From Entomortierella parvispora E1425 (lineage: Eukaryota; Fungi; Mortierellomycota): a stretch of DNA of 64,000 nucleotides. A model generated the notes under the pieces. That model was not told where the DNA came from. It saw nothing but the letters and a program-made list of their open reading frames with translations, and ran no database searches. Below, piece by piece: positions 1 through 64,000 of the stretch. The position numbers and the translations under genes are program-made. The DNA lies in the NCBI GenBank assembly GCA_020891255.1, contig BQFW01000010.1, positions 434,001 through 498,000 of the forward strand, written 5' to 3'. Numbering within the stretch: position 1 is the stretch's first letter; every line of letters starts with the position of its first letter.

Positions 1-917
1 GAACCATGGATCTCAACGTCCGTAATCCTCCAGGGCGAGTACGAAGGCACGTGAAGTTCCTTGACACAGGGAGGGAGCAGTATCAAAAACTCGACCAATT
101 CGTCCCCTCTCAGAAAGATCTGCTTTTCAGGCAAGAAAAGCCTCAAGTCCTGGAGATGCTGAAGGGATGCAAACATTTCACGGCACGTTTGGACGCCCGT
201 CTCCCCCATCCGCACATGCTCCATATCCCAAGCCAAGGACTCGAGGTTCTTGGCGGCAGAAATAAGTCGGGTCTGGTCTAGCAAGGAAGAATATGAGGCT
301 CCGAGGACGAGATGGCGCAACATGGGGAGACCTGCAGGGTCGGGGCAAGGCAACAACGCGTTCATGTGCACTGTGAAAGAATTAAAGCCCAGATCGAGGG
401 AGCTGAGTCCTTGGGCGATGCGCCAGAGTGGTGAAACGAGCGTTCCATTGGATTTGGCGCCCTCTCTGTGGTAACCAAACTCAAACCCACGGACGACGAG
501 TTCCTGGAGGTTGGGGCAGTGCTCTGTCAAGACAGAGAGGGATTCGGGGGTGAGCTCGAGGGAGGTGACCTTGTTGATCCGGGGATTGCTTTGGAGAAAG
601 GCGATCCACGTCTTGGATATAGAAGTCGTTGACGAACCAGGACCGCGCACCTGAAGCTCGGTGAGATGGGTGCATTTGGGGGCAATGATGTTGAAGATGG
701 GGCTCGTCATGGAGATGATGAGTCGGGTCGCATGAGGGCAATACCTCTCCAGCGCGGCAGACCGAGCGTTGGAAGAATTGATCTCCCTGAAGCAGAGGGG
801 GGCAAAGACCGTATACCAGACTTTGTTGACGAGCGTACAATGAACAATATCCTCAAGGCCGAGGTGGACGGAAACCAGAATGAGAATCTCTGGAATGTCG
901 ATGGAGATGGGCGTCAT
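1..917 (-). CDS. F-box/LRR-like protein, 3' end runs off the window; paralog of 6778-8199
   Basis: Manual translation from ATG at 917 (MTPISIDIPQILILVSVHLGLEDIVHCTLVNKVWYTVFAP...CPNLQELVVRG...LQDLRLFLP...LPPCVKEL) is open to position 1 and aligns along its length with the 487-aa ORF at 6778-8241. It is absent from the ORF track because no stop lies in the window. Confidence 0.85.
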   Translation of the reverse strand, partial: MTPISIDIPEILILVSVHLGLEDIVHCTLVNKVWYTVFAPLCFREINSSNARSAALERYCPHATRLIISMTSPIFNIIAPKCTHLTELQVRGPGSSTTSISKTWIAFLQSNPRINKVTSLELTPESLSVLTEHCPNLQELVVRGFEFGYHREGAKSNGTLVSPLWRIAQGLSSLDLGFNSFTVHMNALLPCPDPAGLPMLRHLVLGASYSSLLDQTRLISAAKNLESLAWDMEHVRMGETGVQTCREMFASLQHLQDLRLFLPEKQIFLRGDELVEFLILLPPCVKELHVPSYSPWRITDVEIHG

Positions 918-1020
918 GAAGGTGAGAACTGTGAATGACAAAAGAAGAAATGCAATGATGCATGCATGCAAATAACGGATTCGATTGCTCGGCTGTGCTG
1001 CAGTGCTTCGCACATTTTAA

Positions 1021-1854
1021 TCAAAGTGTTTTCTTTTGACGGCATTGATCCTGCTCCCGGTGTCCTCGGTGGCTGTACTCCATGATCCTTTGGTCGTTCC
1101 TCTTGAGCCGTTCCACTAAAGAGCCTGCAACTGCGGACCTGATCCCGACGTCGCCCCCAAACTCAGATCGGGCCATTTCGACGACTTTGATCTCCAAGAA
1201 CTCTTTAATTCCACCCTGACGAGTTCGGTATCCGTACAAAAAGGCAGAATGGTTATCCGGATTCAAGGCGTACTTTTCCAGGGCGAGATCCCGGCTGATG
1301 TAGCAGTTTTGTGTGGCGTAGGGTGTACTCTCATTGTTCGAGCTAAAGTGATGCTTGCGACATTGGAGGCATAGTTGGATCGTCCAATTTGGGTCCACAG
1401 GGAGGCCCACGCGTACCGTACCCATCTGCCGTTGACAGTGTGTCTCCACTTGAACAGGCAAGGGCAGTGAGGCCGCAGTCGTTGCTACTGTGTTTCTGTC
1501 AAAATAACTGTAGCACCGCTCACAGACCATGGAGCTGAAAGCACACATATAGAGCATGTAGGACCTTGACTCTGGCACCAGTGGCAAGAGACATAAGGTC
1601 CTCTTCGATTTGAACACTTTTCGAAAGAGATGTGACCAGTACGGCAGAGATGCGACTATATCCTGCAAGGCGGTGCTCACCATCGATATTCGCGACAGCT
1701 GGGAAGGGTATAGATAAGAACAGATCTTTTGCCACACTTCGAACGGAACGCGACGGTCCATGGTTAGCGGCGCAGTTCCTAGAGTTGGCTCCAAAGTTGT
1801 GCCCTGTTTATCCGTGCGGTAGGTAAAGTTGAATCGAGTGTGTTGACCACTCAT
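1021..1854 (-). CDS. F-box protein with C-terminal XPA/Rad14-like Zn + helical domain (family copy 1)
   Basis: 277-aa ORF; F-box VPFEVWQKICSYLYPSQLSRISMVS; VCERC...LCLQCR; YISRDLALEKYAL; KEFLEIKVVEMARSEFGGDVGI. Confidence 0.85.
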   Translation of the reverse strand: MSGQHTRFNFTYRTDKQGTTLEPTLGTAPLTMDRRVPFEVWQKICSYLYPSQLSRISMVSTALQDIVASLPYWSHLFRKVFKSKRTLCLLPLVPESRSYMLYMCAFSSMVCERCYSYFDRNTVATTAASLPLPVQVETHCQRQMGTVRVGLPVDPNWTIQLCLQCRKHHFSSNNESTPYATQNCYISRDLALEKYALNPDNHSAFLYGYRTRQGGIKEFLEIKVVEMARSEFGGDVGIRSAVAGSLVERLKRNDQRIMEYSHRGHREQDQCRQKKTL

Positions 1855-2231
1855 AAGATTCTTGCAAGTGCAAATATTATGGGAGTTCTAGGTGTGGATG
1901 AGGACGTATTGTATAGTGGGGAGCGTGGGAAGCCGCGAAAAGCAATTTGAGGATCGTTGGGAAAAGTGTTTGAACGTGTGGTGCTGCCTTTCAGGGCAAG
2001 ATTTTGTCCCAGCCCCTCGTGGGGCGAGAGGTGGTGGCTTAAGGGTGCAAAGGGCACGTGCAGGGTCCACGTCTGAACGAAGCGAGCGAGGCGCGGAGTT
2101 GGAAATTGGTGGGAATCTTGGAGATTCCGAGATTCCACTCAACATTCCATCGCGATCCTCGTCTCTTTCAGTCTTAGCCATTGCTTGACTAGGGTGAGTG
2201 GACTCTCTTTCAAGCATTCGGTTTTGGCCGT

Positions 2232-2712
2232 CATTTAGAGGCTAGGCTCGATGCGAGATTTCGATGCGAGATTTCGATGCATTCGGTTTTGCATTTTGCT
2301 TAGCCGCTACTTAGAGGCTAAGCTCGATACTTATAGGTTGAGCTCGATGCTTACCCGTTACTTAGAGGCTAAGCTCGATGCTTACTTGGAGGCTGAGCTC
2401 CATGCTTACTTGGAGGTTAAACTCCATGCTTGCCCGTTACTTACTTAGAGGCTAAGCTCGATTCGGTTTTTGCTTAGCCATTCCTTAAAAACTCAGGTGA
2501 TTGGAGGATACCGATGCATTCAGTTTTTGCATTTTGCTTACCCGTTACTTTGAGACGCTTGCCCGTTACTTTGAGACGCTTGCCCGTTACTTAGAGGCTA
2601 AGCTCGATGCGAGATTTCGATGCGTTCGATTTTGCATTTTGCTTAGCCGTTACTTAGAGGCTAAGCTCGATGCTTACCCGTTACTTAGAGGCTAAGCTCG
2701 ATGCAAGATTTC
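2232..2712. repeat. Degenerate minisatellite-like array built on TTAGAGGCTAAGCTCGATGC, CCCGTTAC and GAGATTTCGATGC modules
   Basis: About ten copies of the core (T/C)TTAGAGGCTAAGCTCGAT or close variants, interleaved with other short modules; translates as repeated YLEAKLDA in short + ORFs. Confidence 0.85.
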
Positions 2713-3393
2713 GAAATCAATCAATTTCTCCATTCAATCAATTTCAAGGTTCACGCGTTAAGTGCCCCGGGCGAGGAAAGATTCCTCGACTTGATCATTC
2801 TCCTCCCCATGATCCTCGTGTCGTCTTTGCACCGGATCCTTTTCCCACCTTTTCTCCACTCCATCCATCTTCGCCATCTTTGCCAACCGTTTATTCCGTC
2901 TTCACCTTCGCTCCTACTCTCACTCAATCCCCCTCTCCCTCCACTCCTCTTCTTTTAAACCCCTGGTTCCAGTTCATCCAGAACCTTGACCATTCCCCTG
3001 ACCCGTTAGCTCATTGTATTGTCAGGGAGGCCCGTGCACGCTCATGAAATTGTCACTTCACAACTTGTTGCTTGACATTAGTTAGACAAGAGGTTCTCGA
3101 ACCTCCCTGTGCAGATAAAGAGCTCAGACTCAGCTAATGATGGGGCTAGAGTTGTCGCCCCTCCCATTCTCGTCAACTTTGACTTGCGCAAAGGAATGAA
3201 GAGGATTCAAGAGAAAATGCGGATAAAAACCTCCGATAAGTCCCTTATCCCTTAACTTGAATAATTTTTTAATTTTTTAAACCGGAAAAACACGTGATAT
3301 TCGAATGCGCGTTTACATGGGACATCGACTTCTCTCGTGCTTTTCCGTTAATTAGACGTCTCATTTTCTCTTTCTCGAACATCGTCCTTCACC

Positions 3394-6300
3394 ATGAGTA
3401 TCGAATACTGGTGTATCCTTGATGGAAGAAGCACATCGGAAACATTCTCAATTCTGGTTACCCCCCATGCCAAAGTTATGGAACTCAAGGAGGTCATTAC
3501 CACAAAACTGCAATTAACTACACCGTCAGCGGACTTTACTCTCTGGAAAAAGTCTATCCCCCCTGACTTTGACAAGAGAACCCCATCGAATGCAAAGATT
3601 TGCCTGAAAATGCCCAGCTTTTTCCAAGAGCACTCATCTCCGGCCTTGATCTTGACACCGACACTTATATCATCGTCAAGCGACCGCAAGAAGGTGCATT
3701 CTCGTCTAGCCCTCTATCTCTCTCTCACCCTCCCCTTTCTCCCCATTTGACACAACGATTTGTTCACCACAAAAAGAATCCTACACTTTGAGGTATCTTT
3801 ATTGTGGTTGGTGTCATTTGTATTTATCGGAGGAAGGCTTGCGGTGGTGCGATGTGGGATGCCTTTTCTAATCCAATCCGTTCCTTGTATTTCTCGATAG
3901 ACGGCCCCGTTGAAAAGTCGCATGGAGAGCACATGCTCGCCTTGACTACTATAGCAGATACATTCTTTGCCGACCCTCAATACAATATCTACCTGGGAGA
4001 TTTTGTTCAAGGCGCCCATGAATTGCCTGTCACTGAAGGCAATATCCCTGGCCTCCCGTGTGTTGGCAAGCGTGGAATAGAAAGGCGTCGAACTACCCCT
4101 TCTCTGCTTTTTTTCGACCTTCCTTCCCCGGCTAAGCCTGGCGACTCACCCAAGAAGAGCAGGGCTGAAGAAATCTTGTCAGCAAATGATTGTGGGACCC
4201 ACCTTCCGCTTTTTGGTGTGTCCGGTAAGGAATTCTCCGGATGTCACTCTTACTCATAAAGTTTGTGATAATAGGCATTACTAACATTAAATCCTTTTTC
4301 TTCTTTGATTCTAATTAGGATGCGGCAAGACGCGCACAGCAATGAACATCTTGTCAAGATCATGGGTCTGTACTTCAACGCTGGAGGCAAGGATCTGGGG
4401 TCAGGAGACATTTCATTTATTATGGAGATGATCAACGTGCGCAGTGATTTCTATGAGACGGCCAACATGCAACAAAATACGGAGAGGATCAGGAACCTTT
4501 TTTTCATCCTCCTGTATTCCAGATTGCTGATCCTGGAGCACTGCCTGAGTATCACTGGAAGCAACAAGACCTTTACCTGCCAGAGATGGATGCTCCTTCA
4601 GGTTGCGACGCCAGTATTCAAGGATGTGTTCCTGGATCTTTTCAAACCCATCAGCGTTTACGTGCAAGAGAACTTGCTATCAAGCGCCATTATGTGGAGC
4701 GTCCAAGAGCAGTTCAAAAAAGTCAGTGAACTTCTCTCCAGTCGATCAGATGTCACCCAAGTTCACTCCAAGTTTGTCATAGTCCTGGACGAATCACAAA
4801 ATTTTGGCAGGCGTCTACCCGAGGTGTTCCTTGGTACCAACAATGAGATCCGACCTGTGTTGGCCCCGATCCTGACTTCAATTCGACATATTTCAACAAG
4901 CAAGAAAGACATATGTGTCATGCCCTGCGGCACTGGCTTGAGTTCTTATGAGCTAGACTGGGCTGGAGGCTCTGCATCTGATATGAAGCTTTCCGTAGGC
5001 GAACTGATACAAGACGGAGCATCGAAGAAGGTGGTCGATTTCGAAGGATGGACAGACATCAAGTCCATTTCAACCTACTTAGAGCGCCTTGGTGAAAGTC
5101 TGAATGAGGAGGCGAGAAACAGGCTGCACAGCCTGATCCCTCAGGAAGCGGTTGCAATGCTTCACTGTTTGCTGCGCGGCCGATTTAGGCCTATCATTTC
5201 AGCGGTATGTCCTTCATCCATTGATGTAAAACATCGTAAGTGTTGAACTAAATTGTCTTTTTTTATTATTTTTTATTTTGCTTTAGATCGAGGACATCCT
5301 TGAGGTTGACGACCCTGTGGCTTGGAGGGATTGTATCGTCCAATTCGAGGAGCGACTGACAACTGCAGATATTCTCACCTACGGTGGCGGAGAGCGTAGT
5401 CTTGAGGGCAACCTCTGCATTGAACTACACCGTGTATTTCAGCGCGTTAGGAAGCTCACCTCACCTGCTGAGAAGAGGAAGGCTGATGACGAGATAAGTA
5501 ATGTCAAGGCCACTCTGAAGTTTGCTGTTGTGGCATATATAACACAAGGGGGCTACCGAACATTCAGAGGCGTACTGCCAGAGCTTGTGGAGTCGGCTTT
5601 CGGTCGGATCAAAACCTTTGATGGCGTGTCCAGAACAATTATCGACGAGCCCTTTGCTATCAAAGCAGCAGACAACTATTTCCAGGCAACAGATCCAGAG
5701 TATCTGCAACATCGGATGACTGTATGAAAACTAGCCCCTCGGAACAAGTTCGCGGCCAATTATGGGAATACAGCTTGCCACACGAAATGGTCCACGTCTT
5801 CCATGACAAGAAGGTTTCAGAACGACTCTTTCGCAATAACGAGGCTCCCCACGAGATGTTTGAGTATGAAGCGTCTATTGTGGGATGGCCTAGTGCTCAA
5901 CTGACGACTTGCGCGGAAGAGATTTCCATGGCGGATTTTTTGGATACTCACTTCAATCACAACTCTTTGAGAAATGGTGAAGTTTTATCACCCTTTTTCT
6001 TCCCTTATGAGGCCGATTCGGGTCCCGACCTTGTTTTTGTCGTCAGATTCGACAAGCACGGCTCGAATGTTTCAGGCCATTCGTCTCAATTCGTTTGCCC
6101 AGTATTTCTGCAGTCGAAGCTTGTCGCTGACCTCTCTGGCCAAGATAGGGAGAATCCTTGCAGCTCGGTCCAACCAAAAAAGATCCAGGTACATGGGGCT
6201 ACCATTCGTAAGTATTGTGGGCGTCATGGATACTATATCAGTCTGCTTGTAGCTTATCCTGCAAAGGTAGGGTACTTTTTCAAGGACAGCTCAGTTTTAG

Positions 6301-6479
6301 AGAAACATGGCGACGAGGGGCTCACGGAGATCGCGCTCGTGATTGATGCAGGGAATATTTCCGATCTCCTCCGCCAGCAACATATCCAAGCTCTGGCTAT
6401 AATGAAGGGCGCATCGGATGACGTGGAAAAGGCCAACAAAAAAATCAAGGTTGATGTTAATGTTGCCAAACGTCCTTAG
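3394..6479 (+). pseudogene. Crinkler (CRN)-like gene: N-terminal Ubl-like domain, P-loop NTPase, C-terminal REase-like domain; three apparent 1-bp frameshifts in this sequence
   Basis: N-term YWCILDGRSTSETFSI...VMELKEVI...FTLWK...YIIVKRP; introns ~3694-3900, ~4225-4318 and ~5205-5286; spliced P-loop LPLFGVSG|CGKTRTA; Walker B VIVLDESQ; C-term GPDLVFVVRF...PVFLQSKL. Frame breaks at ~3581-3584 (C4), 4364-4366 (G3) and ~5720. May be intact in vivo. Confidence 0.8.
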
Positions 6480-6777
6480 TTTGCAAATGTCGGTCATTTG
6501 AAGTACTGATCATTTATCAATGCGTCGAGAAAGCCGTTGAGGCTTGCAGCAGCGTGTCATCTCTTCCTCTTTTTTCCACAACAGGGGCTTTCATCAGATA
6601 AAGCCAGATCGTCATCCACGCTAAAAAATAAAAATAAAAAATATATAAAAATGCACAATTGAGACGTCCAAGGACTCGCAAAAGACACGAATGAAAGGAA
6701 TGAGCAGCGATAGTCCATTGTCCTAAAGAATGTGTGGATAGGTTTATTGGCAAGTTATTTCACGAGTGTAGTTTGCC

Positions 6778-8199
6778 TCACCAAGCCTGGTCAAATATGG
6801 GCAGGCGACTGCGAGGTACTGCTTTGTCAAAAGTACGAAAGAACTTTAGCCGAGGCCAGATCTCTCTCATCCAGAGTGTACTTGTTATCTCGTCTTTCTC
6901 GATCATCTGATCTCTCCAGATCCTAGGTGTTTCTCCGTCATGCCATTGAAGTTCAGCAGGGTCCAGACCGCCCATGATGAGTGTTGTCAGCATCTTCATG
7001 GTACACAATTGGTCAAACAAAAGCCGGAGCGTTTTCTCGGTGCCAACCACATACTCTATACCGAGTTTCTCCAGACCGCTGCAAACCCAGCCGAATGGTC
7101 CAACCCGCCTTTGGGAATCATCGCCAAGAACACTCAACTCCTCATATTCGACCGTAAGCTCCTGAAGATGTACAGTGTAACAACAAAAGACACGGAGACA
7201 AGGGCAGGAGCGCAGGATGTTGTCAATGAAGGTGCTAGTGATATCACATCCTCTGAGGTTTAGTGTTTCCAAACCATGGAACTGTCTTGATAAAGGACTT
7301 TGGAGGTGGGAGTCTGTGATAATCCAGGATGCGTATGCCCACACTTGAAACTCTTTGACACATGGAGGAAGCGATATCAAGAACTCGACTAACCCTTCCC
7401 CTCCCAGGAACGCCGATCTTGCCGGTAGAATAAGCCTCAAGTCGTGAAGACGCCCCAGAGATGAAAACAATTCGCGGAACATACTGACCCTTATATCGCC
7501 CAATCGAGAGTGCCCCATGTCCCAGGTTATTGTCTCCAGGCCCTTGCAGCAAGAAATAAATCGCAGTTGATCGACCACAGAATAGTATGGAACTCTAAGG
7601 ACGAGATGATGCATCATGGATAGACCCTCTGGGTATGGGCAGGGTGACAACATGCCCGTGAAAACCGCGTTCGGGCTGGAGCCGAGATCAAGAGAAAATA
7701 ATTTTTGGGCGATGCCCCAGAGAAGCTCCCCGTTGGATGTCGCCCTTTCTTTCCAATGACCACACTCAAACCCATGAATCACGAGCTCGCGGAGGTTGCG
7801 GCAGCACTTAACCAAGACAGAGAGGGACCGTGGAGTGAGTTGGTTGACCGTGACCTTGGCGATTCGAGGATTGTTTTGGATGAAGGCGATCCACTTCTTG
7901 GAAAGAGAGGCGGTGGACTGGTCATGACCGTGCACCTCGAGCTCGGTGAGACCAGTGCAGTTGGAGGCGATGGTGTTGAAAGTGCGACTCCTTATACCGA
8001 TGACGAGCCGTGTTGCGTGATAACAATATCGTTCAAGGGCGATGGATTGAGCATTGGTTGGGTTGATCTCTTGGAAGAGACGGGGGGCAAAGACGGCGTT
8101 CCACACTTTGCTGACAAGCGTGCAGGAAATGATGTGCTCAGGATCAAGATGGATTGAAATCAAAAGTAGAATTTGAGGAATGTCGATCGATGGGGACAT
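6778..8199 (-). CDS. F-box/LRR-like (RNI-like) protein
   Basis: Intronless ORF; F-box-like IDIPQILLLISIHLDPEHIISCTLVSKVW followed by LRR-like units (CCRNLRELVI, FHGLETLNLRGC, SCPCLRVF, WVCSGLEKL). ATG 8199 chosen by alignment with the copy at 917. Confidence 0.85.
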   Translation of the reverse strand: MSPSIDIPQILLLISIHLDPEHIISCTLVSKVWNAVFAPRLFQEINPTNAQSIALERYCYHATRLVIGIRSRTFNTIASNCTGLTELEVHGHDQSTASLSKKWIAFIQNNPRIAKVTVNQLTPRSLSVLVKCCRNLRELVIHGFECGHWKERATSNGELLWGIAQKLFSLDLGSSPNAVFTGMLSPCPYPEGLSMMHHLVLRVPYYSVVDQLRFISCCKGLETITWDMGHSRLGDIRVSMFRELFSSLGRLHDLRLILPARSAFLGGEGLVEFLISLPPCVKEFQVWAYASWIITDSHLQSPLSRQFHGLETLNLRGCDITSTFIDNILRSCPCLRVFCCYTVHLQELTVEYEELSVLGDDSQRRVGPFGWVCSGLEKLGIEYVVGTEKTLRLLFDQLCTMKMLTTLIMGGLDPAELQWHDGETPRIWRDQMIEKDEITSTLWMREIWPRLKFFRTFDKAVPRSRLPIFDQAW

Positions 8200-8324
8200 C
8201 TTGGTGTGAATGACAAAAGAAGAGATGCTGAATGCATGCATGCATCACAGGGGGAAAATGTTACGCGGCTGTGCCGAAGTGCTTCGCCACATCATCCCGC
8301 CGCTTCAATTTTCTTTTTGATGGC

Positions 8325-9146
8325 TCACCGATGGCTGTAATCCATGATCCTGCGGTTACTCCTCTCAAACCGTTCTTCTAAAGATCCAGCGACCATGGCC
8401 CTGATCCCGACGTCTCCTCCATATTCGGATCGAGCAATCTTGATAACATCGCTTTCCAAGTACTCGCCTGTTCCACGACTGCCGTATCGAATTATGGCGT
8501 CGGAGGAAAAATAGTCCAGATTCAGGGCGTATTTTTTTAGGACAAGATCCCCGGTGATGTAGTTGGTTTGTGCAGCGTACGGGATTCTCTCTTTGAGATG
8601 AGTGAAATGATTCTTGCGGCAGGGAAAGTACATTTGAATGGTCCAGTTCGGATCCACAGGGTAGCCCACGAGTTGAATACCCTCGTGCTTTCGACGGTAC
8701 GCTTCTACTCGAGTAGGCAAGGGCAGTGAAGCTGCATTCCCTGCCTCGAGGTTGCTATCAAAATACTCGTAGCACCTCTCACACACCATGGAGCTGAAGG
8801 CACACATATAGAGCATGTAGGACCTTGACTCTGGCACCCGTGGCAAGAGGCACAAGGCCACTTTTGACCCGAATAGTTTGCGAAACAGAAACGACCAGTA
8901 AGGCAGCAAGTCGACTACATCATGGAGGGTGGTGCTGACCATGGACATTCGCGAAACTTGGGAAGGGTATAGATAGGAACAGATCTGCTGCCACACTTCG
9001 AACGGAACGCCACGGTCCATGGTTACTGATCCTGTTGCGGCGGATTCCAAACCCCCGCCCTGCTCCTCCATGCGACGAACGAGATCGGATCGTGTATGTT
9101 GGCCACTTGCAAGCTCCTTCGAGATGTTAATTCGATTCGGATTCAT
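8325..9146 (-). CDS. F-box protein with XPA-like C-terminal domain (copy 2); one Zn-ligand Cys replaced by Tyr
   Basis: 273-aa ORF paralogous to 1021-1854; VCERC retained but LCLQCR reads MYFPCR; ARSEYGGDVGI. Confidence 0.85.
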   Translation of the reverse strand: MNPNRINISKELASGQHTRSDLVRRMEEQGGGLESAATGSVTMDRGVPFEVWQQICSYLYPSQVSRMSMVSTTLHDVVDLLPYWSFLFRKLFGSKVALCLLPRVPESRSYMLYMCAFSSMVCERCYEYFDSNLEAGNAASLPLPTRVEAYRRKHEGIQLVGYPVDPNWTIQMYFPCRKNHFTHLKERIPYAAQTNYITGDLVLKKYALNLDYFSSDAIIRYGSRGTGEYLESDVIKIARSEYGGDVGIRAMVAGSLEERFERSNRRIMDYSHR

Positions 9147-9625
9147 AGTAAGAGAGAGGGAACTTATCGTGTGTCAAGAGGAATAGCGGTTTTTTGACTG
9201 GGGGTAGCGTGGGAATCTGTACCGTATGCTTTGAGCTCATTTGGCACAAAAAAAGGAAAAAGAAAAAAAAAAATGCGGCGTTGTCCTGCATCGAGAAGAC
9301 AAAGTGAGCCTTGAAGATTTTTGTCCTTCGAATGACGAAGATAGACGGTTTCTCAATCCACGCAACTCTGTCACGCACGCGCTTGCTCCTGCACCAACAC
9401 GCCACCAATATAAACTTGGCATCTTTTTTTTTTTCTTTGAGCAGAGAGAAGGCGATTTCGGCAACAGGCTGAAAGTTGAGGAGGCAACATGGACATGGGA
9501 GACGGCCTACAATTCATCCATGCTGTCAACAGGGTTTACGAGTGTCAAGGGGAGTGCCACAGAATTTATTGACAGAGTTCCGAGATCATAACCACTGAGC
9601 AGGCCAATATGTTTTATCATTTGGG

Positions 9626-10117
9626 TCATGCATTGTACAGCATCTCTTCAAAAGGCTCGACCGTTCGAACATAACGACCACTCTCATCGCTTTCGAAATG
9701 GACCACGTGAAAGTCTCTATTTTCGTTGATATAGACGTGCCCATGCCCATTGTGGGAGCAGTTCCTAGCGGTCCATTTGCCACTCATGCCAGCAGAAATT
9801 ATCTTCTCGTCCAATGTTGTCTCTGCTCTATTCACCACCCCATTCTCAATGGCATGATAACCGACTACAAACTTTTCAGCTGTAGAGCACTTGTCGCAAT
9901 AATTTGGTCTAGATCCACCTAGAAAGACGACTACCCCTCCCCCTGGGTCCTGATCAACCATGTTCTCGACCACGATAGCCGCATCGTCCTTTGTCTTCCA
10001 ATCAAGGTAAAACTTGGCTATGAGCTGGCCGCAAGTCATGCAGCTAAGCATCTTCATTCGACTTGAGTGAGTGTGGGCTAGAGCGTCATTGAACGATAGG
10101 TCGCTATGGCGCTCCAT
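9626..10117 (-). CDS. Hypothetical 163-aa protein with two CxxC motifs
   Basis: Single ORF with ATG start and globular, non-repetitive composition; SCMTC and YCDKC motifs; no family recognised. Confidence 0.5.
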   Translation of the reverse strand: MERHSDLSFNDALAHTHSSRMKMLSCMTCGQLIAKFYLDWKTKDDAAIVVENMVDQDPGGGVVVFLGGSRPNYCDKCSTAEKFVVGYHAIENGVVNRAETTLDEKIISAGMSGKWTARNCSHNGHGHVYINENRDFHVVHFESDESGRYVRTVEPFEEMLYNA

Positions 10118-11262
10118 AAACGCTTCCGCAGGATTATTTGGGTCTATTTTAACCCATCAAAATAAATATAACAGTGGGCACACCGTAGGAGAGGTGAGGA
10201 GAAGAGCAAAGGGGCACTGAAAACAGTGCACGATACGAGATATCTTACCGTAATAGTACTTCATGGGAGAATGTTTGTTCTATCTACCGTGATGAAGTCA
10301 AGGAGAAGCAATTGGAATGAATAAAGCGGCGCCCATGGTGGTGTAAGGAGGTTGGAAGGAGAGTGAGAGCCAGAGTGAGATGGGATACGAAAAAGAAGGG
10401 AAGGGGAAGAACTTTATGAACTTTTTTTTTTCTTTGCACTGTCTTTTGCTTTGCCTTGCGCTTCGCCTTGCGCTTTGCCATGAACTTTGAATTTTGATAC
10501 AGTATGCGAGCGCCTTTCTCAATTTTTTTGCGTGCTTTATTTGCCTTCATCAAAGAACGTCTTAAAACCATCGATGCAGGTGGTCACTGTTATGGGCGAG
10601 GGTAAGATCACTGAGGCCGGACAGTCGGTTGGGGGCGTCCGGAAAGAGCAACTTCAGGCGAGGTATGCGTGCATTGGCTCATTAAGATAAAACGATAGAC
10701 GCTTCATAATGTCAATATTTAAGAGGTCCTTGGCTCATTACAAAGGGAAGCGAATCCCCAGCCGGGAAGCTCTTACACTTTCATTGGCAAGGCAGCCTTT
10801 GCAGTCGCTCTAATAAATCACTGCGTGTGGGCCGACGCGATTATTTGGCTGCTCGCCGCGGCCTCTGTCATCGCATGGTCACATGGACGACTGACACCCT
10901 GGATCCCGCGATCGTTCACTCCGAGAACTTGGCTATTGTTCCGGCCGTGGCTCCCATATATCAAACACTTTTCTGTTTCCGATATGGTGACTCTGACTGA
11001 GCAGGCAAGGGGTAGAGAATCAGTACTGGTGAGAGACGAAATGAGTCTTCATCAAAGGCGCTTCACTTTCTTTTGATCCACTGTAAAGCGAAAGAGTTGA
11101 GCTGGAAGTGAACGGTGTTCATTGAAGGAAGGATTGAAATCTATGAGTTCTACTCTATACCTCCTCTCTCCTTCAAATAAAAAAGAACGAAAACATGAAC
11201 AACAATCATCAAATATTCACAAGACAAGGATAACCACCACGTGACAGCTGATGCGGGTGTTG

Positions 11263-13433
11263 TCAGCACATGGGACGAGTCGATGGGTAGAGGTACTCGA
11301 AAAATGTCATGTCGGGTCGCGGGCACATCGTCCAAGCGACCTTCACGGGCTCAACCTGACTCCAAAGCTGCTCCAGCACATGCACAGGCAATTCTTGTAC
11401 CTGCTCCAGGGTCTTTTGACGTTTTGGAGGTGCAGGACGCGTGGTTGTGGAGGAAGACGCAGTTGTGTTGACAGTGGCTGCAGCAGGGGTGGTCATGGTA
11501 GGAGTGGATACAGTCACGGGCGAGGACTGAGCAGAGACATCGGGCGATGCCAACTGACCGATCGAATCCAGGTGGGCAGGATGGCAGACATACAACCATC
11601 GCTTGCCATCCTTAGCAGTTTTACCTACGAGGAACGATGAAAAGGAAACGCATCCCGGCTAGGTTAGAGACGCCGTCAATTGCAATGGCAATGGATGGAT
11701 GAAGAAAAAGAGAGAGAGAAAAAAAAAAAAAAAAAAAAAAAAAAAGGAAAAAAATTACAGGAATTGGCACTTACTAAAGGAAACAAGGCCGTAGAACGTG
11801 CAGAGGGCATGGGCGACGAAGCGTAAGAATTGGTCCTGGATATCCCATCGGAGGTAAATCTGCGGGGGCTCCGATTCGTCGTTCTCGACAACAGCATTTG
11901 TATCGCTGTTGTTGCTCTCAGGTTTCCGAAGACCTCGATCTGTAGCAGGCTCCTGGGAATCGATAGCGGAAGAAATAGAAGGGGTAGCATCCGCAGTAAG
12001 CCCCTCATCCACCGGTGCTGCGGCAGACTGTGAGGCCAAGGTGACCTCATCAGGCTTGTTGATGAAGACCCAATTTGAGTCCTTCTCTGCTGCATCGGCG
12101 GTATGGGGCTCATTCAAATCTTCTGACTGTTGAATAACATTGTGCTCATCTTCAGAGTCGGACTCGGACTCGGACTCGGATAGGGTCAATTGATCCAAAA
12201 AGTTGACCAGCTCGCCCTCGTACTGCATCACAATACCCTGGGGAACATGGACCTTCTTGATGTCCTTGCGCTGAGCACGGGTTAAAAGTCGATGACCGAT
12301 CAATGGTTGTTGGGGTTCATTTGACTCGGGTTCCGAAACCCCATCGGCTATAGCCTTGGATCGCCTTGAGGGAGGAGGGTTGTTGCGGATCATGTTCTCG
12401 ATCATGGCATCGTACTTCCAGTGGAAGGAAGGAGCCTCGTGGCCATAGCCAGGGAATGCCAGGTCAACCTGGTACAACACCGCGAACGGATGATGCAGGA
12501 ATTTGTCTAATGAATTGACGAAAAAAATAGCCCCCCACGGTTGGCGAGAAAGAGAAAGAGGGGACGGGAAGAGTCGAAGTCGAGGTAGTCGACAAAGTGG
12601 TTGGTGGTGGGGGGTTTTGGGGATACAGCGATAAAAAGCGGGTGAGCATTACGAGGTCTACATGCACCTTGACATCTCGTCAGTTCTGAACGGTGCCATG
12701 GTCAAAGAGAGACTGGAAGGTCCTCTAGCTTTGTCCATGGGCGCCCAGACAGAAGACGGACAGGTCTGAAGCAGTCAACAACAACAAAGGATTCAAGTAA
12801 CAGTCGACTTTGTGTCTGTATGCCCCATGGGTGTGTGTTCTCCTCTTTCACCCACTCTCCCTCTTTCTTTCTCTCTCTCTTCAATATTCGTCGATTGGTC
12901 GATGGTCGACGGACCCTGTGGGCCCTCCGGGTTTAATTTCCTGCAGTCTGCGGCCGCAGTAAATTCCATTCCAGGAGAGCAATCAGTCCAAAGACAGGCA
13001 GACGACTATCTATCCATGGGCATGTCTATATCTCCGTCGGTCGTCTGTCTGCGTGTCGATCGGTCGTCAAAAGGGCGACAAAAGTGTTGCAGATGCTGAG
13101 GGAAGGATAGGTGTTGGTTCATAAAACGTTCTACTTGCCATTGTCATGTCGCTGGCGTCGCTTGCTTCCCTCTTGGCCAATCTTGTTGCGTTGATTCAGT
13201 GAATCGCGCTGGACCCAGGGGTAGTACTTCTTTTTCTTCTTGTTGTGAAGGCGCTGCTGTTGTTGGTGTTCAAGAAACTCTGAGGTGGACTCGTTGTGGA
13301 TGAGGGTGAGGGAGGACTGAATGGTGCGCTCGAGCGATTGCTGGTGCATCGTCATCAGCGTGGCCTTGCTCTGGCCATGGATCGCGTCACCGACAAAGTG
13401 GTTCTGTTGTTGCGGAAGGGAATCTAGCGCCAT
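11263..13433 (-). CDS. R3H-associated domain / R3HDM4-like protein, 3 exons
   Basis: Exon 1 13433-13139 ends GSKRRQRHDN; GC-AG intron 13138-12507; exon 2 12506-11775 (DKFLHHPFAVLYQVDL...DQFLRFVAHALCTFYGLVSF, R3H-like); exon 3 11624-11263 (SKTAKDGKRWLYV...RPDMTFFEYL). Splicing keeps the frame. Confidence 0.8.
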
Positions 13434-15224
13434 GAGAGGTCTTTGTTTGTTTGTGGCTTCTTTATGTGTTTGTGGGGGAAAGGAGGTTCCTTGTGGGGAG
13501 GGAAGGGAAGGAAAAGAGTGTGCTTTTGAACGGAAACAAGGAAGGCGGCGGACAAGAGGGGACCGCATGCCACAGAATGACAAAAAGAGCAGTCACTCAT
13601 CCGCACCTGCCGCAGACAAAGGGGCACGCTGCCTTGGCTGCGACTTGTCCAATCCTTCGGCCACCTCCTGGCCGCAGCAGGCAGTCGCCGTTCGCCAGAA
13701 AAGGGAACAGTCTAGAGCGTCATGGGAATTGGGGGCTTTTGGGCGCCAATGGAGATGCACAGGTGGGCGCGACTGCTGGGGTCCCAGATGGACGCCCGAT
13801 CCCTGGAGATGCCAGATCTGGGATTGGATCGGACTGATCGAGCCAGGGGTACCCAAACTGGGCTTGATCGTCGCTTTTTCTGACTATGGTCGTCATTGTG
13901 CAAGTTGCAGATCCTTGCCTGGCAAGGGAGCATCCGTCGTCTGGTGACAGCAAAACACGGACACCAATGGTCCGTTGCACGTGTGGGTAGGAGGCCACAC
14001 CGACATGACGGAGGGATGAAGCGTTTGTTTGTCCACCGTGTGAAAGTGTCTGTGGTGGGGCATGGATCGATCTATTTCTAAGGATGTCCCTAACAAGGCG
14101 AGAAAGAGGAGCAAGATCTCCCCATTCGATCGACCTTCAAGGAATGACAGAACGCAGCAGGTTGTACGACAAAGAGAATGGACGTGTTAGCCGCCGCTTT
14201 GCTAATCTTCTGTACAAGGTTTCTTGGCGGGTTGATGCTCAGCACACCAGAAGGTCAGCCTTCGATATTTGCTCAACGAAGAGTACAACGTCAAAAGATG
14301 AAAAGACCCATGAGATGATGGTTGCTTCTCCTGTCCTCCTTGTTTACTTTCATCGTATGCATTCAACCCCCTTCAGTTTTCTGCTTCTCTTCCCTCGACG
14401 AAGACGAGAACGAAATCCTCCTCGATGATCCCTTGAGTCCCTTTATTTTTTTATTTTTTTGTTTCTAGTCCTGCCTCCTTTGAAATACATGCATGAGTGG
14501 CAAAGGAGGATGCGAGCTCTTTTGTCCCAGAGTGGAAGACAACCAGCACGGCTGGCTTGACTGGACCTTACAAAGCCAGTTGAGTCGCAGACATCAGCAC
14601 TTTGTCTGCCTTTGACTTTTTTGTTTTATGGCCCCATGGCCCCAGAGTTGCGTCAACAGCAGTACAATACACCATGGAAGCGGACTTCGTTTGTACTCCT
14701 TTGACCTTTCCTCCTGTTGCTCCTTCTCCTCCTACCTTTGACTCAGCCGACCAGACCTTTTCACCACTCAAGCAGATATCCACCGATAGAACTCGAGACC
14801 CTGTCCCTTCTTTGTCACACGATCGCCTTCTTGAACGAACCCCCTTTTCTACTGTCAACAAACAAGAGCGCACCGCGATAATTGTATTTTTGTCCTGCTG
14901 TTCATTCTATTTTTCGCGTTGTCTCAACGGACCATCCCCTGTCCCAACAACCACAGCTCCCCCTGCTCGACAAAATAGCGGCGACTTGATACCGTCTCCA
15001 CTTCCTTCCTTCTTCAGGCTTCCCACCTCTCAATCCTTCTTGACCTTACCTCAGTTTGATCAACTGCACTCGGCTCTTGTCAGCAACATCATTCTGTTTA
15101 GTTCATGTCTCCACGTAAGGAAAAACCAACTATTGATCACTCCAACGAAGGCACTCGCAACTCCCAACCTCCCACACCGACAACCGACTTTCCTCCTTCC
15201 TCTTCACGCTGGAGTGGGATTGTA

Positions 15225-18200
15225 ATGCCATGGAGCCGACGGAGCAGTCGGTCCCATGAAGCCGCTACCGAGGCAGAGATACTTGAGGCCATGAGTCGGG
15301 TCAATACTCAATTACCACCACCACCACCACAAGAAAAGGATGAATACGATACGGTGGATCTCAGCGACGCGGCATTTCAGTCACCTCATAGCACATCGCT
15401 GGACTATTCTCATGGACGGGAAGAGATTGCAGGAGGCAATAGCGAGAGGCTCTTTTCCACACGTTCGTCGCAGCAAGGTCTACCAATGTACACACAACGT
15501 CGGTGCAGCGGGCACAGGTCGCAGCAGGAGTCGGTTCATTCTATGCAACAATTTTACCATCATCATTATCGCCAGGACAGCCATCCTCTTCGGTATCATT
15601 CATATGACCCCTACAGCGACCCCCAGAATATGCAGGAGAATATTCACCCACTCCAATTACATACACAAGCGCATGAAAATGATGATGAAACGAGAGAGGA
15701 GGGGGAGAGGCCAAGGCTTGGAAACGGTTTGGAAAACCACGGTTCATACACTGCTGAGAATCCCCAGGAAGGTGGTACAGCGGCTTTTGAGTCAATAGCG
15801 ACAGGAGCGACGACTTCCATGACAACAACATTAACAACCTCAGCAATGGCATTCACTACAGCACCACGGCCGCTGTCGCCAGTATCTCCATCAACGCCAA
15901 TGCCAACGGCACAACGGACACCGATCATTAACAAAACGCTGGCAAGACTCACCCATCAGTCACATAGTTGCAAGAGCTCTTCTTCCTCCCACTCTTGTGT
16001 TTCCTCTTCTTCGCACTTCTCCTCCGCCTCTTTTGCTTCCACAGTCATACAAGGATCAAGGATGCAGCAACACTATCCCTCACTGCCGTCGATACCAGGT
16101 TCCGCTCCTGGCTCTCCTTTCTCATCCTCAACAGTCACGGCTCAAACTTCGCCGTCGTCAGCTTCAACTCTGCATCACGTTGGCGACAGTCCTTCTCCCG
16201 CTTTGGCTTTAAAGATGAAGGCCTTTGAGGGTCTTCCGGACTGGAGTCCGTCCTCCAGCGGTCCGCCCCTGCCCATCCACGACCATCCTCATCAACAAAC
16301 CGAAATAACCGTTCATGAGAGCGAAATGTCACTTCATCCACTAGACAGACTTCCTTCTGAGGTTGACTTGTCTGAAAGATCTAATTCGTCGTTGACTCTT
16401 GTAGCGGCACTATCCGATCTGGAGGTTGGACGGTGCGCTGTAGAGGAAGGAGTAGACGAGCCTTGTATTACTTGCCATATTGTTGATTGGCAGACCATCA
16501 AAGCCGGGGTAAGAAGCGGAGAATCTGATTCCAAGTTGCAAAAGAAAAAAAAAAGGTTCTTACTCATCCAAACGTACGCCTTTTTTTTTTCATCAAATGT
16601 AGCTACTGCCAACCTCCAGCCACGGTCGAGACGCTCTCTTGGCTGCTGTTCTCGTAGCTTTGGTGACCATTGCACTCGAAGCGATCCTAATCCATCGCCA
16701 TCAGACCATGACAGCGCTAGCCACAGGCACTTCCTCGTCGTCGTCTTCAGTGGTGGATCCTGCAGTCCTAGCGGCTGGTGGCCCCTTTGAGATCTCGTTT
16801 TTCCGACCGTTGACTGTATACTACTATCTCTTTATTTTGGCCGAGATCTTTGCAGTGGGATTGCTCTGGGACGCAGCCATCCACAAGAACTCCCTGCAGG
16901 TAGTCGCGTTCACTGTGTTTGAGTGGTGTATGGTCTCTTATTCAGGACTACAGATCTGGCAACACGATCAATTGGTCAAGGACATTGGAATCCCTCCAGA
17001 GTTGTTGGTTCGATTAGGGGATTCGACCACGCGACTGTTCCTGTTCACACAACTGGGAGTTCAGGTGGTGGCCTGTATTGGTATCACCCTTGTCACTTGG
17101 AGATTGTACTCGGAGTTTGGATGGCTCGTCTTTCAAAAACTTGGTGCCGATGTGACCTTGAGGAGTAGGTGCTCGCCCTGAATGAATGTGTCGTACAAAA
17201 AAAAAATCAATGCCTGGCCTCTTTCGTCTGTAACTGACTCAAGTAACCTCTAGAAATGATGAAGGAGTATCGACTCTTGTTCACCTTGTTGAAACTGGAC
17301 GCATTCTTCTTTCTTGGGTACGCGATCCAAATCGTTACTTTGACCGACAAGCATTGGCAAAAAGGGCTTTTGGAGGTTGCAGTCGCCATCCCTCTCAGTG
17401 GAGTCATCATCCTCCTAGGTTTTTACGCTGTAAGTTCTTTGAACTGGCCTATCGTTCAATGTATGGAGTCTTCCGCCTATAGAGTGATTCTGACGTATCT
17501 TGAAAATTTTCCACAGCTCCGACACGAGAACAAGGTGACGATGGGTGGGTTCATAAGCTGCCTAGGACTCCTGATCGCCTACATGGTCTACCGAATCTAT
17601 GCTCTCTATCAAACTGTGACAGGCGAACCTGCAACAGATCCATATTTCTTCAGTCGGAAGACAATGACAGTCTTTGGTAAGTTTGAGTAGCCATCAGCGG
17701 TTTGGAGACTCATCCACTGTGGCTGCTCAACGTGAGGACTCACAGAGATTATTCTTTTCTTCATTTTTTTTCTGGGTAGCATCATTAACTCTGATAATGA
17801 CAGCTATGGCTTTGATCAACGCCATTGTCATGGTCTGTAACTTCAACAAGGGTCTCAAGGAAGCCAGTATGTCCCATTCCCCTCTCTCTCCTTCGCTCCT
17901 TCATCCCACCCCTGTTTCGATGGTAATGCCCAAACAAAGGTTCAGCTACTCACACCCTCTGGATTCTATTTACTACAAATTGTGTTTCATAGTGCAACAG
18001 TACCATTTACGCCGCTCCAGCACCATCCGATCTGTTACCACTGTCTCGCTACATCACCATCATGGACAAACTGGACGCGACAACAATCTGACGTCCCCAG
18101 AACGCCTTCAGAATCCGACTAGGAACGGACACGACTCACATCAGCAGCCACCGCAGCCAGGAAGCGGGAAAGGTCCTACCAGTGGTCAAGGCCGAAAGTG

Positions 18201-18384
18201 CGGTTATGGAGGCGTGAAGATTGTTCGATCTGGGACTGTTCAAGGATTTGGCCATCAACCTACGGGAAGTTGCGGATCTGGTGCCGGAGGGAGGAGTCCC
18301 AGGAGATCGTCCAGACGGAGCTTGCTTCACTGCGAGTCGACCACTCCAGCACCAGTCATGGTGGAGAGATGGCAGATCGAGTAG
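15225..18384 (+). CDS. Multi-pass membrane protein of the UPF0658-like family with a long S/T/H/Q-rich N-terminal extension, multi-exon
   Basis: Hydrophobic exons with [15 protein letters not shown] and [36 protein letters not shown]; introns near 16.45-16.6 kb, 17166-17253, 17430-17515, 17678-~17780 and ~17868-~17990. Exact first junction uncertain. Confidence 0.7.
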
Positions 18385-18579
18385 ACGAAAATCCAGGGCC
18401 GATGGAAGGACAGAGACGAGATGGCACTTGTAAATAGCTAGTTTGTGCCTGTCTTTTTTTTTCCTTGATTAATGACGAATCAAAACACAAAAAGGCCCGT
18501 GCCTCTGGTCAAAATCTCGTACGATGCCCCCTTTATTTTCAAACATCTCTTCTCCTTTCCTCTATCACCCTCAGCAAAC

Positions 18580-19353
18580 ATGACAATTGAAAAAAATCCC
18601 ACGCCTCAAGGCACCTCCAGCAAGAAGGTCATAAAAACGGCTTCCCTGACCCAACATGAACGGAATGTCTTAATGCCACAACGACGCATGCCAGTGGAAG
18701 TATGGCAACGTATCTGCGACTATCTCTATCCATCGCAACTCATCCGCCTCAGTAAAGTCTCTCCCCTGATCCATGAAGCTGTCTGCACCCTTCCTGTCTG
18801 GCCTAAGTTGTTTGCGTTGACACACGGTGAGAACTCTCGACTGCACCTGCTTCCGAGGATACCAGATTCTCAGAGCTACATGTACTACATGTGCGCCATC
18901 AGTCCCAAAGTCTGCGAACAGTGCTTCAAGAGCTGCGATTTCGAAACCGACCGACCCTCTGCTTTTCCCTTGCCCACTATTGCCCCCTCTCAGACGCGCT
19001 GTACAAAGGATATCACGTACCACGGTGAGCCCGTAGACAAAAGTTTCACTGTCCGCCTATGCTTGGAGTGTCGCCGATCCTTTTTCGAGATCAAGCCAGA
19101 GCCGATTCCTAAGGGCATGAATACGAAGATGGATAACTTTTCCAGTATCCTTGCAAGGTATCCTCGTATCCAAGAGGTACCTTCTATTCGAGATGCGGGC
19201 CATCAGCAGAATAGCAGCTATTATGAACTTGTCTTCTTCAAGGCCGCCAGGGTGCTTCACGGAGGGGACGTTGGAATAGCTGCTGCCACCCAGACTACAG
19301 ACGCCCAGAAATCTATGGTGGACCGCAGACTCGAGCAATATGCGTCCTCATGA
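18580..19353 (+). CDS. F-box protein with XPA-like C-terminal domain (copy 3)
   Basis: MPVEVWQRICDYLYPSQL; VCEQC...LCLECR; AARVLHGGDVGI. Confidence 0.85.
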   Translation: MTIEKNPTPQGTSSKKVIKTASLTQHERNVLMPQRRMPVEVWQRICDYLYPSQLIRLSKVSPLIHEAVCTLPVWPKLFALTHGENSRLHLLPRIPDSQSYMYYMCAISPKVCEQCFKSCDFETDRPSAFPLPTIAPSQTRCTKDITYHGEPVDKSFTVRLCLECRRSFFEIKPEPIPKGMNTKMDNFSSILARYPRIQEVPSIRDAGHQQNSSYYELVFFKAARVLHGGDVGIAAATQTTDAQKSMVDRRLEQYASS

Positions 19354-19815
19354 TTATTTCTGAATACAGAGAATCACAGAAGAACTGCTGCACTGGCCTC
19401 AAGCATCTTTTTTTCTTTCTTTTTTTTTTTTTATGGGTGAGGGAAGGTTCTGAAAGACTGTTGACTTTGAGCACATGATATTGCCTGAAAAGACGTTCGC
19501 CATTGGCCGTTGGAGATGGAGAAGTGTTAAAGTATTGACGTCCCTTAAGATGCCAGCAACGCTCCTGAAAATATTACTATGAAAGAATTGTTTGGGAGAG
19601 GATACAGGAACCATCCAACGGTGCAAGGTGAGGCGTGTGCGTCTGAAGTGGGGAGAAAGAAAGGGAGAGAAGTTGACAGCGAGCAAAGAAACAATTAAAA
19701 CAAATGCGAGTTGGCTGAGACGGGAAGAAACAAAAACGGCCTGTGCACCTTTTAATTTTCGGTGAAGGCGGGTCTGCTGTTTTCAAGCATCTTCTTCTTC
19801 TCTCTACACTCCACC

Positions 19816-20577
19816 ATGACAGATCTGGACGCTCCCATCGTTGAGCCTGTCAAAACCGAGCCACTCGTCCAAAATGAACCCACCATCATAAGGTCAAAAC
19901 CAGGCGTCCCTCTTGAAGTCTGGCAGCGCATCTGTGACTACCTGTACCCCTCGCAGCTCATCCGCCTCAGCAAAGTCTCATCATTGACCCAACACGCTGT
20001 TTGCAATCTCCCTGTCTGGTCCAAAGTGTTTGCCTTGACACATGGAGAAAAGTCCAGACTGCACCTGCTTCCGAAACTACCAGATTCCCAGAGCTACATG
20101 TACTACATGTGCGCCATCAGTCCCAAAGTCTGCGAACAATGTTTCAAAAACTGTGATTTCGAAACCGACCGACCCTCTGCTTTTCCCTTACCCACCATTG
20201 CCCCCTCTCAGACTCGCTGTACAAAGGACATCACCTACCACGGTGAGCCCGTAGACAAAACATTTACAGTCCATCTCTGTTTGGAGTGCCGTCGGGAATT
20301 TTTCGATATCAAGCCAGAACCGATCCCCAAGGATATTGTCAAAAAAATGGACTCCTACTCCAATATCATCGCGAGGTACCCTGATATCCTTGAGGTACCT
20401 TCGATCCGCGATGGGGTCTATTCCAACTCTATGAACTACAGCGAGGTGATCTTCCTCACAGCCGCCAGAGTGCTTCATGGAGGGGATGTTGGCATCATTG
20501 CCTCTCGGCAGACAACAGAAATCCAGCAAGCAGTAACCAGTCGCAGGCTACAGCAGTATGTGTCTTCCGGCAATTGA
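19816..20577 (+). CDS. F-box protein with XPA-like C-terminal domain (copy 4, tandem duplicate of copy 3)
   Basis: VPLEVWQRICDYLYPSQL; central segment nearly identical in protein to copy 3; AARVLHGGDVGI. Confidence 0.85.
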   Translation: MTDLDAPIVEPVKTEPLVQNEPTIIRSKPGVPLEVWQRICDYLYPSQLIRLSKVSSLTQHAVCNLPVWSKVFALTHGEKSRLHLLPKLPDSQSYMYYMCAISPKVCEQCFKNCDFETDRPSAFPLPTIAPSQTRCTKDITYHGEPVDKTFTVHLCLECRREFFDIKPEPIPKDIVKKMDSYSNIIARYPDILEVPSIRDGVYSNSMNYSEVIFLTAARVLHGGDVGIIASRQTTEIQQAVTSRRLQQYVSSGN

Positions 20578-20709
20578 ACCTGACAAGCTAGGACTAAAAA
20601 CTTGAAGCTATCGCACGTTTGCCTCATGGCCAGTGAAGTGTTTACAACCAGGCGCCAGACCGCATCAATATATTGCTCAAACCCTTCGCGTCGACTGTCA
20701 CTAGAATTG

Positions 20710-21205
20710 CTATTTTATCCATTGTTTATTGTAATGGTCAGAGGATATAGCTAGAGATCTTCTGTTTTGTGAAAGCCGCACTTTGGGGTCCGGTAATGGC
20801 TTATTGAAATCTACAGTCTTTGGATCAAACACGACGTCTGACTTTGCGTTATCCCCCTTGTCACGAATAAACAAGGGCCCGAGGATTTTCTGAGAGCCGA
20901 CATGCCCCTGACAGGCAGCTTTCCGATGCCACTCCCTGGCGATGGAAAAATCCTGCTTACAACCCTCACCCTTCCTGTACTTTTGACCCAGGTTGAACTG
21001 CGCTCTTTCATATCCTTGCTCAGCAGCTTTCGTGTACCATTCCACAGCTTTGTAATGGTCCTGTGCGATTCCCTTACCGAGGTCGTACATGAGACCCACG
21101 TTGAACTGCGCCTTCCTAAACCCTTTGTTGGCGGCCAAGAGTTGCCACTCCATTGCTTTAGAATAGTCCTGAGCAAGTCCATTGCCATCCCTGTACATGA
21201 CACCG
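20710..21205 (-). pseudogene. Detached 3' end of the SEL1-repeat gene, downstream of the MULE insertion
   Basis: Three SEL1 repeats (GVMYRDGNGLAQDYSKAMEW...AQFNVGLMYDLGKG...AQFNLGQKYRKGEG) plus tail; continues the frame of the 5' part once the element and one TSD are removed. Confidence 0.9.
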
Positions 21206-21214
21206 ATATTAAAC
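21206..21214. repeat. Left target-site duplication ATATTAAAC
   Basis: Identical 9-mer directly abuts both element ends (21206-21214 and 30567-30575). Confidence 0.95.
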
Positions 21215-21297
21215 GGGTCACACGATTTTACTGTTGATTTCTGTATAGAGTTATGAACCTTACGTCTGAGAATGAACGTTGCGTCTGAAAATAGAAT
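21215..21297 (+). repeat. Left terminal inverted repeat of the MULE
   Basis: GGGTCACACGATTTTACTGTTGATTTCTGTATAGAG...GTCTGAAAATAGAAT matches the reverse complement of 30484-30566 at 76/83 positions with no gaps. Confidence 0.95.
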
Positions 21298-22834
21298 TGA
21301 CCATTGCTCAAAAAAAAAAAAACTCTGAAAATAGAATCAACCTCTTTGTCTGCTGGATTGGTCTGTGCTGTGGTTTCCCAAGAGGCACTGGCAGCCACTC
21401 GTTGTCAGTGTTCTACTCAAGAAAGAAAAAAACTTACTGTCCTTCGAATGGTCATGGACGTCAAACTGACGTTCTGTTGCTCCTCTTGTCTCTACAAAAT
21501 GGGGCCTGTGCTCGAGCTCACTGAAATGGCACCTTGAATCCCGATCGACTTCTGCCCCCGCCAATCCCTGCCATTCTGACCATTACTACTTCAGCCACAC
21601 TGTTGTCTGCTCACCCATAGGTTCATTTCATCGCCAGGCCAGATCGTAGTTACACCGCTTCCCATCCAGTTCTATTAGGTTCATCATCCACGCTCATACC
21701 CACTACAGGATCTCGTCTACCTTGTAGTATAAACCCCCTTGCCCTTCCTCAGCCTGTAGCTCTCACATACCACATTAATCCTCGTAGTGATTATATGACC
21801 CTTTCCCTTCCACCATCTCTCCTCTGCGTATCCGACTGTGACAGTGAGGCTGATACATGCAGAACCTGTACCTCTTCATCATGCCACTCGATCACATCAA
21901 CCCGTTATTGCGATTACAGGATGCCAACCAAACAACCCACTGCAGGCCACAATAGAAAAATAGAAGAGAGAATGAGATGAAAAGGAGGGGAGAATCATTG
22001 GCAACAGCGAGAAGACTTCGATGCTACGGCTATTTGCGCAATGTGACGGGTTGCAAGCAGCAGCCAGTGTATCCTCGAAATAGAGGCGCCATGAGGGCTA
22101 GAAACCAGATCTACAGTAAGCCTACGGAAGGAGGCTCGCCAAAATCACTGGGGAGCCGACTGCTGCCCTCATTCATTGTGTAGTGTCTTTGGGAAGTTTG
22201 TGCGAGAGTAAAAGCGCGAATATCAGGATATCAGGATACCATGACAAAAAAAAAAAACATTGCCATGCATAGTCTTCCTCCTCTGCCGCTTGACTCCTTC
22301 CTCGATTCCAGACCTACTGGCGCCATAACCCAGGGCGTATACCACAGGCACAACCCCTGCACGGCGTGGGACTATATCTTCCTCCGCCTGTCTTTGGCTA
22401 ACTAAGGTCAACTGTTGTCGCCCCCCTTTCGGTCCTGATCGAGAATCGACACATCAGTATTGCCTGGGGAAGACTTTTTTGACAGTAAAACAAAAAAATC
22501 TATCGTCCTTCCTGTCTTTCCGTTGCAGAATGCTACACCAGTGGCATCTGCCCTGGGCAGACTCGTTAGTCTGCAAAAAAAAAAAAAAAAGATATAGGCC
22601 AATCTGTGCGTTGATCCTAGGATCTCGTGGAAAAAAATGTGCTGCTGCATCCACAAGAGCAAAACCAACTTTGGACACAAATGAATAATTTCTTATTATG
22701 AATTATACCACCAATCACGTGCACACACTACACATCACACGTGACATATAGTGGCTTATCCTCTATTGTTTCATCACAAGCTTCGCCCAAATTGCCATTC
22801 CATCCTCAATTCCCCGTCCACATCACATTAATTC

Positions 22835-23844
22835 ATGAAGAATTCCAGCACTCACCTCCAGGATTACAGGGATCTCTTTAACTTTTTCAGGGACCCTCCC
22901 AATGCAGCCGATCTAGTTGAAGGAAAAAGAGGTACATAGCTGGTTCTTTTATTTGTCCGAGTTGTATGAGAAACTAGACACCTTCTTAACATGAGGTTGT
23001 TATGTTGTGGCAGGGGTCTTTCTATGGCAAGGGGATAACGTAGGGAAAGTCAATCCCAAGCACAGTTCCCCAAGATTCCGTCTTCTGCGACCGAAATGTA
23101 ACGGCCAGAACCAGGCATACATTCTGGTCGCTGTAGTGTTCCTTGTCAGGAGATTCCGGGAACTTTTGGACAACCTACCCGGGAAAGATAAAAAAGAATT
23201 ATTCCGGCCTTCTCGAGATGGGTACCTGTTCAGAGATTGGGCCCACGACCTAGGGCATCAAGAGCCAGTTTTTCAGGGAGTGACAGGACAAGCTTATTGG
23301 TCCATGTACGACCTACTTTTGAAGAAGTATGCCGATTACCAATATATCAGCAGGAACATCGGGAGGGAATACGCGTTCGAGCCAACTATCCTCTTCAATT
23401 GGGTCAAGGAGCTTTCTGAGCTGAGTGCAACCTATTTCCGTCGTGCTTTTCCGACGTACAAACGCAGTGGCGAAATGTACAGAGCAGGGGGAAATGAACA
23501 GCAAGAGGATAGAGCGGAAGACGAAGAGAAAAAACGCTCAATCACGGTCACGGTCACGGTCACTATCACGGTCAAGGTCAAGGTCAAGGTCACGGTCAGT
23601 AGAATATGGTGCCATATCAACCACCCTCGCGGATAGGTCGGCCAAACGGATAAAGCTAGATCTCGTCTCTCAGCAATCTGGTAGTTCACGGCCGGCCTTA
23701 GCGGGGTTGGGAAGCGAAACGGATAGAAGTCAACTTCGTTTAGATAGTCTGTCGCCATACATCGGAGAGCAACTTACAGCCATGTCTGACGCGATATACG
23801 ACCTTTCCCAGAAGGTTATCCAGTTATCACAGCTTTTGCAGTAA
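22835..23844 (+). CDS. Accessory gene inside the MULE, unknown function; C-terminal RS-dipeptide tract and predicted coiled coil
   Basis: Exon 1 22835-22931 (MKNSSTHLQDYRDLFNFFRDPPNAADLVEGKR), GT-AG intron 22932-23013, exon 2 in frame with ORF 23007-23636. An apparent frameshift at the A6 run 23529-23534 leads into RSRSRSLSRSRSRSRSRS...LSQKVIQLSQLLQ. Confidence 0.6.
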
Positions 23845-24422
23845 GTGCTTCAACGTACAACCTAGAGAGTACTCTAGAGAGATATGACTCATGCCCATGC
23901 CGTCCTGTGATTTGCCTACTAACTGGCATTTCTTCCCATGCCAGCACGGAAGTTCAAACGAGGCCCCCTTTACGGCACGTGCCAATGGCTCCCGTTCGTT
24001 TGCAACCCTGTGAAAAATCCTAATGAGCGATTTCTAGACTGGACGCGGTGAGCACAGGTGGGGTCCCGGAACTGCTCCTTTTGGTATCCTTTCAGTCTAC
24101 AGTCATGCCATTGGTCATTGGGTTGGTTCCCGGATGGACGGAGTAACGCGAAATAAAGCCCCGCCTTTCAGCTACTACTGTACTGTACGTATACACTTTA
24201 GTGCTGCTCACTTTCTGGCCTTTGATTTGTTCTCAAGTGATGCTCACATCAAACAGTACCGGAATTAAGCTCCGGCCGGACGACTGCTGCTGCCTCGCCG
24301 CCAGGAAGAACTGCCCAAATTGAAGAAGGCGCCAACTTGCTGATATCTTTTTTCTTCTCTCATTTCTTCATCACCCTTCAACTCTACCCTCATTAGCTCA
24401 TTCCAATACACCTTCCTTCACA

Positions 24423-27400
24423 ATGAGCAGAAACCCCCTCTACTCCATCGAAGATATGGATCTCGCGTTGCGAGTCGCTTCAATGGTGAAGGACGCCAAA
24501 ATCAATCCCGATAAACTTAGAGAACTTCTCCCTCTAATCAACCGTATTGCTGATCAAGGTGGGGATCGAGAGAGCAAGAGGGCACCCTCCCCATCGCCTC
24601 TGGGAAGAAGCCCCCAGAAGCCTCGAACCGCGAAGAGGGCGAGACGCCTTCTCGCCCTTCCTCCGTCAATTTCTACTTCAGAAGAAGAGTTCCTGAGCTG
24701 GGCAAATCCAAATCGCCGTCTCTCCACCCCTTCTTCCTCTTCTTCTTCGGAGGGTTTTCCCGAGTTTGCGTCGAAAGAAGAGTAAGTAAACATCAGCTGA
24801 ACTTTTGAAGCCATTCCTCCTTGTGGCAGTCTACTGAGATTCTTCCTATTCAAAACGTAGAACGCGCGTCAAGCATCAAGATGTCATCACCATCGAGAGC
24901 GACGATGAGTCTCCGTATGTTTCTACTTGTCTTGTTACTGATTTGTACGATCATCATATTAACGTCTAGCCTGTCTTTTTTTTTTTTTTTTTTTTTTTTT
25001 TGCGTAAACGGTTAATAGTGACTCTAAGGTCTGTCGCGAAAAGGACGGTTCGCGACTAAGGTACCAACTAGTGACCGACCTTTGTTCTTTTCATATCAAG
25101 CTCAACTTTCGATATCAAACTGACCATCTGTTTCACCCACTTGTCTATTATTTGCCATTTTCAACGAAGCTACCGCGAAGCAGCCGCTTTTCGTAAGACT
25201 GACGCTGTTACCCTCCTCGCAGACAGAGAAATTTCAAACACGAGCACTAAACTTACCTTGACGACAACCAGATCTGGGCATGGGTATGTTCAGTTCTAAA
25301 ATCTCGAAATGAACGCTTTCCTTGCTAATTTACTCATTATTTCGCCTTTGATCCCGCTTTTCTTTTCTGTCTAGACTTGTGGCAAAGTTTTCGAAAAGGC
25401 TCTCCCCCTCCCCAGTTGCTGCACCTGCTACACTTGCCAAGACCGGAGCTTGTGTGTCTGCCCCGTCAATTGCGCGGTCTATTTCCCCCAGTTGCCAGGT
25501 CTGTTTCCCCCAGTTGCCAGGTCTGTTTCCCCGTTTAGCACACCTTCAGCGCTCGATAAGACCGTAAATACCGCGCCTGTGGTGCCCACCCCCCGATTGC
25601 TGCGCCTGTGGTGCCTACCCCCCCAATTGCCGCACCTGTGGTGCCCACCCCCCTGATTGCCGCGCCTGTGGCGCCTGCCCTCCCAGTCGTCGCATCTGTC
25701 AAACCTGCTACTTGCACCAAGTTCGCAATTGACACGGCATCCACTCCTGCGGCCAAACCTATGACCTTACATCCTAATGGATTAAGAAGATCATATTCTG
25801 GGTAAGGGCTTTCATCCCATAAGCACTGTCATCCTTCCTTCATATATCTGAAAGCTGACGTATTCTACTGTGTATAGCCCGCTTCCTGTTTCTCGTCCTG
25901 TTTCTGGCCCTTTTATTGGTCCGATTGCCAAGCTTCCTGTTGCTGGTCCACTTGATGGTCGTCGATTTGCTGGTCATCCATTTGCTGGTCCATATGTTGG
26001 ACACCCTGATGCTGGTCCATATGCAGGTCTTGCAGGCCCATTTGCTGGTCATCTTGCTGGCGTCTCTTTTGCTGGTCATCCAGTTGCTGATCCGTTTGTC
26101 TGTTATTACCCCGGCTCTCGTCATGAAGTGAGAAAACCCTGCTCCAGGTATGATGATCAGAAGTTCAATTGACTTTGGTGTGTTCCTTTTTTCTTTCGAT
26201 CTAATCTCTCTTTCTTTTATAGCTCAAATAACCCTATCGTTATTCCAGATGACCTGTAAGTTTTTTTTTTTTTTTTTTTTTTGAACGTCGACGACAGTTC
26301 CTTGATCCCAAGCCATGGTGAGGATCGATTGCTAGTGGTCCTAACCGCCATACTCCTATGTTTTATATGCTAGACCTACAATTTCTGTCAGGTATTCGTT
26401 CAAAGATACCCCCGGCGCTTCCTTCCTCGCTAAAAGTGATGGGGTCGGTGCTGAGGACTCACCAAGCGTGGCGCCTGCTCCTACTACAAGAGATACTTCC
26501 GGTACTTCTCATACTTCTGATACTCCTGATGATGTATTTGCGAATGTGGTTAAGTCTCCCTCAACTGGGTATGTTCGCCACTTGATGACGTTTTATGTTG
26601 ATCCCTGTCGTCTTTTTTCTGTGTCGTTCTCGTACGTTCCCTGGTATTTATTCAGATTCTTGTCTTTTTTTAGGCTGCATGTCGGTGCTACGCCTGCTGA
26701 CGAGCAGAAACTAAAGTCCTCGAGAGAGGCAGCTTCCTCAGAAAATAGCAGAGGGTATGGATACTACTGCATCTCATCTCGTTCCTCTCGGGGCTATAGT
26801 CTGTCTGCTAACTTTTTTTTTTTAAAAAAACGAATTGTAGAAGCCTCGAGTCAAGCGACGAGTTCCCAAATGGAAACATCAAGTTTAAGCGCAATGTCCA
26901 GGACTATGACACCATTTTACTCGCTCGGAGTGTAGGCTGGGCGACTCAAGTTTACCGGCGCAATATCAAATCTGATGGGTCAATGATCAAAATCCACAAA
27001 AAGTGCCTTGGTATTCTGCGATGCCCAGCTCCTGACTGTCGGTGGGTGCGGCGACCAAAAGTTAATGGACCTGTTGATTACGTCACAGGCGAAACGCGTA
27101 TCGACATGTCGGACACACCCGAGAGCCAATTTTGCGCTATCCACGAGAGAGCTTGAACATCTGCCATGTACAGCTGTCCTGGATTTGGTCGAGGAAGGGG
27201 GATGCATCAAGTTCACCCATCGCGGTTACCATACACATCAGGCACCAATCCCGAAGCGCGCGTCGCAGGATGCGTTGAATTACCTGGAGACGATTGTTTC
27301 TACGGCTCCTGAAAGCAGACCCAAGCACCTTCTCCACAAGACGGAGTTGCGAGACCCCATCAGCCGGAAGTATATGGTATATCGCAATCTCAGCTATGTG

Positions 27401-30141
27401 AGACACCTCCGGAACAAGATCATACACAAGAATCGAAGCGCCAACGACCTTGGTTCGCTAGCGGCTTTGGAGGAAGTGGTCGGGTCCTGCTTCGTAGTGT
27501 CCTCAAGTATTTCATCGTTTGATGGACACATATCAATTGTCATTGACTTTATCCGAGAGCACGCTCAGACACTGGATTCTTCGTTGTCGACGGATTCGAT
27601 TCATGATATTGTAACGGACGACCACTACGCCGATATCTGCGTTACGGTCACCTCGGCCTTCAGTGATTTTTGTTGACCGGACAGTACCGATAACAATGAC
27701 GATCCACCTTGGCAAGACCTCCGAACACTACAAGAAGCATTTCCTGGCCGTATTCGACGTCCTTAATTATCGAGACTGGGACGACTTCGACGAAAACTTT
27801 CCTGGGATGACCTGTGACTTTGCAGATGCAGAGCGAATTGGATTCAAAGACGCTGTTCTTGAGCGTTTTGACATCGCTCCTGAAGACTTCGTTCTCGAGC
27901 GATACTTTGGCTACTGCATTGTCCATTACGAGCGATCGGTAGTCCGGATTCGCAAAAATGGCGCCATTATTCCACCGGGAAAGGAGATGGACTTCTACGT
28001 TGACGCCATGATGCTTGCATCCAGCTCTGTGACCCGCTTCGAGTTCGATAATATGGTAGCCGGATTATTAGAGAGGTTTCCCAAGATCCGCCGTTGGCTT
28101 GACTTCTACCTTCATCAAGATCGTTCCAAGATTATTTTCCCTGCACTTCGGGATGTTGCAGCGAAGGAAACAATCAGTAAAGACACCAACGCCCAGGAGA
28201 GTCTGGGAGGAGACTTCAAGTTATTCGTCAAGCGTACGCACCCAACTTGCTCGATCATCCAGGGGGTCTCAGCGATCGTCAGATACCAGGAGAGCTTCAT
28301 GGAGGACTTCGAATTCGTGTGTCAGGGTGGTGTTCTTCGCTACAAGGACAGCAGGAAGGAAAATCCTACACAGAGGTCTCGATCATCCAGAGAAGGTGCA
28401 AAAAATCGAAGGAAGACTGCTGGGATGAAGTTGCGGGCACAGCACGACAGCTTCGTGCCAAGAAAGCCACTGGTAAATGTCAAGTACACCAATGACGGTC
28501 GAGCACCGGACACCACCAAGGCCCTTCTTGACGAAGAAACCAACACCAAAGCAAAGGGTGCCAAAAGAAAGCGTGTCATCGAACCCAGGGACACAGGAAG
28601 GGACACCGAAGGCAGAGGTGCAGGACGGCCAAGAGGAAGTCGTAATGTATTGCCCTCCATCAGATCTGTCGGAGATATCGACTGGGATACCTTTGGGATC
28701 CCATGGAGGAGACAAGAGCCTGTTGCGAATCGATTCACATTCGAGAACAGTTGCCCTGTCGACACAACTTTGATGGCCTGGTTCCTGCTATCAAAATATT
28801 CTGGGGCGACTCTCCCATCAGCCGTCGCAAGATCAAATGCGGGTCAAACGTTGTTACGAGTTATGGAGGAGATCCGGGCCACACGGTACGACTACGCGCG
28901 AGAGCTGTGGTGCACTGAGGCGATGGAGCTAGCTGGAGATCAGCACCATGACCTCTTCAAGAGTTTGGAGGAGGTATTTCTTGATATTCTACCTGGTTTG
29001 ACGCGTTTCGAGACAGTAAGAACGACGGAGTGCACCCGATTGGAATGTCCACAGCGGATCGAAATGTTCACCCCAAGAGCAGTTGTGATGTCGGCCTGCG
29101 CGAGGATTACCCAGAGTTCTTTTGACCAATCATGGACTCGTCAGACTGAGTTTACTTGTTCAACCAAGGTCGACATATCATCTGGGGGTGATTCCGAGAT
29201 GATCGGAGAGGACACAAGAGTGGAGTCGCTGATCAATGTCGATGGAGGGCTTGAGTTTTGGCACGCCTGCGCAGGAGAGAGAAAATCAACAGGGCCGATA
29301 ACTTTGACAACCCATCCCTATATGTTGGTTCTCGACTTCCTTCAATCCGCTTATGAAGTCAATGGAGAAGCAGGACCATGTATACCTCCGGCGTTTCTGA
29401 CCATGAACCTCAAGGATTACAAGCGAGCAGCCATAATGTACAGTAACGGGACGCACTTCTGTTGCACGGTCTTTGCTGGTACGGTTGCATTTGTGTATGA
29501 TGGAGCGAGAAGAGGAAGACTCATCCGCAATGTACCAATCAAGTCGGTCACTCATCCCCCCTGGCTACCGAATCATTCATGTTTGGTATATTATTGAGCG
29601 CCCAGACCCGGAGGAGGACTTGTCGCTGATCGCAAAAGATGTCGTTTCGATGGGCTCAAGCAATGGCAGCCCAACTGCAGATGCCGAATCACATAGCACC
29701 AGTACTGTTGACAGGAGTGATACCAATCCGTGCAAGGAGTCTGCCAAGCCTCAGAAGGGCTCTCCGTCTGTCAGTGCTAATGGCAAGGCCAAGAGTACTG
29801 CCAGTAGCGAAACCAAGGTGATTGGCACTCGCCGAAGCCAAAGAGGAGAGGTCACTTTGCCACCCTTTCAAGACACTCTCAAGACCCGCCGTAGTAAGAA
29901 GACCTACTACCCTGCTGGTCTTAGTGTTTGTTCTGTCAGCAAGAAAGGGAAGCGGCCTGTTTGCGGTGCTTGCAAGGAAGAGCTCGAGCGCGATAGTCGC
30001 AGGTTTGTTTTTACAACTATCTCGGGGGATGATATTAAGAGAGTAGACAATGTCTCTTACCACTTCAACCACAGCTGCATGGCAGCGCTTCCTGTGGGCC
30101 ATCATGCCGAGGCTCAGGATGCGCTAGATAGTGAACTTTGA
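24423..30141 (+). CDS. MULE transposase: intron-rich low-complexity N-terminus, GCM-type Zn domain, DDE core, USP-like protease domain, PARP-type Zn finger; several apparent frameshifts
   Basis: GCM-like 26858-27245 (EFPNG...VGWATQVYRR...KKCLGILRCPAPDC...RP...CAIH..ELEHLPC...FTHRGYHTHQAP); DDE core ~27590-28205; ENSCPVDTTL ~28750, GTHF ~29455, YDG ~29500; CGAC...YHFNHSC 29960-30080. Frame breaks at ~27150, 27667-27671 and ~29591. The 5' exon structure is only partly resolved. Confidence 0.8.
25573..25690 (+). repeat. 30-bp coding tandem repeat (APVVPTPPIA, ~3.5 copies) in the transposase N-terminal region
   Basis: Units start at 25573, 25602, 25632 and 25662; the first unit is one C short in a C-run. 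Confidence 0.85.
25920..26090 (+). repeat. Coding repeat of GCTGGTCCA/GCTGGTCAT modules (FAGHP/AGPY peptides)
   Basis: Translation VAGPLDGRRFAGHPFAGPYVGHPDAGPYAGLAGPFAGHLAGVSFAGHPVADP. Confidence 0.75.
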
Positions 30142-30428
30142 GCAAAGGAGAGAAGGAAAGAAAGAAGAGAAAGAAGAGAATAAAGCTGGTGATTTTTTGA
30201 ACGTCTTTTTGTCTTTTCTGTGAGGCGAGTTTTATTGAGCAAAGTGCGTAAAGTGAAGTTCGAGCCCAACTGTTTACAGCTTGAACAAGTCCAGTCGACT
30301 ATCAAGATGGCTACAAAGCTATATCCCTCTGTCTGTTTTTTCGGTGTCAACAGGCAGCACACACAGGCCAGCTGCTAGTCCTTCGTCGCTGGATTGAGCC
30401 AGGGTTTGGAAGTGGTCTGTGAGTAACG

Positions 30429-30511
30429 CTGGCATCCCACCCATTCTATTTTCGGCAAACGTTCATTCTCTGGCATCCCACCCATTCTATTTTCAGACAC
30501 AACGTTCATTC
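30429..30511. repeat. Subterminal ~41-bp direct repeat, two copies, overlapping the right TIR
   Basis: CTGGCATCCCACCCATTCTATTTTC starts at 30429 and 30470, each followed by ..AACGTTCATTCTC. Confidence 0.85.
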
Positions 30512-30566
30512 TCAGACGTAAGGTTCATAACTCTATACAGGAATCAACAGTAAAATCTATACACCC
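30484..30566 (-). repeat. Right terminal inverted repeat of the MULE
   Basis: Reverse complement reads GGGTGTATAGATTTTACTGTTGATTCCTGTATAGAG...GTCTGAAAATAGAAT. Confidence 0.95.
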
Positions 30567-30575
30567 ATATTAAAC
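30567..30575. repeat. Right target-site duplication ATATTAAAC
   Basis: Identical to 21206-21214. Confidence 0.95.
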
Positions 30576-33500
30576 TGAGCCTCTGCATCGCCCTGGATGG
30601 AGGCCTTTCGGTACCAACTCATTGCTTTGAAGAAGTCCTGGTCAACCTCTTCGCCACGCTCATAGATTTTGCCCAGCTCACGTTGTGCATCGGCCTTTCC
30701 TTGCGTGGCCGCGTCCAAAATTTTTGCCAAGGACTTGCGAGAATTGGCGACCGCTAGAACGGTCCCGTCTCGCTTTCGTAGAGCCTCTAACCAGCGGCGG
30801 GCTTGTTCATTCCCTCGTTCTGAGGCCTTCCAATACCACTCGGCGGCTTTAGAGGCATCCCGCGGAACATTTTCGCCAAGATCATACATGACGCCTAGTC
30901 GAAGTTGGGCTCGATCGTTTCCTTGATTGGCAGACATCAAGTACCACTCCAAAGATTTCGAGTGGTTCTTTTCAACGCCTCTTCCTTGGCCGTACATAAA
31001 TCCCAGGTAGCGCTGAGCATCACTGTTTCCTTGGCTGGCAGCCGACTTTAAAAGCCACTCCACAGCCTTTGTGTGGTCCTCAGGGGCACCTTGGCCTTGA
31101 TCATACATGATGCCCAAGTAGTACTGCGATTCCTTATCTCCTTGTTCTGCGGCCTTCGAATACCACCTCATTGCCTCGGAGTAATCCTGTTGAACGCCCT
31201 CGCCATAGTAATACAAGCCGCCGAGATAGTACTGTGCTTCGGCGTAACCTTTCTCAGCCGCTTTTAAAAACCAGGTTCTGGCTTTGGAAAGATTGGCTGG
31301 GACGCCATCGCCATAGTAGTACATAAGACCCAAGTGCTGTTGGCTTTCCGTGCTTCCTCGGTTGGCAGCCCTTTTAAACCAATGCATTGCCTGGGCGAAA
31401 TCCTGAGGTACTCCAAGGCCCCAGTAGAGCAATTGGCCAACAAAGCACTGTGCTTCCGCGTTTCCTTGGCTGGCCGATTTGAGATAGCAAGACATTGCTT
31501 CCTTGTAGCTTTGTCGAACTCCATCTCCGGTCCGGTACAGGTGCCCCAGGCTCAGTTGCGCCTGCGGAAGTCCTTGTTCGGCCGCCTTCATAATCCACTC
31601 CTGAGATTTATATCCATCCTGTGGAACACCATGACCATTCTCGTACATCAGGCCCAGGAAGTACATAATGTGCTTTTCGGAAGCATCTCTTTCCCCGATG
31701 ACAACGTTTGCGTTGGGGCTTTCTAGGGGAACAGGTTTCTCACTCTTGCCCGAAAGTCCTGCATTGCTTTGGGTGCGAGCTAGTCCTCTCTCGGGATAAT
31801 ACGTTCGCCAGTCCCGTTTCTGATCACTGTCCGGTGGGAGAGAATATCCCTGTCCGTGCAATTCCAGCAGATATTCCCGAGAGTTGGTGTCCCCTTGATT
31901 AGCGGCTTTCAGATACCATTCCATGGCTTTGGAGCAGTCCTTAGCAACACCTTTGCCATCTCTGTGCATATGGCCAAGGTACCGCTGGGCATGGTCGTAT
32001 CCTTGTTTGGCGGCGCTCAAGAACCAATCCAGTGCCTCCTCATAGTCCCGCGGAAACCTATCGCCCATGTAGTAGAGCATGCCCACAAAATACTGGGTAT
32101 GAGCGTTTCCCTGTTTAGCCGACCTTGTATACCACTCTAGGGCTTTAGGGAGGTCCTGCGTAACACCTTGGCCCAGACTATAGAGGTGACCCAGACTGAA
32201 TTGGGCTCTCGCGTCCCCCTGGTTGGCGGCTTTCAGATACCACTCCACGGCCTCGGAGTCATCGCCATAAATATTCTCGTACAAGTGGCCCATGTTGTGC
32301 TGGGAGTGGGCGTCTCCTTGGTTGGCGGCCTTCAAGTACCACTTCATGGCGTTAGAATAGCTCTTCTCCTTCTCGTACATAAGGCCAAGACTGAACTGGG
32401 AAAATACCTCCCTTTGAGATGCGGCCTTCATGAACCACTCCCTAGCCCTGACAGAGTTTTGTGGTACGCCTTTTCCAAGATGATACATCCTCCCAAGGTT
32501 GCTCTGGGCGTCCTCGTGTCCTTGGTCGGCGGCCTTGATGTACCACTCCACAGCTTTTGTGAGATCCTGTGGTACACTCCTGCCTTCCTCGCACAAGCGC
32601 CCCATGTAATATTGAGAGTGTGCCTCTCCATCGTTGGCGTCCTCCAGGTACCAAGCTACAGCTTCCTGAAAATCCCCTGGAAATCCGGTTCCATGCTTGT
32701 ACATCATACCGAGGAAATGTTCGGCGTGAGCATTTCCTTGGTTGGCGGCCCTCAGGTACAAGTCTGTGGCGATCGACAACGCCTGCTCTGTTCCTGTGGT
32801 GAGGGGAAGGCCAAAAATGAATTCATCAAGTTTCCATGTGGCGATTTGCTGATGTTCTCCTAGAGGTACGACAGCGTGCGGATCTTTGCCGATTATAGTC
32901 GTATGGGGGTCTCTGGTAGTCCAAGTAGTATGAGGCTTTCTGGCCAATATGGTTGAGTGTGGTTCTCTGGCAGGCAATATCGTCTGAGACTCGTTGATAA
33001 TTAGCCTCGCGTGAGGGTCTCCTGCGGGCAGCAGAGTGGAATGAGGACCTGTGGGCAACGCTGAAGGTTCTGTACGAAAATCTGCTGGGAGCACAACCGT
33101 ATCGATACTCCCTGTGGATGCCGTGTCGATTCGAAGCGTTTGGACGGTGGTGCTGAGACGATTGGAGCTTGTTTGACTTTTGCTCTGATTGTCGGGCGGG
33201 CTGATGACTCCGTGATCTGGTGGAGCAATAACCGCAGGGGCTGGGAAAGACGGGTCCACAGGTGCTTGACAGACACTGATCGTCAAAACGACATCCAAGA
33301 TTGCGCCTGGGCAGTGCCTGATGCAGTGTGGAACTATTCTAAGAAAGCGAGAAACGCCGTACTCAGTTAGCATTGTTTCTCCTCATGCGTAGAACCAGTC
33401 CTATGAGCTATTGAGTTCTCAGGCAACCACATTACCTGCTTCGATTCGCGTCCCGAAGCAGCTTAGCTACACGAGTGCCATTGCGGACATGTCTGACTCC

Positions 33501-33635
33501 TGGGAAAACTTGCTCAATGTCCTCCCAGTAGATGACATGTTGCCCATTCAAATGGTCGCATGGGATATGCTCAACGTCCGTTGTCCCAAGCAAGCGAAAG
33601 GATTGAGTCACCTCGTCGTCGCCGTCCTCCACCAT
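30567..33635 (-). CDS. SEL1-like repeat protein, 5' part (header domain + linker + many SEL1 repeats), truncated by the MULE
   Basis: Exon 1 33635-33436 (MVEDGDDEVTQSFRLLGTTDVEHIPC...), intron 33435-33339, exon 2 from 33338 (RIVPHC...). Many AQxxLGxMYxxGxGVxQDxxKAxEWYxKAAxQG units. The present ORF stops at 30557, inside the TIR. Confidence 0.92.
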
Positions 33636-33952
33636 TGACGCAGGGGGGGCTCGCATGTCCTGAGATGAAAAGGCGAAGTAAAATAGAATTGTGTCCAGAG
33701 GGCGGGAAGAGAAGAAAGGTGCAAATTGTCGAGCCCGCTTTGCCACAGTTGATCCGCTCTTTTTTTTTTTCGCCCATGGTGGCACAGATGAGAAAAAGAG
33801 CATCTGGAAATATATACCCCTTAAACGGGTGCTTGTTGGATCGAGCATGAGTTTGTCAATCTCTTGGACAGAAACCGTCGTTTGTCAAGGGAAAGACTCA
33901 GTCTTTCGAGCTGGGGCTTTATTTAGATTGCTATTGAAGCAGAGAGATCCAT

Positions 33953-35290
33953 TCAAGAGATCTTGCTTACGTTGCTCTGGCCTATTCCGTCCTTTGGTGA
34001 ATGGCGCGCTGTTTTGACAACTGTGGATGTCTCCTGCGGAACACCTGCGCCCTCCTCAAAGGCAATGCCCACGAGAAACTGAGAGAGAGAATCCCCTTGA
34101 TTAACTGACGATAACCACCTCTGGACTTTGGCGGGTATGCTTTCTGGAACCTGGTTTCTATGCTGGCGAGAATCAGACGCAGAAGTCATGATGTCTTCGG
34201 TTTTGAGCGCTGCTTCTTGGGGTTTGATAGTTTCGGCGCCGTCTTTCTCGATTGATCCACTCCCTAGGTGAAGATTAGCGGAGCTGGCGATCGTCTGGTG
34301 TAGCTCTATAGCCTTCAGGTAGTCCTGTGGAACTCCTATTCCTGTCTCATACATATAAGCCAATTGGTACTGGGCATCGGTGTTTTCTTAACAACATCCT
34401 TCTCCCCGAGAAGACTAGATTCCTTTGCACCAGAAGAGAAACCCACCTCATATCTTATCATTCCAATTCTTCTTCAAAGGAGGTGTGAACATAGCTACCC
34501 TGACGTATGTCTTCTTGAATTTTCATGAACTGGCTCTGGATGGCCTTCTTTCTCTCTCTTTTTTTTTTTTTTTTTTTTCTGCTGAGGGATCAAATTGCTG
34601 CATGCTGTGGAATATTTATTGCGATCTGGCAGCGACCGTCCCAAAGATCCGTCCAGTAGAACCTTTTTTCCTCTCTGGTACGACTTTGAGACTTTGATGC
34701 TCCTCTCTAAACTGACAAGACGGATGCGGGCTAGAACATGTCCCTGATCAGCCGATTTCGTGTACCAATCCCTGGCTTGTGGAAGATCTGTTGGGGTCCC
34801 TCTCCCTTCTTCGAATATTACCCCTAGTCGGTATTGAGAAAACTCGTCAACTCACCTCCTTGCAGAGCCGCCTTTGTATACCACTCAATGGCGTTAACAT
34901 GTGAGACCATCCTACCTTCCTCATAAAGGACTACCAAGCTCGCCTGAGCAGTGCTGTATCAATGGATAGGCGCCTTCAAATACCACGACCCAGCTTTGAT
35001 GAAATTTGGTTGCCCACCTTTACCAGTCTCGTACATCCTGCCCAAAAGAAACATTGCATCCTCATCGCCTTGATATGCGGCCTCTCTATACCACTTCATT
35101 GATCTCAAATCATCTTGAGGGGGCCCCTTTCCCATCTCGTAGAGATCGCCTATCCTGCACTGAGCAGTGGTGTATCCTTGATCTGCCGCCCTCAAGTACC
35201 ATCTGACAGCCTCCATGTAGTCCTGGGGAGTCTCTCTGCCTTCCTCGTATAATACACCCATAAGGTACTGAGAAAAAAAAAAAAAAAAAA
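33953..35290 (-). pseudogene. Decayed SEL1-repeat gene
   Basis: SEL1 repeats in several frames (QYLMGVLYEEGRETPQDYMEAVRWY; AQYQLAYMYETGIGVPQDY); in-frame TGA at 34959-34961 inside a repeat (IH*YSTAQ) plus frameshifts; no clear 5' end. Confidence 0.75.
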
Positions 35291-35416
35291 AAAGGTACTG
35301 CCCTATGCAGAACGATTTGGGCCCTCGCTCCCTTTGATCGCTGAGATGCACGGTTGCACAAGGTAAAATTGTCTGCGTGTTTATTGAACGTAGAGATCAC
35401 AAACTTATCGGATCAT

Positions 35417-36908
35417 TCACTCCCAAGTCTCTTGCCATCCGACGCCCTCGTGCTCCCAGTGGCCCTTCAAATCCAGTGAGATCTGCGCAGTATTCAATAG
35501 GACCTGCGAAAACGAGTCCTCGGCACCGAAAAGAAGGTCACCCAGGGCGCATGAACGCACCACTTTGGTGACATGGACCTCGTCAATGTCAATGGCGCGC
35601 TTGATGATGGAAAGCCAAGGGTTGGACGCGTCCAACACATGCTTTCCGCGGTAGTTCACCAAAGCTTCGACATCAATGGGAGGACGTCCGCGTGAAATAT
35701 AGTACGCAAGACTTGCTCCAAGATGCGACTTGAGACACGAAACGGCGTGGGCTGGGGGGAGCGCATGGGCAAGTTTGTGCACAAACAGAACCGAGGTCAA
35801 AGCGTGCATCCTACAGTGACGGTCAGTTGTTTGACAAAAGTCAGCTACATCCTGAGAAAGGAGTACCTTCCCAAAGTTCACTTCTACTTACAAGAAAAAG
35901 TCTTGCTTCACTTTTCCATGGCGGAGTCCAGTGCCACCGACGGCCAAAGCACATGCCTTGTATAACTCCTTCGACTTAAGATCGATGTCCTCAGCAGTTT
36001 CTGATCATGGAAGAAAAAAAAACCAGAAAAAAAAAGGAACAACATTTAGCCATTACTGAAATCCGGGTTTTCAGTTCACTTACTTGCATGCTTTTTCAAT
36101 GGACTCAGGGGCACCCACCTTCAACATGCCATTTCGAGAGGAGGTCCTGGATCTTTGAGGCAGCCACTTTGCTCTTGGCGACATCCATGGTCTTGTTGGC
36201 CTCAGGATAGGAAGTGATGTTGTCCAACTCGCGATCTTCTCGAATGGCAGTCAAAATATCTACAATGGACTTTGAAGACGAGGTGTCGGAGATTGATAGC
36301 TGGGAAGCTATCTTGTTCGTCACCTTTTCAACCTTCGAAGCAGGCTCTACAATGAAGGGAGACATCATAGTTGAAGTGACCATCATCATTGCCAAGCCTT
36401 CTGCAACAACGGCGTCAATTCCAAGATCAACACCATAACCGAGATGGATGAGTGGATGAAAAGCGCCAGAGAAGGTCCTGCTGATCACGTCGGTGTCAAA
36501 GCCATACTTGACAATAGACTCCACACGACCGAGTTTCGAGACCTCTTGACGGAAGAACTCCAAGTAGGAGGCGTAGAACTCTTTGTTGCCAACCTCGGAT
36601 TTCCAATCAGCAGAATTAAAAGTCTTTTTAACGGGGCCGATCGGACGTTGATCCACCGCGTGGCTCTCATACACGGCCTTCAGTCGTTCGGGGGACGCCC
36701 CAAGGGAGTAGGTGGCAAGAACGCCATGAATCAAGTGGTTATGAAACCCTTTCTCGTTGAAGAAGCAGTGATACTTGACGTGGTTCTCCTCAACCAGTTC
36801 AGCAACAGTCTCCCTGGCCTGCCTGGTGATTCCAGGAAGGGCCAGGGAGATGTTTTTGGATGGGATCTGTGGGATAAAGATCTTCTTGGATGCAGATAAT
36901 GTTGTCAT
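35417..36908 (-). CDS. Questin oxidase / HypA / AflY-like oxidoreductase (DUF4243 family), 3 exons
   Basis: FFNEKGFHNHLIHGVLATYSLGAS; FSGAFHPLIHLGYG; spliced DFFL|MHALTS; introns ~36108-36001 and ~35890-35810. Confidence 0.88.
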
Positions 36909-37524
36909 GTTGGATGGGTGTGTGAGTGCGTGGAGGAAAGTAAAGATGTGAACAAAGTGTGGGGAAAAAAAGCGCAGTTCGGAGAGACGTGAGAAGTGGA
37001 GGTGTGAGAAAAAAAAAGACCGTGCTTTTTTTTTAATTTTTGTATGATTGACCGCATACGTCAGTGGGCGGGATTACTGCTACGCGTTGACCAATTAAAT
37101 TCAAGGCACATGCCTCCCTCGGATCCTACGTGGAGAACTCATCTTTTAGCTGTCGCTTTCCTTTCGAGGACCGAATTGCTTCGCAACTTGAAAGAACATC
37201 GGGTGCACATGCACACCCACGGAGCCCAATTGAAAGAGACAGAATGACCTCTTCACGTCCTCGGGGATGACGATCAGTTGACCCAAAGAAATTTGCCTCT
37301 ATAAAGGGCTCTGACACAAAAATTTCGTGGTTCTTGCGCTGGGACCACTCAGGAAATCCGTCTCTGGATGGCACTTGGCCCGTCAGGTCTTTCGTCTGTG
37401 CCACCAAATCGAGGCGCTATCCATGGGCCATAGCATCGCCTGCTGCGCTTCCCTTCGTTCATTCGTTTATTCATGGTGTCAACTTTTTATTATTGGGGTG
37501 TAGGTGGATCCCGCTCTATATACA

Positions 37525-38629
37525 TCATTTATCTTTTCGACCATCCTTGGGTACGGGGGAAGACTGCAGTGGTGGTTGCTGCTGCTGTTGAGGAGGCATC
37601 GATCCAGACCAGTAACCACCCTCACCATACTGTCCTGGGGGAGGAGGAGGAGGTCCCCCTTGGTAATGCATCGCCATGGGATTGGGATAGTATGAAGGTG
37701 GGAAAGGAATGTGGCTGTAAGGAGGAGGGTACGCGGGGACACTCACGGCCGATGAAGATCCGTAGCCTCCTGGACCTGCTCCAGTGGGGTGTCCTGGCAT
37801 TGAGCGCATGGGTGGTTGTTGTTGTTGCTGCTGTCCTTGTTGTGGTGGGTAAGAGTGGTTTGGATGTTGAGGGGGAGACGATGATGGTGCAGAGCTGGCT
37901 CCAGGCGCTGAAGACGAGGCCTCCTCTTGGTGTCCTGTTGATGGTGAAGTACCTCTCGAGTCGTTGTCTGCAGCAGGATCCTATTAACGCAATCACAGAA
38001 CGAACTGGCATGAGTTATTTGCTTCGCGTTAAACAAATAAGAAAAAATATAGGTCACTCACAGGGGTTGGCTCTTTGTCGGGAGCATGCAAGCACGCCTG
38101 AATTAGGTTCTTGCCCTCAGATTTCGTCACCAACGGCTGCAACTTTGGAGTCGTAAAGGTATAGACGAGTCCAGTCTCGGAGACGACCAACAGCAAAACC
38201 TGCGTTCCCGTCAATGTGCTCAGCTCGTAAGCCTGCCAGAGAGAATCATGTTAGCCTTTGGGTCACATTCATTCAACAGTTATAGAGACCCCTGGTTCTT
38301 TGTTTTCTTGTTATCTTTGACACCCGTACCTTCTTCATGATGCCCGACTTTCGTTTGGAGAAGGTGATGTGTCTTCTGCTTTTGTCCTCAATGTATTCAA
38401 TCTTAATCTTTCGTCGGCCAGTCCGTTTGTTGCCGCCCTTGGCTCCATCTTCATCATCGTCATCATCATCGTCTTCGTCGCCATCGCCATGAACTTGCTT
38501 GAACTTTTTATCCAAGTGGTCGTCATCACCGCCACCTCCAACGTTTCCACTGGCTGACTTGACACCACCTGGTGCGGCGCCAAGGTTGCCATTGGTTTGT
38601 GATTCGTCGATGGATCGTTTCGTGGTCAT
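37525..38629 (-). CDS. MCM1: SRF-type MADS-box transcription factor (Mcm1-like), 3 exons
   Basis: GRRKIKIEYIEDKSRRHITFSKRKSGIMKK|AYELSTLTGTQVLLLVVSETGLVYTFTTPKLQPLV; exons 38629-38330, 38232-38062 and 37980-37525; Q/P-rich tail. Confidence 0.95.
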
Positions 38630-41073
38630 TGTATCGTTTGCTTCCACTGTTTGCTTTTGCTTGTGCTAGTGCTTTTTGAAGATGGAAGTGAAATGAACAG
38701 AGTTAAGATGTGTGGTACCAGATCTTGTGGGGTCTGTGTCTTTTTGAGTGTCAAGAGCAGGGATCTGTGCAAGAATGACGGTAGCTTACCTTTTACGTCC
38801 TATTGTTTGGGAAGAAGTTTTTTTTCCTGTCGCGATATTGTTTTGGGACAAAAATGAAATCTGAAAATACGGGAAAGGATGTAGGTCAAGGAGGATGTCG
38901 CAGTCAGTTTTACAAATGAGGAAGCAAAGAGAGGGAAAGGAAATAAGTGGATAGAGAGAGAGAATGGGTGGGAGGGGAAGGGAGGAGGCAGGGGAAAAGG
39001 AAAGAGGCAAGATGCAGGTGAAGCTAAATCCCGTTCATTTTCCATTGTGGATCACAGTGTTCCAGTTTTGCCATGTTCCCTCTCTTCCCTTCTTGTCTTC
39101 ATTCCCCCCTTTTCCCAGTTCTCTTTGCCCTCCCGAACGGCCAAAGGAACGTCAAGTCGACCAGAGGGAAAAACAAGGAACAAAGATGAATCCCATGGAT
39201 GCCCCTTCTAGTGCTTCTTTGGGCAAAGAGAGACAATGGCGCAGAACCAACAAACAAAGCCAAAGATGAATAAAAATAAACAATTTTCTCACAACGCAAA
39301 GTTTAAAAGCGGTGACAAAGTCGGTCCGGTGCAGCAAGCAAAAAAAACTGGGATCACCTTCTTTCGCCGCAGGACCTGTTCTTTCCGTCATCTCTCGATC
39401 GTGGCAGCCCTAGTCCCATTGACGAGAATAACAAGAGCCAGATACTCTGGAATACCACAAACGAGGTAGCCGCAGCCTGAGGGAGAGACTCGAATCTCGG
39501 TCCCAGGCTATCTCGGACACGCGCGGAGAGCCAACGAAAATAAAATAAAAAAAAATTTGAAAAAGGAAGGTCCGGAAACATCCTTTCGTGGAATCATGGA
39601 AAGCCACGAATCCAACCCGCTGGGCCCCTAGACTGACTCTTTTTTTTTCTCTCTCTCCCTCTCTCTAAGTGAAGGGGGAAGGGGAAGCAAGGATTGACAA
39701 CCTAAGGCAGTCGATGTCAAGGTCAATTGCCATCAACCCTTGGATGTCATCGATGATGCCGTTTGTTGTTATTGTTGTTGTTGTTGTCGCCGTTGTTGGT
39801 GTTGCTGTTGCAGTCGAGTTGCAGAAGCACGCCAATGACGCACATGACCCATAAAAAAACCAGCGCATGTCTCACAACCTGCACATCCGCCATCATCCTT
39901 GATGCATGCAATGTTCGCTCTGATGACTTGAGGACAACACTCCTAGTTGCATTCCCATGGCTGTTATTCACGTAGGGATTGTTGCGAATGAAAAATAAAC
40001 AACACTCCTGATACAAGTGTGACCATGTTGGGGGGCTGCCTTGGACACTGGATGAGCAAGATCGGAGCCCCATGAGGGAAGGATGAGCGGCAGGGATGGA
40101 TGCTTCGATGGCCCTTCTCTCTCATTAGGCTAGCATTGGCATTGAGAATTGTCATCCCAATCGAGACATGGCCTTCAACGAACGTACCGTAAAAGGAAGT
40201 GGTGAATTGCCTCTTCGAGAAACGGAGTTTTGTGTTTTTTGCGTTGTGCGAAGATGGGACAAAAGAGAGAGAGAGAGACACTCTTTTTTGCCAGGCCAGA
40301 AGAGCACGTGACGCGAACCCTTCGCAGTTTTTTCACTTTTTCACTCGAGTTGAAACTTGAAACGCATATATAGATAGTGGGTGCAAGAGACGATATGGTT
40401 GCAAGAGATGAGAGTAAGATGCAAGAGATGAGATAGACGAGAAACGAAAAACGAGAGTCGAGAGTCCCTCCCTGCCTTTTTTTTTTCCCGGAAAGAAAGT
40501 GCTTACCGAGAAAGAAGAGAGTTGCTGCAATATAGGTGACAGAGCTGATTGGCTCTGGTTCGCCATTGCAGGCGCGTCTCAACGCGATTAAATTTATGAG
40601 GTCCACATTGCTGCTGAGGCTCAAAGGCGTTTGCCTCTTACAAGGGGAAAACTAAGTAATCCCCATCTCTTCGTGCGGCTTTTGCTATTTGCTTTAGTGG
40701 GTTCAGTAGATACAGAGGGGGCAGGGCACGGTAGACAGTCCTGAGCAGGCTCGTCTCCCCTGAGGTAAGACGGATCGGACTCCTGCAAGCCAGAAATTCA
40801 ATTCTTCATGGGTAAAAATAAAAGCTTAGGGAGCGAACGATATGACCACCCAGAATTACAAAACTGGAAGATCATCAAGTGAACCTACTGAATCGCTGCT
40901 AGATGGATTCTGGATACTTGGATAATTTGTTTGATACTGACCACACCGACAAAAAGAGGTCGCGTCATGAAGGCGATGAAAGCGATGCAGACCAGGAAAT
41001 GTGATCCGTCGGTTCCCTCATTCACAACAATATCGCAAGACATGTTTAATATGGTACCAATTACATCTAAGTT

Positions 41074-42557
41074 CTAGAGCTCGGACTGCGGTGCAAGAAG
41101 CTGATAGTCCTCGGTTCTCTTATGATCACTGACCATCCTTTCCTTTCTCCATATAGGAGGCGTCAGGTTGTACTTGAGTGCCAGAAGCAACCTGCGAGCC
41201 CTGCGACTCTTGATATAAACGACGACCACCGTGAGGGCTGCAAAGATACCCAAGACCACCAAGGCAATAATCCACCAATAAAACTCGGCGACCCAGCTGT
41301 TATATCCCCACTTCCTGAAGTAGCAAGTCGTGTCTGGCCCAATGACCTTGTCGGGAGTTAGCTGATACGTCCCCTCAGTCATGTCGTGCGCTAGTTTGCA
41401 AATGCCACAACGAGCTCCCCGATCGTCTGGTCCCCAGGTTCCCTGAGGGACATCGAAGGTCTCTAGCAATCTTGGATTAAGCAAAGATTCAACAGGATTG
41501 GCGGGATCCTTGTAGTCCAAGTACTTCAAGTAAGCGGCGTCGTCCTGGTCCAGTTGATGAATGCGGAGAGCGAGTTGTTCCGGTGTTGCAAAGTCATCCA
41601 CGCGTATAGAGGAGTGGTTAGTTGCCAGGAAACGAGAGTAGTCTTTGGGTCCGTCCAGGATAGGAACTACTCCTACTGTGTAGGGGCGTTCGATTTTTTC
41701 GGTAACGTAATCGTCGCAATTGGAGTTCTCGATGCTGAGATAAAACTTGTACCGTGCCACGACCTCGCGATCTGTGAACGGTGATCCATCTTTAAAAAGA
41801 AAAGGGTTGCGGGAAAAATCGAATTTAGTCCGCGGTACATAGAGGAAAAAAAGAAGAAAAGGGGTAAAAGCTGCTTACTTGGATGAACCGGCCACTCCTT
41901 GTTCCTCATGCAGTGACCATAGATGTCGATATTGATGTACTTCACCAGTTGCTTGATATAAAAGTGGCGTCCGTTTCCTGACGTACAACTACTCACAACC
42001 CATGCGATGGGGGCAATTTCTTCCCTAAATTCGTTCTTTTCCTGAATGGTGTAAGCTGGCTTGGAGAGAACGTTGTCGAGAAATGACCCTGGTCCTCTTC
42101 CTGCTTCGAAATATGTCGCCGTAAAGTCTGCGTTGAATGAGTAGGACCACAAGTGGGTAAAGATACCAGTCCACTCTGATTTGATCTGGAAGGACTTTGG
42201 CGACTCGACTTGATAGGCAGTGAGTTGTTAAGATCTAATCGATAAGTGGCTTCTTCCCGATATCTGTCTTCAGTAGTATGCTCACTTACGAGTGTTGAGG
42301 ATAAGAGCCTTCTTTCCCGACTTGACATCAAGACGATTAGGAACATCGTTTGGTTTGAAGCTGGATGCGTGGATGATAACGACCTTGGACTCATCATACT
42401 TGGCCTTGTCCAAAGTAAATCTACAGGTATAGGGTAGGCCACAGTAATCGACAACCTTGCCTTCCTCAATTCTCGAACGGAACCATTCCGTCCACCAGAG
42501 AAGAGGGTATTCCTTTGTCTCCTGTCGTTCCTGCAAAGCGCTACTGATTTGTTCCAT
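41074..42557 (-). CDS. Alpha-1,3/4-fucosyltransferase (GT10), copy A, 3 coding exons; N-terminus uncertain
   Basis: LLWWTEWF...YCGLPYTCRFT; NT|LESP; IAWVVSSC...GRHFYIKQL...IDIYGHC; GT10 motif YKFYLSIENSNCDDYVTEKI; C-terminal hydrophobic helix. Confidence 0.88.
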
Positions 42558-42829
42558 GGCAATTGATGATGATTGAAAAAGCGATTTTTTTGGCGGAGAT
42601 GGACAATCGACCTTGGTCACCTGACCCAAAGGTGGCGCACTGCCTATTTCTGTCGCGCTGCACAAGTGAGCAAAAAAAATAATTTGAGGAAAGTTGCAGA
42701 TGCCGTTTTTCCAGAAGTTTCTATCTGTCGCTCGGTCCAGCAACTTTTAGAAGTTCCGGGGCAATAGGTGTTGCCGACGCGACTGTTCGTATCATCTGCC
42801 TGATGTGTCTATTTGTCGTCCGATGCACT

Positions 42830-43985
42830 TACAACTACAGTCTCTAGCAACCTGTGAGAAGTGTCAAAGGAACAAAGGATCACAGGAGAGACCCGCGGGA
42901 CTGTTGCAGCCTCTCCCTATTCTGTCACAACGATGGGAGGTCGTCATCATGGATTTTATTGGCTCTCTCCCTCCTACAGATCGGAAATTCGATGCCATCA
43001 CAGTGTTTGTCGACAAGCTCACCAAGCTCGCACACTTTGTCCCCAGCACTATCTCAGCTACAGCCGTCGACGTCGCACACCGCTTCTTCGATAACATCTT
43101 CAAGCTGCATGGTCTACCCGCGTTCATCATCTCGGACCGCGACACTCGCTTTACTAGCAGGTTCTGGCAGGAGTTGCACAAGTTGTTGGATGTCAAGCTG
43201 GCGTTGTCAACAGCTTACCACCCACAGACAGATGGACAGACGGAGGTTATGAACAAGACGTTGAAGACTATGTTGCGGGCTTTTATTGGTTGCAGTCGAA
43301 CTGGGACCAGCTTCTTCCGTCGCTAGAGCTTGCATACAACAACGCCGTCAATGCTTCCACCGGATATTCGCCGTTCTTCCTCAACTCTGGTCAGCACCCT
43401 CGCCTCCCCATCGTACTCCTCGGCACACCCACCAGCTCAGTACCCGCAAGTACCCGCTGTCGACAACTTTTTGACAGAGCAGACAACGACTCTCGCCCTT
43501 GCGCAGGATGCTTTGCAGCGTGCTCAGGACCACCAAGAGGAACAGGCAAACAAGCGATGGCGGATCACAAGTACAAAGTTGGTGATAAGATCCTGTTACG
43601 TGCCACCAACATTACCATCCAGGCCGACAGTGTCAGACCAGCCGATAAGTTGCGTCCTCAGTTCTTTGGTCCTTTCACACTGTTGGAGCAGCACTCACAT
43701 GCCACCTTCCGCGTCGAGCTGCCACCGTTCTACAAGATTCACGACGTCTTCCCTGTCGATACTTTCCCCCCTATTTGCCGTCCCCTGAATCACTTGGCAC
43801 TCGGGTCGCAGCACCTCCCGACACCTCACTGATCGACGGCGAAGAAGAGTTCGAGGTGGGCGAAATTTTAAAGTACCGCTTCTACCGCAGACAACACCAA
43901 TTCTTGGTCTCATTCAAGGGTTACGGCAAAGAAGCCGACGAGTGGCTTCCAATGAGCAACTTGGACAATTGCATGGACATGGTCA
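42830..43985 (+). mobile_element. Ty3/gypsy (chromovirus) relic: integrase core, GPF motif and chromodomain, frameshifted; no gag, RT or LTR seen
   Basis: CEKCQRNK; MDFI...SDRD...HPQTDGQTEVMN (DDE); WDQLLPSLELAYN; FFGPF; EFEVGEIL...FLVSFKGYGKEADEWLP; about four frame changes. Confidence 0.92.
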
Positions 43986-44040
43986 CTGGGAATTCCTGGT
44001 CACTGCCTGTAAGCAGCAGCATGGTACATGTCATGTCGCA

Positions 44041-44675
44041 ACGCCCTCCCAATTCAGTGAGCATGATACAGTACAGAAGCAAATCCCTCAAAAAATCCAT
44101 ATCAGCACAACCTGAAAGTCGAAACGCCCTCTTCCTAATTCAGTGAGCATGATACACTACAGAAGCAAATCCCTCAAAAAATCCATATCAGCACAACCTG
44201 AAAGTCGAAACGCCCTCTTCCTAATTCAGTGAACATGAGACAGAAGCTTGCGAATGGAATCCCTGGGAAAATCCTTGTCGGCATAACCTAAAAGTCGCAA
44301 CGCCCTCTTCCCAATTCAGTGAGCATGATACACTACAGAAGCAAATCCCTCAAAAAATCCATATCAGCACAACCTGAAAGTCGAAACGCCCTCTTCCTAA
44401 TTCAGTGAACATGAGACAGAAGCTTGCGAATGGAATCCCTGGGAAAATCCTTGTCGGCATAACCTAAAAGTCGCAACGCCCTCTTCCCAATTCAGTGAGC
44501 ATGATACAGTACAGAAGCAAATCCCTCAAAAAATCCATATCGGCACAACCTGAAAGTCGAAACGCCCTCTTCCCAATTCAGTGAACATGATTTACAGAAG
44601 CTTGCGAATGGAATCCCTGGGAAAATCCTTGTCTGCACAACCTAAAAGTCGCAGCGCCCTCCTCCCGATTCAGTG
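44041..44675. repeat. Tandem array of related 86-bp (A) and 90-92-bp (B) monomers arranged A-A-B-A-B-A-B
   Basis: Monomers start ACGCCCTC(TT)CC(C/T)AATTCAGTGA at 44041, 44124, 44210, 44300, 44386, 44476 and 44562, with a partial copy at 44654. Confidence 0.95.
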
Positions 44676-45493
44676 TTGGACTTTGTATGTGATACCTGTG
44701 TCAATGCATGTTGGGTTAATGTCGAAATGTCGAAATGATTTCACCAAAACTCGTTTTCGCCGGTTACAATCACTATGACAGCGCACATGGCATGAAATCC
44801 ACATTGACCGAAAAATTTCAGTCGACGCAGTCGTGGTATGCATGCGTTTTCCTAGCAGGTAGGACGGCAGTCCACCTTTTTTTAATGACTAATTGATGAT
44901 CCACTTTTTTTAAAAAAAAGAGTTCTTTTTTGCTCACAGACCCCAGGACAGGAGAGAAACGGCCGACCTTCTTCTCAATCTGTTACCAGGCGTGTCCATT
45001 GGTTCGCGATGCCACACTACTGTACTGCATCCGCGGGACCCGGGACTATCACACTGGTCTGTGAGCAAAACTAAACTCTAAAAAAGCGACTGGACAAACG
45101 GCAAACCCAGCTAGCCATGCTCTTGCATGTTTGTCTTCTAGGGCGTTGTCTGCATATTGTTCTGAATTTTGACCATTGTTCGACCAAGTACTGTATCTTT
45201 TGTACAGTGCAGTACAATACAGTATGTACTGTAGATTGGAAAACGACAAGTAAACAGCGGTCCTTGGTTGCTTTCAATGAAACAAGTGGAAGAGCGATGA
45301 TGATAAGGGCGCGGGGAAGCGGATAAAGGCACAGGACGGGAGCTGTAGTACAGACCGGCAAGGAGACATTCACGAGTAGTAGGTACTGATGTAAAGAGAT
45401 GTCTTGGAATTGCCTTGAAACATTCCTGGCTCAGAAAAACAATCATGCGGCTTCAAATCAGGAAGGAAACTCAGGCTGTCATTCTGTGGTAAG

Positions 45494-45500
45494 TATAAAT
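45494..45500 (+). promoter_or_regulatory. Putative TATA box of the small secreted protein gene
   Basis: TATAAAT ~65 bp upstream of a GTAAGT donor (45561) whose acceptor (CTATAG, 45674) lies just before the ATG at 45676. Confidence 0.45.
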
Positions 45501-45675
45501 ATCTCAAGGACTTCGACGATTTCCCCTACATTCCTCAGATAACTTCATCCTCCAAACCAAGTAAGTGACTTTCTGCGCAAAGACAATGTCTGGCAGCTGT
45601 CTGCCTATAGATTCCAGAACATCATACAATACACTTGCACTAAACATGACCTTCAAAATTCCCCCGCGCTATAGA

Positions 45676-46056
45676 ATGAAATCGTTGTCCTTCATTGCCT
45701 TGTGTCTGAGTCTAGTTGTGGGATCATGCGCTGCGGAAGATTCTATTGTGTTTGAAGTTGAGCAACAGTCTTGCAAGTATGTCAGGAAGGACAGATACTG
45801 GAGGATCGGATCTACTCTTTCTGAGAATGGTGCATTCGTTGACTCTCAGTCGCGCAGAGATTTCTTGGGACCCAACACTTTCGACTTTGCATCCACGCAC
45901 AATAAGTACAGTGCGCAGTGGAATGTCAATGAGAACGTCTGGATTAATTATAGAGGGGCAGGCAAAAGTTTGAAGTACTCGAGGAAGACTCTGATCGAGG
46001 GTGCATCTGCCTTCTGTTGGCCGAAATACAGATATGTTTACTTGTTTGAAGTCTGA
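45676..46056 (+). CDS. Small secreted protein (126 aa), unknown family
   Basis: Signal peptide MKSLSFIALCLSLVVGSCAA; aromatic, beta-rich mature region with two Cys; probable 5'-UTR intron. Confidence 0.75.
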   Translation: MKSLSFIALCLSLVVGSCAAEDSIVFEVEQQSCKYVRKDRYWRIGSTLSENGAFVDSQSRRDFLGPNTFDFASTHNKYSAQWNVNENVWINYRGAGKSLKYSRKTLIEGASAFCWPKYRYVYLFEV

Positions 46057-48981
46057 GTAAACCACCATCCTTCATTCTTAAAAATAATAAGAATAAAAAA
46101 TGTGGATGATGCACATCTTCTCCTAGTCCTGGTTAGAGACTGACATGCTCCTATTGTGCAAGAAAGGGGATGCCTCACTGCTGCCCAACTGGAAACCGCT
46201 GCCTTTGATCAACTGCCTTTGATCAACTGTGATGCTGATATTTCCTAAACTCTTAACCGACTGTCTCTGACCATTAATAGGACAACTCGTTTACTGCAAC
46301 GCTTGTCTACCGCTTCTATGATCCTGTCTCTCCACTCCACTCCAACCCCTCCTACTCCAACCCCTGCCACTCCAACACTCCAACCAATCCCAACATAGTT
46401 ACCATAGCCAGATAGACATATATATACCCCCTCCCTCCAACTCATTAAACGGCATTCACTTCTCTAGCTCTGCTTCTCCCTGCCCTTGTCCTCTCCTCGG
46501 GCTCCTCCTTGTATTCCCCCTCTGTGCCTATTACATTTACCCTTAGCAAACAGGCTTCAAGAGGGAACAATTCATTGCCCACAACGGGCTGGCAATCCGC
46601 ACTCTCTTGGATCACTGCAAGGCAGAACAGAGTACTCTAATTGGCCTCACGCTTGACTTTGAATTAATCTAAACCGACTTATTAGTCAGGCTGCTGATGT
46701 GGCACTTGCGAGCACGGCCCTAGAATCCTCAGTTCAATAGCAATGATAAAGACTCTCCAAACAAGCCCATAATTGCACTACCCTGTTCCGATCCGTCAAG
46801 AACACGTTAACAAACCCTTGGAGTAGACACTGAAGAAGATGAAGCGAGGACCAAAAAAAAAGGCCCTGCGATTGTTATGTTATATCCGCAGTGATCTCCA
46901 TTTGGCGGTCCTCTCTACTTTATTCGTTAATACTAGTCGAACCCGAGGTTATCTCTTTCTAGTATGGTCCCCTTCAGAGGGGTCAGACTGGATGTATCAA
47001 GATGAATCCTCACATACGTCGCCCTTGACACGATTTTGCCTTGCATCACATGCCATTTTGCCATCTTGACCGCGTGCACTGCGCGCGTATGCTCTCAATT
47101 TTTTTTTTTACCACTCATCTCTTTATCTCTTCCATTCTGCTTTCACAATGGATTACCCAACATCACCAACAGCAGCGTCCCACAAACTGTTGCCTAGAAC
47201 ATCGGGGGCGCAATTGGATCCAGCGATCTGTTGGATTTCCCTGTCAGGGTTTGATGATGCAGAGGAGATCTGGCAGGCACCATAGCACACAGTATGAAAG
47301 TCGTTGAGGCCTATGCTGTTTGCTCTCGTCGTCGCCGCACCCCTGATATGCAGTCCAGCAACAGGAATACTATTTAAATTTAACTAGAAGGATCCCGGGG
47401 CCTGCCCGGGGTGTGGTGCTAGAAGATCTGGGGATGAGGAGAGAGGTGAAGGGAAGAAAAGGGGGAGGGGAGGGGTATCAAGGGTTGTGGGATTAAAAAG
47501 GAGGGTCAAGGAAAGTGCGGTCTATGGTCAAGATATCACAAAGGTTGTCGGATTTTTTTTGTCCTGTCGAATGTTCCCTCGAAACCCTGGGGCGTTGGAT
47601 TCGGGCTGACGCCCTCATGAGCAAGTCACCGGTTCGAGGGCGCGCCTCTTCAGAGGCTTCTCTCGGGCTTGCAGTCATTCTTTCCCAGTCGCTTCCTTGG
47701 TGATGAGAGAGAGGGCCACTTTTCGTGCCGGCGCCTTCACTCCCAAGGAGAGTCCTGCGAAACACTATGTCAACTACAAAGTCAACGTGGGCAATCATAG
47801 TCTGGTTATTTTGGATGGTCTAGCGTTGAGCTCAGTGGTACCCTCCATCCGACAAGAGTCGCTGCAATTTTTGACCTGAATTAAACAAGGTAAAAACACA
47901 TACAATTTCGTCCTTTTTCTGCTTGTTCATACTCACCCCGACCATGCCGTTATTTTGCAGTTGTGACATAGAGCAAGCCTCGCTACCAAGAATTCTGCTC
48001 ACCCATGTGTCCCTCCACCGCATTGACACCACGGACAGTGGTAAAGCCCGCGAAGCGAAACAAACAATCAAAGACAGGAACGGCGAGCAATACCAAAACA
48101 TGGTCAACCTCACTCTCTCATGTGAAGTCCTCGATAGCATCCAACCAGACATGGTCTGACGATGACGACTGGTGTGAGACTGCTTTGTCCCTGAGGTAAC
48201 TGTTAGGACTTTTAGTTGTTTTTCACAGGGCATCTAGCAACCAGCGTTTATGATGTTGACCCTCGTCAAGCCGGACCACAAAGTCAGTGTCCAGCCCATC
48301 GTGCCACTAAATTTGTCCAAAGAGTTTGTGCGAGGTACTGTGCAGCCCCCTTCAGAGGATACCAAATTCGTGTACGACGAGTGCATGCTCCCGAGGCAGA
48401 TGTTGATCTACATCTGCTTCGGATCTCTCTTTGCAGCCTCGCTGAGCTGGATCTAGATCCGACGGTTCCATTGGATGTCCATATACAGAAAACGACACTG
48501 GAGTAAAAATCAAAGCGTTGATATCACCCACGTCATATCCAGCAATACCAGGAGAGCAGCAGCAACAGTGCGTACCAACAAAGTGATGACTCAACCAGAG
48601 GAGATTTCTACTTCGACGAACCTGTGGAACCTGTTTTGTTCGGAGCCACAGACAGTTGGAAGTGGCATTCGAGGAATCGATTTCCGTTGCTCATGGGTCT
48701 ATTTTGGAAGCGTGAGATCTTTCGCATGTTGTTAGATATGTCGTTCCGTTCTATGTGCTCCTGTTTAGCCACCCATTTTCAGTAGTTCTCCCGCAGTCGT
48801 GTTCGGAACCTTACTCCTGCTCTTTTCAGAACAAATAAGACACGGGATGCTCCAGCCTTCCTTCCCAGGATTAAGCGAGCCAGAAACGTTGCTAGAGAGA
48901 GAGGGAGACCCAATGCGTTTACACATTTTCTTTTCTTTTTTTACTATGAATGCTCGTGCTGTTGCCTGCATGCACAGAGGT

Positions 48982-51165
48982 CTAGATAAACTTCTTTTCG
49001 CTCATCTCCACCCGCTTCTTGTACCAGGCATATCCGGACATCGCCACCACCTGAAGCAAAATCAAGAACACAACGTACGTGACCCACGATGTTGAGCTCG
49101 CCAAGCGCTGTGTCTGTCGGTGGTTGAAGGATTGGCGATTGTCCATATCTTCCATTTTTGAGTTCAGATTGCGCAACTCATCCTTGAGCACCTTGGTGAT
49201 CACGTCTGGCTGATTGTCCTTGATGCCTCCCTGTGCCAAAATATGGTCCACCAATCCCTGGACCACCGACTCCATCGCATGCAACGAAGCCGCCATGGTC
49301 ACCAGTTTCTTGTTCACATCCTCAAGCCCCTGTGCCGTCGTTTCGGGTGCCTGGGCTGGAGCTCCAAGGGATTCGAGTTTGTTGTGGATGCTGTTGAGAG
49401 ACTCAATAATACGGAACTGCGTATCGGCCACGGTTGCAGCAATCTGAGACTATTAATACGAAAAGCAAAAGAGATATCAGAAACGCTCTCCTAGTTAAAA
49501 CAGTGGTAGTCAATGTTTAAACCGATACAAACTTACAGCAGAAAGAGTAGAAGGGCCATCGAGCTCTTCCTTCATCTTCTTCTCCTGCTCCTCGACCATC
49601 TTTTGAAGCTCCTCAAAGGCCTCCTTGTCCTTCTCATCCACTTTGACTTCACCGCCCTTCTTGACCATCTCTGCTTCGTGTGGTCGGAGAGGTTTCTACA
49701 GTGTCAATGAAATATAAAGACCGGGGCGTTAAGGTAGATGTATCATATCCTTTCCACACCAATTGAGCTTCATGGCCATTTTTTGCATACCTCTTTCTTT
49801 GCTGGTGGGCTCACCTCGTAGACCTCAAACGAAAACAAGTCGTGGTCATCAGGGGTACCAGTTTCTGCTGCCTCGGCCTATAAAGCACATGGTCAATACT
49901 CAGTAAACATAGATAGCCGCCGCCTCTGCCTCTGCCTCTGCTACTGCCACAGCTCGGATATTCCGTTCTGCTTCACGCTGGGCGTCCTCGTCCGGTCAGC
50001 TCCACACTTCATATTGAGCAAAGGACTGATTATCTTACCGAGAATCCAAAGTAATATCCCGTGGGAAGTTCAATATCCTTTTGCTCAAAGCAACTGCCCA
50101 TCTTCCTGCCCTTGTTGAACGTGTCGACTGAAACCTTGAGCTTTCCGCCAATGTAGGAAATTCTGACAACAGATGGCACAGGAGAGTTCTTGTAGTCACG
50201 GAGGCAGCCTCCAAAGCTGTTGGTGTTGGCTGTTGGGTTCTTCGGGAAAGCTTTTGTTCCATCGTTCATAATACCGTAAATGACTGGCGTCGTCCTCTAA
50301 TATTTTACGAATGAGGAAGGAGTTAGACATGGGTAAAAAAAAGAGGGTGCGACCAAGCGAGGCAAACAACGAGCTAAACGACCGACAAAGAAAGGAGCGC
50401 GTCTAGGCTCTGCTCTCAGGAGAGCTGCCTTTTTTTTTTTTTTTTTCCCTTCTCTACAGTTTTTCCCGTTAGCCCCATCATTGCGCTCTCCTCGACAAAT
50501 CAAAAGCACGCAACAGGAAGAAAAGTAAAAAAAAGACCTTCCCGAGTCAGGGGGGCAAGTTCTTACGCACCTGATTGAGAGGATCGCTCGAATCCATGAA
50601 CACTCCTAGACCCTCGTACTTTTCCTGGTTGCCAAAGACCGGTCCGTCCACAGCGCGCTCCTTGGTGTACCAGAAAGCGAGTCCTTTGCCGCCGACGTGA
50701 TTCTGTCCGAAAGCTTTGAATGAAAACTCCACCTCCCACTCCTTGTACGGGTTAGGGGTCGTTCTCCAGACGGAACCACGCAGACGCGGGACTGAAGGCG
50801 CCAATCGAATAAAGTCCAATGCCACGAATGCATCTATAAACAAAGGAAGCAAGAACGTAAAACAGTTCAGTCAACCAGGGTTCCATGAGCGTGAGAACTT
50901 GCCTTTTTTTTTCTTTTTTTTTCTTTCATTTCACAATGAATAAAAATGAGCATTCCAACACGTTACTGCCATGGTGATCCCAGAAGGGCATTGCTCCATT
51001 GTACTGGAAGGGCTTCTTGAGCGACTGCTTGTAGTCATGGCGACGGTTCTCGAAAGGCAAAACCGGGTCATCGGGGCTAGAGGGCTTGACTGGCGCGTCT
51101 CTTCCCCAGGCTAGTGCCGTGGACAAGAATAGGACGGGAACAAGAAGGATACCGCAGGTCTTCAT
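48982..51165 (-). CDS. L-type lectin cargo receptor (ERGIC-53/LMAN1/Emp47-like), multi-exon
   Basis: Signal peptide; RGSVW...EWEVEFSF...GGKGLAFWYT...GPVFG; LPTGYYFGFS; DDHDLFSF; coiled-coil stalk; TM helix; C-terminal KKFI dilysine-type motif. Confidence 0.92.
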
Positions 51166-53266
51166 TGCTACAAGGATTGCGGCTGGTGGGAGAATGCAAT
51201 CGACGGTGAAGGGAATCCGAGAGTCAGAGGGGAGCTGGAGAGAGCGATAAGCGAGAGCAATGAGGGACGGTGGACAGGGTGGTGACTAATCCGGTGCAGA
51301 TGGACAAACAGTTCGCGTCACCCCGGAAATCAGCAAGAGCGAAAGGGACGGGACAAAGTAAAGAAGGAAAGGGAAGACAGGAAAGGGGGGGAAAGGAGAA
51401 GAAGGAAGCGAAGAGCAAAGGGGGCAACGACAAGGATGAAGCAAGAAGAGGGGAAGAGGAAGGGGGGGAAAGAGACCGTTAGACAAAGACACACCCAAAG
51501 GCTGGCCCCTGCCATCCATCCCTTGCGATGTTTGTACGCAACTCTGTCCAAGGCGTTTGTGCGCCGATGTGGTTTGAGCCTTCCTTTGGTGCATTCACTG
51601 AATTCTGTCTTCCTGTCTTTCTGTCTTTCTGTCTCAAGAATCATTGCGCCAGAGAGGCGCAAACTGAGGGAGGGGCTGGACACTCCAGTGACAGGATCAA
51701 ACGACTAGCCCACTGAGCGAGGTATGAACTGTTGCTCAGAGAGGACCCTCCATCCGGTGGCCATGCTGTGTCCACTTCCACTGGTGGGAGCACAGGACAG
51801 CGAGGACCCTTTCTGACGTGGCAATGGCCAGCAGGACAAACATCGAAACAGCGAATCAGACGCGTGCGATACATCGTCCCGTGTTGATTGGGCGGGCACA
51901 CGCGTCTCTTCCACGCACTCATTTATCCACCTTCTGCTGAGATTTCCGACCGGACTTATTAACCATAGACCTTGGTGTGCCCCGGACCACTCTCGGCCTG
52001 GTCTGTCCTCGCATCTCCCTCAAACTGCGAACCTGGCAGCCTCTGGCAAAAGGCAAAAAAAGTGCCATAAACTGTCCTGGAGGAAGAAGAGCCCGCTCAT
52101 CTCTTGTTTCTTCAACCGCAACTGGACGCATTGCATGCAGAGAGAGACAAGGACTAAGTGAGCTGTAAAAGAACCAGCACTCCTTTTTGAGTTGCAACCA
52201 AAGCTCTGCCTTTCCTTTGACTTGCATTTTTTCCTCAATCCTTGAATAAAAAAAATGACGGTCGTAAATAGAGATAGAATCGACTATTGTTAGCAGGTGA
52301 GAGCAAGGGAAGACTGAGCTGTATCAGAACCCAAGAAGCAGGATCAGGGCTGGTTGAAACTGATATCTTTAGTCAAGTTCTTTGGCTGAATACTCTGAGT
52401 TTTGGTCATTCCTTGTGGAAAATCATAAAAATTAACAAAAAAAGACGAAGGAGGTCCTTTGCACGCTGTCAGATTCTATGCTAACACCTGAAGGGCAAGT
52501 CACTACCGAGAATGTGACCTTGAGGGTCAGTAAGATGTCATGAAAAAAAAACCGTTTTGTTCAAGGAGACAGGCAGGCTGGAAAGAGAGCCTTGAGATAA
52601 AGAAAAATATCGTCTGCGGTGCAAGGAGAGAAACCTCCTGCTCCTGGCACCGCTTTAAGTGTTCCACGTAGCCATTCAGACCTCAGCAATAGTCCTGGCT
52701 GCAATTGGATGCGCCCAAAGAGCCAGCTCCTCTGAATCTATTGAATTTGGGAAGAAAAAGAGGAGGAAATAATAATTGAACAAGGGACCTGTCTGCAGCC
52801 GAAGACAAGAAAAAGACGGGCCAAGGCAAACAAGGTGCCTGGCCGATCTCGATACCAGAAAATGCAGACAAGACGATGCGGAAAGGTCCATTTGTGTCTG
52901 CCTGCCTGCCTGCTGTTTGTCTGCTGTTTGTCTGCTGCTGCTCTCTTGGCCCTTACTACTTACACATCTCACCGGTCTCCTCCTCTCCTCCTGGCCATGC
53001 CTCTCTCGTCCCTTTTTTGCCTTGCTCATGCTTGAGACAGTAAAAAAGGTTGATCCTCGCTGCATCGGCACCTTACTCATAAACAACCTTTGTCCTCGAG
53101 ACAGAGTAGATAGTGAAAGCGACGGCAAACATATAAAGGGCAGCCTCTTGTTGATTCTTTTCCTTCTTTCTTTCTCACTCCTTTCCATTCGACCTGTCAT
53201 TTGTAGTACGGCACATCTTCAGCAAGGACTTCGCACACTTCTCAGTCACGTAACCAACTTTACTAC

Positions 53267-53274
<8 letters not shown>

Positions 53275-53334
<60 letters not shown>
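53275..53334. repeat. (TC)30 microsatellite just upstream of the ORF at 53372
   Basis: Perfect dinucleotide run. Confidence 0.95.
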
Positions 53335-53337
<3 letters not shown>

Positions 53338-53371
53338 CCCTCTCTCTTCCTCCCTCATCTCTCTCCACACC

Positions 53372-54337
53372 ATGTCCGTCTACAACAGTGACTCGGGCCT
53401 CTTCACCCCAGATAGCGAGATGACCATGAACGAAATCATGTTGACCAGCACTTCAGGAACAGCCCTTCCAACCATCCCAGAATCACCCTGCGAGGAAGAA
53501 TCCGATTTTGATTTCGACGAGCCCGAAATGATGAACGCCTTCTTCAATGCCACAGCCACATCCTCTACCGCTCGTTCCAAGACTACACCCACCACTGCCA
53601 AATCGCATCATCGCCTATCCCTCAACCTTGCCTTTCTCTCCCCGAACACGGCAAATAGGCCTGACAACAATTCCAACAAGCTGTCTGCGTCCTGCACCAC
53701 CGGAGTTTCTTCACCAATGTCCTCATCACCGCCCTCGGCGACGTATTCTTGCCCCTCTTTTGCATCGTCTACTGCTTCTTCCGTAGCTTCCTCGCCTGGC
53801 GGTGTCATGGGCGGCGCCTGTGCCTGTTCACCTGCAGCCCTCTCACCGATCTTGAACCCTTTTCAATGGACGACGGATCTACGACAATACATCATTACCG
53901 ATATTGGACCCCAGCCTTCCAACAGTCGTCAAATCCCAACCCTTGTTCGCAGTCATGTCCAACAGCAAAAGGAGCAATCACAACAAGCACAGTCTCCATT
54001 GTCACCGTCCCCTTCTCATCAGATGCAACGCCAACGATCCAACTCTAGGATCCAAGCAGTAGCAATCACTACATTGGCAGCGAATAGTGCTTTGGGGAGC
54101 GGCATGTCTTCAAGCTTTTCAAACTTCAAGGCCCTGGATGGTGATCACTGTCTGGACGAAGAAGTAGAGGATGAGCACGACTCATCGTTTTCGAGTGGGG
54201 GATTTTATGGCAGAAAGTTTGGTGTCGGCATGATGGATCGATTTCCAATGTTGACCTCAAAAGAAGTCGGGTCAACCATGTCAGAGACTGCTATCGAAGA
54301 TTCCGACATGACAGTCGATCAAGAGTTCAGTTCATGA
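53372..54337 (+). CDS. Hypothetical S/T-rich, probably disordered protein (321 aa)
   Basis: Long single ORF after a pyrimidine-rich leader; no domain recognised. Confidence 0.6.
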   Translation: MSVYNSDSGLFTPDSEMTMNEIMLTSTSGTALPTIPESPCEEESDFDFDEPEMMNAFFNATATSSTARSKTTPTTAKSHHRLSLNLAFLSPNTANRPDNNSNKLSASCTTGVSSPMSSSPPSATYSCPSFASSTASSVASSPGGVMGGACACSPAALSPILNPFQWTTDLRQYIITDIGPQPSNSRQIPTLVRSHVQQQKEQSQQAQSPLSPSPSHQMQRQRSNSRIQAVAITTLAANSALGSGMSSSFSNFKALDGDHCLDEEVEDEHDSSFSSGGFYGRKFGVGMMDRFPMLTSKEVGSTMSETAIEDSDMTVDQEFSS

Positions 54338-54665
54338 CAGACCAGATGACGGCACCGATGATCCTAATGGTGATGATGACAAAAACCCTGTCTCCATCGT
54401 ACCCATTTCTCGCGAAGCATGATCGACCGCATATCCTTTTTTTAGGATAGAATCCGATGACTACCCTACGTTAATTGTCCCCCCATCCAAGAAAAAATAG
54501 GAGACACTTTGTCCCTCCCTCTCCCCTTCTCGCCCTCTCCTCTCCCGCTCCTCCCGCAGTTGTTCTGGCGCCAAGTTGTTCTCAGTCGTTTTCCGCTCTT
54601 AATTAAAATCGGTTCTGTATTGATCAAAAAAAATCATGGTGATGGGTAAAACAACACTTTTCTTT

Positions 54666-55509
54666 TTAAGCCAAAACAATTGCCTGCATCATAGCCAACA
54701 TGATGACTGCAACAGCTGAAGTAGCCGCAGTTTGTGTGGCGCCACTCTTTTTGGTCGAGGCGCCCTCCTGTTTGGCAGGCTGTTGTTGTCTCTGTGGTCC
54801 GGAAGCAGCAGGGGTAGCAGCAGCAGGGGCAGCAACAGGGGCGGCAGCAGGGACGGGGGCAGCCTTGGCATTGGCCGCATGCACAGCTCCAGCAAGAACC
54901 GTTGCTGGCTTGATCGTGATTGGTGCAGAGACGATAGCTCCATTGCCTCCAGGGTTGATCTTTTCGCCGGCGGGGATCACTGGACGAAGCGTACCTGGAT
55001 TTCCAGACGCATCTGTGATTGTGAATCGAGTCGCCCACGCAGTGGCTTTGGTGTCCTTGGTTTGGAACATCAAAAAGTAGACTGAGCAAATGGATGGAAG
55101 GTAGAGGATAGTTTGGTCAGACAAAATACACTCAAGCTCTATCGCTCAATCGCTCCAAAGACAAGTGAAGGGAGGAGAAGGGGGACTTACTTTGTCCGGG
55201 AGGGGACACGTTGGGTACCAAGTACTTAACGCTGCTCACACCGCCAGGCCCAGCCTGAACGTCAGTCGCGATCGTTGCAAGTTTCTTTTGATGGTCATCA
55301 GAGCCAGTCATCAAAAAGATATCGAAGACGGGCTTGGTAGAGAGCAATGGAGCCTGCTTGTCGTCTGACCAGGAGATGGTAACATATGTGTTGGGCTTCC
55401 AGACCGTGGCGCCGACAGGCGTCGCCGGGTAAACGAACCCACGGACGGGTCGGAGGAGGACTGCCGTAGAGGCGAGAAGGAGAGAGACAAAGAGAGTGGT
55501 TGACTTCAT
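54666..55509 (-). CDS. Secreted, probably GPI-anchored protein with a Kre9/Knh1-like N-terminal domain, 2 exons
   Basis: Signal peptide MKSTTLFVSLLLASTAVLL; PVGATVWKPNTYVTISW; YFLMF...WATRFTIT; A/P-rich linker; hydrophobic C-terminus after SGA. Confidence 0.85.
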
Positions 55510-56273
55510 TGGTGAGAAAAGCAAGGGCAAGAGCTCAACTGAGAGGATAAAAGACTGAAAAAGAGGATGACAAGGGGAAGCAAGGCTAGGTGGCACCTTT
55601 TATTAAAGAACGGATGGATCCCGATACAAGGCAATGGTGGGTTTCTGTCAGCATGGCTATATGCCCGATCAGAGGCGGGTAGTGTGCAGAAGAGCTCGGA
55701 TCCATCACTGATAGTGGGTGCATCTATAGCCTCAATGCCTGGCTACCCGCCGAACGATGAGAAAGAAGAGATAACGGTCTTTTCTCCGTTCGTGGTTCAT
55801 CTTTCAAATGCAACTGAGTTTGCTCAACTGTCGATGGACCAAAGAGATAAGATCATATTATAGGGGCAGATGGGAACAGCCAGAGGGTGAACTGGGCTAC
55901 GATTCCACATTCCCATGGAATGGCTGGGCTGGCTGACATCGACCGTTAGCCATGCTGAAGAAAGACATGGAGTTGGGAACAGATTTAAAAAAAAGGGTCC
56001 AGAGCACGAGTTTTTATTTCCTCGGCAAAGCATCGCGCGCGGTGCCTGCTTGTGTTGACTTTGTCTGTCCAACTGCGCCCCATTCCCTCATCCATCCTTC
56101 ATTTACCGCGCATCCAACGGAGAGACTGACTCAATTCACGGCCTCAGGGGCTTAGATCAGTTTTGCGAACGGGCCCACGGCAAATAAAAGCTTGGTCCTC
56201 TCTTTATTTATCACCTATTCTTCTTCTGTTGCCTCTATGAGGCCAAGGAGCGTTTCACCTCAACTTGTCTGCC

Positions 56274-56900
56274 ATGTTTATTGACAAACGTCTTCCTACA
56301 GAGGTATGGTTCCACATCTCTTCGTATCTCTACCCATCTCAGCTTTCACATCTGTCCATGGCACTGCCTTATTGGCATCTGCTCTTCAAATTCATGGCGA
56401 CAAAACCTCACTTCGATTGCTTCCTGGTATACCGGATACACCGTCTTATATGATCTACATGTGTGCAATGAGCTCGATCGTTTGTGAAAGATGCTTCCGA
56501 AAGTGCGATATCGACCCCGCGGAAGCCTCGTCCTTTCCACTTCCCATTAATCGTTCAACGGAGACCATGACTCAAGGCGGGAGGACTGGTTGGATGCTCT
56601 GTAGATGATAACTGGGGAGAGTGTCGCATCGCACACTTCAGTCACTAACCAGAGCCGCTCCCCCGCGCTATCCTTAGGCAAGTATTTCTGAGTCTCAAAC
56701 AAAGTTATGGGTAGATATCAACTGCGTCAAGAAGATGTCGCCTCCGTTTCACATTGGCGCAATATTGGCAGCCTCCAATTACCTGGAGATGGAGGTGTTG
56801 CGAGCGGCTAGAACTGTCTATGGCGGTGACATTGGGATAGTGGCCGCTGTCAACAATAATGTGTATGATCGAGTATCAAAGAGGCCAGGATTCATTACTA
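56274..56900 (+). pseudogene. Decayed fifth copy of the F-box/XPA-like family
   Basis: Pieces in different frames: LPTEVWFHISSYLYPSQL; LRLLPGIPDTPSYMIYMCAMSSIVCERC; YLEMEVLRAARTVYGGDIGI; with deletions and frameshifts. Confidence 0.8.
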
Positions 56901-57095
56901 TAGCAGCTTGCGGTAAACGCTCGATCGGGCAGCTGTTGTTTTCCCCGAGTCATCACTTTCTCTCGCGAAATATTCTCTCACACAAACCTGTAACCTGCTT
57001 GTAGTCTTGTGCGCGAATAAAATCAGCCACCAGCGATGTCCAACTGGCAAATGTCCATTCTTTCTCTTTGGAATGCAAGAATATCATTATATTAT

Positions 57096-59730
57096 TTATT
57101 CTCTAGGTGGCAGCGCTCCCGTTTCAATCCAGTTGACGAGTTCTTTCTTTGCTTTTAAATCTTTTGTCAGTTTGACAGGATGGAACATAGAAATGTTTGA
57201 TGTCAGGTAATCACGCCAGTGGTCTCGCACATAGTCGAGCCAGAGGTATAGCTCCGTCCAGTCTACCCAGTTCTCAGTAGGCTCCACCGCAATGAGCGAT
57301 AGTCCGAGCGCCAGTTCCAAGAACACATTGTACTTTAAACACTGATTCAGGACCTTGGTCAACTCGACCGAGATTCTCTTTGGAACGTACACAGCGTCAG
57401 CATACGACCTGACATCGATTGGTCCCTGGATTCCAGAAAAGGCAGCAATCCGCTCCCTTTGCTCAGTCGTAAATGAACCAGGGTCTCTCGAAAGCTCACC
57501 TGACTCTGGTCTCCACCACTGTTCCCAAGAGTCCGGTGCGGCCATTAAAAGGTTGTGTACATCAAGTTTAGCACTTGGAACATGCTTCCACACTTTGTCC
57601 TGATCAAATTCAGCAATTTGATGTACGTTGAGCACCACATCGTCGTTGGTAAAGAGATATCCAGCGTAGTCTGGAAACCTTTCCATGGCCCACGTGAGGG
57701 ACCGATAGCTTGCGTATCCAGCGTCAGTTGGGACCTCAATGACAAGATCGTTCAGGTGAGTGGGCACATTGGGACCAAAGATCTTGATGTTGGGGAAGTA
57801 TGGTGCGTAGATGGCTAGAAATGGCTCAATAGCGTCATACACGGGATGGTTGAGATGAAGCACCATCAGAATGTCCTTGAACCTGATCGAGAATGTCTTG
57901 TCCTGCGCCTCCGTAATCTGTATCCGTGACATAGTAGGGTCAGATTCTGCTTCCTGCTGGCATTCTTCCAAGGCATCATTGGCGATTTTCCGAGAGGTCT
58001 GTAGATGCAGCCGAGGTTCTGCTTCTTCGTATAGCTTCAGGTGGACCTGTTCAGGGACGTATGGCGAGACTTTTGGGAACACATATCCTACGTCCATCAG
58101 ATCCTTCATCCACCGCTGTGCAAGCTCTACATCCTTGGCTCCAATAAAGTCATTGTCCGCCATGGCCTTCATCAAATCGACGATGCGAGTGTCGAGCTCT
58201 GTGGATGTTGAATTCCAGGAGGCGAGAAAGTCAATGAACAAGGAGGTTTGGGCATAGATTTGAAGCTCGTCCATATAATCGGCATGGTAATTGTGGGCGT
58301 TTCGAATCTGATCCACTGTCGGCTTGGTGAATCCAAGAGTCCCGTTTACATCCCAGAGCAGGCGCTGTACCCAGTATCCCCTCCAGATATCGCACACTCG
58401 GAAAGAGACTATCATGGTTGAGAGGACAAGCAAACAGGATGAGCAAGGTGATCCGTTAATAAATCCAGACTTTCCGAATGGCATGAAGGTTACCCGTTAC
58501 TGGAAGGAGGAGACCCCAGAGGGTGTCATAGCTGAAAAGAGTGTTCTATTAAACATGCAAAGGTCAGATCACGGCTTCACAGCCAGGCTCAGCCAGGCTC
58601 AGCCCAGATAGGCACAAAAAAAAAAAAAAAAAAAGATTTCAGGAAAACAACATCATACCTGAGAGTTAAATGGGGAAAAAGTTCCGGGGGAAAGACGGAG
58701 CGAGGGTGATTTTTTGCAGAACCGTGCCTGTTTTAGCTCCTGTCCCTGTGTCAACCTGAAAATCGCATCCACATCCGGATCCAAATCTGCAAGACTTTGT
58801 TGGATCAGCATCGGAGGCGCCAGTATACTCCTAGCTGGCTCAGGGATCGAATCGTACTCCGAAAGATAGGCGACAGGTCGACGCACGTCAATGTCATCCA
58901 AGGGAAAGCCACGGGGCCAGATGTCTGGTCTGCCAAAGTGTGAGTAAATATTGACGCTCTTTCCTCCGGTGGCGTTGGCTGGCCGATATCCAATGAGACT
59001 GTCTGTGGGTGACTCGAAGATGATATCCTTGCCGGTGGGAAGATTGTCGTCTGTGGGATACCACAAAAAAAGTCTTCTGTTTAGTCTCAACAGTCAATAC
59101 AACCGAGTTCCTGCTCTCGCTTTCATCTCTTGCATGTGATATCATACCATCGGTATCAAAGACCTTTGTCGCTCCTTGTTGGACGGCCCACAGGTAGCCG
59201 ATATTTTTCCTGGTATATGCGTTGTGCGGCACAACATCGATGATACTGTAGCCCAGGCACTGTTGTTCTTCGACGGACAGGTATACACAAGATCCACACG
59301 TCCACTCCTTTGGGGATTTGGAATATGCTATTACAACCACCTAAAACAGGTGCAGCGATCAAGGTACGTTAATCTCCAAGAACACAAGAGCAAGCCATTG
59401 CCAACTAATCATCTGGTTGATGAGATACAGTCAACGTACATGCCATCCCTCGAGATTGCACAGAAGCTCCATTGCATCCGTTGGTGGGTTGATGGTTGTG
59501 ATAACAATCCAGTTTTTGCCGATGACCTTCTTCTTTTCATTGATTCCATGGCTTGTGGTTGCACAGTGGCCTGGGGGAGAGTTGATAGGGTTTGACAGGA
59601 ACAGAGTGTGAACGAGAATGAGGGTGCTGGCGATGGCAAGTGCAAGGAGCCCGATCCAAAATCGTCTATTGCCAGTGTTATGACTGAGAGCGGTGTAGTT
59701 AACGTCGCCAAAACTGAACCTGGCAGCCAT
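57096..59730 (-). CDS. STELLO/DUF288-like type II Golgi glycosyltransferase-like protein, multi-exon
   Basis: N-terminal anchor; WIVITTINPPT; RKNIGYLWAVQQGATKVFDTD; YSHFG...WPRGFPL; IQQSLADLDPDVDAIFRLT; PFNSQ; FRVCDIWRGYWVQRLLW. Confidence 0.9.
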
Positions 59731-60844
59731 AGCGTTTTTCTCGCTTCCTGTCTGTTTCCTGTTTTCGAGAAGGGTGGATGAGGGAAGAGGGGGAGGGAAG
59801 AGGGAGAGGGAAGAGGGAGAGGAGGAAAGATGGAGAAAGAGGGAGAGAGAGAGAGAGATAAAGAAATGAGAGGAAATAGAAAAAGGAGAAAGCCGTTTGT
59901 CAGACCAAGACCATCTCAAAATGAAAATTTGTGTCTGCCCCTCACCCTCGCTGATTTTGAACGTCCGCAACACCCGTCGTCCCTGCAGCGACCCTATCTC
60001 GGCGCACGTAACCCGAAAACTAAACTTCTCTTGGCCGGATAATTGGGATCCATTTTGATTGCCCTCTAGGTTCTCTAAGTTCTCTCCACGGTATTCACTC
60101 GAGTTAGCGGTTATTAGCATGGTGTCGATTTCTCTGCCAGACCGGAGCTTTGGACAGCTCATTCCTACAGATAACTGGATATGAGCGAAGAAATCGTGCT
60201 TCGTATGTAGTCCAAAAAAAAAAAGGGCTGCAGAGCCGGTTCATCACCGTCCTTGGACCGAACAAGGCAATCGCGTGCATGCTGTAAAGTCCTGTCAGGC
60301 AAACTGGACCGCCCGACCAAAACTGCCAAGACTGAACTAGTGATACCAGCAAGGGCATGGTATATTGTTCTATTTTAATTATGGGTATATCTGTAGATTC
60401 GATCTGGCGCACAAGGTCAGTTTTCGCTGCCAGTTTGACAGGATCTAACATTCGCACCGCTAGGTTTCAAGTAACCGCCTGTGCCAGTGGTCTCGCCCTT
60501 CGCCGCCCCACAGAATAACTCTGGCTACATACGGGTTATAATATTTATATTATTGTGCCCTTCAAATAAAAATACACTGCATCCAACTATTTATTCCATG
60601 AATAAATAAAACGCCGTGTTATTCATCGATGTTTTTGGGCACTTTTTGTGACCAAAAACACTATGAGATAACAAGTCTCCGCCACCCTCTTCGTTATTCG
60701 TGGTCCAATGCAAGTGGAAAGCTCTGTTGGTGTTGGAATAGTGCAAATTATTAATATGGGGAGTCGCCTTATTCCGCGACTAGGACACCGCTTTTTTATT
60801 TTTATGTGAAAGGCACAATATGGTACTATAAATCTAAAGAGGTT

Positions 60845-62488
60845 CTAGAGCTCGTTTTGCGATTCAAGAAGCTGATAATCCTCTGTTCCTCTAAAACCTT
60901 TGGGTATATTGTTCCCTCTCCATCTAGGAGGTGTCACTTTGTACTTGACGGCCAGGAGTAACCAGCGAGCCCTATGACTCATGATACAAACGATGACCGC
61001 CGTGAGGGCTGCAAAGAAACCCAGCACCACCACGGCAATTACCCACCAATAAAACTCGGCGACCCAGCTGTTATATACCCACTTCTTGGGGTAGCAAGTC
61101 GTGTCTGGCCCAATGACCTTGTCGGGAGTTAGCTGATACGTCCCCTCAGTCATGTCGTGTGCTAGTTTGCAAATGCCACAACGAGCTCCCCGATCGTCTG
61201 GGCCCCAGGTTCCCTGAGGGACATCAAAGGTCTCTAGCAATCTTGGATTAAGCAAAGATTCAACAGGATTGGCGGGATCCTTGTAGTCCAAGTACTTCAA
61301 GTAAGCGGCGTCGTCCTGGTCCAGTTGATGAATGCGGAGAGCGAGTTGTTCCGGTGTTGCAAAGTCATCCACGCGGATAGAGGAGTGGTTAGTTGCCAGG
61401 AAACGAGAGTAGTCTTTGGGTCCGTCCAGGATAGGAACTACTCCTACTGTGTAGGGGCGTTCGATTTTTTCGGTAACGTAATCGTCGCAATTGGAGTTCT
61501 CGATGCTGAGATAAAACTTGTACCGTGCCACGACCTCGCGATCTGTGAACGGTGATCCATCTTTAAAAAGAAAAGGGTTGCGGGAAAAATCGAATTTAGT
61601 CCGCGGTACATAGAGAAAAAAAGAAGAAAAAGGGTAAAAGCTGCTTACTTGGATGTACTGGCCACTCTTTGTTCTTCAAACAGTCACCATAGATATCGAC
61701 GTTCGTGTATTTCAACAGTTGCTTCACATAATAGTGGCGTCCGTTTCTCGCTTTACAATTGCTGACAATCCATGCAATGGGGGCCAGCTCCTTTCGGAAA
61801 TCGTTCTTCTCCTGGATGGTATACACAGGTTTGGAGAGGATGTTGCCAAGGAATGTTCCTGGTCCTCGTCCTGTATCAAAGTAAGTTGATACAAAATCTG
61901 CTTTAAAAGAGAACGACCACAAGTGGGTGAAGATACTTGTCCACTCTGACTGGATCTGGAATGGCTTTGGCCACTCGACTGTTTGGAAGGTGAAGGCAGT
62001 GAGTTGAAAATTCGTGGTTATTTCTCTACCTGCCTTCGAATGGATGTTCACTTACGAGTGTTGAGGATGAGAGCCTTCTTTGCCGTCTTGACATCATGAA
62101 GATTAGGCATATTGTCAGGGTCGAAGCTGGATGCGTGGACGATGATGACCCTGGACTCATCATACTTGGCCCTGTCCAGTGTAAATCTGCAGGTATAAGG
62201 CAGGCCACAGTAATTGACGACCTTGCCCTCCTCGATTCTCACATGGAACCATTCCGTCCACCAGAGAAGAGGGTATTCCTTTGCCTCCTGTCGTTCTTGC
62301 AAAGCGTTACTCATCTGGCAGTTGACAGTAATGATGGTGAAAAAAAGGAGAGCAGAGAAAAAAGGAAACCAGGGAAATTTTATTCCGCCCTCTCTTTCTT
62401 CACCTCGCCCTCGCCCTCTTCCCAATGAACTCGCTTGAAAGAATGGTGCTTTGACGATTAGGGCAAGTAGTAAATGCTGAAGAGTCAT
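60845..62488 (-). CDS. Alpha-1,3/4-fucosyltransferase (GT10), copy B
   Basis: Same exon structure as copy A; YKFYLSIENSNCDDYVTEKI; hydrophobic segment before the catalytic domain and a C-terminal TM helix. Start codon uncertain. Confidence 0.88.
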
Positions 62489-62931
62489 CCATTGCCACAG
62501 ACAAGCCAACTTCACCCATGCTAACCTGCTCTTGAAGGCAATGAAAGGTCATCGATGGGACAAGGGGCGCTGACAAAAAGCTCTGAAAGTGGGGTTAGAC
62601 GATGGCCACAGCGCTTGCATGCGGCACAGGAACAAAGTGAGAAAAAAGCGCGCACCGCCAGTGTCTTGGACTGGCCGTTTCAGGGGTGTTGTCATTGCGA
62701 GGGTTTTTTTTGTGCTCGCTCAACATGTGACCATTCGCATCTCTCCATTTCTCCATTTCTCTGCTGCATCACCCATAGGTAAATTCGTTGCCTCTCTAAT
62801 TTTTATGTAACTATGGAGATGAATGACTATTCATGTTCTTACGTTTTGTCATCTTTGCGCAACACCATTAGCCTAAACTGCCATATTTCGCGGCCGTTTC
62901 AGTATCATTACCGTTTTTGCAAGAGGGCATC

Positions 62932-64000
62932 ATGGATCTCGATATAGAATCTGCCATCGGGTGTCTCCAGCAGCAACAGTCGATCAGTCTCGACACTCGG
63001 GCTGTCTATATCCAGTTGCTGTCAAAACCAAACCTACGGTCGTCAGATGATACTCTGATCGCGCTGCAGGATCGAGCGAACAACTTTCTTCAGAGCAAGA
63101 GGGAAGTCCTTCTCATCCTTGGAGACTCTGGCGCTGGCAAGTCGACATTTGGCATGCGTTTGGAGCACAAACTATGGAAGGAATACAACCCTGGTGGATC
63201 CATCCCTCTCTTCATCGATCTGAAAACAATCGACAGTCTCGAAAAAGATCTGATACTGCAACACTTGGAGGACGAAGGATATTTCTCGGATCAACAACTT
63301 GAATATCTACGACAATATCGGGAATTCATTTTGATCTGTGATGGGTACGATGAGTGCCATCGATGGTTCAACCTCCACACCAAAAATCAATTCAACAAAC
63401 CCCGACAGTGGAAGGCCAAACTTATCATCAACTGTCGCACTCAGTATATCGGACCAAATTATCGCAACTACTTTGAACCAGAAGTGAAAACCACAGGAAA
63501 TGAGAACTTTTCCCACACTTCCGACCTCTTTGAGGAAGCTGTAATTGTGCCCTTCAAGGTCACTCAGATCAAGGAGTATGTTGAGACATTCACCCGAGTA
63601 CGCGGTGCTCCAGAATATAGCAGCGACGAGCCAAGATGGACTACGGAGCAGTACATGGCGAGCCTCGAAAGCATTCGACACTTGATGGAGCTAGCCCAGA
63701 ATCCATTTATGCTCAAGATGATTCTGGATGTTCTGCCAAAGATTGCCAAGACCACCACCAAGATGACGCGAGTCGAACTTTACGACAAGTTTGTGGATCT
63801 GCATTTTGAATCTGAGCAACAACGACTGTCGAGACAACACTCGGGTGGCTCGATGGATATCGGCACGCTTTCAGCGTTCACCTCATTCCAGAACAGCGAA
63901 CTCATCGGTCCGGGACTTGACTTTTCCAAGCGACTGTCGCGATGCATATTCAAAGAGCAGGGGGGGGATCAACTCTGTAGCTTACTCTGTCCAGAACGAC
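62932..64000 (+). CDS. NACHT-type STAND NTPase (NLR-like), 3' end off the window
   Basis: Manual translation from ATG 62932: VLLILGDSGAGKST (Walker A), IPLFIDL, FILICDGYDE (Walker B), KLIINCRTQY, LAQNPFML, TRVELYDKFV. Probable +1 slip in the G-run at 63960-63967. Upstream exons are possible. Confidence 0.9.
   Translation, partial: MDLDIESAIGCLQQQQSISLDTRAVYIQLLSKPNLRSSDDTLIALQDRANNFLQSKREVLLILGDSGAGKSTFGMRLEHKLWKEYNPGGSIPLFIDLKTIDSLEKDLILQHLEDEGYFSDQQLEYLRQYREFILICDGYDECHRWFNLHTKNQFNKPRQWKAKLIINCRTQYIGPNYRNYFEPEVKTTGNENFSHTSDLFEEAVIVPFKVTQIKEYVETFTRVRGAPEYSSDEPRWTTEQYMASLESIRHLMELAQNPFMLKMILDVLPKIAKTTTKMTRVELYDKFVDLHFESEQQRLSRQHSGGSMDIGTLSAFTSFQNSELIGPGLDFSKRLSRCIFKEQGGDQLCSLLCPER

Follow-up and report, generated by a model that had tools for sequence, protein, structure and literature searches.

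Elements of the MuDRF type (Repbase MuDRF-1_PSt and others) are named MULE-F in RepeatMasker and Dfam. MuDRF is defined by the combination of a GCM domain, a DDE transposase and a 9-bp target-site duplication (TSD) (Cantu et al. 2011, PMC3164196), and its published hosts are Pucciniales, with Puccinia and Melampsora as the genera of description, other Basidiomycota and Naegleria (PMC3164196). Its similarity to canonical Mutator-like elements (MULEs) was reached by its authors after four PSI-BLAST iterations (PMC3164196). MULEs typically carry a WRKY-GCM1-type DNA-binding domain (PMC1702500), and Pfam-based transposon censuses define them by PF10551 and PF00872 (e.g. PMC5751038). Here we describe a 9,352-bp element in the soil fungus Entomortierella parvispora E1425 (GCA_020891255.1, contig BQFW01000010), which lies in a 64-kb stretch of DNA that was analysed as a whole (the window). 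We judge, with a probability of about 0.88, that it is a genuine Mutator-like element of the MuDRF type, which very recently inserted by cut-and-paste transposition within the coding sequence of a Sel1-repeat gene (Table 1).

Table 1. Features of the element and of the interrupted host gene, as positions in the window.
Feature	Position	Strand	Remarks
Sel1-repeat host gene, 3′ part	20710..21205	-	deposited annotation calls no gene there
Left TSD copy ATATTAAAC	21206..21214	.	perfect 9 bp
Left (5′) terminal inverted repeat (TIR), starts GGGTCACACG	21215..21297	+	same terminus in 4/4 genomic copies
Subterminal motif GAAAATAGAAT, two copies (21287-21297 and 21327-21337)	21287..21337	+	candidate transposase-binding sites
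Gene 1, orphan 239-aa protein (deposited model, P0287)	22835..23636	+	
ORF1 (MSRNPLYSIEDM...), probable first coding exon of transposase gene	24423..24785	+	
GCM-type (WRKY-GCM1 fold) zinc DNA-binding domain	26851..27241	+	profile and fold matches
Frameshift 1	27144..27145	+	(GA)3 in window copy and L008; (GA)4, in frame, in L006 and L007
Predicted DDE catalytic core	27584..28202	+	D1 27593-27595, D2 27816-27818, CxxH 27915-27926, E 28197-28199 (in TNAQES)
Frameshift 2	27663..27667	+	T5 in window copy, L007 and L008; T4, in frame, in L006
USP-type (C19) cysteine peptidase domain	28743..29600	+	Cys 28752-28754, His 29454-29456, Asp 29499-29501
Frameshift 3	29551..29556	+	C6 in window copy, L007 and L008; C5, in frame, in L006
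C-terminal Cys/His zinc-finger-like module and transposase stop	29956..30141	+	
Subterminal motif GAAAATAGAAT, two copies, right end	30443..30494	-	motif scan
Right (3′) TIR, starts GGGTGTATAG	30484..30566	-	contains TAG 30559-30557
Right TSD copy ATATTAAAC	30567..30575	.	perfect 9 bp
Sel1-repeat host gene, 5′ part	30567..33373	-	deposited model reaches 33656, with intron

The ends of the element agree with a preliminary description of this DNA, which had reported a perfect 9-bp TSD and 83-nt TIRs. In an ungapped comparison, 76 of the 83 TIR positions are identical; five of the seven mismatches fall at positions 5–9 (CACAC versus GTATA), with two others, and a repeat search gave 97% complementarity for the inner 74 nt. 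The 36-nt TIR core occurs at only two places in the window, both of them TIRs (shuffles expect 0), and had no exact match in a metagenome collection. Decay was rejected as the origin of the mismatches at positions 5–9 because the same left/right difference is found in all four genomic copies; a relative that is 29% identical has a similar difference. The motif GAAAATAGAAT has four matches in the window, all within the element ends (shuffles expect 0.11). The GCM domain of the transposase may recognise these paired subterminal motifs, and the DDE core would excise the element and join it into a target whose two strands are cut 9 bp apart, probably with a preference for AT-rich sites.

The interrupted gene is read on the minus strand, and both of its parts match the Sel1 repeat in Pfam (PF08238, E 3.6e-149 and 1e-24). 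The 5′ part comprises 2,807 nt from its ATG at 33373 to 30567 (phase 2), and the 3′ part comprises 496 nt from 21205 to its stop at 20710 (phase 1). Conceptual excision that keeps one TSD copy yields an open frame of 1,100 codons with no internal stops, and the resulting junction (...EAQFNIGVMYRDGNG...) completes a Sel1 repeat, which bears out the earlier claim of an in-frame host gene whose halves are free of stops. The total of 3,468 nt given in that description is correct in phase; its length presumes a putative upstream exon of 200 nt, for which the deposited gene model would give ~221 nt without a change of phase. As was also claimed, the TIR supplies a stop codon, and the insertion is predicted to truncate the Sel1 protein at this TAG, leaving the terminus ...FNMGV. 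A contiguous Sel1 orthologue was found in none of 3,331 matches (best identity 38–44%) in a search swamped by repeat matches, and the reconstructed empty site had no exact match in the metagenome collection. Biologically, the insertion is unremarkable: the gene knocked out is one among a very large family of Sel1-repeat genes.

Three further full-length copies are present on other contigs of the E. parvispora genome. Two of them differ from the window copy by 0 substitutions (L007) and 1 substitution (L008), and each has its own perfect 9-bp TSD (ATAAACTGT and ATAAAAAAC, respectively); the family therefore moved very recently. These near-identical copies at other sites uphold the description of a young insertion, and the insertion into the Sel1 gene is very recent. 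The third copy, L006 (BQFW01000011), is diverged (98.6–99.4% identical), and no TSD was seen around it. Among more distant relatives, L003 has a 9-bp TSD (ATTTTTTTC), L002 (Podila) has a TSD of 8 or 9 bp with family ends at 8331 and 12274, and no TSD was seen for L004; the TIRs of the relatives are ~85–105 nt long and start G(G/A)GT. The long inverted repeats of L002 (364–490 and 15496–15615) are not family ends and belong to something else.

The transposase consists, in order, of a GCM DNA-binding domain, a MULE/IS256-like DDE core, a USP-type peptidase and a C-terminal zinc finger. Because the GCM domain starts 5′ of any ATG, after a pyrimidine tract, the gene must have a further exon ahead of it; in relatives L005 and L002, ORF1 is conserved ahead of the transposase, and it is included in the 1,582-aa model of copy L006 (P0020). 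The family profile of the GCM domain matched mouse GCM1 (1ODH) with E 4.3e-14, the Pfam GCM model matched 14 of 50 family members, and Foldseek matched the domain to GCMa, GCMb and 1ODH. In the catalytic core, D2, C, H, N and E are invariant among 50 diverse members, and D1 is invariant in a 12-sequence core alignment. With the AlphaFold model of the transposase (pLDDT 90.8), the top fold matches were K. lactis alpha3, FRS5/6/10/11, FAR1, FHY3, NOF-FB, ZSWIM9 and IS256-family transposases; the PDB fold matches were ISCth4 and GCM 1ODH, and Atlas clusters with PF10551 were matched at TM 0.60–0.66 (by query). The USP-type domain matched USP46/USP12 (E 1.5e-11), and for the C-terminal module UniRef labels one fragment ‘PARP-type’, the matches to PARP1 being weak. 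A profile of the core retrieved 1,568 cluster representatives.

Upstream of the transposase lies the orphan gene 1, which bears out the claim of a two-gene element. Its homologues occur only in copies of the element, no Pfam match was obtained, and an Atlas feature search returned sub-threshold matches only. An A-run indel at 23529 leaves its 3′ frame uncertain, and the alternative frame leads into an RS tract. No other part of the window is similar to the internal 5.6 kb. Pack-MULE capture of host fragments was rejected, given that the interior is unlike the rest of the window and that gene 1 is restricted to the element.

The earlier assignment to the Mutator superfamily is supported by the 9-bp TSD, the long TIRs starting GGGT, the D...D...CxxH...TNAQES core and a fold like that of MULE-derived and IS256 transposases. 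By contrast, the suggestion of a possibly undescribed family does not stand: Cantu et al. (2011, PMC3164196) defined MuDRF by just this set of a GCM domain, a DDE transposase and a 9-bp TSD, and by that definition the element belongs to MuDRF. Homologues in Puccinia graminis and Melampsora larici-populina (E 6e-15 to 4e-10), which are listed hosts, give an indirect hint in the same direction. A TSD of 9 bp, the typical length within the 8–11 bp range of MULEs, is found at the window copy, L007, L008 and L003. The apparent novelties are the host lineage, the USP-type domain and C-terminal zinc finger of the transposase, and the orphan second gene. A Pfam scan of the transposase and ten relatives returned nothing for the catalytic core; PF10551, the Pfam MULE model, matched neither the transposase nor any of the 50 family members scanned, and PF00872 gave weak matches in 2 of the 50 (best E 0.027). 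We attribute this to a limit of the models; the MuDRF authors themselves needed four PSI-BLAST iterations.

Two alternatives to a MuDRF-type insertion concern its superfamily and its junctions. The absence of a PF10551 match would also be expected if the element came from a DNA-transposon superfamily other than Mutator, whether known (hAT, KDZ, P, Merlin and so on) or new, and the CxxH motif, reportedly noted by Yuan and Wessler in 2011 as common to several transposon superfamilies, is compatible with such an origin. However, fold searches place MULE-derived proteins and IS256 transposases first, with Hermes (hAT) reaching only E ~0.02; the Pfam KDZ transposase, Plavaka and hAT models all miss E 0.01, and at E up to 5 the sole KDZ-associated match is CxC3, in 1 of 50 members (E 0.033). 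Moreover, the 9-bp TSD recurs among relatives, and the DNA-binding domain is of the WRKY-GCM1 type that MULEs typically carry (PMC1702500). An origin outside Mutator is therefore very unlikely. Were the junctions between element and host an assembly chimera, the Sel1 gene would not truly be interrupted. A misjoin, however, would not produce a perfect 9-bp duplication that sits exactly at the TIR tips and whose removal restores an in-frame Sel1 repeat; the same structure is found at two other loci with different TSDs, and a DNA run from the same organism, possibly from the source sample, contains 97% of the sampled 31-mers of 29300–31300, the right junction included. We consider a chimera to be very unlikely.

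As assembled, the transposase of the window copy contains three frameshifts, all in simple repeats, and so cannot be encoded in full. The preliminary description of a probably active family holds for the family as such, given the near-identical copies at different sites and the intact ORF of L006. The window copy is either non-autonomous, in which case an intact copy, for example L006, would have mobilised it in trans, or intact and blurred by unpolished Nanopore indels. The odds are about even that it is defective, with the additional T (27667) and C (29556) being real and already present in the progenitor of the young trio, whose members were moved by an intact transposase from elsewhere (such as one of the L006 type). 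T5 and C6 occur in each of the three near-identical copies but not in L006, the remaining homopolymer differences are scattered over one or two copies each, and both shared frameshifts are extra bases. In Nanopore consensus sequence, missing bases are the commoner homopolymer error. L006 is the only genomic copy with an uninterrupted ORF, a single frame of 1,052 codons, as is also retained in relatives P0002, P0003 and P0010. Against a defective copy, the young trio differ by 14 simple-repeat indels versus 1 substitution, which points to assembly error and makes homopolymer lengths in these copies untrustworthy; Pilon polishing probably fails where short reads fit several identical copies. A sizeable though lesser share of the probability goes to an intact, autonomous window copy, in which all three frameshifts are Nanopore errors in homopolymers or dinucleotides, left over because short-read polishing could not correct a repeat present in several copies. 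Every lesion falls within a simple repeat (GAGAGAG, T5 or C6), the (GA)n site varies within the young trio, substitution-identical copies differ by 7–9 indels, and L006, the sole copy diverged enough for unique read mapping, is also the sole copy in frame. The E1425 assembly was built from Nanopore reads with SMARTdenovo and polished by Nanopolish and Pilon (PMC8759367). An intact copy would, however, need one error to be repeated in all three copies at two sites, and the adjoining 2.8-kb host ORF is without a frameshift, although that ORF is single-copy and hence polishable.

A more far-reaching proposal, which we regard as doubtful, is that the young copies are intact and represent a currently active autonomous MuDRF, transposition of which depends on a deubiquitinase of the USP type and a PARP-like zinc finger that senses DNA breaks, both built into the transposase. 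If so, it would probably be the first DNA transposon of Mortierellomycotina shown to be mobile, its accessory chemistry would be without a described precedent among cut-and-paste transposases, and it might serve as a tool for insertional mutagenesis in oleaginous Mortierellaceae. Independently of this proposal, three copies with 0–1 substitutions over 9.35 kb, one of them within a coding sequence, document very recent Mutator-type transposition in one genome of the Mortierellaceae and extend the MuDRF branch to Mortierellomycotina. Censuses based on PF10551 and PF00872 would miss this large family of 1,568 cluster representatives, and its conserved USP-peptidase and zinc-finger extension is flagged here.

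With canonical MULEs (maize MuDR, Jittery, Hop, Mutyl and Aedes Muta1, together with the domesticated derivatives FAR1/FHY3 and K. lactis alpha3), the element shares a TSD of 8–11 bp, long TIRs, a D-D-CxxH-E core on an RNase H-like fold, an N-terminal WRKY-GCM1-fold domain and the frequent presence of a second ORF whose role is unknown (mudrB, MutB). It differs from them in lacking a PF10551 match, in having no SWIM zinc finger detected after the core, and in a DNA-binding domain that is GCM proper rather than of the FAR1 or MuDR type. Among solved structures, the catalytic core is matched best by IS256-family transposases (e.g. ISCth4, PDB 6XGX), and IS256 sequences share the TNxxES-type glutamate motif with the present element; these transposases, however, are prokaryotic, ~400 aa in length and without GCM and USP domains, with TSDs of 8–9 bp and an identity of ~12%. 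As in the Kaonashi elements of plants (KI-MULEs; Ulp1/C48 peptidase), a Mutator-type element is combined with a ubiquitin-like-specific cysteine peptidase, but here the peptidase is of the USP/C19 type and is fused into the transposase chain, and a Pfam scan found no match to PF02902 (Ulp1/C48) in the element; a distant family member, P0124, carries a Pfam Ulp1 domain. MuDRF is closest: its DDE transposase, distantly of the MuDR type, likewise bears a GCM domain at the N-terminus, its TSD is 9 bp long, and its likeness to canonical MULEs emerges only in iterated or fold-level searches. The present host belongs to Mortierellomycotina, which is absent from the published host list (PMC3164196), and the published GCM and DDE domains are joined here by a peptidase of the USP type and a zinc finger at the C-terminus. 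Homologues from Pucciniales and Mortierellaceae both align across this region, and the extension may simply have gone unreported in MuDRF. Finally, the relatives measure 3.9–4.7 kb, whereas the present element has the extra orphan gene and ~5 kb more.

The element spans 9,352 bp and is bounded by terminal inverted repeats (TIRs), each adjoined by one copy of a target-site duplication (TSD). The left end reads ...ACACCG ATATTAAAC GGGTCACACGATTTTACTG... on the forward strand from 21206, and the right end reads ...CAGTTTAATAT GGGTGTATAGATTTTACTG... as its reverse complement. As the preliminary description had it, the 83-bp TIRs flanked by a 9-bp TSD share 76 of 83 positions in an ungapped comparison; positions 5–9 all differ (CACAC versus GTATA), and two further mismatches lie elsewhere. 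A 36-nt TIR core occurs at only two places in the window, one in each TIR (expected, 0). All four matches to the motif GAAAATAGAAT in the window (expected, 0.11) lie within the element, as two inverted copies per end spaced 40–41 bp apart, and these copies are candidate transposase-binding sites. All four genomic copies show the same left–right difference at positions 5–9, and a similar asymmetry (5′ end GGGTGACCCGATTTT, 3′ end GGGATGTATAGATTTT) is found at L004, a locus whose transposase is 29% identical. Decay was therefore rejected as the source of these mismatches; the asymmetry is a feature of the ends.

Features of the element and its copies in the E. parvispora genome
Feature	Position or contig	Size	Details
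TSD	21206–21214 and 30567–30575	9 bp	direct repeat ATATTAAAC; adjoins both TIRs
TIRs	21215–21297 and 30484–30566	83 bp	inverted repeats
Gene 1	22835–23636	239 aa	deposited model, P0287; called at the same or a nearby position in 4/4 copies
ORF1	24423–24785		upstream of the transposase
A/T homopolymer runs	22575–22590, 24975–25001, 26258–26282	16–27 nt	
Frame break	~27144		GAGAGAG; P0002 tblastn
Frame break	27663–27667		T5 run; P0002 tblastn
Frame break	29551–29556		C6 run; P0002 tblastn
Copy L007	BQFW01000007	9,353 bp	0 substitutions, 9 gap openings versus window copy; TSD ATAAACTGT
Copy L008	BQFW01000013	9,354 bp	1 substitution, 7 gap openings versus window copy; TSD ATAAAAAAC
Copy L006	BQFW01000011	9,209 bp	98.6–99.4% identical, 49 mismatches, 172-bp deletion versus window copy; no TSD

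The insertion splits a Sel1-repeat gene on the minus strand. The 5′ part is an ORF that runs from an ATG at 33373 into the TIR and ends ...AQFNMGV before a TAG (30559–30557), confirming that the TIR supplies the stop of the truncated protein. The 3′ part is a second open frame, which starts at the left junction and reaches its stop at 20710. Each part encodes a Sel1-repeat protein (Pfam PF08238; E = 3.6e-149 and 1e-24). At 2,807 nt the 5′ part is in phase 2, and at 496 nt the 3′ part is in phase 1; conceptual removal of the element with one TSD copy yields a 1,100-codon frame without stops, in which the rejoined junction ...EAQFNIGVMYRDGNG... completes a Sel1 repeat. The claim of a split gene with two stop-free halves and a frame restored by excision is thereby upheld; the 1,155-aa total first proposed relies on a putative upstream exon, of which the phase argument is independent. 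The deposited annotation gives the 5′ part an upstream exon and a product of 1,000 aa, and has no gene for the 3′ part. The last residues of the truncated protein are MGV, against IGVM expected at that place in the intact one, because the host flank just outside the TSD (21196–21205; minus strand CGGTGTCATG) and the right TIR tip (GGGTGTATAG, 30557–30566) agree at 7 of 10 positions. This likeness may reflect chance or target preference. All three E. parvispora TSDs start with ATA and are AT-rich.

The window lies at about 434001–498000 of contig BQFW01000010.1 (assembly GCA_020891255.1). The transposase ORF is identical to E. parvispora EMPS_07363, and the 90% protein cluster to which this protein belongs pointed to three further loci, each with a full-length copy. 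The flanks differ between the window, L007 and L008 copies, and each of these has a perfect 9-bp TSD of its own, which means that they arose by transposition rather than segmental duplication; the near-zero substitution divergence dates it as very recent. The three copies are thus products of very recent transposition, in keeping with the young insertion proposed initially. The L007 and L008 insertions are intergenic, and only the window copy interrupts coding sequence. The fourth copy (L006:6963–16171 of BQFW01000011.1), flanked by ...CTAAAATAA and GTTATCAAA..., is the sole copy with an uninterrupted transposase ORF and also the sole one lacking a TSD; the 172 bp missing from it (window 26393–26564) are present in the young copies. 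It could represent an older subfamily member, or recombination between copies could have produced it. Overall, we place the probability that the insertion is real, clean and very young and that the element is of the MuDRF type, a Mutator branch with a GCM domain and a DDE transposase, at about 0.88. The element had been called probably active; what stands is activity of the family, which is well supported.

Two genes were expected, and two are found: gene 1 and a long, spliced transposase gene. The gene 1 protein has no Pfam match, and a database search matched only itself. Two overlapping frames (23425–23844 and 23007–23636) cover a (TCACGG/TCAAGG)n repeat, the deposited frame encoding TVTVTV/KVKV and the other the RS-dipeptide tract described previously. 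A single-A length difference in the A-run at 23529, which varies between copies, switches between them, so the 3′ end of gene 1 is uncertain. The conserved GCM region of the transposase begins at ~26851, where a stop and a pyrimidine tract precede it and there is no ATG, as in the relative at L005; an upstream coding exon is therefore needed. In L005 and Podila (L002), too, a conserved ORF1 precedes the transposase; in P0020, the 1,582-aa model of L006, the two are joined. Proline-rich 30-nt and 12–15-nt tandem repeats (25460–26100) code for the disordered stretch that links ORF1 to the GCM domain, and most length differences between copies fall in homopolymer or tandem-repeat runs. Relatives with recognizable ends are shorter (L002 and L003, 3.9–4.7 kb; L004, ~4.2 kb), and all lack gene 1. 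Near two of these relatives, other features were seen: a hAT-type element (Pfam DUF659, Dimer_Tnp_hAT; L004:1293–3127) immediately precedes the one on the metagenome contig, and downstream of the Podila verticillata element lie two perfect inverted copies of a 2,922-nt sequence, 134 nt apart (L002:16192–22169), which have no connection with the transposon.

The related transposases P0002 (1,062 aa), P0003 (1,070 aa) and P0010 (1,014 aa) are single uninterrupted ORFs, and P0002 requires four frames when aligned to the window by tblastn. In the four-copy alignment, L006 is in frame at all three break sites, giving one 1,052-codon ORF. SMARTdenovo was used to assemble the genome from GridION Nanopore reads; Nanopolish and Pilon served for polishing, and AUGUSTUS, guided by RNA-seq, for annotation (PMC8759367). 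Between the three young copies there is one substitution but there are 14 simple-repeat indels, a ratio that indicates residual Nanopore error in repeats beyond short-read polishing; the GA site varies within this trio, and L007 and L008 carry additional private homopolymer frameshifts. For the extra T and extra C, common to all three young copies, real lesions inherited from a non-autonomous progenitor are an equally good explanation.

Pfam gave no match in the catalytic region of the transposase or its relatives, and PF00872 matched weakly in 2 of 50 family members. The family is large, the core profile having recovered 1,568 cluster representatives (E ≤ 1e-3), and its alignments contain an invariant DFxDAxxxGF...A, then C..H, then TNAQES. 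The AlphaFold model of P0020:490–1015 (mean pLDDT 90.8) matched the following Swiss-Prot models by fold: K. lactis alpha3 mating-type protein, FRS5/6/10/11/4, FAR1, FHY3, Drosophila NOF-FB, ZSWIM9, GCMa/GCMb across the N-terminus and a series of IS256-family transposases. Matches in the PDB were the IS256-family ISCth4 transposase and the GCM domain 1ODH, with Hermes (hAT) only at E ~0.02; those in the ESM Atlas were clusters with PF10551 in 60–98% of members (TM 0.60–0.66 by query). The family profile also matched mouse GCM1 (E = 4.3e-14), and MULE transposases typically bind DNA through WRKY-GCM1-fold domains (PMC1702500). The 9-bp TSD, DDE motifs and fold matches together sustain the original Mutator superfamily call.

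The C-terminal half of the transposase resembles USP46/USP12 by profile (E = 1.5e-11) and USP18, USP7, USP14 and USP1 by fold (422 PDB matches at E ≤ 1e-3), with conserved Cys (NxC), His (HF/HY) and Asp (YDG), rust-fungus members included. Its terminus is modelled as a confidently folded Cys/His module, a fragment of which is labelled PARP-type in UniRef; PARP1 profile matches are weak (E ~0.9). Distant members (P0124, P0115 and P0149) carry an Ulp1/C48 peptidase (E = 5e-17) or PHD fingers in place of or beside these domains; accessory domains therefore vary among MuDRF-type transposases. The available portion of the MuDRF description (Cantu et al. 2011; PMC3164196) makes no mention of the USP and zinc-finger domains of the E. 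parvispora element. The description reports 9-bp TSDs and places MuDRF elements in Puccinia, Melampsora, Laccaria, Schizophyllum, Coprinopsis and Naegleria, and distant matches of our transposase include Puccinia graminis and Melampsora proteins. The suggestion of a possibly undescribed family is thus not retained: likened by description, the E. parvispora element has all the published MuDRF features, and by that measure its family is the MuDRF family already described.
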